DNA of 64,000 nucleotides from the NCBI GenBank assembly GCA_050253075.1, contig JBFWJS010000001.1, positions 352,001 to 416,000 of the forward strand, read 5' to 3'. The translations under genes were made by a program, and so were the position numbers. This DNA comes from Deferribacterales bacterium. Lineage in GTDB: Bacteria; Chrysiogenota; Deferribacteres; Deferribacterales; Geovibrionaceae. The notes beneath the pieces are model-generated. The model was not told the origin of the DNA and searched no databases. It worked only from the letters and a program-made list of their open reading frames with translations. Below are positions 1 through 64,000 of the stretch, piece by piece (within the stretch, counting starts at the first letter, position 1; the number at the start of each line of letters is the position of its first letter).

Positions 1-760
1 AGGTGATCAGCACTGAAATAAATCCTATAATAGTGGAAAGCGCCGTATGTTTAGGCGACATCCCTTTGAACTGCTTATAAAAAGTAATACTGCTGTATAT
101 TATCCATGTGATAATCGCAAAGACGAGCTTCGGGCTGAAAACGTTAATGCGTCCACTTGAATAAAACATCCACACAATCCCCGCAAGGAGACCAATGGTG
201 AATGTGTAGAAACCAATGTAAAGGGTAGTATTATTCAGCTTGTTGATAGTGTCAAGAGGCGGAAAGCGTCTGAAGATAATTCCGAAGTTTTTTGTCTTCA
301 GCTGACGCTCCTGGATGAAGTACATCACGCCCGTAAAGGTGGACAGCATGAAGAATGCCGTACCGATTATCGTAAAAGGCAGGTGGATATACAGCCAGAA
401 AGTGACTGCTATGTCATTCTGCGCAGACATCTCCATCCCCGATGTAAAGCGGGATATCATAACGAATATCACTGTCAGCGGAAATACAAAGAGGCCTATG
501 GACGGTCTGCCGTAGCGCAGATACATCGCCAGATAGCCTATCAGCATCGCCATCGTCAAGAGAAGCATAACACCGCTGAGGCTCGCAAACGGAGGCACAG
601 GCAGGCTGTACATGCTGACATACTGCATAACGGTGAAGATAATCGACAACACCACAAAGACGGATGTCACTAGCTCAAGTTTTTTATATCCAAGAAAAAA
701 GTAGAGTGTCACATGCAAAAGAGAAAGGACACAACCCAATAAGGCTAAATCAAAGTACAT
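1..760 (-). CDS. Cytochrome c assembly family membrane protein (CcsA/YpjD/HemX-like), 3' end beyond window edge
   Basis: Not in ORF track; translated by hand from ATG at 760: MYFDLALLGCVL...WLYIHLPFTIIGTAFFML...MYFIQERQLKTKNFGIIFRRFPPLDTINKLN...; multiple TM segments, open to position 1. Confidence 0.75.
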   Translation of the reverse strand, partial: MYFDLALLGCVLSLLHVTLYFFLGYKKLELVTSVFVVLSIIFTVMQYVSMYSLPVPPFASLSGVMLLLTMAMLIGYLAMYLRYGRPSIGLFVFPLTVIFVMISRFTSGMEMSAQNDIAVTFWLYIHLPFTIIGTAFFMLSTFTGVMYFIQERQLKTKNFGIIFRRFPPLDTINKLNNTTLYIGFYTFTIGLLAGIVWMFYSSGRINVFSPKLVFAIITWIIYSSITFYKQFKGMSPKHTALSTIIGFISVLIT

Positions 761-910
761 ATCAGATGTTCTCCCATATGCTCATATTATAAACTCCTTT
801 AAAGTATATAATATTTTAAGCACATTTATGAAGATAAATTTTGTAAACCGATATTGCAAGTTATATTTAAAATAGACTTTTAGTATTTTTTTGTGCTAGT
901 TTACATTTAA

Positions 911-1768
911 ATGAGCTACGAACCTATTTCATTACAACACAAAGACTTGCTGAAAGACAGGCTGAAATCTGTCAGCGTACCTATATCCGAATACAGCTTT
1001 CCAAACCTCTATCTTTTCAGAAATGCTCATCAGTATGAAGTCTTTACATGCGATAACGAGTACTTTGTCAGAGGCAGAACATACGACGACAAGACGTACA
1101 TCATGCCCACAAAAGACATGCGCACATGCTGTACAGACACACTGCACAAGCTGCAGAAAGAGTGCGACTTCTTCTTTCCCATACACGAAGACTGGCTGGA
1201 ATTTTTCAAAGATCAGAATATAGAGTACGATTTCCGTGACGGAGATACCGACTATATTTATACAACAGAAAAGATGCAGACATACAAAGGGCGCAAACTG
1301 CATAAGAAGCGCAACCTTCTGAAACAGTTCAACGAAAGCTATGTGGCAAAAGCCTATGAGATAAGCCCCGAAAGGCTCTCAGACTGCAAATACATACTCG
1401 AAAAATGGATAGAGCTCTCAGGACTCTCAAAGGAAGAGACTGATTATTACGCCTGCTGCGAGGCGATGAAGCTGTATGATCAGCTCTGTATCTGCGGCGG
1501 GATATATTATGTCGACGACGAACCCTGCGGATTTGTAATCGGTGAGGAACTCACAGACGACACATACGTGCTCCACTTCGCAAAAGCACTCACGACTTAT
1601 AAAGGTATCTATCAGTTCCTTTATAACGACTTCGCAAACATACTGCCGAAACGCTACGAGTTCATAAACTTTGAACAGGACCTGGGCAAAACAGCCCTCC
1701 GCATGGCAAAGACAAGCTATTACCCCGACATCCTCGGTAAAAAATACCGTATGACCTTCAAGGACTAA
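911..1768 (+). CDS. DUF2156 / phosphatidylglycerol lysyltransferase C-terminal-like (GNAT-fold) protein
   Basis: SEYSFPNLYLFR, DYIY...YKGRKLHKKRN, LHFAKA...YKGIYQFL, INFEQDLG...LRMAKTSYYP motifs. Confidence 0.8.
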   Translation: MSYEPISLQHKDLLKDRLKSVSVPISEYSFPNLYLFRNAHQYEVFTCDNEYFVRGRTYDDKTYIMPTKDMRTCCTDTLHKLQKECDFFFPIHEDWLEFFKDQNIEYDFRDGDTDYIYTTEKMQTYKGRKLHKKRNLLKQFNESYVAKAYEISPERLSDCKYILEKWIELSGLSKEETDYYACCEAMKLYDQLCICGGIYYVDDEPCGFVIGEELTDDTYVLHFAKALTTYKGIYQFLYNDFANILPKRYEFINFEQDLGKTALRMAKTSYYPDILGKKYRMTFKD

Positions 1769-1777
1769 CAGCCACTT

Positions 1778-2359
1778 TTACATCCCATACTGCTTACGCA
1801 CAGAGTTAATTATTGTATCATATTCCGATAATATATTTTTATCCGTTGAGCGGTCGGCATGTGCATCTGCCAAAACTCTGCAAGCCTTCTCAAAACATTC
1901 TGCTCTTTTACTAGCCGTGATATTTCCGCTCATCTGCTCAACCAGCTCTTCTATCTCTATCGTATATCTGCGGGAGGCACAGACACCTATCTTTTCGTAA
2001 TATTTTTTGCTTATCGCATCGAACAGCGTGTCCGAAATTATCTTTTTATTCTTATCTTTTATCATGATGACATTGTTAAAGCTCTGCTCAGCGAGGACTT
2101 TTCTCTGGATAGATGTATCTGTGTTTTTCGTCGTGGCAGAGATAATGAGGGAGTCTCGGAGTATCTGTACACTGCGCAGCAGTTCCAGTTTCAAGGGTTC
2201 GTTCAGATATTTCTGATTATTCTTTTGGTCAGTTTTATGGTCGTGATAAATGAAGAATGACTCGTTCACTATAGTCTCGAACTCATTATCTGTTGAAAAC
2301 AGCCTTATCAGTAAAACAATAATGCTCCCCGATAAAATAAAGATAATCGCAAGTTCCAT
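1778..2359 (-). CDS. Hypothetical protein with N-terminal TM anchor
   Basis: 193-aa ORF, hydrophobic N-terminus, GAGG RBS upstream, convergent with DUF2156 gene. Confidence 0.6.
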   Translation of the reverse strand: MELAIIFILSGSIIVLLIRLFSTDNEFETIVNESFFIYHDHKTDQKNNQKYLNEPLKLELLRSVQILRDSLIISATTKNTDTSIQRKVLAEQSFNNVIMIKDKNKKIISDTLFDAISKKYYEKIGVCASRRYTIEIEELVEQMSGNITASKRAECFEKACRVLADAHADRSTDKNILSEYDTIINSVRKQYGM

Positions 2360-2411
2360 ATGCTACCTCAAACATTTGAAACATTATTACACATCAAGAA
2401 AATTTATAAAC

Positions 2412-2453
2412 AAAAAAGGGACTCAAAAGAGCCCCTTATGTTTTTTATTTTTT
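2412..2453. terminator. Probable bidirectional intrinsic terminator
   Basis: aaaaaagggactc-aaaa-gagcccct followed by T-rich tract; downstream of fabI on - strand. Confidence 0.55.
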
Positions 2454-2456
2454 CTA

Positions 2457-2492
2457 AGATTGTTTCGTCGGCTATCGCCTTCTCGCAATGAC
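2457..2492 (-). repeat. GTCATT-type palindromic repeat, single arm
   Basis: Reverse complement gtcattgcgagaaggcgatagccgacgaaacaatct closely matches the arm at 21520 (gtcattgcgaggaaggctttagtctgacgacgcaatct). Confidence 0.75.
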
Positions 2493-2534
2493 CCGGAAGT
2501 TGTATAAGCTGCCGGAAGTTAAGCCGAAGATTTT

Positions 2535-2660
2535 TTATAAGCTGCTGGAAGCAAGCAGTTCAAGGCAAGCCGAGGAAAGAAGTGACGAGCATACAAAGGT
2601 ATGTGAGTCATCTTTTTCAGAGGCTTAACGCCGAAATGCGCCGCTTAGAGCGGATTATAA
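2535..2660. repeat. ERIC/MITE-like 126-bp imperfect palindromic element
   Basis: TTATAA termini with imperfect inverted repeats; core caaggc...gagcatac-aaag-gtatgtga...aacgccg; overlaps fabI stop codon. Confidence 0.55.
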
Positions 2661-3422
2661 ACCCATTATGGAGTAACCGCAGTCCACATGAATGACCTCA
2701 CCTGTCACTGCCGACGCCAGATCGGATGCGAGGTACACTGCTGTACGGCCTACATCTTCCTGTGTGCAGTTGTCACGGAGAGGTGCGTTCTCTGCTATGT
2801 GGTTGAAGATCTTTTTAAAGTCGGAGATGCCTGCTGCTGCGAGAGTCTTTATCGGACCTGCGGAGATGGCGTTCACTCTTATCTTTCTGTCGCCCATGTC
2901 GTAGGCGAGGTATTTTGTAGATGATTCGAGTGCTGATTTCGCAACACCCATAACGTTATAGTTTTTGATGACTCTTTCAGCGCCGAGATAAGACATACAA
3001 ATGATGCTTCCGCCGTCGTTCATGATAGGCTCTGCTGCCTTCGCCATTGCCACCAGTGAAAATACGCTGATGTCCATAGCCATAGCAAAGTGGTCTCTCT
3101 GAGTATCGATATATTTGCCTTTAAGCGCATCGCTGGGTGCGAATGCAACGGAGTGGATGAGAATGTCGAAAGTACCCCACTCTTTTTTCACTGTTTCGAA
3201 GCATGCTTCGAGCTCTGCATCGCTTGTAACGTCACATGGAACCATAAATTTGCCGCCGAGTTCCTCGGAGACCTTTTCCACTCTTCCACGCAGTTTTTCG
3301 CCGGCATAGCTGAAAGCAACCTCAGCCCCCTGCTCGATAAAGTTTCTAGCAATGGCGTAGGCAATGCTTTTGTTATTCGCAACGCCGAAGATCAGCGCTT
3401 TCTTTCCTTCGAGAAGTCCCAT
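2655..3422 (-). CDS. fabI: Enoyl-ACP reductase FabI
   Basis: GVANNKSIAYAIA, YNVMGVAKSALE (YxxMxxxK), NAISAGPIKTLAA. Confidence 0.95.
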   Translation of the reverse strand: MGLLEGKKALIFGVANNKSIAYAIARNFIEQGAEVAFSYAGEKLRGRVEKVSEELGGKFMVPCDVTSDAELEACFETVKKEWGTFDILIHSVAFAPSDALKGKYIDTQRDHFAMAMDISVFSLVAMAKAAEPIMNDGGSIICMSYLGAERVIKNYNVMGVAKSALESSTKYLAYDMGDRKIRVNAISAGPIKTLAAAGISDFKKIFNHIAENAPLRDNCTQEDVGRTAVYLASDLASAVTGEVIHVDCGYSIMGL

Positions 3423-3433
3423 GTAAATTCCTC

Positions 3434-4771
3434 CTAAAACATATCCAAAAATTTGGATACATTAATAGATAAACCAATTTCTATGCTTTTGTCAAACTCC
3501 ACTTTCTCAGGAACGAAATATTTTCTGATTCCCATCTTATAGCTTTCGGAAAGTCTGTTGCCCATGTTCGACACGGGTCTTATGACACCTGTCAGACCGA
3601 CCTCGCCGATGAATGTCGTCTGCGGGTCTATGGGTCTGTCACGGAAGGATGAAACAATTGCCGCACATATGGCAAGGTCTGCGCTGGTCTCGGTGATCTT
3701 CATCCCGCCTGCTACATTGATGTATATATCGCTCCCTGCGAGGTTAAGCCCGCCCTTCTTTTCCAGAACGGCGAGCAGCATGTTAAGTCTGTTAAGGTCG
3801 AAGCCCATACAGTTGCGCTTCGGGTATTGATAAAATGTCGGAGCCACAAGCGCCTGCACCTCTACGAGGAAAGCTCTCGTCCCCTCCATAACGGGCACGA
3901 AGACACGCCCTGCGGATGTGTCCTGCTTGTCTTCTACAAAGCTATAGCTGTTCAGCTCCACCAGCCCTTTATCCGTCATTTCGAAGATGCCGACCTCGTT
4001 TGTAGGGCCGAACCTGTTCTTCACAGAGCGGAGTATGCGCACCCCTCTGCTGTAGTCCCCTTCGAAGTAAAGCACTGTATCCACAAGGTGCTCCAAGACC
4101 TTTGGACCTGCGATGTAGCCGTCCTTTGTCACCTGTCCGACTATCATGACGGTTATGCCCCTGCTCTTTGCGAGCTCGACAAGGCGGTAAGTGACATGCT
4201 TCACCTGACCGACAGTACCTGCGGCACTGTTCAGGTCGTCTGAGGCTATGGTCTGTATGGAGTCTAGTATTATATAATCAGGCTTCTCCCCTTCGCATGC
4301 CTGAAGAACGTCTTCGAGGCTGTTGGTGGAGAGTATGTCTATCTCATTATCTGAAACGCCGAGCCTGTCCGCACGCAGTCGAAGCTGTGCTGCGGATTCC
4401 TCGCCCGAAACGTATAAAACTTTTAATCTGTCTCTGGAGAGTATCCCTGCGCATTGAAGCATGATGGTGGATTTGCCTATCCCGGGCTCTCCGCCCACAA
4501 GGAGTACTGAGCCCTTCACCAATCCGCCGCCCAGAACCTGATCCAGCTCGGGCATGCCTGTCGGTGTGCGCTCTGTCTCGAGCCCTTTCACGTCTTTCAG
4601 ACTGACGGGTTTAACTTTCGGGTTACGCTTTGCTATTGCCGCCGTGCTCTCTTCGAGGGGAATTTCCTCCACAAAGCTGCTCCAGCTGCTGCACTCGGGG
4701 CATTTGCCTATCCATCCGGGGCTGACATACCCGCAGGACTGACATACGTATTTGGATTTTTTCTTAGCCAC
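3434..4771 (-). CDS. radA: DNA repair protein RadA/Sms
   Basis: N-terminal C4 zinc finger, Walker A GGEPGIGKST, KNRFG motif, Lon-like C-terminus. Confidence 0.97.
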   Translation of the reverse strand: MAKKKSKYVCQSCGYVSPGWIGKCPECSSWSSFVEEIPLEESTAAIAKRNPKVKPVSLKDVKGLETERTPTGMPELDQVLGGGLVKGSVLLVGGEPGIGKSTIMLQCAGILSRDRLKVLYVSGEESAAQLRLRADRLGVSDNEIDILSTNSLEDVLQACEGEKPDYIILDSIQTIASDDLNSAAGTVGQVKHVTYRLVELAKSRGITVMIVGQVTKDGYIAGPKVLEHLVDTVLYFEGDYSRGVRILRSVKNRFGPTNEVGIFEMTDKGLVELNSYSFVEDKQDTSAGRVFVPVMEGTRAFLVEVQALVAPTFYQYPKRNCMGFDLNRLNMLLAVLEKKGGLNLAGSDIYINVAGGMKITETSADLAICAAIVSSFRDRPIDPQTTFIGEVGLTGVIRPVSNMGNRLSESYKMGIRKYFVPEKVEFDKSIEIGLSINVSKFLDMF

Positions 4772-5799
4772 TATTCATCACCGTCCAGAAAATCTGCAAC
4801 ACTCAGCCTGCCCGGCACAGACATCTTAAGATGTTCATATGCCATAGCTGTCGCCATGCGTCCTCTCGGTGTTTTTTTGATAAATCCCCGATATATAAGG
4901 TAAGGCTCGATAACGTCCTCTATGGTGTCACGCTCCTCGCTCATTGTGGCTGCGAGGGTGTCCACGCCGACGGGACCGCCTTCATATTTTTCTATAATGG
5001 AAAGGAGCAGATTCCTGTCGGAGGCGTCCAGCCCTTCGGAGTCTATCTCCAGCTTCTGGAGGCTTTCTTTTGCCAGCTCCAGAGAGATGTAGCCGTTGTT
5101 AAGGATATCTGCGAAGTCACGTACACGGCGGAGTATTCGGTGTGCGATACGGGGTGTGCCTCGGCTTCTGCCTGCGATCTCTTTCGCTGCTGCGGGGTCT
5201 ATTTTCGCACCGAGGATGTCCGCACCGCGGAGCATGATGCTCTTCAGCTCTTCCACATCATAGAACTCAAGGCGCATTATCATGCCGAATCTGTCCCGAA
5301 GGGGGGATGTAAGGAGCCCTGCACGGGTTGTCGCACCGATGAGAGTGAAAGGCGGCAGGTCTATCTTAACAGTTCTGGCTGCGGGACCCTGACCTATCAG
5401 GATATCCAGCTTAAAGTCCTCCATAGCAGGGTAGAGTATCTCCTCTACGTTGCTGTGGAGTCTGTGTATCTCGTCTATGAAGAGGACGTCCCCTTCCTGT
5501 ATGTTTGTGAGTATGGCTGCGAGGTCTCCCGCCTTGTCTATGACAGGTCCGCTGGTGGAGTTTATATTAACGCCGAGCTCGTGGGAGATGATGTTCGCGA
5601 GAGTTGTCTTCCCCAGTCCGGGAGGCCCGTGAAAGAGGCAATGGTCGAGGGATTCGCCCCTCTGTTTTGCTGCCTGTACGAATACTTTGAGGTTTTCCTT
5701 CACTTTCCTCTGCCCGACATAGTCGTCGAAACCTGTCGGCCTGATGGAAGATGTCTGAAAATCTTCCGGCTGTTTATCGTCTGAAAAGATGTTTTCCAT
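4771..5799 (-). CDS. ruvB: Holliday junction branch migration helicase RuvB
   Basis: [32 protein letters not shown]...TPRGR. Confidence 0.97.
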
Positions 5800-5961
5800 A
5801 GATACTCCAATGAATACTTACTCATGATATCAGCTTATCTCTTTGCAGGCAATATCTGTGTTATTCAACATTTTTCGCACATTTGTTTACAACTACAATA
5901 CTATAGCGTTATAATTATAAATATATACAACACACACACAAATTTTGTTCAGGGGTAACAT

Positions 5962-8385
5962 ATGCGCACTAATATCAAAACGAAGATTTTCGGAGTAGCG
6001 TTTCTGGGGGTAATCTTCATCACACTTTTCAACTCTTTTCTGGATTACAGATCATTCAAAAAGGAGCTGGGACTAAGTACTTCTAAAACTTTCCATCAGG
6101 CTGAAAAAAGTCTTAATAACGTTCTCGAAAGCACATTCAAAGACCTGTCGCTGACGGTATTTACCATCGCGACAGACCCGCAGATAACCGAACTGTTCGC
6201 AAACGGTGACAGAGACGGGCTGGCGAAGGCACTCGTGCCTTATTACAAAGCGATAAAGGATGAGCATGAAATAAAGCAATTTCAGTTTCACCTGCCTCCC
6301 GCCACCAGCTTTTTACGTCTGCATAAGCCTGAGAAATTCGGGGACGACCTTTCATCTTTCCGTGCTACGGTCATCGAGACAAACAAGACTCAGAAGCCTA
6401 TAACAGGGCTCGAAGTCGGACGTGGAGGACCGGGGCTCAGGGTTGTCTACCCTGTCTTTCACAATGGCAAACATGTAGGCAGTGTCGAATTCGGCGGATC
6501 TATCAATAACATAGTAAAGCAGACAGCAGACCTCTACGGCATGCAGTACTCCATAGGCATACTGGACAGCGTATTTAAAAAGGCTAAGAGGTTCGAAGCT
6601 GAGCCCGCAGACGTTGTCGTTGATAATGTCGTCTACTACATGCACTCATCCGAAGCCATGCCTTACTTCCTGCAAAACAGCAAGAATGGCTCGGCTACAT
6701 ATGAAGGCGATGCATACCGGATATATCCTGTGGAGCTGAGAGACTATACAGGCAGTGTCGCAGGCGATCTTATGCTTGTGATGAATGTGCAGGATCTCAT
6801 CACCTCCGAGTGGAAGGCGCTCACCTTCAAACTGTTCACAAACATACTGCTGGCGATGGCGTTATCAGCCATACTTTTTGCCATTATCAAGTTTGTCTTC
6901 AAACCTCTGAACAACTTTGTCGCTATGGCAAAGGAGCTGGCGAGCGGACAAGGAGACCTGTCAAAGAATGTTCCTATCAAGCTCCCCGATGCGAAAAAGA
7001 TGGTCAAAGGGAACGACTCCGCTTTCGCTCAGCACAGCGAATCGACACCGTGCTGGTATTACATGGGCGTTTTCGGCAGTAAGAAATGCCCGCAGTTATC
7101 ATCTGTGAAATCATGTCAGGCATGCTCCGTATTCAAAGCGGCATCCCACGACGAGATATCCGAGATGTCCATATTCGTTAATATATTCCTGAGAAACATA
7201 GAAAAAGACTTCGCACAGGCACTCTACACCCTGTCTAATGCTAGTGAGGCGACAGTGCCTATCTCGAGCGGTATCGTGAATGTGACAGGCAAAAGTGACG
7301 AGAACGTTATGCTCTCCTCACAGGTGGCTGCCGCCAGTGAAGAGATGAGCACCACCATCTCCGAGATAGCACAGAACAGCACAGACTCCGCAGGCAAAGC
7401 GGAAGAAACCGTCAGCATGGCAGAGGAAGGCGGACATGCCGTTATGGATGCAGCCAGATTCTCCGAAGAGGCGACAAAGGTTCTCGACTCTCTGAAAGAG
7501 GAGATCAGCGGACTGAAAGACAACGCACAGCAGATAGGTCAGGTGATAAACGTTATCGACGATATATCCGAACAGACAAACCTGCTGGCACTTAACGCTG
7601 CCATTGAAGCGGCCAGAGCGGGCGAACACGGACGTGGCTTCGCCGTTGTTGCCGACGAAGTAAGGAAACTCGCTGAAAAGACCCAGGCATCCACCAAAGA
7701 GATTGCCACCATGATACACAGGATACAGTCTGATGTTACCCACGTTATATCATCTACAGACACAGTTTCCGAATCTGTTACGAAACAGCGTGAGGTCGCA
7801 GGGGGGCTGGCATCCAACTTCGACAACATCGTCAACTCCATCAGGGAGCTGAGCGACCTTGTGACTGGCATATCCGCAGCGGTGGAGGAGCAGTCCACTG
7901 CAACGGGCGAAATAGCCGCCAGCGTAGAGAGCGTAGCGACTCTCTCGGGAGATACAAAGGATGTGGTGAACTCGTTCATATCCGAGATAGACGTGCTCCT
8001 CAGCAACATGGACAAGCTGTCCACTATGTTTTCCAGATTTAAACTGAGCCGTAAAGGGACAGTATTTGCAAAAGGAAAGCTGGAGTATCTGAACCTGACA
8101 AAGATGGTTTTCAACTGTTATCTGAAAGATCAGTGCGAGCTGTCATTCCCCAGCACGGGAGCCACAGCGTTCGGTAAATATATGGATACCAGCTTCAGAA
8201 AAGAGTTCCCCGGTGAAAATGCCGAAGAGCTGAACCGTGTCATACAAACGTTCCACTCATCATGCACTAATTCCATAAAGCGAGTGCACGACCATGTGGC
8301 GGACGGTTCATCGCTTGTTCATGTGGTGGACAGTGTTCGGGATCTATGCACCGTCTTCGACAGACTGATGGAGAAATACAGCTAG
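5962..8385 (+). CDS. Methyl-accepting chemotaxis protein (Cache-type sensor, HAMP with Cys-rich insert, MA domain, CZB-like C-terminus)
   Basis: Two TM segments flanking [25 protein letters not shown]; signalling hairpin [35 protein letters not shown]. Confidence 0.93.
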
Positions 8386-8394
8386 AATAAGCAT

Positions 8395-8431
8395 AAAAAA
8401 AGGGAGCCCGTTATGAGCTCCCTTTTATTTT
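8395..8431. terminator. Bidirectional intrinsic terminator between MCP and ackA
   Basis: aaaaaaagggagc...gctcccttttattt between convergent genes. Confidence 0.75.
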
Positions 8432-8445
8432 GTAAGGCGTGTGCC

Positions 8446-9702
8446 TTATATCTTAGTTTTGAATGTGTACGGGTATTCGGTGTGGTCTTTGTATGTGCCG
8501 TTCAGAATGGCAACAACATCCTCCACGAAAACGAGCTCTTCGTTTGTAGGGATCACGAAAACCTTAACCTTTGAGTCCGGTGTGGATATCTCTGTCTCTC
8601 CGTGTTTGGAGAATGTCGCAAGGTTTTTATCCCTGTCGACCTTGATACCCATATGCTCGAGCCCTTCGACAGCCAGCTGGCGTATAGCCCCTGCGTTTTC
8701 ACCAACTCCCGCCGTGAAGACTATCGCATCCAGCCTTCCGAGGACAGCATAGTAAGAGCCGATGTATTTACGCAGTCGGTATGACTCCACCTCTATGGCG
8801 AGGGAGCATCTGTGTTTGTATTCGTCATCCTCACACATAAGAACGTCACGTCTGTCTGTGTATCGTCCCGTAATGCCGAGGATTCCTGATTTTTTATTAA
8901 GGATATTGTCCATTGTCTTTGCATCAACATCAAGCTGCTGCTGCATGAAGAGAGGAACCGCAGGGTCGATGTCGCCGCATCTTGTTCCCATCATAGCACC
9001 TTCGAGAGGTGTGAGACCCATTGATGTATCGACGGACACTCCGCCCTTTATAGCCGTGTGGGAAACACCGTTACCTATGTGCATCGTAATGATGTTGCAG
9101 TCCTTCGCATCTTTGCCGAGCATAGCCGCAGCACGCTTTGAAACGTACAGGTGGCTTGTGCCGTGGAAGCCGTAGCGTCTCACGCCGAATTCCTCATACC
9201 ACTCGTATGGCACGGGATACATATAAGCGTGGGCGGGCATTGTCTGATGGAAAGCAGTGTCGAATATCGCAACATGGGGAACATTCGGCATAACTTTCTG
9301 AGCAGCTCTGATACCTGCGAGGTTTGGCGGGTTATGCAGAGGCGCAAGGTGCTGAACATCCTCGATAGTCTTTATAACTTCCGGTGTGAGCAGTACGGAG
9401 CTGGCGAACTTGTCACCGCCGTGTACCACACGGTGTCCTACGGCGGATATGCGGTCCATCGTGTCGATGACCTTATATTCGCCTGATGTGAGTGTACGCA
9501 CGATGAGGCTTACAGCCGTGGAGTGGTCGTGACACTCGTATTCTTCTCTGTGTGTATCTTTGCCGTCTGCCTCGTGCACTATGAATGAGTCACCGATACC
9601 GATCCTCTCCACAACGCCTTTGGCGATAACTTTTTTATTTTCCCAATCGTAAAGCTGGTATTTTACTGATGAACTTCCGCAGTTCAGAGCCAGTATATCC
9701 AC
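8446..9702 (-). CDS. ackA: Acetate kinase
   Basis: LALNCGSSSVKYQL, GHRVVHGG, FDTAFHQT, RRYGFHGTSH, IPTNEE. Confidence 0.96.
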   Translation of the reverse strand: MDILALNCGSSSVKYQLYDWENKKVIAKGVVERIGIGDSFIVHEADGKDTHREEYECHDHSTAVSLIVRTLTSGEYKVIDTMDRISAVGHRVVHGGDKFASSVLLTPEVIKTIEDVQHLAPLHNPPNLAGIRAAQKVMPNVPHVAIFDTAFHQTMPAHAYMYPVPYEWYEEFGVRRYGFHGTSHLYVSKRAAAMLGKDAKDCNIITMHIGNGVSHTAIKGGVSVDTSMGLTPLEGAMMGTRCGDIDPAVPLFMQQQLDVDAKTMDNILNKKSGILGITGRYTDRRDVLMCEDDEYKHRCSLAIEVESYRLRKYIGSYYAVLGRLDAIVFTAGVGENAGAIRQLAVEGLEHMGIKVDRDKNLATFSKHGETEISTPDSKVKVFVIPTNEELVFVEDVVAILNGTYKDHTEYPYTFKTKI

Positions 9703-9711
9703 AAGTCCCTC

Positions 9712-10701
9712 CTAATCAGCCTGCACAGCCGTTATAGCTGCCACATTGACTATATCCATGTATTTGCAACCTCTGGAGAGGTCGTTAACAGGTTTTGCAA
9801 GCCCCTGAATAACAGGACCGATGGCTTCTGCGCCTGCGAGTCTTTCGACAAGTTTGTATCCGATGTTTCCTGCGTCGAGAGTAGGAAAAACTAGTACGTT
9901 CGCCTTTCCTGCGACATCACTGCCGGGAGCTTTCTTTGCGCCGACAGCCTCGAGGAGTGCTGCATCTGCCTGAAGCTCGCCGTCGATAGCGAGGTCAGGA
10001 GCGAGCTCCTTCGCAACTTTAAGTGCCTCACGAACCTTTGTAACATCGTCGTGCTCGGCAGAGCCCTTTGTAGAGAATGAAAGCATAGCAACCTTCGGCT
10101 CGACCTCGAGGAAAGATTTGCAGCTAGCGGCTGTCGCCACTGCTATCTCGCCCAGTGTCTTTGCGTCTGGATTAGGGTTTACGGCGCAGTCGGCAAATAC
10201 GACGGCTCCGTCCTCTCCGAACTCCTTCTTAGGGAGCACCATGATGAAGCAGCTGGACACGGTTTTCATCCCCGGCTTTGTACCGATGATGCGGATGGCA
10301 GCTCTGAGCACGTCGCCTGTGGTATGGCAGGCACCCGTAACGGCTCCGTCGGCTATCCCTTTCTGCACCAGCATAGAGCCGAAATAGAGCACGTCTTTCA
10401 TGCTCTCTGCGGCCTCTTCCATAGTGAGTCCTTTTGATTTTCTGCTTTCGTAATATGTATTTGTAAAATCTTCAAGGTATGCGCTCTTAGCGGGTTCGAT
10501 GATCTCGCACCTCACCTCATACCCTTTGGATTCAAACGCTTTTCTGATATCGGCCTCATTACCGAGGAGTATAATTTTGCATAGACCGTTCTCGGCAATT
10601 GCGTTCGCCGCATCGATCGTTCTTTCATCTTCACCCTCGGGAAGGACGATTGTTTTGTTTCTGGATTTCGCTATAGTCCAGAATTTATCCATAAGAGACA
10701 T
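9712..10701 (-). CDS. pta: Phosphate acetyltransferase (short form)
   Basis: [37 protein letters not shown]; start moved to ATG 10701 (MSLMDKF) preceded by GGAGG. Confidence 0.95.
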
Positions 10702-10974
10702 AGGATACCTCCGATATATATGTCGTCTGTATGTTTTACATTCAATCATTAAAAAACTCAATGGAAAAATAATTTTATTCTATTAGGACGACTTCCTCTT
10801 TTCTTCCTATTATGAAATATTAACAAACTAATAAACCAGTGTTGTGAAAATTGTAAAAAGGTTTCATAAACCTTTCTAAAACAACTTTATAATAGCGATA
10901 TAAAAGTTTAATAGTTTCACTCACTTAGAAACATCGTTGCCAGAAATCATTTTTAGATATAAAATGTCTTTTAT

Positions 10975-12348
10975 ATGGGGACTTTAATTTTCAAACACTC
11001 AACAGACATTCGGTCAGATGTGCACACGGCTTTTTCGTGGCATGAAAAAGAAGGTGCTCTTCAGAGGCTCACCCCCCCGTGGGAAAAGGCGGAGCTGGTG
11101 GAGAAGTCTGAAGGGATCGACGTCGGCGCCAAATGCACGCTGAATGTTGGTGCGGGCTTCCTGACCCTGCGCTGGCAGGCGGAGCACATCGAGTATGAAA
11201 AAGACCGCCATTTCAAAGACAGACAAAACAAGGGGCCTTTCAGCCTGTGGGAGCACTCCCACGATTTTTATGCGAATGATGGAATAACGACTATAGAAGA
11301 CACGGTTGAATATCGTCTTCCGTTACATTTTATATCGAAATATATCGCAGGTTCAATGATAAAAAAGAAACTGACGAAAATGTTCAGATACAGGTCGTCA
11401 GTATCGAAAAATGATATAGAGACAATTGCATGCTATAAACCCGAGCCGAAGACCATAGTGGTGTCAGGCTCCAGCGGGGTCGTGGGCTCTGCCCTGATAC
11501 CATATCTGCAGACACAGGGGCACAAGATCATCCGTCTGGTGCGCAATGAGAAACAGCTCTGCATCGGAGACGTATGCTGGAACCCGAACGCAGGCATTGT
11601 CGAGGCTCAGTTCGAGCATGCGGATGTGGTGATACACCTGACGGGCGAGCCGATAGGCGACACCAGATGGACAGAAGAAAAGAAGCTGTCCATCATAGAC
11701 AGCCGTGTGAAAAGCACAAGCCTCCTAGCAAAAACAATCGCCAGCATGAAAAACCCGCCGAAGCTCCTGATATGCGCATCCGCCATAGGGTATTACGGCG
11801 ACAGAGGCGCAGAGGAGCTCACAGAGGAATCATCCGCAGGCAAAGAGTTTATATCCGACGTGTGCAGCAGATGGGAAGAATCGGCAAAACAGGCAGAGGA
11901 AGCAGGCGTCAGGGTCGTTTACCTCCGCATAGGCGTGGCACTCTCCCCTTCGGGCGGAGCACTGGAGCGCACATATAAGCCAGCATCACTCGGGCTTGGT
12001 ACCGTGCTCGGCAGCGGAGAACAATACCTCAGCTGGGTTGCTATGGACGACGTGCTCTACTCCATGACACACATAATGGAGACAGAATCTATTAAAGGAG
12101 CGGTAAACCTCACCGCACCGAATCCCGTAAAATGGAAAGAATATGCGGATACTTTATCCGCTGTTATGCATAGACCGAGGTTCCTCAGAGTGCCTGCATG
12201 GCTTATCAAGGCCGTATACGGGCAGATGGGGGACGAAGTTCTCCTCGCCAGCGCAAGGGTATATCCGAAAAAGCTGCTTGAAAGCGGATTCACATTCAGA
12301 TACCCTTTATTAGATGATGCTTTAAAGCACCTGCTGGGGAGACAGTAA
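10975..12348 (+). CDS. SRPBCC-domain / TIGR01777 (YfcH-like) NAD-dependent epimerase fusion
   Basis: N-terminal ALQRLTPPW...GPFSLWEHSH; Rossmann SGSSGVVGS; SAIGYYG; C-terminal PKKLLESGFTFRYP. Confidence 0.85.
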   Translation: MGTLIFKHSTDIRSDVHTAFSWHEKEGALQRLTPPWEKAELVEKSEGIDVGAKCTLNVGAGFLTLRWQAEHIEYEKDRHFKDRQNKGPFSLWEHSHDFYANDGITTIEDTVEYRLPLHFISKYIAGSMIKKKLTKMFRYRSSVSKNDIETIACYKPEPKTIVVSGSSGVVGSALIPYLQTQGHKIIRLVRNEKQLCIGDVCWNPNAGIVEAQFEHADVVIHLTGEPIGDTRWTEEKKLSIIDSRVKSTSLLAKTIASMKNPPKLLICASAIGYYGDRGAEELTEESSAGKEFISDVCSRWEESAKQAEEAGVRVVYLRIGVALSPSGGALERTYKPASLGLGTVLGSGEQYLSWVAMDDVLYSMTHIMETESIKGAVNLTAPNPVKWKEYADTLSAVMHRPRFLRVPAWLIKAVYGQMGDEVLLASARVYPKKLLESGFTFRYPLLDDALKHLLGRQ

Positions 12349-13445
12349 TGAGTATTGCATTAAGAATTACATTTATGCTGACGATGACGATAGCCCTCGC
12401 CTTCGGCTTTATGCATCATTTCATAGAAGGATACAATTTCGAAAGGCTTCACATATTCCTCTTCAACCTCTGCTCAGGCGGAACTATCATTCTCTACTTC
12501 ACAATGGATAAAGGACGGATGACAAAGAGGCTTTATGCATTTTTCATATTGTCCTTTGCCTATGCATTTCTCGCTTTTTTCGAGCATTACGGATACGCCA
12601 TAGCCATATCACTGATACTCTTCGGCATAGTGGAATCCGTGCGTAACAGTAAGTTTAAATTCTTTCCTTCAGACTTTTTCACAAGGAAAGTGCCCACAGC
12701 GCAGAAGTTCCACCATGCGTCGCTGCTTTGCCTTTCCATAGGGCTTCTGATATCAATAACTGCTATTATCAATCAGGAATATTACACCTTCATACATTCG
12801 GAAAAGCTAACGCTGAACACATTCTTCCTAGGGTTTTCATTCCCTGTTTCGCTCATATCCCTCAGCGTAATGTTCTCCACCATGCACAAGGCACCGTCGA
12901 ACCTTTTCAGAAATATTAAGGTCATCAGCTTCTGGACGATCACTCTCGGGGTTATTATATTCTTCGTCTTTATACTTTTCGAAGCGATATATCTTGAGCT
13001 GGCGATATCACTTATACTATTTGTCGCAGTATCATGCGTGCTGTACCTCTATATAAAGCTGGGCATAAAAGAACAGCAGAAATCATACCTCACATCGGGC
13101 ATCGTCTTTCTGCTTATGACATCTGTTTCGGGTGTTATATACATTCTCATATATGCCTATGGGTATACCGATCCGTTATATAAAGACCTGACGATCCTCT
13201 ATCACAGGACGCTGGCTCTGTACGGCTGGAACATAAGCGGGCTAGCCGTTATATGCAGATTTAAGGATTTCCCTATCATGCTGCACTCCGGTCCTGCCAT
13301 AGTACTCCATTGGTTAATAGTTTCGATACTTGCTCCTGTGGCGTATTTTAATGCTGCATTTGTTATCCCCACCATAGGGGCTTATTTATTATTTCTTTTT
13401 GCCGTATTCTTTTCTAAAGGGAATTACAGAATAAGAGAGTTTTGA
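12348..13445 (+). CDS. Polytopic membrane protein of unknown function
   Basis: About 11-12 hydrophobic segments; start overlaps upstream stop (TAATG). Confidence 0.75.
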   Translation: MSIALRITFMLTMTIALAFGFMHHFIEGYNFERLHIFLFNLCSGGTIILYFTMDKGRMTKRLYAFFILSFAYAFLAFFEHYGYAIAISLILFGIVESVRNSKFKFFPSDFFTRKVPTAQKFHHASLLCLSIGLLISITAIINQEYYTFIHSEKLTLNTFFLGFSFPVSLISLSVMFSTMHKAPSNLFRNIKVISFWTITLGVIIFFVFILFEAIYLELAISLILFVAVSCVLYLYIKLGIKEQQKSYLTSGIVFLLMTSVSGVIYILIYAYGYTDPLYKDLTILYHRTLALYGWNISGLAVICRFKDFPIMLHSGPAIVLHWLIVSILAPVAYFNAAFVIPTIGAYLLFLFAVFFSKGNYRIREF

Positions 13446-13446
13446 T

Positions 13447-14553
13447 ATGAAGCGGAACGGACTTGTTTTTTTAATTGTTTTTTTAATGCTCGGGGTATTC
13501 TCATATGCATCTGCTGATGAAGAGACGGAATACTTCACCATAGACCATTTCTACAGTGATAATCCGCATCAGGAAGAGCTGGCAGAAGCATTCGCATCGA
13601 AGGTAACATCTCAGCCTGAACGCATAAAAATGCGCCAGACCAACAGCATAAAAATAGCCGTCATCTATCCTGCTATACAGCAGTCAAACTATTGGCGTGA
13701 CAGTGTGCGCTCTATGGACATGCGTATGGACGAGCTGGGCATCAGACACGAAACAGTAAAATACTTCAGCAGACCGTCGGGGGACTACCGGCTCCAGACC
13801 ATGCAGATATCCGAAGCATCCAAAAGCGATGCGGACTACATAGTACTCTCAGTGGATAATGCGAATGTGCGCAGGCTTGTGCCTTCGCTGGTTTCCAAAA
13901 GCAAAGCAAAGATAATGATACAGAACCTGACCACGCCGCTGAAAGAATGGAAACAGCACCAGCCTTTTATGTATGTGGGGTTTGACCACATAGAAGGCTC
14001 GAAACTTCTGGCTGATAAATACAGCGAGGTATTCCCCTCGGGCGGTAAATACGTCCTGCTATACGGAGCAAAAGGGGCGGTGAGCGACCAGCGGGGGGGA
14101 GGCTTCGAAAGCTACGCTCTCTCCAAAGGTTTTGTCGCCGTGTCAAAATACTATACGGATTTCAAAGCTGACAGCGCATATGAAGCAGCGAAATCTGCTC
14201 TGGAAAAAAATGAAGACATATCATTCATATATGCCTGCTCCACTGACATAGCCATAGGCGCATCGAAAGCCGTGAATGAAGCAGGGCTGACGGGCAAAGT
14301 GCTTGTAAACGGATGGGGCGGAACGATAAACGAGCTGAATCTGCTTAAGGAGAAGCTCCTTGATTTCACCGTTATGCGGATGAACGACGACAACGGCGTT
14401 GCCATAGCCGAAGCGGTAAAGATGGACATCTCAGGACAAAGCAAGAACATACCTCTGATATTCAGCGGAGAGTTCGTCATAGCGACAAAAGACATGTCTC
14501 AGAAAGAACTTAATAAACTGACCGAGAGGGCACTGCGATATTCCGGAAAATGA
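13447..14553 (+). CDS. luxP: Autoinducer-2-binding periplasmic protein LuxP homologue
   Basis: Signal peptide; YPAIQQSNYW, IQNLTTP, YVGFDH, SDQRG, YACSTDIAIG, VNGWGG, TVMRMNDD match recalled Vibrio LuxP motifs. Confidence 0.88.
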   Translation: MKRNGLVFLIVFLMLGVFSYASADEETEYFTIDHFYSDNPHQEELAEAFASKVTSQPERIKMRQTNSIKIAVIYPAIQQSNYWRDSVRSMDMRMDELGIRHETVKYFSRPSGDYRLQTMQISEASKSDADYIVLSVDNANVRRLVPSLVSKSKAKIMIQNLTTPLKEWKQHQPFMYVGFDHIEGSKLLADKYSEVFPSGGKYVLLYGAKGAVSDQRGGGFESYALSKGFVAVSKYYTDFKADSAYEAAKSALEKNEDISFIYACSTDIAIGASKAVNEAGLTGKVLVNGWGGTINELNLLKEKLLDFTVMRMNDDNGVAIAEAVKMDISGQSKNIPLIFSGEFVIATKDMSQKELNKLTERALRYSGK

Positions 14554-17500
14554 AAAAGACTAACGGTCTTAGGATATACACATTCTTTATACTATCCATC
14601 ATAATGATGGCCGTGCTGCTGACCATACCCATGCACCTTATGAGCAGCAAATTCATTAAAAATGCCATGATGGAGAAATCTGTCGAGATCACAAAGATAA
14701 ACAACAACATCGCAAAGATGATACTGGAGCAGAAGGCGGACATCCTGCATAGCATCATACACGACATGGAGTTCCTCTTTTCATCTAAGCTGAGCAGCTA
14801 CATCGAAGGCGATATCGCCAAATTCGAAAGTGAGATAACAAAGCTGTATGACGATTCATTCGCTGAAGATGTGGATGTATTCTTCTTTCAGTCAGTAGAC
14901 GGCAAATACATATTCGACGCCAGCACTCCATTTTATGACACCAGCATGATACGAAACTATATGATGGCCAACGGACGCTTCCTGCGTAAAGGGATACGCA
15001 CCATACAGTCCGAGTCCGCAGACGGCACACTCATAGCGCTCACAGGCTCGTCTGAGGCTGTTTATGAAAAGACCGGAGAGCTTGCCGGATATTTCTACAC
15101 CGGCGTAATACTAAACAACGCATCTAACCTCATTAACTCGATAATGCAGTATACGAACCTCTCCGAGGCGGCAATTGTCTTCGGCGACAGCATCGTCGCA
15201 GGCAATACCGAAGGCATGAACAACAACATAATCAAAACATGCTATAACACAAACACTGCCATACTCAGCGGAAACTCTGTGACATACTGCTCAGACCTGC
15301 ATCTGCCGAACGACAGCATCACGCTGAAGTTCTATCAGAGCCTGCCGGACACCTTCCTGCAGAACATAGCTTCCCAAAACAGAAAGATGGGATACACGGC
15401 CATAGCCATTGTGCTGGTGGTGACACTGCTGTCGGGATACGCCATAAACGTGATAACAGTGCGCACACTTTACCGCCTGGTGGACTATACGCATCTCATG
15501 CTTTCGGGCAAACCGGCGACGTATAACTACACCATCATATCCGAATTCAACATGCTGGCAGACCAGATATCAACAGTCAGCAGCAACCTGTCTGAAACTC
15601 AGGCATACATGAAAAACCTGATAAACAACGCAGCAGCGCCCATCGCCGTATGGGATAAGAACGGAAATATCACCCTGTTCAACAAAGCGCTGGAGCACCT
15701 CTCAGGTTTTGCAGGTGAATCTGTACTGGGTAAACACCTCAGCCATATCTACAGCATTTTTCCACAGGCGACAGTATCTGTGGATAACGACAAAAAAGAA
15801 GACACCTATTCGACACAGTTTGAATCGGCGATAACACATAAAACATCGGGCGAGATAAACTTCATCCTGTGGAACATCACAGACGTATACAGCAAAGGCG
15901 ACTATTACGGAACGATCCTGCAGGGGATAAACATAACCGAAACCAAAAAAGCAGAGGAAAAAATGCTTCTCGCATCAAAGGTTGTGGAAAACACCCTCGA
16001 CGGTATACTCATAGTAAATCCCGAAGGGGAGATAATATCCTGCAATGCATCATTCTGTAATATGACCGGATATACCGAAGACGAAACCATAGGGAAGCAC
16101 GTGAGCATGCTGCGTCCTGATAATTTCAGCCCGTCATTTTATAAAAAACTATGGGAAGACCTCTTTAAATACGGAAAATGGAGCGGTGAATACCCCGTCA
16201 GACAAAAGAACGGCAAGAATGTGGATTCCATCATGACTGTCTCCAGCATACGAAACAGCGCAGGGGACATAACAGACTTTATATCTGTGTTCCACGACAT
16301 AACCGAACGTAAAAAGCACGAGAAAGAGATAAAATATCAGGCAACCCACGACAACCTCACAGGGCTGCCGAACAGGCTATTTTTCGCAGAGGAAACAGCG
16401 AAATACATAGACGGATTCGACCCTATCGATGGCGGTCTGTCTGTACTGTTCCTCGATCTGGACAGGTTCAAAACTCTGAACGACACCCTCGGACACACCA
16501 CAGGGGACAAGGTTCTGCAGATAGTATCCGAAAGGATAAAGAACATCATATGCGATGAAGCAGTTGCCGCAAGATTCAGCGGAGACGAATTCACCGTCAT
16601 GTTTACCAATGTGAAAGACAGGGACGATGCATTCAACAGAGCAAAAAGCATCGTGGCAAAGATATCCGAACCGGTATCCGTACAGGGCTATGAGCTCTTT
16701 ATACAGTGCAGTGCGGGGCTTTGCTTTTATCCTGAAAACGGCAAGACGGCATCCGAGCTGATAAAGAACGCAGAGATAGCCATGTATCAGGCGAAACTGC
16801 AGGGGCGGAATAACATTCAGCTCTTCACAGGCGGGCTGGACGAATCCCTGAAAGACAGACTAATACTAGAATCAAAGCTGAACAGAGCCATAGAAAACAA
16901 CAAACTATCGCTCTATTACCAGCCGAAGATAGACCTTTCGAACGACACAGTGATGGGTATGGAAGCACTGATAAGGTGGAATAACCCCGACCTCGGATTT
17001 GTTCCGCCGGATAAATTTATCCCCATTGCCGAAGAGAACGGTCTCATACTCCCCATAGGCGACTGGGTGATAAACAGAGCGCTCGAGGATACGGCAAGAC
17101 TGCACAGAGAGGGCTTCGGCAATCTGAAAGTAGCGGTGAACCTCAGCCTCAGACAGTTCATGAAGAAGGATATAGTACAGCACATCCGTGAAGCTATAAA
17201 GGCATCGGGTATAGAGAATTTCAGCTTCGAGTTTGAGATAACTGAGAACATCTTCACAGAGGATCTCTCCACCATCACAAAGGTGATGAACGAGATAAGC
17301 AGCCTCAATGTAAAATTTGCCATAGACGACTTCGGCACGGGATACAGCTCCATCGGCTATCTGAAAAAGATGCCTATCAGCACCCTGAAAATAGACCGAA
17401 GCTACATCAACAGCATAGACACAGACCCTGACAATGAGTCCATCGTCTCGTCTGTTATCCTTATGTCCAAGAGCCTCGGGTTGAACATAGTGGCAGAAGG

Positions 17501-17639
17501 AGCAGAGACAGAGGAGCAGGTTCAGATACTGAAAGAGATGGGGTGCAACATAGTACAGGGTTACTATTACGGCAGGCCTATGCCTTATGACGAGTTCCTT
17601 GAATTTGTCAGAAAATGGGAAGAATCCCCCTTGTCATAA
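14550..17639 (+). CDS. Membrane sensor with LuxQ-like periplasmic domain, PAS-PAS, GGDEF and EAL domains
   Basis: TM-periplasmic-TM; TGELAGYFYTGVILNN resembles LuxQ periplasm; HDNLTGLPNR, DLDRFK, RFSGDEF; EALIRW, DDFGTGYSS, AEGAET, QGYYY. Confidence 0.88.
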   Translation: MKKTNGLRIYTFFILSIIMMAVLLTIPMHLMSSKFIKNAMMEKSVEITKINNNIAKMILEQKADILHSIIHDMEFLFSSKLSSYIEGDIAKFESEITKLYDDSFAEDVDVFFFQSVDGKYIFDASTPFYDTSMIRNYMMANGRFLRKGIRTIQSESADGTLIALTGSSEAVYEKTGELAGYFYTGVILNNASNLINSIMQYTNLSEAAIVFGDSIVAGNTEGMNNNIIKTCYNTNTAILSGNSVTYCSDLHLPNDSITLKFYQSLPDTFLQNIASQNRKMGYTAIAIVLVVTLLSGYAINVITVRTLYRLVDYTHLMLSGKPATYNYTIISEFNMLADQISTVSSNLSETQAYMKNLINNAAAPIAVWDKNGNITLFNKALEHLSGFAGESVLGKHLSHIYSIFPQATVSVDNDKKEDTYSTQFESAITHKTSGEINFILWNITDVYSKGDYYGTILQGINITETKKAEEKMLLASKVVENTLDGILIVNPEGEIISCNASFCNMTGYTEDETIGKHVSMLRPDNFSPSFYKKLWEDLFKYGKWSGEYPVRQKNGKNVDSIMTVSSIRNSAGDITDFISVFHDITERKKHEKEIKYQATHDNLTGLPNRLFFAEETAKYIDGFDPIDGGLSVLFLDLDRFKTLNDTLGHTTGDKVLQIVSERIKNIICDEAVAARFSGDEFTVMFTNVKDRDDAFNRAKSIVAKISEPVSVQGYELFIQCSAGLCFYPENGKTASELIKNAEIAMYQAKLQGRNNIQLFTGGLDESLKDRLILESKLNRAIENNKLSLYYQPKIDLSNDTVMGMEALIRWNNPDLGFVPPDKFIPIAEENGLILPIGDWVINRALEDTARLHREGFGNLKVAVNLSLRQFMKKDIVQHIREAIKASGIENFSFEFEITENIFTEDLSTITKVMNEISSLNVKFAIDDFGTGYSSIGYLKKMPISTLKIDRSYINSIDTDPDNESIVSSVILMSKSLGLNIVAEGAETEEQVQILKEMGCNIVQGYYYGRPMPYDEFLEFVRKWEESPLS

Positions 17640-17690
17640 ATAGTTATAAGAGCTATCATCACACCTGAAATTCATTCAGAGGTTACCGAC

Positions 17691-18461
17691 TTGGCTATTG
17701 GCATTTTCGACTCGGGCGTTGGCGGGCTCACCGTTTACAAAGCAATCAGCGAAAACTTTCCGAAACTGGATATTCACTACCTCGGCGATACTGCACGTGT
17801 GCCTTACGGCAGCAGATCACCCGAAACTGTCATAACATACAGCCTGCAGTGTGCAGAATTCCTCGTGAAGAACTTTCAGATAGACACCATCATCGTAGCC
17901 TGCAACACGGCGTCTTCATACGCAATAGATAAGATAAAAGAAAAATTCGGCGTGAATGTCATCGGCGTTGTGGAACCCGGCGCACTCAGCGCAGTGAAAA
18001 TGACAGACAGCGGAAAGATAGGCGTGATAGGCACCAGAGCCACAGTGCGCAGTGAGTCATACGTAAAAGCGATAAAAGCACTGGCACCTGATACAGAAAT
18101 AGTACAGGAGGCGTGCCCGCTATTCGTGCCTATAGTGGAAGAGATGCTGATAGATACAGATATAGCAGATCAGGTGGTGAAACACTATCTGGAAGAGCTG
18201 ATATCAAAAGGTCCCGACACCCTCATCCTCGGGTGCACACACTACCCTCTTCTTAAAAAAGTGATATTGAAGCATTATCCCGATATCAGGATAGTAGACT
18301 CATCCGAAGCAATCATAAACTGCATAAACGAACTGCATCTGGACACTAACCAGAGCGGAAAGAGAGACATTTATCTCACCGATGAATCCCCCGCTTTCGA
18401 AACACTGAGAAACTTGCTAACAGGCGGCATCCCCGCCAAAAAAGCAGTGCTGAACCCCTAA
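17691..18461 (+). CDS. murI: Glutamate racemase
   Basis: GIFDSGVGGLTV, VACNTAS, LGCTHYP; TTG start with GAGG RBS. Confidence 0.96.
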   Translation: MAIGIFDSGVGGLTVYKAISENFPKLDIHYLGDTARVPYGSRSPETVITYSLQCAEFLVKNFQIDTIIVACNTASSYAIDKIKEKFGVNVIGVVEPGALSAVKMTDSGKIGVIGTRATVRSESYVKAIKALAPDTEIVQEACPLFVPIVEEMLIDTDIADQVVKHYLEELISKGPDTLILGCTHYPLLKKVILKHYPDIRIVDSSEAIINCINELHLDTNQSGKRDIYLTDESPAFETLRNLLTGGIPAKKAVLNP

Positions 18462-19888
18462 AGAGCATCCTCACATAGCTCGCCCAGCCTTCTGATACCG
18501 CTCTCTATCCTGTCGTCCATAGGGTATCCGCAGTTGATACGCATACAGTTGTTATACCTGTCCTGAGAGCTGAATATACCGCCCGGCGTGAAAGATATCT
18601 TCTCCTCCACTGCGTGTGCGAATATATCGCCCGTATCGATGCTTTCGGGGAGCTCCACCCACAGGACAAACCCGCCGTCAGGCTCCGAAACCTTTGTCCC
18701 CTTAGGGAAATATTTCAGTATCTTCATCTTATAGCTTTCGATCTGGTTACGGAATGCGTTGTTTATCTTACGCAGATGTCTCGGATATTTACCCGATGCG
18801 AGATAGTGCGCCATGGTCAGCTGGTTTATCTCACTGGTGGCGAGCGAGTTGGCTATCTTCTGCCTCAGTATCTGGTCGAAGTATTTCCCCGCCTCTATCC
18901 AGCCGATGCGCATGCCCGAGCTTATAGTTTTCGAAAAGGATGACACGTGGATAACATTACCCTCGGTGTCGTATTTCTTAAGGTTGCTTCCACGCCTGCT
19001 GCCATAGGCAAAGTCGCCGTTTATGTCGTCCTCTATGATAGGTACGTTGTATTTGCTGCATATCTCGACTATCTCTTTCTTTATCTCCTCGGGGTATGTA
19101 TGTCCGAGGGGATTGCCGAAGTTCGGCTGGAGCAGTACAGCCTTCACACCGTACTTCTTCACCGCCTGATGAAGGTCATCCACGTCTATCCCCCATTCGG
19201 GGCAGGTGGGCAGCTCCATAGCGAACACCTTGCTGGTCTCCAGCAGATGCATAAAGCCGAAATAGCTGGGTGACTCCATAACGATAAGGTCGCCCGGGCT
19301 GGTGAGAGCCCTCAGAGCGAGAGACATCCCTTCGGATGCGCCGTTTGTCACTATTATATTGTCCGAATGGACAGAGTTTCCGTTCATATTCATGTAAAAG
19401 GCTATCTGCTGGCGAAAGAACTTCGACCCCTGTGTGTCGCCGTATTCCATATTCTTATGGTCGCCCATATTCAGCACCCGCTTCATTATGCTGAGCAGTT
19501 CCTTATGCGGAAGCAGATCCGCCGAAGGGATAGCACAGCCGAGGGGGATGATGTCAGGCTCGACCATATCATGCAGAACCTTTTGTATCTGATCTGTATT
19601 GGTAACCTGCATTGGTTTGCTGCTGGGTGTACTTTTTGTGAGCTGTTCTTTCTGCTTATATGTGCCTTTCGATACGTAAAAGCCCGACTGGGGCTTTGCT
19701 TCGAGCATCCCTACAGACTCCAGCTCCATGTATGCTTGCATAACAGTTGATATACTTACAGATTGGTCGTCGCTCATCTTCCTCAGTGAGGGCACTTTAT
19801 CCCCCGGGCGCAGAACCTCATTTTGTACCATATTGACAATAACATCCATCACCTGACGGAATTTAAAATCCTGCTTTAACTTCGACAT
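18458..19888 (-). CDS. MocR/GabR-family (GntR wHTH + PLP aminotransferase-like) transcriptional regulator
   Basis: LRPGDKVPSLRKMS...VSISTVMQAY, PLP-lysine SFSKTISSGMRIGW; ATG at 19888 preferred over GTG 19894. Confidence 0.92.
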   Translation of the reverse strand: MSKLKQDFKFRQVMDVIVNMVQNEVLRPGDKVPSLRKMSDDQSVSISTVMQAYMELESVGMLEAKPQSGFYVSKGTYKQKEQLTKSTPSSKPMQVTNTDQIQKVLHDMVEPDIIPLGCAIPSADLLPHKELLSIMKRVLNMGDHKNMEYGDTQGSKFFRQQIAFYMNMNGNSVHSDNIIVTNGASEGMSLALRALTSPGDLIVMESPSYFGFMHLLETSKVFAMELPTCPEWGIDVDDLHQAVKKYGVKAVLLQPNFGNPLGHTYPEEIKKEIVEICSKYNVPIIEDDINGDFAYGSRRGSNLKKYDTEGNVIHVSSFSKTISSGMRIGWIEAGKYFDQILRQKIANSLATSEINQLTMAHYLASGKYPRHLRKINNAFRNQIESYKMKILKYFPKGTKVSEPDGGFVLWVELPESIDTGDIFAHAVEEKISFTPGGIFSSQDRYNNCMRINCGYPMDDRIESGIRRLGELCEDAL

Positions 19889-19899
19889 GAACACCTCAA

Positions 19900-19943
19900 C
19901 TGTTATGGTAACATTTTCTGTTTTCTGTATCTGTTATGATAAC
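19900..19943. promoter_or_regulatory. Candidate MocR-family operator (direct repeats)
   Basis: CTGTTATGGTAAC (19900-19912) and CTGTTATGATAAC (19931-19943), 31 bp apart, in the divergent promoter. Confidence 0.55.
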
Positions 19944-19989
19944 TGTTTACTTTATATATTACAATCACAAAATGAATGAGGGTAGCGAC

Positions 19990-20253
19990 ATGACATTTAA
20001 ATCAGAAAGGGAGCTTAAACGTTTTCAGGTTTTATCCATCGTAAAACAAAAGTACACAACCATCCAGTGTTACAAAGGATCACTCTGGCTCACAGCCGGC
20101 GCTGACTTTGACGACATAGTTCTTAAAAGCGGTCAGCACATCACACTTGTGAACCACGGCCACATCGTTGTGGAAGCCCTTGAAGATGCCTCTGTTATGT
20201 TTGCACACACCGCCCCTGCCTGCGAAACGCAGCAGGAGCCCGCACTCGTTTAA
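19990..20253 (+). CDS. DUF2917-like small protein
   Basis: IQCYKGSLWLT...DDIVLKSGQ...IVVEALEDA pattern; divergent from MocR regulator; ATG 19990 with GAGG RBS. Confidence 0.75.
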   Translation: MTFKSERELKRFQVLSIVKQKYTTIQCYKGSLWLTAGADFDDIVLKSGQHITLVNHGHIVVEALEDASVMFAHTAPACETQQEPALV

Positions 20254-20589
20254 TTTTTGAAACTGCTCTTATAAGGTGCAGGATGCACCTCTCGGAGCGA
20301 ACCTAAGACGGCTTTGCCGTTCTGAGGTTTCAGCGGAGAGGAAGTGTGGCTGATACTTGTACAGACACGCTTATAAAACAAAAAACTTAGGACAAGTTTT
20401 TTGTTACACACAATAGTGACACGGCACGGGCTTGCCGAATTTATAAATGCGATTGTAAAGTTCACTATATTTATCAAACGTTAGTCTTTGGGCACAGTAT
20501 ATAAGGAACGTTTCTTCGGGCTGTTGAAACGTCCGGATGCTGTGCCCTCTACCATTTCATGCTATACTCCTTTTAAACAGGGGTACGTT

Positions 20590-21414
20590 ATGGAAGAGCT
20601 CAGAGAGATAATCAAAAATTCAGCTTCATGTCTTTTTCTCACCAGTGCGGGGATGAGCGCAGACAGCGGTATACCCACATTCAGAGACCGTGAGGGATAC
20701 TGGCGGAACTTCCCAATTTTCAAAGAAAAAGGACTACAGCCGCAGGAGCTCGCCTCACCGCAGTCTTTCCGTGTACAGGCGCACCACAGCTGGGCATTCT
20801 ATGAATGGCGCAGGCGCAACGCACGGGAGAACTCCCCCCATCAGGGCTATGACATAGTCAACGACATGATGGAAAACTATTTCAAACATTCATTCATACA
20901 CACCACCAACACAGACGGATATCACCTGATCAGCGGATGTGACAAATCAAAGGTGATGGAGGTACACGGCTCTATCTGGCGGGTGCAGTGCATGAACGGC
21001 ATGAGCTGCCGATATATGTATGAAGAGAATAACGAAGTACCGCTCTGTGATCTGGACTACGAGACAATGTCCGCATCAAACATGCCCCACTGCCCACACT
21101 GCGGGTCGCTCATCCGCCCGAATGTGCTTATGTTCGGCGACTGGGAGTATGTGGACCACATGCACCACTATCACAATTTTCAGGCGTTTGTGCAGGATGT
21201 TCGTGTACCCGACCTGATATTCCTCGTGGGATCGTCCAGCGAGATACCCACCAACGACTACATAGCGAAAAAGTTTCAGTCGGGCGGAGCAAAGGTTGTC
21301 ACCATAAACCCCGACCCGGCCTCCACACGTGTCTGCACACCTGACGTATATATACAGACGGGTGCTCTCGATGCTTTCCTGCGGATAGGCGAAATACTCG
21401 ATTCCATACGATAA
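20590..21414 (+). CDS. Sir2-family NAD-dependent protein deacylase (CobB-like)
   Basis: SAGMSADSGIPTFR, TTNTDGYH, EVHGS, zinc Cys pairs incl. CPHC, RPNVLMFGD; start moved to MEELREII. Confidence 0.9.
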   Translation: MEELREIIKNSASCLFLTSAGMSADSGIPTFRDREGYWRNFPIFKEKGLQPQELASPQSFRVQAHHSWAFYEWRRRNARENSPHQGYDIVNDMMENYFKHSFIHTTNTDGYHLISGCDKSKVMEVHGSIWRVQCMNGMSCRYMYEENNEVPLCDLDYETMSASNMPHCPHCGSLIRPNVLMFGDWEYVDHMHHYHNFQAFVQDVRVPDLIFLVGSSSEIPTNDYIAKKFQSGGAKVVTINPDPASTRVCTPDVYIQTGALDAFLRIGEILDSIR

Positions 21415-21443
21415 TTTCATCTGAAAAACACCTCAAAAAAACC

Positions 21444-21472
21444 TTGACACAAAACGAGTGAATTCTTATTCT
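21444..21472 (+). promoter_or_regulatory. Sigma70-type promoter of hrcA operon
   Basis: TTGACA (21444-21449), 17 bp, TATTCT (21467-21472), directly before CIRCE. Confidence 0.75.
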
Positions 21473-21479
21473 ATCACTG

Positions 21480-21506
21480 TTAGCACTCAACAGTGCCGAG
21501 TGCTAA
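21480..21506 (+). promoter_or_regulatory. CIRCE operator (HrcA binding site)
   Basis: Perfect TTAGCACTC-aacagtgcc-GAGTGCTAA. Confidence 0.97.
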
Positions 21507-21519
21507 TAAACAAAAAACG

Positions 21520-21613
21520 GTCATTGCGAGGAAGGCTTTAGTCTGACGACGCAATCTTCCAAATGAATTGAATCAATTGACTTGGAAGACTGCTGCGCTT
21601 CGCTCACATTGAC
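21520..21613. repeat. GTCATT-type palindromic repeat (two arms) in hrcA leader
   Basis: gtcattgcgag...gcaatcttccaa...ttggaagactgc...cgctcacattgac. Confidence 0.75.
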
Positions 21614-21634
21614 AAAAGCGGGACTGAGGTAAAA

Positions 21635-22675
21635 ATGTCTTTTCTGAATGAAAGAGAAGAAATTGTACTAAAAACCATTATTGAAGAATTTGTGCAGAGC
21701 AACGAACCGGTTGGATCACGTTTCATCTCCAAAGCCGGCCCGTTGAAGCTCGGCCCCGCATCGATAAGAAACATTATGAGTGACCTAGAGGACAAAGGCT
21801 ACATCATGCAGCCGCACACATCCTCGGGACGTGTCCCTTCAGACGAAGGATACAGATATTATATAGACAAGCTCGTGACGTTCGACGCTGATAAGGAAAC
21901 TATCATAAACAGCCTAAAGGCTGAATGCAGTGCGGACAACATAAACGGTGTGCTCAAAAAGGTGAGCGACAACCTCGGCAGGCTCACACGCTCTGTCGGC
22001 TTTGTCATTTCGCCTAAGCTGAACACCATGCTGTTGAAGCACATAGAGTTTGTCAGGCTGAATGCAGCCACAGTCCTAGCTGTTGTCGTAGCCCGTACAG
22101 GCATCGTGCATAACGTCATGATAGAAGTACCGCCTTCGACCACAGACTCAGAGCTCACACAGGTGAGCAACTATCTCAACCACCACTTTTCAAACAAGAG
22201 CCTTATGGAGCTCAAAAGCGAGATAGTCGAAGAGATGAAGGACGACAAAAAAGTTATGGATCACCTCTTCCGCAATGTTTCGACAATGGCGGAGGCTGTG
22301 TTTTCAAAGAGCGGAGACGACTCCGACATTTTTATGAGCAGCACATCGGGCATACTGGACCTCCCCGAGTTCAGCGATGTTTCCCGCCTGAAGAGTCTGC
22401 TCGGCACATTTGAAGAGAAGAAGTTCATCTTTGACATTCTGGATAAATGCCAGAATGAGAAAGGTGTGAATATATTCGTAGGGACAGAGATCGGGCGTGA
22501 GGAGATATCAGAGCTGGGTCTGGTGACAAAGACATACTCCAGAGGCGGAAACGTCGTGGGGATGCTCGGCATCATCGGGCCGAAACGTATGAAATACTCC
22601 GATGTCGTAAATGTTGTCGACTGTTCCGCTGAGATAGTATCAGACATCTTAGGCAAATTTTTAGAGAGCAAGTGA
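21635..22675 (+). CDS. hrcA: Heat-inducible transcription repressor HrcA
   Basis: EPVGSR, ASIRNIMSDLE, QPHTSSGRVPSDEGYRYYID, GIIGPKRMKY; CIRCE upstream. Confidence 0.96.
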   Translation: MSFLNEREEIVLKTIIEEFVQSNEPVGSRFISKAGPLKLGPASIRNIMSDLEDKGYIMQPHTSSGRVPSDEGYRYYIDKLVTFDADKETIINSLKAECSADNINGVLKKVSDNLGRLTRSVGFVISPKLNTMLLKHIEFVRLNAATVLAVVVARTGIVHNVMIEVPPSTTDSELTQVSNYLNHHFSNKSLMELKSEIVEEMKDDKKVMDHLFRNVSTMAEAVFSKSGDDSDIFMSSTSGILDLPEFSDVSRLKSLLGTFEEKKFIFDILDKCQNEKGVNIFVGTEIGREEISELGLVTKTYSRGGNVVGMLGIIGPKRMKYSDVVNVVDCSAEIVSDILGKFLESK

Positions 22676-22683
22676 GGATATAG

Positions 22684-23223
22684 ATGGAAGAAATGAAGGA
22701 CGAGCAGGTTAAAGACCAGCAGGAAGAGTCCGCAAACGAAGGCAAAAGCGAGATAGAGATTCTGCAGGAGCAGAACATGCGTCTCCTCGATCAGGTGGCA
22801 GATTCGAAGGATAAAGAGCTTCGTGCCGTTGCCGAGATGGAGAACGTGCGCAAGAGACTGGTGAAGGAGTTCGACGATAAGCTGAAATTCTCCAACCAGA
22901 ACCTTATCGCAGGGCTTTTCCCCGTTATGGACAATTTTGAAACATCTCTCAGCCATATCAATCCGGATAATCCGGTTGAGTCCCTTAAGGAAGGCGTGGA
23001 GCTGACACTTAAGCAGATGAGAGAAGTTCTCGAAAAATTCGGTCTGGAGGAGATCGCCCTTGAAGTAGGCGAAGAGTTCAACCCTCTCTACCACGAAGCG
23101 CTCATGGTGGAGGCAAACCCCGAGTACGAGAACAACGCAGTGCTTATGATACTACAGAAGGGATACAAGCTGCACGGACGTGTGGTGCGCCCTTCAAAGG
23201 TTAAAGTAAATAAACTGAGCTAA
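22684..23223 (+). CDS. grpE: Nucleotide exchange factor GrpE
   Basis: AEMENVRKR, FNPLYHEA, QKGYKLHGRVVRPSKVKV. Confidence 0.95.
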   Translation: MEEMKDEQVKDQQEESANEGKSEIEILQEQNMRLLDQVADSKDKELRAVAEMENVRKRLVKEFDDKLKFSNQNLIAGLFPVMDNFETSLSHINPDNPVESLKEGVELTLKQMREVLEKFGLEEIALEVGEEFNPLYHEALMVEANPEYENNAVLMILQKGYKLHGRVVRPSKVKVNKLS

Positions 23224-23227
23224 TCTC

Positions 23228-23307
23228 TGTCTGAGCCGAGGCCCCGGCGAAGTATCTATCCCTGCAAAGGGTTCGGATTCTTCGGTCGTTACACCCCTCA
23301 GAATGAC
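23228..23307. repeat. GTCATT-type palindromic repeat between grpE and dnaK
   Basis: ctgagccgaggccccggcgaag...ggattcttcggtcgttacacccctcagaatgac. Confidence 0.65.
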
Positions 23308-23361
23308 GGATTTGAATCCGGATGAAACAAAAATATATATAGAAGAAAGGAGATAATTAAA

Positions 23362-25296
23362 ATGGCTACTAAATCTCAAAAAGTTATCGGTATCGACCTT
23401 GGTACAACAAACTCCTGTGTATCTATCATGGAGGGCGGAAAGCCTAAGGTTATCGCAAATGCAGAAGGAACACTTACAACTCCTTCCGTTGTTGCTTTCA
23501 CCGACTCAGACAAGCTCGTTGGTCAGCTTGCAAAACGTCAGGCCATCACAAACCCGGAGAACACTATATTCTCCATAAAAAGACTTATAGGTAGAAAAGT
23601 AGATGCGAAGGAAGTGGCAAAAGCCAAAGACATCCTCCCCTACAAGATCGTCCCTTCGGACAATCAGGACGCATGGGTAGAGGTAAAAGGCAAAAAGTAT
23701 GCTCCACAGGAGATATCTGCCATGATCCTTCAGAAGCTGAAATCCACAGCAGAAGACTACCTCGGCGAAACTGTCACAGAGGCTGTTATCACTGTACCTG
23801 CATACTTCAACGATGCACAGCGTCAGGCTACAAAAGACGCAGGCAAGATCGCAGGACTTAATGTCCAGCGTATCATCAACGAGCCGACAGCAGCAGCCCT
23901 CGCTTACGGTATGGATAAAAAGCACGATCAGAAGATCGCTGTATACGACCTCGGCGGCGGTACATTCGACGTATCTATCCTTGAGCTCGGCGACGGCGTT
24001 TTCGAAGTTAAGTCTACTAACGGTGATACATTCCTCGGCGGTGACGACTTCGACATGCGCATAGTTGAATGGCTCATAGACGAGTTCAGAAAAGATAACG
24101 GACTCGACCTTAAAAATGACAAAATGGCTCTTCAGCGTCTGAAAGAAGCTGCTGAAAAAGCTAAGCACGAACTTTCCACAGCGGGTGAGACAGAGATCAA
24201 CCTTCCGTTCATCACAGCGGATGCTTCCGGTCCTAAGCACCTTGTTGTTAAGCTGTCCAGAAGCAAATTCGAGTCTCTAGTAGGCGACCTTGTTGAAAAC
24301 TCTCTCGAGCCGTGCAAGCTCGCTCTTAAAGATGCGAACCTCTCTGCTTCTCAGATAGACGAAGTTATCCTTGTGGGCGGTATGACACGTATGCCTCTCG
24401 TACAGAAGCGTGTTAAAGAATTCTTCGGCAAAGAACCTCATAAAGGTATCAACCCTGACGAAGTTGTTGCGGTCGGTGCTGCTATCCAGGGTGCTGTTCT
24501 CGCAGGTGACGTGAAGGACGTTCTCCTTCTCGACGTTACACCGCTTTCTCTCGGTATCGAGACTCTCGGCGGAGTAATGACAAAGGTCATCACAAGAAAC
24601 ACAACAATCCCTGCACGTCAGTCTCAGGTGTTCACAACTGCTGCAGACAGCCAGACATCTGTTACTATATCAGTGCTTCAGGGTGAGCGTGAAATGTCTG
24701 CGGATAACAAATCCATCGGACGTTTCGACCTCGTAGGTATCCCTGCTGCTCCACGCGGTATCCCACAGATCGAGGTTACATTCGATATCGATGCAAACGG
24801 TATCCTCCATGTTTCCGCTAAAGATCAGGGAACAGGCAAGGAACAGTCCATCCGCATCACTCCTACAAGCGGTCTGTCCGATGAGGAGATCGATCAGATG
24901 GTAAAAGATGCCGAGATCAACGCCGAAGCAGATAAGAAGAAGAAAGAGCTCGTCGAGGTTAAAAACCAGGCGGACACTCTCATCTACTCCACAGAGAAAT
25001 CTCTGGCAGAGCACGGCGATAAAGTAGACGAAGGCACAAAGAAAGCTATCGAAGAATCACTTCAGGAACTGAAAGACGCCAACGCAGGCGACAACGCAGA
25101 TGCTATCAAAGCTGCTATAGACAAGCTGACACAGTCTGCCCATAAGCTCGCTGAGGAGATCTACAAAGATGCTCAGGCTCAGAACGCACAAAATGCAGAA
25201 GCAGGCGCAGAAGGCGCAGGCGATGCGGGTGTCGAGAAACCTGCCGACGATGTTGTAGATGCTGAATTCGAAGAAGTAAACGACGACAAGAAATAA
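23362..25296 (+). CDS. dnaK: Chaperone DnaK (Hsp70)
   Basis: [38 protein letters not shown]-terminal DAEFEEV. Confidence 0.99.
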
Positions 25297-25317
25297 GTCC
25301 TGACGGGGCTTTTGATC

Positions 25318-25351
25318 AGGGTGGCACTGTATTTGTGCCACCCTATTTTTT
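25318..25351 (+). terminator. Intrinsic terminator after dnaK
   Basis: agggtggcac-loop-gtgccaccct followed by attttt. Confidence 0.75.
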
Positions 25352-25354
25352 ACA

Positions 25355-25418
25355 GTAATCCTGAGCCAAGCGAAGATTCCGAAAATGTTTTCAGATTCCT
25401 CACTTTGTTCAGAATGAC
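25355..25418. repeat. GTCATT-type palindromic repeat between dnaK and dnaJ
   Basis: gtaatcctgagccaagcgaag...agattcctcactttgttcagaatgac. Confidence 0.65.
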
Positions 25419-25436
25419 AGAATAGGTGATTTTAAC

Positions 25437-26549
25437 ATGTCCAAAGACTATTATGAGATATTAGGCGTAAACCGAAACGCCACAGAATCCGAACTGAAAA
25501 AAGCATACCGTAAGCTCGCTATGGAATACCACCCGGACAGAAACCCGGGCAATGAAGAGGCAGAGGCAAAGTTTCGTGAGATAAACGAGGCGTATCAGGT
25601 GCTCTCTGACGGGACAAAGCGTTCGCAGTATGACCAGTACGGACGTGTCTTTGATGAAAATCAGGGATTCGGCGGCGGAGGCGGCTTCAGCGGCGACACT
25701 ATCTTTGAAGAGTTCTTTGGCGATGTTTTCGGCGATTTCTTCGGCACCACGGGGAATACAAAGCGCAAGCGCAGACCGCAGAAGGGACAGTCCATACAAT
25801 ACGACATGGAGATAACCTTCATGGAGGCTGCTTTCGGTGTGGAAAAAGAGATAGAGATACCTCTCACCGAAAACTGTAAGCGATGCGACGGCTCAGGCGC
25901 AGAACCGGGCGCTATGGAGACATGTCCAACATGCCACGGTTCAGGTACTATCCAGCGCAGGCAGGGACTCTTCGCCATCAGCACTCCATGCTCCAACTGC
26001 GGAGGCTCTGGCCAGGTGATAAAGGAAGTGTGTACCGAGTGTAAAGGCGCAGGCACACACAGGGTGAAAAGCAAAATAAACCTCAAAGTACCCGCAGGGA
26101 TCGAAAGCGGCATGACCCTCCGTGTGAACGGAAAAGGCAACGCAGGGATGAACGGCGGACCAAACGGCGACCTATACGTAGAGATAACCGTTATAGAGCA
26201 TGATTTCTTCCGCAGAGAAGGGAGAGACGTCTTCGTAGAGCTCCCGATATCATTCGTCGATGCCATCATTGGTAAAGAGATAGAGATATCCACACTGGAC
26301 GGCAAAGAGAAGATAGAGATAAAAGCAGGCACACAGCCCGGCGACCGCATTGTACTCAGGGGGAAAGGTCTCCCCGATGTGCAGGGATACGGCGTGGGCA
26401 ATATGAATATAGATATAAAAGTTCTCCTCCCGACAAAGCTCACAAAGGAGCAGAAGGACCTCTTACAGCAGTTTGACGGTGCGACCACAGAGGATAACTA
26501 CTCATCCCACAAATCATTCTGGGACAAGCTGAAAGATTTTATAAGCTGA
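25437..26549 (+). CDS. dnaJ: Chaperone DnaJ
   Basis: J domain HPD, G/F region, four CxxCxGxG repeats. Confidence 0.98.
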
Positions 26550-27057
26550 TATCTTCGGACTTTTTTTCCTTTTGCAGCTGCTTTATCACAGGGCACTGCA
26601 CGCCGATAGCACTGACCAGCAGGGCTGCGACTATACCGACGGTTACCTCGATGAATCTGTCGAATCCGATGCGCCATGCTATCTCGCTGTGGGGCATCAG
26701 CAGTATGATGGTAAACGTGACACCGCCGAGCCTGTATGCGCTCATGGTCAGCCTCAATGCATGGCATATGGTCCCCAGCATAAAGACGCCCAGCGTATAG
26801 TTCCATATGTATACATCGCTGAAGACAAAATCAAAAACACCCGCAAACATCACACCGATAAACGTACCGATCAGCCTCTGCTTTGATATGTCCCAAGACT
26901 GCCCCAGCGTAGACTGCATCACGATGATGGCGGATATCGGAGCCCAGTAAAACTCTGCGAGCCCCAAAAGCTTTGCCACTGCGAGCGAGACCATCACAGC
27001 AAGAGCTGTCCTGAAAGAGTGCATGAACCACTTGTCGTTCAATATTTTCTTTAGCAA
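26539..27057 (-). CDS. FUSC / aromatic acid exporter family membrane protein
   Basis: [30 protein letters not shown]. Confidence 0.8.
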
Positions 27058-27138
27058 AATAATATACCTCTATTTAATAGAGTATATATCGGCAGGAATT
27101 CTTTGTACCTTTTATTTTACCTGAATATAGTTTTTAGT

Positions 27139-27249
27139 ATCCGCAGATGCGGAGGTAAAATTGGCGGTGAAGACGGCGCTGCGGAGCTGCTCGGACTGAA
27201 TCTGAGCACCCTAAGGGGAAAAATGCGGAAATACGGCATAAAATCCTGA
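27139..27249 (+). pseudogene. Remnant C-terminal Fis-type HTH of a sigma54-dependent activator (FhlA-like)
   Basis: Hand translation IRRCGGKIGGEDGAAELLGLNLSTLRGKMRKYGIKS*; no AAA+ domain upstream. Confidence 0.65.
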
Positions 27250-27332
27250 TAGAATCAGCGTTTTAAACGAATTCCATTGTAATTTGTTATCAAGTATAAT
27301 ATAAAACAACATACATTATTAGAGGTAGAAAT

Positions 27333-28718
27333 ATGTCTGAAAAGATGTGGGGCGGAAGGTTTTCTCTGCCTACAGATAAATTTGTGGAAGAATTCAATGC
27401 ATCTGTTCATTTCGATAACAGATTTTATAAATACGATATCAAAGGGAGCATGGCACACGCAAAAATGCTGGCAAAGCAGGGTGTCATATCCGAAGCTGAC
27501 CGTGACGCCATCCTCAAGGGTCTAGACCAGGTTCTGTCTGAGATAGAATCAGGACAGTTCGCATGGAGAACAGAGGACGAGGATGTACACATGGCTGTCG
27601 AAAAACGCCTGACAGAGATAGTGGGCGATGCGGGCAAGAGACTGCACACAGCCAGAAGCAGAAACGATCAGGTCGCCGTGGATTTCCGCATGTATCTGAA
27701 GTCTGAGATAGTAGAAATTCAGGCGCTCATAGCTGAACTGCTGAAAACTCTCGTACAGAAAGCAGACGGTGATAAAGAGACAATGATGCCAGGCTTCACA
27801 CACCTGCAGACGGCACAGCCTATCCTCTTCGCACACTGGCTGATGGCATACTTTCAGATGGTTAAAAGGGACTACGGCAGATTCGCCGATTGTCTCGAGC
27901 GTATGGACTACTGTCCCCTTGGCGCAGGCGCTCTTGCGGGTACCACATTCGACATAGACAGACACTTCACTGCTGCCGAGCTCGGCTTCAAAGCCCCTAC
28001 GGAAAACAGTCTCGACTCCGTATCAGACAGAGACTTTGCAATAGAGTTCCTCTCTGCATGCTCTATCTGTCAGATGCACCTTTCCAGATTTTCCGAAGAA
28101 CTGATAATATACTCCACATCGGAGTTCAGCTTTATAGAACTTTCAGACGACTTCTGCACGGGCTCATCCATCATGCCTCAGAAGAAAAACCCTGACATGC
28201 CAGAGCTCATCAGAGGCAAGACAGGGCGTGTGTACGGCAGCCTCATAAGCATGCTGACCACTATGAAAGGACTTCCGCTCGCTTACAACAAAGACATGCA
28301 GGAAGATAAGGAGCCTGTCTTCGACGCACTTGACACCCTCAAGGCGTCTCTGAAGATATTCGCCCCGATGATAGAGAAGATGAAGCTGAGACCTGAAAAA
28401 ATGGAAAAAGCAGCAGGAGCAGGATACTCCACTGCCACAGACCTCGCCGATTACCTCGTGCGCAAGGGACTGCCTTTCCGTCAGTGTCACCACATAGTAG
28501 GCTCAGCCGTCGCATACGCCATCGAAAAAGGCGTTGACCTCAGCGAACTTACCCTTGATGAATTCAGCAGATTCACTGATGTTATAACAGAAGATATATA
28601 TCAGTACATAACAGTCAGAGCATCCGTAAACAGCCGTACGGCAACAGGCGGCACAGCGGAAAGCTCCGTAAAAGAGCAGATAAAGGCTGCGACAAAATAC
28701 GTAAATGAAATATTTTAG
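27333..28718 (+). CDS. argH: Argininosuccinate lyase
   Basis: [34 protein letters not shown]. Confidence 0.97.
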
Positions 28719-29571
28719 CCTGCTGATAGCAGCACTATTAATACTTACAGCCTGCGGTAAGAAGACCGACACCATCCCTAAAGATGCGCTGGAGAATGTC
28801 CAGCCTCCGAAAGCCGTCATAGTGAAAGCTCAGGAGGAAGGCTTCTACATAGCGAATAATGAAGATGCCATTCTCTTTGTGGAAAAGGCAGAGCGTACGG
28901 GGCTCGAATGTGCGCCTTTCAGCCGTCTCGCCGTCTTGGAGCCGAAGCAGGACTATCTCGACACAGATGTAGAGATAGATAAGGAATACACATACAGACT
29001 GGTCAAACAGACAATAAGATATAAGCTGGTCTCTGCACCGAGGGAGTTCCCCGTTGTTTTCAGCCCGCCGCCTAATGTGGCAGATGCCGAGGTTGTAAAA
29101 GGCGAAGAGAACATCTCTGTCAGTATAAAGACAACGCACCCGTTCATCAGGATGGATGTCATCACCGGCGGTGAGAGCATTTTGCAGACGGGGCACGACA
29201 GCTTCAGCATTAAGCCTGAGCAGGTGGTAAATTACGCCATAGCTCTCAAGCTGATGGACATCTACGGCAACACAGGCGACCTGTACACCATTACATTCGA
29301 AGCACCTAAACCGCCCGCAGAACCGCTTAGTGATATAACAAACCTCACTGCGGCATACCTCGGCGGTGCGCTGCGCATCGTATGGGACAGTGTGGAAGGC
29401 GCAGATAGATATGAAGTATCTGTCTGTCAGGATGTTTCATGTGAAACTATTGAGTCAAAACTTCCTTTCATCGCTTACGAGAAAGAGTTTGACAAATGTA
29501 TAGATATAGCTGTACAAGCTCTGAACCCTGAACAGAGCTCAAATACAGCGAAATACAGATATTGCAGATAA
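28705..29571 (+). CDS. Lipoprotein with beta-rich, possibly FN3-like domains
   Basis: Lipobox [25 protein letters not shown]; overlaps argH end. Confidence 0.65.
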
Positions 29572-29585
29572 TAAGGATATAAATA

Positions 29586-30941
29586 ATGTTTACAGTAGGA
29601 ATCATCGGCAGACCGAATGTCGGTAAATCGACTCTTTTCAACAGGCTGGCAGGCAAACGCCTCGCCATCGTGGACGACATGCCCGGTGTTACCCGTGACC
29701 GTATAGAATTCACCTCCGACTGGGAGGGCGAGAGATTCCGCATTGTGGACACTGCGGGATTCGACCTGAAGGAAGAGCTGGTTAAGAAAGAGATGCAGCA
29801 GCAGTTTTACTCTGCCCTCGACGAAGCCGACTTCTTCATACTTATGTCTGACGGCATCGAAGGCGTACACCCACTCGACGAGATAGTAATAGATATGCTC
29901 CGTAAGAAAAACAAGCCTTTCCAGCTCGTGGTCAACAAAGTAGACTCCGACGGTAAGGAAAACCTGATATACGATTTCTATCGTCTCGGCGTGGAGAACA
30001 TCATCTCCATCAGCGCATCCCACGGACGTAACGTGGACATGCTTCTGGACGAAATAGTAAAGCACATCCCCGAGGGACACGACAAAATAGACCCATACGA
30101 AGGGCGCATTAAGCTCGTCGTTACCGGACGTCCGAACGTGGGTAAATCATCCATGATTAACAAGTGGCTCGGCGAGGAGAGGCTCATCGTTACGCCTATC
30201 CCCGGAACCACACGTGATGCTGTCGACACATTCTTTGAGATAGACGGCGATAAATACGTGCTCATAGACACTGCGGGTATCCGTAAGAAGAAGTCTATGT
30301 TCAAAGACAAGATTGAGAAATACGGCTATTACCGCTGGCAGGACGCCGTAGAGCGTGCCGATGTCGCCGTGTGTATCGTAGACGCCGAAGAGGGCATCAC
30401 AGAGCGCGACGTTAAAGTTATCGCCGACACATGGGAAGCGGGCAGACCAGTCATACTCGTTATAAACAAATGGGACCTTGTCGAAGAAAAAGATGAGCAG
30501 GCGAAAGCTTTCCTTAAGGATGTGGACTATAAGCTCCAATTCCTCAACAACCCGCCTATCATATATACATCTACCATCACAGGTAAGAATATATTCAAAG
30601 TATTCAAGGCTGCAAAAGACCTTTATGTAGAAGCTACTAAGCGTATCAGCACACACAAGCTCCAGCACATCATAGAAGAGGCAGTTTTCAGACATCAGCC
30701 TCCTGTTGTGAAAAACAAACGTATTAAATTTTACTACATAACTCAGGTGAGCATACTGCCGCCGGAGTTCGTAATATTCGTAAACTATCCGGACTCCGTA
30801 CACTTTTCATACCAGCGATTCCTTGTGAACCTGATAAGAGAGTTCCACGGATTCAGCGGAGTGCCCGTGAAGGTCAACCTCAGGAAACGTGGAGAGACGA
30901 AAGGCGAACGGATGTCTGAAGGACGAGACGACAGAGACTAA
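29586..30941 (+). CDS. der: Ribosome biogenesis GTPase Der (EngA)
   Basis: Two G domains GRPNVGKS...DTAG...NKVD / NKWD, C-terminal KH-like domain. Confidence 0.97.
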   Translation: MFTVGIIGRPNVGKSTLFNRLAGKRLAIVDDMPGVTRDRIEFTSDWEGERFRIVDTAGFDLKEELVKKEMQQQFYSALDEADFFILMSDGIEGVHPLDEIVIDMLRKKNKPFQLVVNKVDSDGKENLIYDFYRLGVENIISISASHGRNVDMLLDEIVKHIPEGHDKIDPYEGRIKLVVTGRPNVGKSSMINKWLGEERLIVTPIPGTTRDAVDTFFEIDGDKYVLIDTAGIRKKKSMFKDKIEKYGYYRWQDAVERADVAVCIVDAEEGITERDVKVIADTWEAGRPVILVINKWDLVEEKDEQAKAFLKDVDYKLQFLNNPPIIYTSTITGKNIFKVFKAAKDLYVEATKRISTHKLQHIIEEAVFRHQPPVVKNKRIKFYYITQVSILPPEFVIFVNYPDSVHFSYQRFLVNLIREFHGFSGVPVKVNLRKRGETKGERMSEGRDDRD

Positions 30942-30954
30942 ACACTGAATAAGC

Positions 30955-30989
30955 AAATCCCCGCTGCCGAAAGACAACGGGGATTTTTT
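30955..30989. terminator. Intrinsic terminator between der and convergent lipoprotein gene
   Basis: aaatccccg...cggggatttttt. Confidence 0.75.
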
Positions 30990-30993
30990 GTAT

Positions 30994-31875
30994 CTAATCT
31001 CCGAACATGAAAATGTTTTTATAAACTATGTCATTATACAGCTCTGTACGAACAATATCCGTACCCAGCTCTGTGCCTTTATCATATGTCAGCAGGACTT
31101 CCCTGAGCGGTGTCACGCCTGCACCCTCGTAATATGCCACACGGGTCATCTTTCCGTCTGAGTCATACTCATAGTCTGTATATGCATCTGCCGAGCCGTC
31201 GAGGTCAGAGTCTTCCTCAATCTTGGTCAGCCTGTTCTGGGCATCATGTATATACGTCTTTGTCTCATCTGCGACGCTGTTTTCCGTTACGGCATCCTCT
31301 ATAAGGTTTCCGTTTGCGTCGAATGTAAGGGTATGCACCTGTTCGAAAACACCGTCAGGCTCAGAGTCATACTCTACGGTGGCTAACGTGCCCTCTGCGT
31401 CGTAGCTAAGCCTTACAGAGTTGATCATTGTGTCTGTGGGACGGTAAGTGTTATACCCGGTCATAGCACCTGCGGCATCGTATGTGTATGTCACTGCTTC
31501 GTCAGATTCGCCGTCGTTCCCCTCATCTGTCGTATAGCTCATAAGGTTGCCGTCGGCATCATAGTTGTACTCCATCGTTTCATCAGACATTACAATCTTT
31601 ATAAGGTTGCCGTCCGCATCAAATGTATATGCGGAGCTTTCAAGCTGTGTGCCGTCACTGTCCAACTGGTTCAGAGTGCTCAGATAGTTATCAGCACCGT
31701 ATACCAGCTCGTATGAATACGAAAGCTCTGCCGCACGGGGAGCTCCGTCCGCATAGATATCGATCTTTGACAAACGGTAAGGTCCTGTATAGGCATCGTC
31801 TGTGGAGCTGCCCGATGAACCGCCGCATCCTGCGATAAGCGCCGCTGTGGCGATCGTTAAAATAAGTTTCTTCAT
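30994..31875 (-). CDS. Acidic lipoprotein with YD-type repeats
   Basis: MKKL...LIAGC lipobox; repeated Y-x-[YF]-D-A-x-G-N-L; start moved to ATG 31875 with GAGG RBS. Confidence 0.75.
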   Translation of the reverse strand: MKKLILTIATAALIAGCGGSSGSSTDDAYTGPYRLSKIDIYADGAPRAAELSYSYELVYGADNYLSTLNQLDSDGTQLESSAYTFDADGNLIKIVMSDETMEYNYDADGNLMSYTTDEGNDGESDEAVTYTYDAAGAMTGYNTYRPTDTMINSVRLSYDAEGTLATVEYDSEPDGVFEQVHTLTFDANGNLIEDAVTENSVADETKTYIHDAQNRLTKIEEDSDLDGSADAYTDYEYDSDGKMTRVAYYEGAGVTPLREVLLTYDKGTELGTDIVRTELYNDIVYKNIFMFGD

Positions 31876-32093
31876 TTCGTCACCTCTCAAAATAATTTAC
31901 ACACAAACAATCATAATAAATCTTAGCATTTTGAACATAGATTCACCACTATTTATGATTATCTAAGGGTTATTAACTTTCCAGCCTAACTTAACACTGG
32001 AAATCTCCGATAAGTTATTATATAAACGTTAACTTGCACTCTTTTTGCGTCGCAACAAATGGAGTCTTGAAAAAATAAAAAAAGGTGTAAAGC

Positions 32094-33413
32094 ATGCGCT
32101 ATGACTTAGCAAAAAGCGGAAACGGGTTAACCTATGAAATCCGCAACATCGTGACAGTTGCTAAACTGATGGAAAAACACGGCGTCGAAATCTGTTATGA
32201 AAACATCGGCGACCCTGTGGCTAAAGGAGAAATTATCCCCGACTGGATGAAAGAAACCATCGCGGACATCGTTCGTACAAACGACCTTTCCTTTGCCTAC
32301 TGCTCTACAAAAGGTGTTGAAGACGTTCGCCAGTTTCTGGCGGAGAAGAACAACGCCAGAGGCGGAGCACAGATCACTAAAGAAGACATCATATTTTTCA
32401 ACGGACTTGGCGACGCAATAGCGCGAGCGTATAGCTCAATTCGAGTGGATGCGAGGATTATGCTCCCCGAACCCACATACTCTACACACCTGCTGGCGGA
32501 GGTGCTTCATGCATCTTATCCACCGAACACATACAGAATGAACCCTTATAATAACTGGCGTCCTGACCTCAACGAGCTCGAGCGTAAGGTCAGAAGTTCT
32601 AACTCTATCGTCGGTATCCTCGTTATCAACCCTGATAACCCCACAGGATACGTACATACAGAGGAAGACCTTCGCCATATTGTAGAAATAGCTAAAGAGT
32701 ACGAGCTGATGCTTGTATTCGATGAAATATATCTGAACATGATATACAACGGGCACAAGACGCCTGCTCTCGCAGACATCATAGGCAACGATGTCCCAGG
32801 TATATCCATGAAGGGTATCTCAAAAGAATACCCTTGGCCGGGAGCCAGATGCGGCTGGATGGAAGTTTATAACGCAGGCAAGGATGAGAAGTTCGACAGA
32901 TTCGTCAATGCCGTGCTTAACCAGAAGATGTCTGAGGTTTGCTCTACAACACTCCCTCAGCTCACTATACCGCACATAATGACCCACTCCGAATACCCTG
33001 TGTATCTCGCTGAGAGGCTGAAGCATTATGAAAAGCTCTCTAACATCGCATACAACATACTGAAAGACTGCCCATACGTTGTGGTAAACCGCTCTAACGG
33101 CGCTTTCTACATGTCTGTTGTGTTCAACGAAGCAGTGCTGAAAGACAACCAGATGCTTGAGATAGAGATCCCTGAGGTTCGCGATATCGTTACAAAACTC
33201 ACCGCTGATAAGATGGAGATGGACAAACGATTCGTATATTACCTCCTCGGAGCCACAGGCATATGCGTTGTTCCGCTTACATCATTCTTCACATCCACAC
33301 CCGGATTCAGAATGACACTACTTGAAAAAGATGTGGAAAAGTTTGAAAACATGGTGATGAAGATCAAAAACAAGATCGTGGAATACGTCGAATCGAGTAA
33401 GATAATTGGTTAA
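32094..33413 (+). CDS. PLP-dependent class I/II aminotransferase (AlaA-like)
   Basis: ENIGDP, INPDNPTG, FDEIY, GISKEYPWPGARCGW. Confidence 0.88.
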   Translation: MRYDLAKSGNGLTYEIRNIVTVAKLMEKHGVEICYENIGDPVAKGEIIPDWMKETIADIVRTNDLSFAYCSTKGVEDVRQFLAEKNNARGGAQITKEDIIFFNGLGDAIARAYSSIRVDARIMLPEPTYSTHLLAEVLHASYPPNTYRMNPYNNWRPDLNELERKVRSSNSIVGILVINPDNPTGYVHTEEDLRHIVEIAKEYELMLVFDEIYLNMIYNGHKTPALADIIGNDVPGISMKGISKEYPWPGARCGWMEVYNAGKDEKFDRFVNAVLNQKMSEVCSTTLPQLTIPHIMTHSEYPVYLAERLKHYEKLSNIAYNILKDCPYVVVNRSNGAFYMSVVFNEAVLKDNQMLEIEIPEVRDIVTKLTADKMEMDKRFVYYLLGATGICVVPLTSFFTSTPGFRMTLLEKDVEKFENMVMKIKNKIVEYVESSKIIG

Positions 33414-33420
33414 ATGATAC

Positions 33421-33447
33421 GGGCGGTCTGAAAAGGCCGCCTTTTTT
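33421..33447. terminator. Intrinsic terminator
   Basis: gggcggtc-tgaaa-aggccgcc-tttttt between convergent genes. Confidence 0.7.
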
Positions 33448-35693
33448 TATGCCAGCTGTTCTTCTATCTTCTTTATCAGTTCTTTTATCATCAGAGGCTT
33501 TATCATAACGACATGGTCGTCTTCGTTGAAGCCCTCTTTACGGTGTGCTTCCCCCACATATCCGGTGGTGAAGATAAACTTCTGGTCGGGCTTCATGGCG
33601 ATTATCTCTTTATATGCTGTGATACCGTTCATCACAGGCATAACGATGTCGGTGATGACCATATCTATCTCATATCTGTGCTTGGTGAAAACCTCTACGG
33701 CTTCCTTACCATTGACCGCTTCGTATATCTTATAACCGTAAACGTCAAGGGCATGTGCGAGGCTCTCACGGACTATCTTTTCATCTTCCACAAGGAGTAC
33801 TGTCACATTCCCCTTTGTGTCCTCTATCTCTGCCTCGGCGGCGACCTCTTCGGGTGTTTCGTCTGTGGTAGGCACTTTAATGACGAACTCCGTACCGCAT
33901 CCGGGCTCGCTGAAGCACTCTATCACACCGTGATGGCGGGATATTATGTCGCTGACGATATACAGACCGAGCCCTGTCCCCTTCCCTGCTTCCTTCGTGG
34001 TGAAGAAAGGCTCGAATATCTTCTCCAGCTTCTCCTGCTCGATACCGCATCCGTTGTCTTTCACGCTGATGACGGCATATTCGACAAATCCGTCTGCGCT
34101 GTCTGCTGCGCTGACCATAGCCTTATCTGTAGTGATGACGAGCTTGCCTTCTGCTTCGATGGCATCCCTTGCATTAGTAGCAAGGTTTATTATCACCTGC
34201 TCCAGCTGCACCGGGTCCCCCATGATGTTTACGTCCTCGTCCATAAGGTTTATCTCCAGCTCTATACGGCTGCCTATAACCATAGTGAGGAACTCTCCCA
34301 CTGATTTCACCAGTGAATTAACGCTGACGGGGCGTTCCGCCTCCATCTGTTTGCGGGAGAATGTAAGAAGGTTTTTCGTCAGATCCTTTGCCCTTACTGT
34401 CAGGTCGGATATCTTTTCAGCATATACATAGAAACGGCTGTCCTTGTCCATCTTACGCTTCATTATGGATGAGAAACCGCCGATGGCCGTCAGCATGTTT
34501 GTAAAGTCGTGGGCGATACCGCTAGTCAGCTCGCCGACCGTCTCCATCTTCTGCGCATGGAGCAGCTGGGACTTTATGCGGACCCTCTCGGTGATGTCCT
34601 CTTCGACTATGACTATGTTTGTCACCACGTCCACACTGCCGAAAACGGGAGATATAGACCCGAGAACAATGTATTCCTCGCCGTCATGACCGGTCTTCTG
34701 ATATTCGCCGACCCAGCTTTCGCCGTTTCGGCATTTATCCAGAGCGTCGAAGAATTCTTTACCGCTGCTGGCGTACATCTTCTCTTCTGTGATGTCTTTA
34801 TCTATAAGGAAGGACTTGTTCCTGCCTGCCGTATTTATCTGCTTTTTGTTTACATAGATTATCTTATAATCCGCATCCGTAACGGTCACTGCGGATGCAC
34901 TGGCATCTATCGCTTTATTCAGCATGAAAGCGTGCTGCTTTACTATCTCCTTCTCTGTACTGTCGTGGACAATGGCTAGTATAGAGACGCTGTTCTCGGT
35001 CTCTGCGTATTGGAATATCACCTCTGCGGGATATTTTGTCCCGTCCTTACGGGTGAATTTGGTGTGAAACATGACTCTGCCGGTCTTCCTGTCCCCTTCT
35101 TGTCTCATGGGTACAATCTCGTCGGCTATTTTCGACATTTCCATGCCGTACAGTTCCAGTATGTCATAGCCCAGATTGCTCTGAGCTTTTTTATTAGCGA
35201 ATTTTATCTTATAGCTGTCGCTGCCGAGGATGTATATCTCGTCCTCTGCGGAGTCCACAAGGTTTGTTAGCTCTTTGATCTCCTGTCTGGCACGCTTTAC
35301 CGCCTGCACTTCTTCATAGGCTTTTATCTCTCTGCGGATAACAGGCCACAGACGCTTCATGTTGTCTGTAGTGATATAGTCGTCTGCGCCGTATTCGAGC
35401 AGGTCTGCTGCCTCGTCCTGATCTTCTTTTTTTGTGATTATTACTATGGGCAGGTCTTTGTCTTTCTGCTTTCTTTCTTTGATGATATCTTTCAGATATT
35501 CTGTGCCTAAAGCGAGATCCGCAAGGATAAAGACATATTCCCCGTCGAAAGACTCACAGGATATATCACTGATATCATGAGTGATATTTACCCTGACACT
35601 GCTGTCCTGTGCCTGAAGACACTTCTTCACTATGTCGGAGATTTCGTCGTTTTTCGTAATGAATATGATCGGATTTTCAGCTTTAAGGCTCAT
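33447..35693 (-). CDS. Cytoplasmic hybrid histidine kinase (REC-like, PAS, PAS, HisKA, HATPase, REC)
   Basis: H box [29 protein letters not shown]...GTGLGL, C-terminal VEDE...TDIVMP. Confidence 0.92.
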
Positions 35694-35747
35694 ACTAGAA
35701 TATAAACCTTCCGGATGTCCTTTTACAAGTATTACTGGCTAAAAGGT

Positions 35748-36539
35748 TTATAAATCTTCGCCGAATTCTCTGAAGCCGAATTTCTTGGAAAGAACTTTAG
35801 CAGCCTCTACCACAGTCGGAGCAACAACCTCTCTCACATAATCCATGTCCATTCTTTCGGAAGGAGCAGAAACGCTGATCCCTGCGATGACATTGCCCAT
35901 GAAGTCTTTGATAGGTGCGCCGACGCATCTGACACCGAGTTCGTACTCTTCGTTATCCACTGCGTAGCCGATCCTTTTGATCTCGTCGAGTTCGTCTTTC
36001 AGTTCGTCGAAGTTGCCGAGGGTGTTCGGAGTGATCTTCCTGAATTCTCCGCTGTAGAGCTTTTCAAGCTCCAGTGCGTCATAGTATGCAAGCTGCGCCT
36101 TACCTGTGGCTGTGGCGTATGCAGGCCCGACATTACCTATCCTCGGGAGGACACGCACTGCCTGATCTGTTTCTATGACATTGAGATAAACGACAGCGCC
36201 GTCTCTCAGCACACTGATGTATGCGGATTCGTTTGTGTCGTTTTTAAGCTGCTGGAGAACCTGTATGGATATCTCTGTGATGCTGAGTTTATTAATATAT
36301 GCCTGTGATATCTGGAAGGTCTTCACACCGAGGCGGAAGTTTCCCGTGTATCTGTTGTGCTCTACATAGCCGAGTAGCTCGAGTGTGGCGAGCAGCTTGT
36401 TAACATTGCTTCTGGTGAGGTTCAGCTCTGAGACAACGTCTGTTATGCTCAGCTCGTGGTCCTTATCACCGAGTAATTCCAATATATCTATGGCATTACT
36501 GACAGCCTGGACGGCGTATTCAGATTTTTCCCTTTTCAT
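35748..36539 (-). CDS. IclR-family transcriptional regulator
   Basis: N-terminal HTH VQAVSNAIDILELL, PAYATATGKAQLA, GYAVDNEEYELGVRCVGAPI. Confidence 0.93.
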   Translation of the reverse strand: MKREKSEYAVQAVSNAIDILELLGDKDHELSITDVVSELNLTRSNVNKLLATLELLGYVEHNRYTGNFRLGVKTFQISQAYINKLSITEISIQVLQQLKNDTNESAYISVLRDGAVVYLNVIETDQAVRVLPRIGNVGPAYATATGKAQLAYYDALELEKLYSGEFRKITPNTLGNFDELKDELDEIKRIGYAVDNEEYELGVRCVGAPIKDFMGNVIAGISVSAPSERMDMDYVREVVAPTVVEAAKVLSKKFGFREFGEDL

Positions 36540-36726
36540 AATATCTCCCGATAGCCGATATTATAATAGCATAACACCGTTTACCATTCAGTCAATAGTT
36601 CTAATACTTAATATATTTACAAAAAATACTACTATCGTCAATAGCATATTTTTTTGTTTCATTTAAATAAAACAAAAGTTACATCTTGTAAACAGGAAAT
36701 CATTGCTAATATAAATTAAATTAATA

Positions 36727-37965
36727 TTAATGCTGGAGCCCTATATTACATGCATAGTTAAAACTGTCTAGCATTACTTCGTTGAAAATGTTGTTATTTA
36801 TACCCAGCATATTAAAGTGCTTTTCCAGCATGAGGATATTGTCTCTTTCATAATCCATGATGGTTTTCAGCACCAGCCCGAGCACTCCTGTTTTCATTAG
36901 CACTGCTTCTTTTATCTCGTTATCCAGATTAAACTCTTTGAGAACATCCTCAATCTTTCTGTTGAACACGGCATCCATAAGAGAAAGCAGACCCACAAGG
37001 TATGCCTCTCCTGCTTTATCAGATGATATATTCGCCTTCAGACAGAGGTTTTCCATCGCCCTCGCCCTTACCTGTGCGGTTATAAGCAGAGGGTTGTCAA
37101 AGCTGTCATTACCGGGCCCTGCATATAGGATAAGGTAAAGCCACTTTGCCAGATTGTCCCTGCCGAGCAGAGCCATAGCGTGCTTGATGGAGCTCACCTG
37201 CCCCCTTGTGAAAAAAGCGGCGGAGTTCATGAATTTCAGCAGGTTTATATATAGGTCCGGATAGTTTTTGATGATCTTTTCCAGTTCGCTCGCTTCGGCA
37301 TCGTTCCTCAGCATGTTTATGAGCTGTACAGTAGCAGCCTTTGAAGGGTCTACGGATTTTGACGTGATGACCACAGGCTTAGCGAAATAATACCCCTGAA
37401 ACAGATCAAAGCCTATATCTCTGCAAAATTCGTGGTCGCACTGTGTCTCGACCTTTTCGGCGAGTATCTTTATGTTCATCTTTTTGAAGAGTTCCATGTG
37501 CTTCGGCAGGGCATTCTTGTCACAGTACATATAGTCCACCTTTATCACCTCGACCAGGCGGAATAATGTCTTAAACATATCGTAATAGTCCTGAGACAGA
37601 ACCATATCGTCAAGGGCAAAGGAGTAGCCTTTGTGTACATACTCGGCGACCTTTTCCACCAGCTCGGGTGTCACCTTTGTTGTCTCCAGTATCTCTATGA
37701 CAAATTTATCCTTAGGCAGGATGTCCAGAGCACCGTCCAGAATTATGTGCTCATCTGCATTTATAAAGCCCTTTTTCCCGCCAAGCAGTGTTTCCAGACC
37801 GATATTCTGGATAGCGTTAATAAGAACTCTCGCAGTGGCACTGGAGTTATCCGTTACCAAAGCCTTAACATCTTCGCCCGCCTGTCTGAATAAAAGCTCA
37901 TAGGCATATATATGCCCGTTCTTATCCAGTATCGGCTGTCTGCCTATAAAAAATTCTTTGCTCAT
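36727..37965 (-). CDS. EAL + HDOD domain protein (YuxH/PdeH-like c-di-GMP phosphodiesterase)
   Basis: FIGRQPI, YELLFR, IEILET, FALDD, LAEKVET, FQGYYFAKP, then LLKFMNSA...SSIKHAMALLG. Confidence 0.88.
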   Translation of the reverse strand: MSKEFFIGRQPILDKNGHIYAYELLFRQAGEDVKALVTDNSSATARVLINAIQNIGLETLLGGKKGFINADEHIILDGALDILPKDKFVIEILETTKVTPELVEKVAEYVHKGYSFALDDMVLSQDYYDMFKTLFRLVEVIKVDYMYCDKNALPKHMELFKKMNIKILAEKVETQCDHEFCRDIGFDLFQGYYFAKPVVITSKSVDPSKAATVQLINMLRNDAEASELEKIIKNYPDLYINLLKFMNSAAFFTRGQVSSIKHAMALLGRDNLAKWLYLILYAGPGNDSFDNPLLITAQVRARAMENLCLKANISSDKAGEAYLVGLLSLMDAVFNRKIEDVLKEFNLDNEIKEAVLMKTGVLGLVLKTIMDYERDNILMLEKHFNMLGINNNIFNEVMLDSFNYACNIGLQH

Positions 37966-38157
37966 GGCTCCTCTTGCTTTCTTGTGTAAGCATTCGGTTG
38001 TTTTAATTACTATGTTTAGTATAGTATATTTTAAATTTTATTATTTGCTATATAAACTTTGTCAATATTATATTATATTTACCCAAGTTCTTGAATTTAA
38101 TCAGCGCACCGTATATCATTACTTATCACATTATACACCAATTTTACGGAGACCATT

Positions 38158-39225
38158 ATGTCAGCAGATGTATTTTTTTCTACCATCGACAGTAAAAAGC
38201 ACAAGAGCCCCCTTCTTAAGATTAAAAAGCTCATAAACAGATGCGCACCCGAGACCATCTTTAAAAAGAATGACCTGATCGCTATTAAGACTCACTTCGG
38301 TGAACTCGGCAACACTGCTTTTCTCCGTCCCGTATTCCTGCGCCCTGTCGTAGAAAAGCTGAATCTGCTAGGCACTAAGCCTTTCCTCACAGATACTAAC
38401 ACCCTGTATGTTGGTATGCGTACAAACAGCGTGGATCACCTGCATAATGCCACGATGAACGGCTTTAACTTCTCCACACTTCAGGTGCCTGTGATAATTG
38501 CCGACGGACTCAGAGGCGATAACTCCATATCTGTGGATATCGACGGCGAATTCCTCAAACAGGTGAACCTTGCCGCTGATATAGCTACTGCCGACGGCAT
38601 GTTTGTCGTATCCCATTTTAAAGGTCACGAAGTAACAGGTTTCGGCGGTGCTATAAAAAATATATCTATGGGATGCTCCTGCAGACAAGGCAAGCTCGAC
38701 ATGCACTCAGACTCGAAACCGTCCGTACATCAGGACAAGTGCACATCCTGCGGCCGCTGCCTCAGCTTCTGCGCCTCTAAGGCTATCGATATCAAACCAA
38801 AAGCAAAGATAAACGACAACTGCACCGGATGCGCCATGTGCATCAGCGTATGCCCTGAGGGAGCAATAGGCATCAACTGGGACGCCTCTTCCCACTCCAC
38901 ACAGTCTAAGATGGCTGAATACGCTGTGGGCGTTAATAAGGCTCTGAAAGGCAAGATTGTTTATCTGAATGTTATCTTAAGCGTGTCGCCTGCCTGCGAC
39001 TGTTACCCCGGTAATGACAGACCTGTCGTCGGGGATATAGGTTTTGCATCATCTTTAGACCCCGTTGCCCTTGATAAAGCATGTCTCGACCTTGTGACAA
39101 AGGCAAACGGAGGATCTGACCCGTTCGCAGAGAGATACCCACACATCGACTCTGATGTGCAGCTATCTCACGCGGTTAAACTCGGGCTCGGAAGCAAAGA
39201 CTATAACCTGATCGAAGTGGAATAA
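38158..39225 (+). CDS. DUF362 domain iron-sulfur protein with 2x[4Fe-4S] ferredoxin insert
   Basis: AIKTHFGE, TDTNTLY, SHFKGH..GFGGAIKNISMG, CTSCGRC...CTGCAMCISVCP, CDC. Confidence 0.88.
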   Translation: MSADVFFSTIDSKKHKSPLLKIKKLINRCAPETIFKKNDLIAIKTHFGELGNTAFLRPVFLRPVVEKLNLLGTKPFLTDTNTLYVGMRTNSVDHLHNATMNGFNFSTLQVPVIIADGLRGDNSISVDIDGEFLKQVNLAADIATADGMFVVSHFKGHEVTGFGGAIKNISMGCSCRQGKLDMHSDSKPSVHQDKCTSCGRCLSFCASKAIDIKPKAKINDNCTGCAMCISVCPEGAIGINWDASSHSTQSKMAEYAVGVNKALKGKIVYLNVILSVSPACDCYPGNDRPVVGDIGFASSLDPVALDKACLDLVTKANGGSDPFAERYPHIDSDVQLSHAVKLGLGSKDYNLIEVE

Positions 39226-39227
39226 GA

Positions 39228-40655
39228 TCAGTTAATCAGCTTCCTTATCTTTTTAGTCGTCACTATTTTATAAGCGCTCATATCCCTCACGGTGCGGCCC
39301 TCTTCGAGGCTCTTGATACCGGTGAGGTAATCTTCTATGAATGAAGGGTTTTTCAGTTTTTCCATAAATACTATTATGTCATAGCCGAGCATATCCTTCA
39401 CAGTAGGCAGCTTTGTATAGTCGTTATAGTATTCTTCGTTGAATCTCTCTACGTTCGACTGGCTTAGGAGCAGTACTTCTGTGATGATGTAAGCTCCTTT
39501 GAAGTATTCCGCATATTCAGGCGTGAAGAACAGCTTGCCCAATCCATCCACGGCACAGGCAATGACGCTCTTCTCAGGTTTATCAGAGTAGAACCTGAGG
39601 AATGGGACAACCTTTACCAGCTGCTGCTGTGTGCCCACAACGGCGAAAGATATTGTCACATCCTTGCCCGCCTCTTCTTTGATAGTGTTCAGAGTTGCCT
39701 GAAAGTTTTCGTCCTCTATGTCAAACATATATACTTTGACATCGCTGTCTCTGTATTTATCTGTAATCTCCAGAGCCTTCTCATACTGCTCTTTCGTATA
39801 TCCCAGCACTATGTGTGATCCGCCGTTCAACATTGCGAAGTTTACAGCCTCTTCGAAGACCTTGCCCATCTCAAGTCCGAATTCATACATATTCGTCTTA
39901 GATGTTATTATCTTTGACCCTGCATCGAGGGTAAAGTCATAGTCTTCTCTCTGGCCTGTGAAGTCGAGCTCGACATCCAGCCCCATCTTACTGATGGAAT
40001 AAAGCATTGCTTCGATGAGCTTGCCGTCTGCCTCTGCATCTTTTACATTCACCACTATCTTCTCCATCAGGACGCCTTCCACCTGCGGAGCTTCCACTAC
40101 CTTTTTAGGTTCTTCGAATATCTCTATCTCTATCTCAGATTCGCCAGTGCTTATCTCTGAGAGTGCGCATTTCTTCGGATCGCCGAATGTCGCCTTACCT
40201 TCCTGTGCGCAGTAGTGTCTGAAAACCTTTTCGGCTACATCGTCCATCTCGACACTTTTCAATATCTCCATCTGCTCGTCCATGACTGCTATGTCGCCCT
40301 TTTTCATAGCGGCATCATACAGCCAGAGGTGACCGGATATCTTTGTAAACCTGTCCAGATAGCTATCGTCCATGTTGTCTTTCAGCATGAGGTAACCCTC
40401 TTCCACACTGCCGTTCCGCACGTAGTGTCTTCCGAGGATGAGGCCTGCGGTCTTTGCGGCAGATTTATCGGATGACTCCATCATCTCTTTCATCTTTCGC
40501 ACATCCGCACGGGTGAGGTTTTTAACGGCGTAGTATTCTCTATTGAAAAGGCGCACAGGCTCCTGCTGCTGCACCTGCTCAATACAGCCTGACAGCACCA
40601 TCACTATTGCTAAGGATAGTATAAGTCCTTTGAATCGGCGTATCGTATCTGACAT
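39228..40655 (-). CDS. Hypothetical lipoprotein (helical N-terminus, possible periplasmic-binding-like C-terminus; LpoA-like?)
   Basis: Lipobox VLSGC; 475-aa ORF overlapping the rsmG end by 77 bp. Confidence 0.6.
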   Translation of the reverse strand: MSDTIRRFKGLILSLAIVMVLSGCIEQVQQQEPVRLFNREYYAVKNLTRADVRKMKEMMESSDKSAAKTAGLILGRHYVRNGSVEEGYLMLKDNMDDSYLDRFTKISGHLWLYDAAMKKGDIAVMDEQMEILKSVEMDDVAEKVFRHYCAQEGKATFGDPKKCALSEISTGESEIEIEIFEEPKKVVEAPQVEGVLMEKIVVNVKDAEADGKLIEAMLYSISKMGLDVELDFTGQREDYDFTLDAGSKIITSKTNMYEFGLEMGKVFEEAVNFAMLNGGSHIVLGYTKEQYEKALEITDKYRDSDVKVYMFDIEDENFQATLNTIKEEAGKDVTISFAVVGTQQQLVKVVPFLRFYSDKPEKSVIACAVDGLGKLFFTPEYAEYFKGAYIITEVLLLSQSNVERFNEEYYNDYTKLPTVKDMLGYDIIVFMEKLKNPSFIEDYLTGIKSLEEGRTVRDMSAYKIVTTKKIRKLIN

Positions 40656-41199
40656 TTATAAACTCCAGTTTTTTCTTTTCCATAAGTATAGACGCGGCAT
40701 CGAGCTCTTCGGAGACATTTTCCCCTTTATAAAGAACCCATATACAGTTTTTATCGGCTAAGTTCATAGTATAATTAATCATTTGTTCCACTTTCGCCAC
40801 TCCTCGGGAGAGTATCGTGCGGAACTTCCTGCCTTTAATATTTTCACTGCGGGATGTTATCACTTCCACATTCTTCAGCCCCAGCTCACGTGCGCACTCT
40901 TCTAGGAACTTGCATTTCTTCGCTATGCTGTCCACAAGTGTAAATTTCAGGTCAGGATACATAATGGCGAGGATCATCCCGGGGAATCCTCCGCCTGTGC
41001 CTATGTCTGCAACATCGCCTTTCAAAAGTGACGGCTTATCCGCATAAAGGAGGAAGCTGTCCAGCACATGCTTGGTATAAAACTGCTCCTTGTCCTTTAT
41101 CGCCGTCAGGTTCAGCGTTGCATTCATATGCATTTCATAGAACCTGTCTATCAGCCCGATCTGTTCGTCTGTAAAATCCCAGTAATTTTCTATTATCAT
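40579..41199 (-). CDS. rsmG: 16S rRNA m7G527 methyltransferase RsmG (GidB)
   Basis: NLTAI, KHVLDS, DIGTGGGFPG, LVDSIAKK; follows mnmG. Confidence 0.93.
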   Translation of the reverse strand: MIIENYWDFTDEQIGLIDRFYEMHMNATLNLTAIKDKEQFYTKHVLDSFLLYADKPSLLKGDVADIGTGGGFPGMILAIMYPDLKFTLVDSIAKKCKFLEECARELGLKNVEVITSRSENIKGRKFRTILSRGVAKVEQMINYTMNLADKNCIWVLYKGENVSEELDAASILMEKKKLEFINVRYDTPIQRTYTILSNSDGAVRLY

Positions 41200-43055
41200 T
41201 TCTTACTCATTATATATACATGCAGCAGGCTTATCGCTGCAGGGGTCATACCTTTTATCCTGCTGGCCTGCCCGAGCGTCTGCGGACGGATAGCATTCAG
41301 CTTGTCTATGTATTCCCTGCGCAGCCCCTGTATCTCTTCATACTTTATATCATCAGGCAGTTTCACTGTCTCTATCTTGTTAAACTTCCCTATCTCTTCC
41401 TGCTGTCTGTCGAGGTAGCCCTCATACTTTACGGCTATCTCAACCTGTTCGGATATCTTCTCATCCTCAAGACCGCCCACCAGCTCTTTTATATCTGCAT
41501 AGGTCATCTCGGGTCTGCGGAGCAGTTCTTTCGCTGTCACCTTTGTGCGGAGCACCACGCCATACTTCTCGAGCTTTGCGTTGTTCTCCTTAGACGGTGT
41601 GATGGCCAGCTCTGCGAGCCTTGCAAACTCTTTTTCGAACTCAGCCTTTTCAGCGTGAAACCTTTCGTATCTGGTCTTTGATATCAGTCCGAATTCGTAC
41701 CCCTTTTCTATCAGGCGGAATTCTGCGTTGTCTTCCCTCAGCCACAGGCGGTATTCCGCACGGGAGGAAAACATACGGTATGGCTCATCCACACCCTTAT
41801 TCACAAGGTCGTCACACATGACACCTATGTAGCTCTCGTCACGCTTCACTATATACGGCTCTTTGCCGTCGAGGGCGAGCACGGCGTTAATACCTGCCAC
41901 AAGCCCCTGTGCGGCGGCTTCTTCATATCCGCTGGTGCCGTTAAGCTGACCTGTGAAATACAGCCCTTTCACCTTCTTTGTCTCCATAGTCGGATGCAAA
42001 GCCGTCGGCTGTACGAAGTCGTATTCTATGGCATATGCGGGACGTACAAACTCGACCTTTTCAAGGCCTGGAACGGTGCGGTACATCGCTATCTGCACAT
42101 CTATAGGCAGTGACGACGAAAAGCCGTTCGCATAATACTCTCTGGACTTCAGCCCCTCTGGCTCGAGGAATATCTGATGCCTTGTCTTCTCGGGGAATTT
42201 CTTGACCTTGTCCTCTATAGACGGGCAGTATCTAGGCCCGATACCCTGTATGACACCCGCATAAAGAGGTGATCTGTGGAGGTTGTCCCTTATTATCTGA
42301 TGTGTTTCTTCATTAGTATACGTTATGTAGCACGGCACCTGAGGCAGAGTTATCTCCTTTGTCTCGAAAGAGAACGGCCTCGGAGGATTATCGCCAGGCT
42401 GTGCCTCCAGCTTGCTGAAGTCTATGGTGCCGACATCAAGCCTCGCAGGGGTTCCCGTCTTTAGCCTTTCAGTCTCAAAGCCTATTTTATGCAGTGATGA
42501 CACGAGGTTTATAGATGCGAATTCGTTCATTCGCCCTGCGCTGTAGTGGCTGTCACCTATGTGTATAAGCCCTTTCAGGAATGTACCTGTTGATAATATT
42601 ACCTTTTTCGCTCTATAGAGCATGCTCGTATCGCTGATAACGCCGACTACTTCGCCGTTTGCGACCTCTATCTCTTCTATCATCCCCTGCTTCAGATCAA
42701 GGGATTCCTGATGCATTATCACTTCCAGCATGCGCTGTCTGTACATCTCTTTATCTGCCTGTGCACGGCTGGAGCGCACGGCAGGGCCCTTTGTCATGTT
42801 CAAAATGCGGAACTGTATGCCTGTCTCATCGATGTTTTTGGCCATTTCACCGCCGAGGGCGTCTATATCCTTAACAATATTCCCCTTCGCAAGCCCGCCA
42901 ATGGCAGGGTTACAGCTCATCTGAGCGAGGGATTCCACAGATATAGTAAACAGCAGAGTATCCGCACCCATTCTGGCGGATGCGAGCGCTGCTTCACAGC
43001 CGGCATGACCTGCGCCGACAACAATAACGTCATATGTCTTTCCATATTCCAACAT
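41196..43055 (-). CDS. mnmG: tRNA modification enzyme MnmG (GidA)
   Basis: GAGHAGCEAA, MSCNPAIGG, GPRYCPSIEDK, GQLNGTSGYEEAAAQG; start at MLEYGK. Confidence 0.97.
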   Translation of the reverse strand: MLEYGKTYDVIVVGAGHAGCEAALASARMGADTLLFTISVESLAQMSCNPAIGGLAKGNIVKDIDALGGEMAKNIDETGIQFRILNMTKGPAVRSSRAQADKEMYRQRMLEVIMHQESLDLKQGMIEEIEVANGEVVGVISDTSMLYRAKKVILSTGTFLKGLIHIGDSHYSAGRMNEFASINLVSSLHKIGFETERLKTGTPARLDVGTIDFSKLEAQPGDNPPRPFSFETKEITLPQVPCYITYTNEETHQIIRDNLHRSPLYAGVIQGIGPRYCPSIEDKVKKFPEKTRHQIFLEPEGLKSREYYANGFSSSLPIDVQIAMYRTVPGLEKVEFVRPAYAIEYDFVQPTALHPTMETKKVKGLYFTGQLNGTSGYEEAAAQGLVAGINAVLALDGKEPYIVKRDESYIGVMCDDLVNKGVDEPYRMFSSRAEYRLWLREDNAEFRLIEKGYEFGLISKTRYERFHAEKAEFEKEFARLAELAITPSKENNAKLEKYGVVLRTKVTAKELLRRPEMTYADIKELVGGLEDEKISEQVEIAVKYEGYLDRQQEEIGKFNKIETVKLPDDIKYEEIQGLRREYIDKLNAIRPQTLGQASRIKGMTPAAISLLHVYIMSKK

Positions 43056-43127
43056 AATCTTACCTATTCTCCGCATCTGAGCAGCCCAAAGGCCACGGTA
43101 ATGCCAATATGGATCAAAGTACTACTT

Positions 43128-43143
43128 TGTTTCACGTGAAACA
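43128..43143. promoter_or_regulatory. parS centromere site (ParB binding)
   Basis: Perfect palindrome TGTTTCACGTGAAACA between mnmE and mnmG. Confidence 0.93.
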
Positions 43144-43171
43144 TCAACTTTTCCACAATTTATTTTTTTAT

Positions 43172-44485
43172 TTATTTTCCGATACAGAAGTTATCAAAGA
43201 TATTTGATAAAATATCCTCTGTATATGATAATCCGGTGATTTCTGATAATAATCTGAGAGAAGAATTGAGTTCAAATTCGAAAATATCAAAATCTATCTC
43301 AGAAAAACCTAAAAGTTTCTCCACAGATTCCGCTATCTGGTCGAAATACCTCTTTTGCCTCTCGGTGACCATCACAGATTTACTATATGTATCTCCATCG
43401 GAAAGAGCAACCTTCTCCGCACACTTATCGATGAAGCATTTCATGTTTTCACCGTGCTTCACGGATACATAGCAGTCTATTCCGGAGTATTCAAGCAGAT
43501 TTTCAGCATCAGACTTGTTCGATACCACAAGCCTTTCCATATCTTTAGTGATATCAAGGACATTTTCGTCCTCGTGATTCAGCTCTCGGGAGCTGTCGAG
43601 CAGCACTATCACAAGGTCTGCATCGTTTATCAGGGATATAGTCTTCTCTATCCCCGCCTTTTCTATGGCATCGTCTGTAAAGCGCATCCCCGCCGTATCC
43701 ACAAGCGATACGGGCACACCGTTCAGCACAAATGAGCTCTCTATGTAGTCCCTTGTGGTTCCTGCCACTTCGGAGACTATCGCCCTATCCTCTTTCAGCA
43801 GGTAGTTCATCAGGGATGATTTCCCCGTATTAGGCTTACCCACTATGGCGATGCGATATCCATCACGCAGAATCTTGTGTGTTGAGTACGAGTTAAGTAT
43901 CTCTGTCACAGCAGTTCGGAGTGTCTTTAGGTTATCAAAGACGATCTTCTCGTGTGCTTCCTCAATGTCTTCCTCGGGGAAGTCGATGTGAGCCTCCACA
44001 ACCGTGAGTATGTTTATGAATATATCTCTGATCCCTTCGATCTCTTTGCGCATGGAGCCCTTGAGCTGAGAATAGGAATAGTCTATCCCCTTTCTCGTCT
44101 TTGAATCGATGAGTTCAGCCACAGACTCAGCCTGTGTCAGATCCATCTTTCCGTTCAGGAAGGCTCTCTTGGTAAATTCACCCGGCTCTGCACCTCTGAA
44201 ACCGAGCTTTTCAAAATCTGCGAAGGCAGACTGTACTATCAGCGGGTTTCCGTGGAAGGATATCTCTATGACATCCTCACCTGTGTATGAAGCGGGTGAT
44301 TTAAAGTATGTGACAAGTACATCGTCTCTGACCGATCCGTTATACTCCGTGTGTGCTGCCATCCGTGGGCGCAGCTCATTCACATCAAGGTGTTTCAGGA
44401 CATCCGGTGCCCTTTCACCCGATATGCGGACAGTAATAACAGCAGATGATACCAGCGGACTCAGCGCCGCATAGATAGTTTCCAT
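43172..44485 (-). CDS. mnmE: tRNA modification GTPase MnmE (TrmE)
   Basis: SYTGEDVIEISFHG, GEFTKRAFLNGK, GKPNTGKSS, GTTRD, C-terminal FCIGK. Confidence 0.96.
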   Translation of the reverse strand: METIYAALSPLVSSAVITVRISGERAPDVLKHLDVNELRPRMAAHTEYNGSVRDDVLVTYFKSPASYTGEDVIEISFHGNPLIVQSAFADFEKLGFRGAEPGEFTKRAFLNGKMDLTQAESVAELIDSKTRKGIDYSYSQLKGSMRKEIEGIRDIFINILTVVEAHIDFPEEDIEEAHEKIVFDNLKTLRTAVTEILNSYSTHKILRDGYRIAIVGKPNTGKSSLMNYLLKEDRAIVSEVAGTTRDYIESSFVLNGVPVSLVDTAGMRFTDDAIEKAGIEKTISLINDADLVIVLLDSSRELNHEDENVLDITKDMERLVVSNKSDAENLLEYSGIDCYVSVKHGENMKCFIDKCAEKVALSDGDTYSKSVMVTERQKRYFDQIAESVEKLLGFSEIDFDIFEFELNSSLRLLSEITGLSYTEDILSNIFDNFCIGK

Positions 44486-45333
44486 CAGTCCAGAGTAGCT
44501 TCGAAAGCCTTTACGGTATTATCAAGAAGCATGGCTATGGTCATAGGACCGACGCCCCCGGGCACAGGTGTTATGTGGCTGACCTTCTCTGAAACTTCGT
44601 CAAAGGCGACATCACCGACAACCTTGCCGTCTACTCTGTTTATACCTACGTCTATGACAACGGCACCCTCTTTCACATGCTCCGCCTTGAAGAACTCAGG
44701 GCATCCGATGGCAGTGACAAGGATATCCGCCTTGCTTGTATAGTCTTTCAGATTCTGTGTGTATATATGGCATGTGGTGACAGTACAGTCAGCGGCGAGG
44801 AGCATTGCGCTCATCGGTCTGCCGACGATATTGCTCGCACCGACGACCACGGCATTCTTACCCCTTGTGCTGATGTTGTACTCGTCGAGTATCTTCATAC
44901 AGCCTGCGGGGGTGCATGGTGCGAGACCCTTATCACCCGTATACATAAGTCCTACGTTGAAAGGGTGAAAGCCATCGACGTCCTTTGCGGGGTCGATGGC
45001 ATATATTATCTTCTTTTCATCTATGTGCTTAGGCAGCGGGAGCTGAACAAGGATACCGTGAATGGTGTCGTCCTTATTATACTTTTCCACTGCGGCGAGA
45101 AGTTCTTCCGTCGGAGTGCTTTCATGCATGCGGATGACGACGGACTTTATGCCCGCCTCAACGCACGCTTTATTCTTATTACTAACGTAAATCTCGCTGG
45201 CAGGGTCATCCCCCACCAGGAAGACCGCAAGCCCTGGCCCGCGACCGTGTTTACTTTTATGCTCAGCTACTCTAGTCTTCAGATCCGCTCTGATCTTCGC
45301 TGCCAGAGCCTTCCCGTCCATTACTGTCGCCAT
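44485..45333 (-). CDS. folD: Methylenetetrahydrofolate dehydrogenase/cyclohydrolase FolD
   Basis: [35 protein letters not shown]. Confidence 0.96.
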
Positions 45334-47752
45334 TGATTGTACCCTCTTTTACAACTGCGAATGCGATGATATCGTCCTCACCTGTATCCATGAGCTTAAC
45401 ACCCATTGTGTCCCTGCCCATTTTAGAGATGCCTTTTACCTCTGTACGGATTGTTTTTCCGAATTTGGTGATGATCATCACCTCATCATTATCCGTAACC
45501 TGTTTCGCTCCGACCACAAAGCCTGTTTTCGGGCTTACACGGCAAAGTTTAAGACCCTTACCGCCTCTGGTCTGAACTCTGTATTCCTCCACAGGTGTGC
45601 ATTTACCAAAACCTGCGGATGTAACGGAGAGAATGTAAGGTGCTCCTGTGAGAACCTCCATGCTCATGAGCTCGTCTCTGGACTCCAGTGTGATGCCTCG
45701 GACACCGCTTGTGCTTCTGCCCATAGGTCTGGCATCTGTGGAGCTGAACTGTATAGTCTTTCCTGCCTTTGTAGAGAGGATGACGGTATCTTCATCTGTG
45801 GTGATATCCGCAGTGAGTATCTCGTCTCCGTCACGGAGCTTAATGGCTACGATGCCGCTTCGTCCGCTGCTAAATTCCTCAAGGCTTGTCTTTTTAATAG
45901 TACCGGACTTAGTAGCGAAGAAGAGGTACTTGCCGTCTATCTCTGTAGGCAGCGGAAGCACTGATGCTACGTATTCGTCCGGTTCGAGTGTGAGCAGGTT
46001 TGAAATATGTCTGCCCTTTGCGTCTCTCTGAGCTTCGGGAAGCGCATAAACCTTAAGGTAATGTACTTTACCTGTATTGGTGAAGAACATCATCCTTGTG
46101 TGGTTTGTGGTGACGATGATGCGCTCTACGAAGTCTTCTTCCTTGCTTCCTGCGCCCATCTTGCCCTTTCCGCCTCGTTTCTGTGCCTGATAGCTGGAAA
46201 GAAGCGTAGATTTGATATAACCGCTGTGGGTCATAGTAACTACCTTTTCAGTATTCGGGATGAGGTCTTCATCTTCGAATTCCTGAAGTCCGGCAGCTAT
46301 CTCTGTTCTTCTTTCGTCGCCGTATTTATCGAGAACTTCCTGCAGCTCGTCTTTGATAACGCCCATCATAACAGGTCTGCTGCCGAGGATGCTCTTGTAG
46401 TATTCGATATCTTTGAGAGTAGCTTCGTACTCTTCTTTCAGCTTTTCGATCTCCAGACCGGTCAGCTTATGGAGTCTCATCTCCAGGATGCTCTGAGCCT
46501 GAATCTCGGAAAATCCGAATTTCTCACAGAGGTTTATCTTAGCTGATGGTGTATCCTTAGATGCTTTGATGGTCTTGATGACCTCATCTATGTTTTCCAC
46601 AGCTTTGATAAGTCCTTCTAATATGTGGAGTCTTGCCTCTGCTTTAGCAAGGAGGAATTTTGTCCTGCGGGTAACGACTGTTATCCTGTGTTTCAGGAAT
46701 TCCTCAAGTATCTGCTGAAGAGTAAGGGTCTGAGGTTTACCGTCTACGATGGCAACCATGTTGAAACCGAAAGATGTCTGAAGCTGAGTGAACTTATAAA
46801 GTCTGTTCAGCACAACATCTACGTTTTCGCCTTTTTTCAGCTCTATTACAACCCTGATACCGTCTTTATCAGACTCGTCTCTAAGGTCTGTGATGCCTGT
46901 TATCTTTTTATCCTGAACAAGTTCGGCGATCTTCTCGATCATAGAGGCCTTGTTTACAAGATAAGGTATCTCACGGACGACTATCACAGGCTTACCTGTT
47001 TTAGTCTCTTCAAACTGAACCTTCGCACGGATAATGATAGAGCCGCGTCCTGTGCGGTAAGCAGTCTGAATGTCCCTGCTGCCCATTATTATACCGGCAG
47101 TGGGAAAGTCAGGTCCTTTGATAAGCCCCAGAATATCCTCTGTGCTGTATTCAGGATTATCTATCATGTGCTTTAAAGCACTGATAATCTCAGTGATATT
47201 GTGCGGTGGTATGTTTGTAGCCATACCGACGGCGATACCGCTTGTACCGTTTACAAGGAGTGTCGGTATACGTGTAGGGAGCACAACAGGCTCTGTCATC
47301 GAACCGTCATAGTTCTCAGCGAAGTCTACCGTGTCTTTATCGAGGTCAGCAAGGATATCGTCTGATATCTTAGAAAGTCTGATCTCTGTATACCTCATCG
47401 CCGCTGCGGAGTCTCCGTCGACAGAACCAAAGTTACCCTGTCCGTCTACGAGAGGATAGCGGAGTGAGAAATCCTGTGCCATACGTACGATAGTGTCATA
47501 TACGGCAGAGTCACCGTGTGGGTGATACTTACCGATAACGTCACCGACGATACGTGCGGATTTCTTATATGCTTTGTTGTAATGTACGCCCATCTCGTTC
47601 ATGGAGAAGAGCGAACGTCTGTGAACAGGCTTAAGGCCGTCACGGACATCAGGAAGAGCTCGACCCACGATAACGGACATCGCATAATCGAGATAACTAT
47701 TCTTTACCGATTCTTCTATACTAATGTCGATAGTTTTACTTGTATCAGCCAT
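45272..47752 (-). CDS. gyrA: DNA gyrase subunit A
   Basis: [30 protein letters not shown], GyrA-box QKRGGKG. Confidence 0.98.
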
Positions 47753-47760
47753 TAATTCAC

Positions 47761-51150
<3,390 letters not shown>

Positions 51151-51151
<1 letters not shown>

Positions 51152-52257
51152 TAGTACCTGTTGATAGAGATTGGTACTACAAGGTATTTATACTCGCCAG
51201 ATTCAGGGAGTATAACTGCAGGGTTTCTCTCACCCATCATATGCAGCTTGAAATAGTCTGTGTCTATGTTTGAAACCATCTCTGCGACATGTTTAGCATT
51301 GAAGATGATGTCTATAGGCTGACCGTTGTATTCGAAATCGTCTATGGATTCGTGTCCTGTGCCGTATTCTGTCTCAAGGGAGTAGATAGTCAGCGTGCCC
51401 GGTTTGAATGAAAGCACGACACCGTGTGTCACTTCGCTGGTGATGGCAGATACCCTTTTGACAACGTCGAGGAACTCCGACTTTCTCAGCTTAGCCTGCA
51501 TAGGGAGCTCGTTAGTGAAGAGCTTTGTGATGCTCTTGATGTACTTTTCTATCAGTTTGCTGAATATCTTTATCTCGCCTATGGTGAAGACTATCTGTCT
51601 TCTGTCTGTTTCGACCTCGATGTATTCATCCTGATCGAGAATTTTAAGAAGCTCTGTAACAGTCTTACGAGGTATGTTGATCATAAATTCGTTAGAGTAT
51701 TCCTCGTCGAATTTTATGCTGCTGGTGGCGATACGCTGGAAGTCCGCTGCGGATATCTCGAGCTTATCTCCGTAAACAGCCATGTGTGATCCTGTGTACT
51801 CTATCTTAGATGCATCTGTTGAGATGCAGAAGCTTGTCTTTTTAAGAAGGTCATAAAGCATGGAAGACTTTATCTTCAGGTAATATTCGGGTGTTATCTC
51901 TGCCATAGTAGGGAACTGAGAAAAATCGATGGTAGAGAGTTTGAAGTTAGATTTTCCTGAATCAATATTGATCTTTGATCCGTCAAATGAGAAATCTATA
52001 ACTGATCCGTCAGGTATCTCTTTTATGATGTCTAAAAGTTTCTTACCTGATACTGTTGCTGTACCTGTCTCTTCAACTGAAACGGCTACCTTTCCTGAGA
52101 AACCGACCTGCATGTCTGTTGCACGAAGGGTTATACCGTCTGATTCAGCATCTATGAGGATGTTCTGCAGAACCGTATTGAGGTTCTTAGGGCTGGTAAA
52201 ACTGTTTGCAAATTGTATGAAGGGGTAGATTTCATCTTTTACGGCCTTAAAACGCAT
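51151..52257 (-). CDS. dnaN: DNA polymerase III beta sliding clamp
   Basis: 368 aa, LRATDMQV, SGKSNFKL, IIFNAK, YKYLVVPI; head of dnaN-recF-gyrB-gyrA. Confidence 0.93.
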
Positions 52258-52269
52258 AGTGACCTCTTA

Positions 52270-52470
52270 GTATTATATTATAAATATAGTTGTAGTAATA
52301 ATAAGCTATTTGGAAATTGTTGACAAGCGATTTTGACCAAATTTGTCAATGATTTTTGCTCGTCGAAAACTGTGGAAATCATTTACGTACTTTCCACATA
52401 TTAAACACAATTGAAAAAAAAGTAAAACATCGGCTATAATTACGTGGAAAAAATAAAAACTTGTCAACAG
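52270..52470. other. Probable chromosomal replication origin oriC
   Basis: AT tract 52271-52286; DnaA-trio-like TAG TTG TAG TAA TAA TAA (52287-52304); adjacent degenerate DnaA boxes 52309-52317 and 52318-52326; further boxes 52371-52379, 52390-52398, 52401-52409, 52443-52451, 52461-52469. Confidence 0.78.
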
Positions 52471-52544
52471 GACTAAACACTTTATAATCATTTAAACCAA
52501 GGTTATTAGGTTTGGTTTTTTAATTTTTAGGAAGGCTCATTGTA

Positions 52545-53060
52545 ATGGATAATTCATCAACTTTTCACGCACAGATAGAATTTGTATTCATGCATAACGC
52601 ACGTACAAAAAAGATCCCCCTTATGTTCATCATGAAAAACAAGGAGAGGTTCAGAGGGCGTGTAGAGGATTTTGATCAGTACCACATCATTATCGATGAT
52701 GCTGAATTGAAAATTATGTTAAATAAGAATGACATAGCTACTGTTGCAGCGGCAAAGACCGTTGTTGATATCGACTATATTTCGAAGATATATTACAACG
52801 CACATCAGGGTAAACACCCACGTCACACACGCCCGCCTATGCAGGATATATTCCTTAACGAGGTGCGTAAATCACGCTCGCCTATCATCAGCTTCCTTAT
52901 AAACGGGGTTAAGATACGCGGCAGCCTCATCGGTTTTGATAACTATACAATGCTGACAGCTTTCGAAGGACGCCAGCAGCTTGTTTATAAAAATACTGTC
53001 TCCACCGTGTTCCCTATATATCAGCACGGCGAGATCATAAAATACGATAACGAGAGATAA
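52545..53060 (+). CDS. hfq: Hfq-family RNA chaperone with two tandem Sm domains
   Basis: Domain 2 MQDIFLNEVRK..FLINGVKIRG..FDNYTML..QQLVYKNTVSTV; domain 1 FMHNARTKKIP..FRGRVEDFDQY..MLNKNDIATV. Confidence 0.85.
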   Translation: MDNSSTFHAQIEFVFMHNARTKKIPLMFIMKNKERFRGRVEDFDQYHIIIDDAELKIMLNKNDIATVAAAKTVVDIDYISKIYYNAHQGKHPRHTRPPMQDIFLNEVRKSRSPIISFLINGVKIRGSLIGFDNYTMLTAFEGRQQLVYKNTVSTVFPIYQHGEIIKYDNER

Positions 53061-53061
53061 C

Positions 53062-53424
53062 ATGCAGGAACTTAAAATATTAGTAGTAGATGATGAAGAG
53101 CACACACGCTTAGGCTATACCGAAATACTTAAAATGGGCGGACACCATGTGGATATGGCCGCAGACGGTATGGAAGGACTGGCAAAGGCCTCTGTGGAAG
53201 AGTACGACCTTATCATCACAGACCTGCACATGCCGAAGATGAACGGTGTGGAATTCATCGAACAGCTTGATAAAAAGAATGATAAAGCGAAGAAGATAGT
53301 CATCACGGCTTTCGGATCTTATAAATCTTTCAAAGAAACAGCAGACCACGGAGCATGTCTCTACCTTAACAAGCCTGTCCGTGCGGCAGACCTTGAGCAA
53401 GCTCTCTACGACTGCTTCAAGTAG
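53062..53424 (+). CDS. Stand-alone response regulator receiver protein
   Basis: LVVDDE, ITDLHMP, ITAFG, LNKPV. Confidence 0.92.
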   Translation: MQELKILVVDDEEHTRLGYTEILKMGGHHVDMAADGMEGLAKASVEEYDLIITDLHMPKMNGVEFIEQLDKKNDKAKKIVITAFGSYKSFKETADHGACLYLNKPVRAADLEQALYDCFK

Positions 53425-53510
53425 GCTCGCCTACCTTTTATCACAAAGTCTTGGAATTGTCTGACAGTATGACCTTACCGATCCCGCCGGTCACTTACTT
53501 ACGTGATAAT

Positions 53511-53615
53511 GTCATCATGAGGAACGGAGTGACGTAATGATCTCAGCCGATAGAATATATTAAATATGGTTTTAGATTCTTACGTAAGAACATAAATGTT
53601 CTTCCTCAGAATGAC
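53511..53615. repeat. GTCATT-type palindromic repeat (two arms)
   Basis: gtcatcatgaggaacggagtgacg...agattcttacg...cctcagaatgac. Confidence 0.7.
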
Positions 53616-53700
53616 CGTCAACTTCATAGGCGAGTAGCACGAGCCGCTAAACGAGGAAGTACAAAACACTTCTTATAATTCGGCCGTCGCTCCTAAGCGA

Positions 53701-55371
53701 CTAGAAGGTGCATGAACGCTGTGTTTCGATAAACACAGGGTCATCTTCAAGGCTGATGAAGTGCTGTTTGCCGAATCTCTTTTGGAAATATCTGCTGATA
53801 TCCCTTTCAAGGAAGAACTGCACGGCAGACATTGTCGGGTCGCCGGAGAAGGTTTTCACCTTTTTTTCGTATTTCTTAGGTATTGCAGAGAGAGAGATAA
53901 GGTCGTCTGCTAGTGTATCACTGTCTGTCAGTGAATAGAAAACGACATCGTCGATGCGTCCGAACTGCTTCTCTGTGTATGAGATAACCGAATGGATGAA
54001 AACACGCAGCCTGTGAAGGCTGTCGAGTGCTTTCTGGTCTATATAGAGCTCTATCCCCTGTTTGCGGTAGAGGTTGAATCTTTTCACATCGCCTTTAACG
54101 CTCAGCTTCACGGTGAGCTCAAGAGGGCAGTCGTCCATTACGTCTGCTCTGTCGTACAGGTTTAGCCTGCGGTCTGCGAGCCCGTTCTTCATAAGGAGTG
54201 CGGCAGTGCGGAAGAATACCGTGAATGATATAGAATCCGGCTGGTGGAAATCATCCTTCACAGCCACGTTCAGCAGGTCTTTGCTGATGGTCACTATCGG
54301 GTTTTTACCCCTGAATTCAGACATGCCGAAGAGGGAATCGCAGTCTATGAACCCTGCAGACATATCATAAAGGTTTCCTTCGTCGAGGAAGTGCGCCTTT
54401 TCAATATTATCGAGAGGTATTAGCAGTTTCTTTCCCGGGGTCTGGTTTACGAAACGCATGAACCTAACGAGGTCTCTGTGGTTTTCCCTCGGCTGTAAAA
54501 CTTCCACAAGCAGGTCGCCCAGCTCCATAGACTTATATTTCACCAGTCCGAACATTTCCTCACCTTCGAAGTACGGCTCGTCTAGGACAACTATCACACG
54601 CTCGATGTCTGTAATGTCGATATTATTGTGGATAAAGTCTGATATAAGCTGATCCTCGAGTATCTTCGTGAGCCTTTCGGATGTTCTCACCTCGCCCTTG
54701 TTCACAACACTGCTGAGGGCTGCGCTGTAATGGTAATAGAGTATGAAACCCTGCTGTTGTACGAGGAGCAGTCCGTCATTGCTGAAGGATGCGTCGTCGT
54801 CTTTATGTTCGTTCTCTTCGTATTTTCTGATCTCTATGGTGTCGCCCTGTTCGGCGGCTATCTCTGCTATCGGTCTTTCGTCATATACAAGGTCGTCTAC
54901 GATAACTTCATCGCTGAAATCCTCGATAACTTCGGGTTTGCTCGGTTTCTGATCGGCTTCTTTTATAAACATTTCTGTGGAGAGCACAGATTTGAATTCG
55001 TTCTCTTCGATTATCTGCCCGTCGCTCTTTTTGATCTTAAGGCTGACGATGTTCGGGTCCGTCCCTTCGAATTTGGCCGCTGCCTGAGTGTCTACAGTGA
55101 TGTTTGATTTTATGCCGTACTGACAGGCGAGCCTCATGCCCGCGTCGATGCTTGCCTCTGCGAGGACAAGGCGTTCCTTCTTTGTGGGTTTGTTGACAGA
55201 CTGCCCCGATACCTTCACCTTACATTTTCCGCACTGTCCGCTTCCGTCACAGAGCTTCTTTTCTATAAGGTTATTCTCACGCAGAAGGTGATAAAGGTTA
55301 GCGCCGCTTTTCACCTCAAAGGCATGTCCGCTGCCGGCTACGGTTACTGTAAATTTTTTTGAGCCAAACAT
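53701..55371 (-). CDS. 2Fe-2S ferredoxin-domain protein, degenerate RACo/ASKHA-like
   Basis: CDGSGQCGKC...RLACQ at N-terminus; remainder lacks recognisable ATPase motifs. Confidence 0.7.
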   Translation of the reverse strand: MFGSKKFTVTVAGSGHAFEVKSGANLYHLLRENNLIEKKLCDGSGQCGKCKVKVSGQSVNKPTKKERLVLAEASIDAGMRLACQYGIKSNITVDTQAAAKFEGTDPNIVSLKIKKSDGQIIEENEFKSVLSTEMFIKEADQKPSKPEVIEDFSDEVIVDDLVYDERPIAEIAAEQGDTIEIRKYEENEHKDDDASFSNDGLLLVQQQGFILYYHYSAALSSVVNKGEVRTSERLTKILEDQLISDFIHNNIDITDIERVIVVLDEPYFEGEEMFGLVKYKSMELGDLLVEVLQPRENHRDLVRFMRFVNQTPGKKLLIPLDNIEKAHFLDEGNLYDMSAGFIDCDSLFGMSEFRGKNPIVTISKDLLNVAVKDDFHQPDSISFTVFFRTAALLMKNGLADRRLNLYDRADVMDDCPLELTVKLSVKGDVKRFNLYRKQGIELYIDQKALDSLHRLRVFIHSVISYTEKQFGRIDDVVFYSLTDSDTLADDLISLSAIPKKYEKKVKTFSGDPTMSAVQFFLERDISRYFQKRFGKQHFISLEDDPVFIETQRSCTF

Positions 55372-55417
55372 CTGTGTTTCTCCCCGTACATATTCAAAGT
55401 TATAATCGACAATAATA

Positions 55418-56602
55418 TCAGGAACTTGATACCAGTTTCTTTATATCACTCCCTGCGGGGTGCTGAAATACGGAAAGGTCAAATTCATTCACGGCCGCCA
55501 GCAGGTGGTCAAAGATGTCGGACTGGATCCCTTCATAGACTATCCAGTCGGTATCATTGGTGAAAACATATATCTCGATAGGCAGCCCCTCCGGGCCGGG
55601 CGGGAGCTGTCTCACAAGCAATGTGAGGTCCTTCCGTATCTTCGGGTGCGCCTTTAGATAGTTTATTATATATGCTCTGAAAGTACCGACATTTGTCAGC
55701 TTTCTTCGGTTCGGGTCTGTGCCGTCGGCATCCACGTCTTCATTCAGCTTCGAGTCGAGGTAGTCGCTGATAAGGTTTATATGTTTCAGCCTTTCGATAT
55801 CATCCTTATGTAAAAAGCGTATGGATGACTGGTCTATGTTGATAGATCTTTTGATGCGTCGTCCGCCTGCTTCCTTCATCCCGCGCCAGTTTTTGAAAGA
55901 GCCGTCCATCAGCTTGCTTGTGGGGATGTATACGATAGTTTTGTCAAAGTTCTGCACTGTCACGTTATAGAGGGCTATGTCTACGACATCTCCGTCCGCT
56001 CCGAACTGGGGCACTTCTATCCAGTCGCCCTTGTGGATAAGGTCGTTGAACATAAGCTGCATACCCGCTATGAAGGAGAGGATGGTGTCTTTGAATATCA
56101 GCATAAGGACAGCCGTCATGGCTCCCAGCCCGCTTATGAAGCCGAGCGGTGATTTGCCAATGGCTATGTATACTGATGCTATGATGCCGAGAAACCCCGC
56201 CAGCACCTGTGCCATCTGTATGTATCCTTTGATGGGTCGTGTGTCCGATATTTCAAAAGTATTGTATATCTTGTTGATAAGTGTAAAAAGTCGGATGATT
56301 ATCAGCGTGACGTTCACGCCGATGTATGCGGCGATGATCTGGCTGATCTCCGGGCGCATGTTTATTATCTCTTTGGCATAGATGAAAACAAGTGCGGGAG
56401 CAATGAGGGAAAGCTGCTTAAACACCTTTGAGTCGATGAGTATGTCGTCTATCTTGTTCTTTGTCCTTTCGAAAAGTGCCGTTATCACCCTTGTAAAGAT
56501 GGTCTTTACTATGAAATAGCTGAGAAAGGCGGCGAGTATAGTTATCGAATACTCGGATGTACTCATCAAAAACTGCTTTATGGTATCTATGCTGATTTCC
56601 AT
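55418..56602 (-). CDS. Small-conductance mechanosensitive channel (MscS family, YbdG-like)
   Basis: GLGAMTAVLMLIFKD, GDWIEVP...DGDV, FKNWRGM...GGRRIKR, YEGIQSDIFDH. Confidence 0.92.
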   Translation of the reverse strand: MEISIDTIKQFLMSTSEYSITILAAFLSYFIVKTIFTRVITALFERTKNKIDDILIDSKVFKQLSLIAPALVFIYAKEIINMRPEISQIIAAYIGVNVTLIIIRLFTLINKIYNTFEISDTRPIKGYIQMAQVLAGFLGIIASVYIAIGKSPLGFISGLGAMTAVLMLIFKDTILSFIAGMQLMFNDLIHKGDWIEVPQFGADGDVVDIALYNVTVQNFDKTIVYIPTSKLMDGSFKNWRGMKEAGGRRIKRSINIDQSSIRFLHKDDIERLKHINLISDYLDSKLNEDVDADGTDPNRRKLTNVGTFRAYIINYLKAHPKIRKDLTLLVRQLPPGPEGLPIEIYVFTNDTDWIVYEGIQSDIFDHLLAAVNEFDLSVFQHPAGSDIKKLVSSS

Positions 56603-57783
56603 CAGATTATCACCTCGAAATTGCCCATGTTGAAAACTATATCCTTTTTCACATTCATGGTTTCTTTATCTCTGGGGTTGAACTGCGCCCAGTGTATGCG
56701 GGCTCTGTCCAGATGCAGGCCTTTCAGCTCTTCTGAAATGTCTGTCTCTGTTTTGACTATCACATCGTGGGTGTTGTTCAGCGAGCGTATTATCATCATT
56801 GTATCACCAAGCTGTGAGAACTTTGTGGATACATATAAAATATTTTGTCCGTTTTCACCTTTTTTAAAGCGCATATAGGTGTCGTCGATGTTCTCATCCT
56901 CTGTTTTCAGAAAGGTGAGCAGACCGCCCGCCAATAGCATATTCGTCACCTGCATACGGGTTATACCTTCTTTAGCTCCCGTGTCGGAGTTGACGTATGC
57001 CTGCGCCTTTTCATCCCCTGCCAGCGATTCACCGTTCATCAGCTTATTCTCCATGAAGAGTCCGCTGTTTTTCACTGCGCTTTTCAGTGCTTCGGGAGTC
57101 ATGTTCTGCACGTCCAGTTTCTGGAATTTACCGAATGCCTTCATCAGTTTTGCGAGGTCGAATCCGCCGACCTCCTGCTTTACAAAGTTTGTGTCCAGAT
57201 TCTGCACAGGCAGTTTATCCATGGTCAGCTCTATCATCTTAGAGTCTGCCTTTGTCACCTCTGCCGTCAGGTTTTTAAGAAGCTGTGCGTCCAGCTTCAC
57301 TTCGAACAGGTTATTTTTAATGGACAGGAGCGTGTTGCCGTTGTCCAGAGTTTTCAGTATTTGTATGTCGACCTTTTCCCCTGCCTGTGCGTTGATCGTC
57401 CCTGCGGGGAGCTGCAGCACTGTCTTAGGCTCTGCGCCTGTGCCCTGCGGTGCTGTGGTGGTACCTGCTATCAGCTGAAAGACAGAGCGTGCCTGCTGTG
57501 TTGTCGTGGTTGTGATCTGTGCGGGGTTTGCGCTTTGGTCTGCGTTGGGGATTATCTTCAGCATCAGCGTGCCGTTTTCGGATTTTACAACCTCAGCCCG
57601 TATCATCTTCCCTTCGGGTTCGGTCTGTAGCTGTGCTGTGAATGATTTACCTTTAAGGTTGATGAGATACATGCCGTTGTCGAGTTTGCGCAGTACGTTA
57701 AGGTTCAGGCGTTCGCCGTCTTTGAAGGTGATCTCACCTTTATCCGCTAGGTTCTGCAGGCCCTCAGGCCAGAAGATGTTCAT
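56602..57783 (-). CDS. FliK-like (flagellar hook-length control-type) protein
   Basis: Two similar beta-rich N-terminal modules, VKNSGLFMENKL, C-terminal STKFSQLGD. Confidence 0.55.
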   Translation of the reverse strand: MNIFWPEGLQNLADKGEITFKDGERLNLNVLRKLDNGMYLINLKGKSFTAQLQTEPEGKMIRAEVVKSENGTLMLKIIPNADQSANPAQITTTTTQQARSVFQLIAGTTTAPQGTGAEPKTVLQLPAGTINAQAGEKVDIQILKTLDNGNTLLSIKNNLFEVKLDAQLLKNLTAEVTKADSKMIELTMDKLPVQNLDTNFVKQEVGGFDLAKLMKAFGKFQKLDVQNMTPEALKSAVKNSGLFMENKLMNGESLAGDEKAQAYVNSDTGAKEGITRMQVTNMLLAGGLLTFLKTEDENIDDTYMRFKKGENGQNILYVSTKFSQLGDTMMIIRSLNNTHDVIVKTETDISEELKGLHLDRARIHWAQFNPRDKETMNVKKDIVFNMGNFEVII

Positions 57784-57784
57784 A

Positions 57785-58306
57785 TCAGTCTGCGCTCATT
57801 CTCTTTACAAGCTGTACTTCCGTTATGGATACGTTCAGCTTTGTGGCTATGTCGTTATCCGAAAGCCCCATCAGCACCAGATCGGATATCTGCTCACGTA
57901 TGCTAACGCCCGATGGATTAGGCTGTGGCTGCATAGTGGGGGCGTATGTATCGTAGGAATCGTCTATATCGTCATATTCAGGTCTTGCTGCAGGTCTGGG
58001 TATCATCCTTTTCGGAGGTTCATCATCCTGAATGGTTTCCAGCCTTTTCAGCTTTTCATCCACCAGAGCTGCCAGATCCTCGAGCATCTCTTCCTTTTGT
58101 CTCACAGCGTCTTCTAGCTTATCTGCAACACGCTCGCTCTCTATTACGAGCTCACGCATCTCCTCCATGAATGGATAGAGGTCATTAGGGCTGACATCCG
58201 TCACTTTTTTATGGATGGAGTTTATCTTCGAGATGGTGATAAGCATAAATATGAAAAGCACGCATATAAGCAAAAATGCAATGCCTATGAGTGTCATAGG
58301 GTTCAT
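57785..58306 (-). CDS. TM / coiled-coil / C-terminal HTH protein (DUF2802/DUF6115-like)
   Basis: N-terminal TM, coiled coil, GLSDNDIATKLNVSITEVQLV. Confidence 0.6.
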   Translation of the reverse strand: MNPMTLIGIAFLLICVLFIFMLITISKINSIHKKVTDVSPNDLYPFMEEMRELVIESERVADKLEDAVRQKEEMLEDLAALVDEKLKRLETIQDDEPPKRMIPRPAARPEYDDIDDSYDTYAPTMQPQPNPSGVSIREQISDLVLMGLSDNDIATKLNVSITEVQLVKRMSAD

Positions 58307-59085
58307 CAGGCTCTGTTCCTCTTGAGAGTTTCTCTATCTTTTTGGAAAATGTAGTGAATTACGGCTTCTCTGGTGCTCTCGTCCAGATGGCTGAAGTCTG
58401 CCTCACAGATACATTTTTCGCCGTAGGGTATCACATCGGTGACAGTGCATAAAGCGGAGAAGTTCAGCCCGGAGCCGTTTTTCGGCATGGACTGCACATA
58501 GACGGTGTCTCCAACGGAGACTCTGCATCCGTCATAGATGAAAGACAGCCCTCCGCCGCCCAGCCCGAGCGTGCGCATTTCAGAGAGTCCTTCGAGCTTT
58601 TCATCCTCTTTCAGGGTGTCTATCAGCTCGTCCAGCTTGGAGTCTATCTTCATCAGCATCTTCAGTATGTACTGATTGGTGAGGGTTTCGTCTGTGATAA
58701 CCTTCTTTATCTGGTTAGACAGTGTGCTGCGGAAGCGGTTGTTCAGCTTGTCCACACGATAGCGCAGCTCGCCCTTTTCATCCTCGTCTGCGGTCTTTAT
58801 CTCAAAGTATTCTTTGAACTCGATGAAGTGGCTGTCATTTTCGGTAGAGCCGAGGTCTTTGACCTTTTCCAGCTTTACCGTCTGGCCATCGGCGCTGAGG
58901 AGCTTCACTTCTGCATGGTGAGTGATGATGCTGTCGTACCATTTCAGTTTTAAACAAAGGGCAGCACCGAGTTTATCGATGTCTGCCCCGTTAAGTTCTA
59001 TCGTGAGCGGTGTATCACTGAGGATGTTCCCGTTCAGTATGGAGAAGTCGTCCTCGTGGTAAACCATCAGCTTGCAAATAGACAT
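58306..59085 (-). CDS. PilZ-domain protein (degenerate motifs)
   Basis: LGLGGGGLSF, C-terminal FSHLDESTREAVIHYIFQKDRE; no clear RxxxR. Confidence 0.65.
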   Translation of the reverse strand: MSICKLMVYHEDDFSILNGNILSDTPLTIELNGADIDKLGAALCLKLKWYDSIITHHAEVKLLSADGQTVKLEKVKDLGSTENDSHFIEFKEYFEIKTADEDEKGELRYRVDKLNNRFRSTLSNQIKKVITDETLTNQYILKMLMKIDSKLDELIDTLKEDEKLEGLSEMRTLGLGGGGLSFIYDGCRVSVGDTVYVQSMPKNGSGLNFSALCTVTDVIPYGEKCICEADFSHLDESTREAVIHYIFQKDRETLKRNRA

Positions 59086-59393
59086 TTATGCTTCCAGATC
59101 AATATTATGCCCCGTGTCTCTGGCGAGACGCTTGGCTATTTCTTTTCTACGTTCCCGTTCTTCTTTCTGCTGCTGTTCCTGCTCTTGCTTCTTCCTTTCG
59201 TCGGCATTTACAGACTTTCCTTCAGATTCTTCGGATTCGTTCACGGATTTTGCACGTTTCTCAACCTCTTCCTTCATCTCCTGAGTGACGAAGACGTTTC
59301 GGGTCTCTCCGGCTCTGTCCTGAACATCCTGCACTTTCTCCACAGCGGATGAGTGCGTGAGTATCTGGCGAAATTCAGTAGGACTTACCCCAT
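59086..59393 (-). CDS. Small charged hypothetical protein, probable 1-bp frameshift at codon 2
   Basis: Frame open upstream of GTG 59343 (GVSPTEFRQILTHSSAVEKVQ); AGGA RBS precedes an out-of-frame ATG at 59393. Confidence 0.6.
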
Positions 59394-59403
59394 AAGCACA
59401 TCC

Positions 59404-60234
59404 TTACTTCCTGTAGATGATACCGCCTCCGAAGTTTTCCATTTTGAAGGCGTCAGAAATCTTGTTAAGTGTCTCTGAGTGACCGAGGTAAAGTGCACCC
59501 GGTACGCCGAGAGCCTTATGGAAGGTCTCTATTACCTTCTGTTTAGCAGGTATATCAAAGTATATGAGCACGTTTCGGCAGAATACAACATCCAGTCTGC
59601 CCACCTTAGCGTTTATCATAGGGCTGAGGAGGTTCCCCTGGAAGAATTTTACCTTGCTCATTATCATAGGGTCGATCTTAAAGGTGAAGCCGTCTTTGGT
59701 AAAGTATTTCTGCTGTATCGCAGGCGGCACACCACGGAACGATATAGTTCTGTAAAGCCCTTTCTGAGCTATGCCGAGCACCTCTGTGTTGATGTCTGTG
59801 GCGAGTATCTCAATATTGGCTTTAGCAAACAGACCGGCCTCGTTTAAGAGCATGGCGATGGAGTATGGCTCCTCGCCTGATGAACATGCAGCAGACCAGA
59901 TGCGTATGGAGCGCTTCCCCTTTGCGATAAGGTCGGGGATTACGTTCTTTATCATGTGGTCCATCTGCGCTCTTTCACGCAGGAAGTAGGTCTCGTTTAT
60001 CGTTACCTGATTAAGGAGAACTTCCATCTCCTCACGCTTTTTCGGATCATACTTCAGATAGTAGATATAATCCTTAAAGCTGGAGAAGTTGAGCTCCTGA
60101 AGCCTTTTGGAAAGCCTGTTCTCTATCAGGTACTTTTTGCTGTCGGCAAAGGCGATGGCGGCGTTCTTGTAGATGATATCTTTCAGCTCAACGAACTCGT
60201 CATCTTTAATTTTTATAGTGCCTGTACTTATCAT
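59404..60234 (-). CDS. cheR: Chemotaxis protein methyltransferase CheR
   Basis: TINETYFLRE, IWSAACSSGEEPYSIA, ATDIN, VFCRNVLIYFD, LGHSE. Confidence 0.95.
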   Translation of the reverse strand: MISTGTIKIKDDEFVELKDIIYKNAAIAFADSKKYLIENRLSKRLQELNFSSFKDYIYYLKYDPKKREEMEVLLNQVTINETYFLRERAQMDHMIKNVIPDLIAKGKRSIRIWSAACSSGEEPYSIAMLLNEAGLFAKANIEILATDINTEVLGIAQKGLYRTISFRGVPPAIQQKYFTKDGFTFKIDPMIMSKVKFFQGNLLSPMINAKVGRLDVVFCRNVLIYFDIPAKQKVIETFHKALGVPGALYLGHSETLNKISDAFKMENFGGGIIYRK

Positions 60235-61649
60235 AGCTCATCCAAAACAGACTGTATCTTTTCTTTAACATACTTGTTGTCGTCGTTCGCCAGACCGCTT
60301 TTTAAGAGGTCAAGGTATCCCTTCGGCTTAAGCGCAGCAAGTATCTCGAGAGCCTTATATCTGACGATCCAGCTCCTGTCCTGAGCAAAGAGTGTGGTGG
60401 CTGCTTCTGCTGCCAGCTCTTTGTTGTCGTTGACCAGAGCAGAGAGAACTTCCTTACGGATGTCCTCGTTGTCGTCGTCGAGAATAGAGAGGTAAAATTC
60501 GCTGAAGTCACTGTCGATCTTACCCAGTGCTTCTACGATGGCGAGTTTTACATTTTCGTCTACCTGAGGGAAAGCGTCTTGCAGCTTTCCTGCCTCTGCA
60601 GCCGAGCATATCTCTCCACAGGCCTTCACGGCGAAATAACCAACCCAAGAGTCGTTATCTGTGACTCTGGCGAGTATTTCATTAAGTTTGTCCTTCGCCT
60701 TGATCTTTGCAAGTCCGCCCGCTGCTGCTTCTCTCACTTTTATGGAGTCACGCTCCATAGCCTTTATGAGGATGTCGGAGACACCTTCTTTGTTAAAGGA
60801 TGAGACGGCTCTCACGAGGACGGATGCGACATCGTCGCTCTGCTCTTCTTCCAGTCTGCCTGTGAGCAGCTCAAATGCCTTTTCGTCGTTGATGAGAGTA
60901 AGAGCCTGCACGGTGACCTTCCTTACGGAGGGGTCTTCGCTCATGAGCATCTGTCCGAGACGCTCTGCATCAGATTCGTCTGAAAGCAGGGCTATGGAAG
61001 CTGCTGCAGCTTCACGCAGGTCCTCAAGGTCACAGTCGAGGAACTTATATATTTTTTCTTTACTTTCGGTATCGCCAAACCATCCGAGGACAAGGATCGC
61101 TGCCTTGACCACCTGTGGTATGTCGCTGTCCAGTGCATCTTTAATCATATCCTCAGAGGCATAGTCGTGTGCCTTGCCCAGGGTGAGGATAGCGTAGTAT
61201 TTCAGAGTAGGCTCGTCGGATTCCATAAGCTCTAACATCTTCTGACGATATTCGTCGTTCATGTTCTCGGCCATAAAGTCTGAAACCCTGTCTGCATAGT
61301 CTGCCTCGAAGAACTTTTCGACAAGTTCATCGGGAAGGTATGTGCTGAAGTCCTCTTCTATTGTGAAATACATAGTGAGGTTAGACATTTCCAGTACCTG
61401 AAAAACATTTTCGCTCACGTTTGTAATAACAAAGTCCGCACCTATTTTGGAAGCGTTCTTCTTAAATGCGATAAGCCCTGCGAGGGCCTTGCTTTGTATA
61501 TAGTAGCAGTCTTTGAGGTCGAGGCTGACTTTCGTCACCCCTTTTTCTTCGAGAAGCTTTCTGGATGCTTCTTCGAGCACCTTGCCGTCTGCTTCCTGCT
61601 GCACAATAATCTTGAGAACATCACCGGATTTGGCGAATTCTACTGACAT
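60231..61649 (-). CDS. STAS domain fused to HEAT-repeat domain
   Basis: N-terminal LDLKDCYYIQSKAL...VFQVLEMSNL; repeats such as REAAAASIA, VREAAAGGLAK, VKLAIVEALGK. Confidence 0.85.
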   Translation of the reverse strand: MSVEFAKSGDVLKIIVQQEADGKVLEEASRKLLEEKGVTKVSLDLKDCYYIQSKALAGLIAFKKNASKIGADFVITNVSENVFQVLEMSNLTMYFTIEEDFSTYLPDELVEKFFEADYADRVSDFMAENMNDEYRQKMLELMESDEPTLKYYAILTLGKAHDYASEDMIKDALDSDIPQVVKAAILVLGWFGDTESKEKIYKFLDCDLEDLREAAAASIALLSDESDAERLGQMLMSEDPSVRKVTVQALTLINDEKAFELLTGRLEEEQSDDVASVLVRAVSSFNKEGVSDILIKAMERDSIKVREAAAGGLAKIKAKDKLNEILARVTDNDSWVGYFAVKACGEICSAAEAGKLQDAFPQVDENVKLAIVEALGKIDSDFSEFYLSILDDDNEDIRKEVLSALVNDNKELAAEAATTLFAQDRSWIVRYKALEILAALKPKGYLDLLKSGLANDDNKYVKEKIQSVLDEL

Positions 61650-61652
61650 AAT

Positions 61653-61973
61653 TTACCCCAGTGCTTGTGCTTGTGTTTCGTATATTTTGAATACTTTATC
61701 CAGACCTGTGAATGTAAACATCTCTCTGATGTCAGAAGACATTTCGCAAAGCATAAGTGTTTTCTTAAGCTTGTTTGTGCTTTTGAGCAGGTCGATGATC
61801 TCTCTCAGACCGGAGCTGTTCATGTAAACCACCCCTTTGAAAGAGAGTATTGCCGTATTTGTGGAGTTGAAGAGATCGAGAATATTCTTCTTAAGCTCAC
61901 TACCTGTCTGAGCGTTGATCTCTCCTTTCACGAAAACCAGTTTCTTGTCCCCTTTGTCCTGTACTTCAAACAT
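61653..61973 (-). CDS. STAS anti-sigma factor antagonist (RsbV/SpoIIAA-like)
   Basis: VKGEINA, FKGVVYMNSSGL, MFTFTGLDKVF; ATG 61973 with AAGGAGG RBS. Confidence 0.9.
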   Translation of the reverse strand: MFEVQDKGDKKLVFVKGEINAQTGSELKKNILDLFNSTNTAILSFKGVVYMNSSGLREIIDLLKSTNKLKKTLMLCEMSSDIREMFTFTGLDKVFKIYETQAQALG

Positions 61974-61986
61974 AATCAGATCCTCC

Positions 61987-63561
61987 TTAGAGTTTTTTGA
62001 ACGCAAGTATTGTTATATCGTCTTCAAAAGGATGCCCCTGCGTGAAATTACGGACATCTTCCATGATATTTTCTATCATCTCACTGACAGGCAGAGCAGA
62101 GAACATCATGATCTTTGAGATCAGTCTGTCGTATCCGTACTGGTCTCTTGATCTGTTCATAGCTTCGTTCAGTCCGTCGGTGTAGAGGAAGACGACATCG
62201 CCCGAGTCTATCTCGAGTTCGCCCTCTTCATATTCTACCATATCAAATGCTCCGAGGAACATTCCATGGCAGGAGATCTTTTTAACGAGCATTTCAGACT
62301 TGTCATAAAACAGGAGCGGGTTATGGCCGGCACTGGCATAGTTCAGCTGTCCTGTCTTAGAGTTGAAAACTGTATAAAACATTGTGACAAAGTCGTTTGT
62401 GTGGATGTTGTCACAAAGGATCTCATTAACCATTGCCACAGCCTCTGATGAGGAGATGACGTCGTATGTGTATGAGCGCATGATGGCTCTGGTTATCGCC
62501 ATGATGACGGATGCGGGTATACCGTGTCCGGAAACGTCGGCCACGCCGAGTCCCCAGTATCCGTTACTCATTTCGATACAGTCGTAATAGTCTCCGCCTG
62601 CGTGCTCTGCAGGTGTATAGAATGCGCCGAAATCGTATCCCTCTATCTGAGGCAGTACTTCGGGCAGGAGGCTTTCCTGTATCTGTCCAACCTGTGTGAG
62701 CTCTTCGTCGATGATCTTATGCGCTTCTTTCAGCTTTTCGTTCATGCGGAGAAGGTCTTCATTCAGGAGGCTCATCTGGCGCTGTTTCTCATGCAGTGTC
62801 GCCTGCTGATTCTTTATCTCATCTATCAGCTTCAGCTCTTTTGTGGTGTCACGCAGACTTTCGACTATGTATCTGTCGAAGTGGTTCATGGTGACGGTGA
62901 GCTTTTTGTTATGCGCCTCACGGAAGGCACGAGTATTCTTCGGGTCGAGCAGCGGGCAGTCTTTACACTGTTCTGTATATCCGTAGACCTCATAGCATTT
63001 CATCTCTGTGGTCTTTCTGCCCTCCAGCCCGCACATGTCGATGAGGCTGGTGTTTGATACATTTATAGACAGATCAGGGTTTACAACCATGACGCCGTCA
63101 TTCAGAGAGTTGATGGTACGCAGGATAAACCTGTGCTCCTTCTCTGTTTCTTTCCTTTTAAGGTTGAGAATTACGTTTGATGCTTTCAGCTCTTTTGAGT
63201 GTCTTGTGAGCTTGTCTATCAGCTTCTTTGTGCTGGTGATGTCGCTCATGATTTCAGCGTAAGCATTCTGCTCGAGCTGGACAAATTTAGAAGAGAATAA
63301 TTTGCGGAATCCTCTGTGTGTGATGGTGTCGTGTTCGATATCGACGGGGATCTTATTTTCTCGCAGTTTATGCAGCTGACAGTCCTTACATGGTTCCATT
63401 TTGTTGAAAAGTACCATATGACATTTTTTACCGGTCGCCTTTTCAGGTCCCTTACCGGTTAACTGCTTTACCTGAGGGCTGCAGTATTGTATCTGGTACT
63501 TGTCATTTACGACCAGAACTATCTCATTGATATAGTTAAGTATTTCGCTGCTATATTCCAT
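61987..63561 (-). CDS. PAS-PAS-coiled coil-PP2C (SpoIIE/RsbU-type) serine phosphatase
   Basis: GGDYYD, ADVSGHG, SAGHNP, YTDGLNE, DDITI. Confidence 0.92.
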   Translation of the reverse strand: MEYSSEILNYINEIVLVVNDKYQIQYCSPQVKQLTGKGPEKATGKKCHMVLFNKMEPCKDCQLHKLRENKIPVDIEHDTITHRGFRKLFSSKFVQLEQNAYAEIMSDITSTKKLIDKLTRHSKELKASNVILNLKRKETEKEHRFILRTINSLNDGVMVVNPDLSINVSNTSLIDMCGLEGRKTTEMKCYEVYGYTEQCKDCPLLDPKNTRAFREAHNKKLTVTMNHFDRYIVESLRDTTKELKLIDEIKNQQATLHEKQRQMSLLNEDLLRMNEKLKEAHKIIDEELTQVGQIQESLLPEVLPQIEGYDFGAFYTPAEHAGGDYYDCIEMSNGYWGLGVADVSGHGIPASVIMAITRAIMRSYTYDVISSSEAVAMVNEILCDNIHTNDFVTMFYTVFNSKTGQLNYASAGHNPLLFYDKSEMLVKKISCHGMFLGAFDMVEYEEGELEIDSGDVVFLYTDGLNEAMNRSRDQYGYDRLISKIMMFSALPVSEMIENIMEDVRNFTQGHPFEDDITILAFKKL

Positions 63562-63702
63562 TTGCTGCTACATTCCGCCTAATTTGTGTAATGAATCCAA
63601 AAAAGTATTGTCGTTAAAGACATTACGTTACATTAAGTTTAATTCATTGCTTATGAAAATGCAAACGCTTTACAATCGTTAAATTTGTAAATTTAAATAT
63701 TA

Positions 63703-64000
63703 TTATTTAGATTTCAGCATTATCAGATAAAACACAGCCATAAAAGCGATTATCCCTACTGAGACATAAAGCAGATTATAGCTGAGGCGCTCTGTCTTTT
63801 TCATCTGCTCTTCGTAGAATTCCTCCAGCTTTTCGTCTATCCCTCTGAGGACGTCCAGCTCGTTTTCCACTGCATCGCGGGCTTTGTTCATCTGCTCTTC
63901 GGACTCCATCTCGATGAGAGAGCCGATGTAGATGACGAGGTTCTGCGCTATGTTGAATATAGTCTGTGAGATATACTCGAACCTCTCTGTGAATTTGAAA
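63703..64000 (-). CDS. Hypothetical protein with C-terminal TM anchor, 5' end beyond window
   Basis: Frame of the 68-aa ORF stays open to the right edge (FKFTERFEYISQTIFNIAQNLVIYIGSLIEMESEEQ...). Confidence 0.65.
   Translation of the reverse strand, partial: FKFTERFEYISQTIFNIAQNLVIYIGSLIEMESEEQMNKARDAVENELDVLRGIDEKLEEFYEEQMKKTERLSYNLLYVSVGIIAFMAVFYLIMLKSK

Follow-up and report, generated by a model that had tools for sequence, protein, structure and literature searches.

A 2020 paper still has LuxP as a Vibrio-only protein, and a 2026 review places it only in the LuxQ kinase relay. Outside Vibrio, luxP genes have been described beside PAS proteins in Neptuniibacter, Marinomonas, Desulfuromonas and Desulfovibrio, and listening without producing AI-2 has been suggested for such carriers (PMC2561040); the available portions of that paper term the luxP neighbours transcriptional regulators and make no mention of GGDEF, EAL, diguanylate or cyclic. 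Table 1 of PMC4822843, as far as available, holds one c-di-GMP enzyme among 115 LuxQ-periplasm proteins, and three LuxP-type proteins, one from Deferribacterota, were assayed in a study that regards LuxP as serving for sensing only or for transport (PMC12268683). In the available parts of these three papers no luxP tied to a GGDEF-EAL partner was found. It has long been asked whether AI-2 truly acts as a signal outside Vibrio, since effects on signalling and on metabolism are confounded in luxS mutants (PMC2561040).

In V. cholerae, the gene of the binding protein NspS lies directly 5' of that of the membrane GGDEF-EAL receptor MbaA, and the ligand, a polyamine, shifts the cyclase/phosphodiesterase balance; the SGDEF motif of MbaA is catalytically used and needed in vivo (PMC8079147). 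The cyclases rpHK1S-Z16, with a dCache_1 sensor (PMC7584622), and YeaJ, with a GAPES1 sensor (PMC12268683, PMC12834153), themselves bind AI-2 through the sensor domain and alter c-di-GMP without a phosphorelay. Where boron was tested, dCache receptors (PctA, TlpQ) favour boron-free AI-2. In V. furnissii, AI-2 lowers c-di-GMP through AsrK-AsrR, a dCache_1 kinase with a response-regulator phosphodiesterase, the signal being the low-boron form (PMC11796354).

The locus described here lies in a window of 64,000 nucleotides, the whole stretch of DNA that was analysed, and consists of two plus-strand genes, a luxP ortholog (13447..14553, 368 aa, a periplasmic binding protein) and a membrane receptor gene (14550..17639, 1029 aa), whose stop and start codons overlap in an ATGA (14550..14553, plus strand), from which translational coupling may be inferred. 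The receptor is arranged as TM1-LuxQ-type periplasm-TM2-HAMP-like-PAS-PAS-GGDEF(SGDEF)-EAL. A preliminary description of this DNA had given both open reading frames and their overlap as they stand, together with six LuxP motifs and the periplasmic stretch TGELAGYFYTGVILNNASNLINSI, all of which are present in the translations; its domain order (TM-periplasm-TM-PAS-PAS-GGDEF-EAL) holds for every domain named and overlooked the HAMP-like linker after TM2. We consider it fairly probable that the two proteins form a receptor that turns the borated AI-2 of neighbours into a c-di-GMP change without a phosphorelay.

The receptor periplasm (14646..15395, plus strand, residues 33-282) is flanked by hydrophobic segments at about residues 6-32 and 283-304, and Pfam, profile and fold all point to a LuxQ-type double-Cache domain. 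The Pfam LuxQ-periplasm search that the preliminary description had proposed matches residues 42-229 with PF09308 at 29.5 bits (cut-off 25.7, E 7e-7); this family exceeds its cut-off once in the own genome and in none of the 14 control genomes. A profile of the periplasmic family finds LuxQ chains at E 1e-34, and a single-sequence search of the PDB gives LuxQ at a marginal E of 0.0037. In the AlphaFold2 model (pLDDT 92.7), Foldseek ranks 1-6 are all LuxQ, and VIA comparison gives LuxQ Z 18.4 and 17.6 against 14.3 for the next fold, at an identity to the LuxQ structures of only 13%. The modelled periplasm thus has a predicted LuxQ-type fold. A generic Cache identity was rejected with PF09308 over its cut-off and LuxQ the top fold match; Pfam finds no dCache_1 (PF02743) in the receptor at E<=0.1, and LuxQ structures outrank dCache_1 structures. 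The NCBIfam LuxQ model NF041947 matches residues 12-481 with 80.9 bits against a cut-off of 1200, and all 13 close proteins found with residues 25-300 carry PF09308, GGDEF and EAL.

On the cytoplasmic side, a profile match places the HAMP-like linker at approximately 15459..15614 (plus strand, residues ~304-355). This region is common to the family: a profile from which the window's family was excluded matches residues 281-361, TM2 included, at E 2.5e-16, and Pfam HAMP (PF00672) comes near its cut-off in two relatives (L043, L045), with no PF00672 match in the window receptor. Two PAS domains follow (15618..16313, plus strand, ~residues 357-468 and 477-588; Pfam, with the bounds of the first set by homology to L013). 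Pfam finds no HisKA, HATPase or REC at E<=0.1, as had been claimed. The GGDEF domain (16341..16814, plus strand, residues 598-755) has SGDEF at 677-681, lacks an RxxD inhibitory site and keeps D636, N644 and D653, which we take to be metal-/GTP-binding residues. The EAL domain (16875..17579, plus strand, residues 776-1010) has E805, EITE, DDFGTGYSS at 926, K947, E983 and QG all in place. Judged by these residues both catalytic sites look intact, with S instead of G at the first GGDEF position. The 5 PilZ matches and 33 GGDEF open reading frames of the own genome show what is, by prediction, a working c-di-GMP network. Paralogs there, considered as a possible source of the output module, are at most 28% identical to it, against 37-42% for the partners of other lineages, a level that in our judgement is near that of unrelated GGDEF-EAL proteins.

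A narrower form of our preferred explanation, possible though unlikely, is that only the EAL domain works and the pair is a LuxP/AI-2-gated phosphodiesterase with the GGDEF as GTP sensor or spacer. It gains from the motif variants, SGDEF in 3 of 4 same-genus receptors and GGDEY in five receptors of two sister genera, and from the best NCBIfam matches of the receptor, which are phosphodiesterases, all under cut-off. The retained metal-/GTP-binding residues speak against it, as do the plain GGDEF of the fourth same-genus receptor (G003), the in vivo need for the SGDEF of MbaA and one locus (L059) where the same input is joined to a GGDEF-only protein.

The input side begins with the LuxP ortholog, in which a Sec signal peptide is predicted by eye at residues 1-23. 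In phmmer searches LuxP structures match residues 29-366 at E 1.7e-84 and the next binding protein follows at 2e-15, an advantage of ~70 orders of magnitude over sugar binders; by homology the product is a true LuxP. The alignment to V. harveyi LuxP, also proposed beforehand, finds 7 of 7 published AI-2/borate contacts (Q77, S79, W82, N159, R215, T266, R310; PMC9687752). With numbering transferred by hand count on the pairwise alignment, Q78, S80, W83, N160, R216, T266, D267, W290 and R311 of the window protein correspond to V. harveyi Q77, S79, W82, N159, R215, T266, D267, W289 and R310. D267 and W289 are presumably ligand contacts as well. Among the matches listed, W82, N159, R215, T266, W289 and R310 are invariant in 88 of 88 aligned LuxP, D267 is kept in 87, Q77 in 85 and S79 in 82, the others having T at S79. 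V. harveyi F206 is replaced by G, at a position variable across the family. Pfam gives only Peripla_BP_4 and NCBIfam weak sugar-binding matches, and NCBI names an ortholog of this protein an ABC-type sugar transport component. An lsr-type ABC operon was rejected, with no adjoining transporter genes: of the window open reading frames searched with Pfam, those next to luxP include no permease or ATPase, and luxP stands immediately 5' of the LuxQ-periplasm gene, outside any ABC transporter operon.

The LuxP of a congener (L013), a syntenic ortholog, shares 191 of 365 residues (52%) with the window LuxP, has the same residues at 13 of 13 pocket positions examined and is identical to WP_013012133.1. 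The latter induced a reporter 47-55-fold when expressed in luxS+ E. coli and ~1-fold from luxS- cells, in an assay where all 38 proteins on the sheet were positive, which makes it no proof of specificity or of the borated form (PMC12268683 supplement, Fig 2c). Retention of AI-2 has thus been seen for a 52%-identical ortholog only, and AI-2 binding by the window LuxP is predicted.

No luxS was found in the own genome (99.89% complete) by a search positive in 5 of 14 control genomes, nor in any of 41 related genomes; sahH is present. Since luxS is missing, the host probably listens to its neighbours. LuxO reached at best 378 of the 800 bits of its cut-off, among many generic sigma-54 activators, and the LuxN model had no match over cut-off; the luxS and LuxO searches had been suggested in the preliminary description. 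A further reading, which we regard as improbable, has a true LuxP-coupled c-di-GMP receptor whose cue is another borate diester, borate availability or a LuxS-independent AI-2-like compound. It would suit the lack of luxS in the lineage (0 of 41) and in 12 of 12 Stappiaceae carriers among the matches listed, the variable F206 position and the proposed LuxS-independent AI-2 routes mentioned in PMC7584622. Nevertheless, every published AI-2 contact is kept, ortholog retention required luxS in the expression host, and among the matches listed luxS is present in 8 of 8 GGDEF-EAL carriers of Oceanospirillaceae and Aeromonadaceae.

Across the 41 related genomes, luxP and the LuxQ-type domain occur in the same 10, one copy each and never apart. 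The pair is intact and overlapping in the window and adjacent in G001; two sister genera add five genomes with adjacent genes, in a chromosomal context that differs from the same-genus one. Damage is seen in 2 of 3 congeners, a DDE transposase inserted between the two genes in G002 and an in-frame TAA within the receptor gene in G003, and within the genus LuxP and the periplasm are 52-57% identical against 73-87% for neighbouring genes. This damage and faster divergence would fit a decaying or uncoupled pair, in which LuxP binds AI-2 and the enzyme answers mainly to its PAS domains; the intact genes, their adjacency in another chromosomal context, the invariant pocket and the joint presence or absence of both genes make it slightly less probable still than a non-quorum cue. 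Finally, that an ABC-transporter sugar-binding protein merely sits beside a generic Cache GGDEF-EAL gene, with an incidental LuxPQ likeness, draws on the family calls and the NCBI name and is largely refuted, and very improbable, given the LuxP advantage, the missing transporter genes, the lack of a dCache_1 match and the LuxQ top fold match.

For the AI-2 receptor that we prefer, binding between the two proteins and c-di-GMP regulation are inferred from Vibrio LuxPQ, where the kinase-on state is symmetric and the ligand breaks that symmetry. Cyclases, for their part, require a symmetric dimer. LuxP would dock on the receptor periplasm, and AI-2-borate would close LuxP and rearrange the receptor dimer; this rearrangement would pass through TM2, HAMP and PAS-PAS and shift the cyclase/phosphodiesterase balance. 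Because the ligand breaks symmetry, cyclases need it, and SGDEF stands with a complete EAL site, we guess, at little better than even odds, that c-di-GMP falls in response to AI-2. When LuxP was modelled as a complex with the periplasm, the scores were 0.30 and 0.08 (alignments A4 and A3, which exclude L029, with X letters, and L012, with a broken receptor) against a mark of 0.32, controls not being folded; these scores are given no weight for or against docking.

The window pair resembles Vibrio LuxP-LuxQ in its ligand pocket, LuxQ-periplasm fold and adjacent genes; LuxQ, however, has HisKA-HATPase-REC where the window receptor has a further PAS, GGDEF and EAL, and the LuxPQ-LuxU-LuxO circuit differs from a host without luxS and without LuxO over cut-off. 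By analogy it would work like NspS-MbaA, with the same gene order and SGDEF, without being a member, as NspS belongs to another binding-protein family and the window input is LuxP on a LuxQ-type domain. Phosphorelay-free action is proposed as for rpHK1S-Z16 and YeaJ, although here the predicted binder is a separate LuxP with both borate arginines. AsrK-AsrR is unlike the window pair in sensor, relay and ligand form.

A survey of luxP loci outside Vibrio, which covers the matches listed, extends the comparison. The 80 luxP-adjacent partners comprise 44 kinases, 28 GGDEF-EAL proteins, 1 GGDEF protein, 2 SpoIIE, 1 MCP and 4 without output, and a LuxQ-type domain is present in 79, the exception being a gene broken by a stop. 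At 8 of the 88 luxP loci no partner lies alongside; in 4 of these 8 genomes, whose completeness is not given, there is no LuxQ-type match. The GGDEF-EAL form occurs in four lineages, that of the window plus Stappiaceae, Oceanospirillaceae and Aeromonadaceae, and a single clade is rejected by the trees. The 13 and 14 well-supported splits of the LuxP and periplasm trees are all common to both, against a mean of 0.3 of 29 after shuffling, which is read as co-inheritance, not contact. For the congruence and AU tests 32 of the 79 rows were picked by hand, the 79-row tree was made by a quick method, L021 was dropped as the same stretch as L012, and L070, with a fragmentary luxP, was left out of the LuxP alignment.

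The window pair is, on these predictions, one case of a portable cassette. The graft of a LuxPQ input onto a GGDEF-EAL enzyme, phosphorelay-free and in a non-Vibrio host, that had been proposed is supported by sequence, fold and genome tests, yet it is not a one-off, the same architecture being found in three further families; the trees, being unrooted, give no direction of grafting. We lean modestly towards a broader view, in which LuxP plus TM-LuxQ periplasm-TM-HAMP would be a portable borated-AI-2 input spread over many, largely marine phyla and repeatedly re-coupled to c-di-GMP enzymes, chemoreceptors, PP2C phosphatases and kinases. On that view the LuxPQ of Vibrio would be one wiring among several, the luxS-less Denitrovibrionaceae and Stappiaceae would hold a one-step eavesdropping switch, and in the luxS+ Oceanospirillaceae and Aeromonadaceae the quorum circuit would be complete with no phosphorelay.

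No account of luxP coupled to a GGDEF/EAL protein turned up in our literature search. Each element is already in print on its own: luxP outside Vibrio, cyclases activated by AI-2, and pairs of a binding protein with an SGDEF-EAL protein. In a host that lacks luxS and has a dedicated receptor whose output can be measured directly, the luxS-mutant confound would not arise, and the pair would reveal whether enzymes unrelated to the LuxQ kinase can be driven by the LuxPQ conformational switch. The signal of neighbours may become a direct stay-or-leave (biofilm) decision via c-di-GMP, which may concern biofilm formation by oil-field and marine anaerobes; an oil-field model column was the source of D. 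acetiphilus. A laboratory strain with a c-di-GMP reporter could co-express both genes, and carriers in culture include Stappia indica, in which no luxS was found, Zobellella aerophila, which has luxS, Oceanisphaera arctica and Pontibacterium granulatum.

An upstream membrane gene (12348-13445, 365 aa) was rejected as a third component, with no Pfam/NCBIfam match and Atlas matches below 0.9; among the loci fetched, a homologue occurs at same-genus loci only. A promoter scan returned 17 sites, against 12.4 +/- 3.3 in shuffles.

Both open reading frames of the preliminary description, luxP (window 13447-14553, 368 aa) and the 1029-aa receptor gene (14550-17639), are present with their ATGA overlap and all the motifs quoted there. 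The 368-aa protein proved to be LuxP, matching V. harveyi LuxP chains over residues 29-366 (E 1.7e-84), and the next-best of its 42 matches after those chains falls to E 2e-15. The LuxQ-like periplasm claimed for its partner scores above the Pfam LuxQ-periplasm cut-off, and the same Pfam scan returned the expected two PAS, GGDEF and EAL domains and no kinase or receiver domain. The NCBIfam LuxQ model covers receptor residues 12-481 only, at 80.9 bits vs a cut-off of 1200. Hydropathy places TM segments at about residues 6-32 and 283-304, the second followed by a HAMP-like linker common to the whole family. The pair belongs to the LuxP and LuxQ-periplasm families, the receptor not being a LuxQ kinase. 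The receptor system formed by the two genes is genuine and intact, and apparently has not been characterised before.

When the periplasms of 79 partners were combined into a profile, LuxQ chains were its only significant matches (E 1e-34 to 2e-23; next 0.34). The AlphaFold2 model of receptor residues 33-282 (pLDDT 92.7) had LuxQ at all of Foldseek ranks 1-6, and a wide VIA search returned two LuxQ matches (Z 18.4, rmsd 2.9, 211 aligned; Z 17.6, rmsd 2.9, 203 aligned) ahead of the next Cache domain (Z 14.3, rmsd 4.9), with an identity between the receptor periplasm and LuxQ of just 13%.

AI-2 contacts in 1JX6 are Q77, S79, W82, N159, R215, T266 and R310 of V. harveyi LuxP (PMC9687752). The alignment called for in the preliminary description shows 7/7 kept in the window LuxP. 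Positions D267 and W289, further AI-2 contacts, are likewise kept. Across 88 aligned LuxP proteins, W82, N159, R215, T266, W289 and R310 are invariant, while D267 is found in 87/88, Q77 in 85/88 and S79 in 82/88; the F206 position is G in the window LuxP and in 49/88. The closest named LuxP among the best 80 of 161 relatives comes from a Denitrovibrio MAG (L021, 57%). At a syntenic same-genus locus, L013, LuxP is identical to WP_013012133.1 of D. acetiphilus; it shares 191/365 residues with the window LuxP, including 13/13 examined positions. From these LuxP relationships the host is probably a member of Deferribacterota resembling Denitrovibrio. This protein, purified from luxS+ E. coli, induced a V. 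harveyi reporter 47-55-fold, and about 1-fold when purified from luxS- E. coli (PMC12268683). Since 38/38 proteins in the retention sheet of that source were positive, the assay shows that AI-2 is retained but says nothing on how specific the binding is or in which chemical form.

Vibrio LuxP heterodimerises with the periplasm of LuxQ, and an asymmetric tetramer driven by AI-2 displaces the TM helices (PMC8050422). We infer the same input for the window pair, with a putative LuxP-receptor contact; HAMP and the two PAS domains would then carry the signal from the periplasm on to the GGDEF-EAL module. AI-2 probably controls c-di-GMP via the window LuxP and receptor, and by analogy a fall in c-di-GMP is slightly more likely than a rise.

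The roles of GGDEF and EAL active-site residues are well established. The receptor GGDEF motif reads SGDEF and keeps D636, N644 and D653, no RxxD site was found in this domain, and the EAL domain carries the full set of usual catalytic motifs. The first motif position is S in three same-genus proteins and G in a fourth genome of the genus (G003), and receptors of two sister genera have GGDEY. MbaA likewise carries SGDEF, which is required in vivo (PMC8079147). A phosphodiesterase-only receptor, a sub-case that overlaps with AI-2 control of c-di-GMP, seems rather unlikely. In the host genome (3.0 Mb), 33 ORFs score for GGDEF and PilZ is matched 5 times. Six of its ORFs score for both GGDEF and EAL; 2/6 have a recognisable GGDEF-like motif, namely the window receptor and C8:21571-24162 (also SGDEF).

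A search positive in 5/14 controls found no luxS in the host genome (99.89% complete), and none was found in any of 41 related genomes examined. The host encodes SAH hydrolase, which supports a LuxS-free methyl cycle, and no host protein exceeded the LuxO cut-off. luxP and the LuxQ-type domain are confined to the same 10/41 genomes, each as a single copy, these genomes being kin and not independent. In same-genus genome G002, a DDE transposase gene separates luxP and receptor (L013:4558-5958, +), and in G003 the receptor periplasmic coding region has an in-frame TAA (L012, between 5429 and 6035), which may be real (a pseudogene) or an assembly error. Both count against the paired-receptor reading. 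Consecutive accessions among cluster members (XOB65837.1, XOB65838.1) suggest another strain without the transposase.

A GTDB genome scan gave 161 luxP relatives; the best 80 of 161, closest to the query, plus nine relatives' loci, one duplicate dropped, made 88 loci. The neighbour survey proposed earlier found a LuxQ-type domain in 79/80 adjacent partners, the exception being the broken L012 gene. No adjacent partner was present at 8/88 loci; in four of these eight genomes a LuxQ-type domain was matched at another place, weakly in two cases. The partners comprised 36 kinases, 8 hybrid kinases, 28 GGDEF-EAL, 1 GGDEF, 2 SpoIIE and 1 MCP, the other 4 (short, cut or PAS-only) lacking an output; these shares are biased because the best 80 of 161 contain no Vibrio; outputs were called by local profiles seeded on Pfam scans, with a direct Pfam scan for 47/80. 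GGDEF-EAL partners belong to the window's family (8), Stappiaceae (12), Oceanospirillaceae (6) and Aeromonadaceae (2), the last giving the strongest LuxQ-periplasm scores among scanned GGDEF-EAL forms (E 2e-53 and 2e-40). luxS was present in 22/50 luxP genomes checked (50 of 79; completeness not given), and among GGDEF-EAL carriers in 0/12 Stappiaceae, 6/6 Oceanospirillaceae and 2/2 Aeromonadaceae (completeness likewise not given).

Other partners include a LuxQ-periplasm-MCP in Ca. Vecturithrix (L045:7098-9065), a candidate AI-2 chemoreceptor, and LuxQ-periplasm-SpoIIE proteins in Desulfobacterota (L025:7218-9455; L049:7156-9393), candidate AI-2 phosphatases; luxS was not found in these three genomes, all of them checked. 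Three partners stop once past HAMP or PAS and carry no enzyme domain (L072:7149-8096; L074:3001-3954; L065:2943-4709); they are candidate truncated receptors or output-less decoys. Many Arcobacteraceae (loci within L027-L087) pair luxP with a LuxQ-periplasm kinase, with luxS in 5/5 checked, possibly a complete AI-2 circuit in Campylobacterota.

LuxP and periplasm trees (32 chosen rows, quick LG+G4, unrooted, with long-branch warnings) have 18/29 splits in common (shuffled mean 0.3, maximum 3), including all splits with support of at least 95 (13/13 and 14/14). Within supported clades outputs switch: one combines SpoIIE and MCP outputs, and another, spanning two phyla, combines hybrid kinase, GGDEF and kinase. 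The latter outputs occur in a supported LuxP clade joining a Deferribacterales genome and Campylobacterota (L020, L059, L082, L094), which suggests that the cassette of LuxP and LuxQ-type input has moved between phyla. A single clade of GGDEF-EAL forms was rejected for the periplasm (p-AU 2.4e-6) and LuxP (p-AU 6e-5); repeated gain of this form and repeated replacement of an ancestral one are indistinguishable because the trees are quick, unrooted and carry long-branch warnings.

The window pair is not a new category, because each of its components has been seen before and sensor domains are often shuffled. In 2008, luxP genes adjoining PAS proteins were described from non-Vibrio bacteria that lack luxS, and eavesdropping was proposed, in an account whose passages on these luxP genes mention neither GGDEF nor EAL (PMC2561040). 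A 2016 table lists c-di-GMP enzymes as 1/115 LuxQ-periplasm proteins, with no comment in the text naming LuxQ (PMC4822843). AI-2 directly activates the cyclase rpHK1S-Z16 (PMC7584622), activates YeaJ (via PMC12268683, PMC12834153) and, acting on AsrK-AsrR, lowers c-di-GMP (PMC11796354). The architecture itself has a forerunner in NspS-MbaA (PMC8079147), and judging from sequence the window receptor would work most like it, with AI-2 as input. We found no description of a LuxP-coupled GGDEF-EAL receptor in the open-access literature searched.

One bp upstream of luxP lies a 365-aa multi-pass membrane protein gene (12348-13445, +) with no Pfam or NCBIfam match, whose product is 82-87% identical across the genus, far above LuxP; a weak Atlas lead (score 0.79) points to a cluster in which 33% of members contain NnrS. 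The preceding gene (10975-12348, +), which may be on the same transcript as luxP, fuses an SRPBCC/polyketide-cyclase-like N-terminus, below the Pfam cut-off, to a TIGR01777/YfcH-type oxidoreductase. Additionally, an 807-aa dCache_3 chemoreceptor with a C-terminal extension (5962-8385, +) has a cysteine-rich insert past its HAMP region, with three Cys-containing motifs at about residues 365-395.
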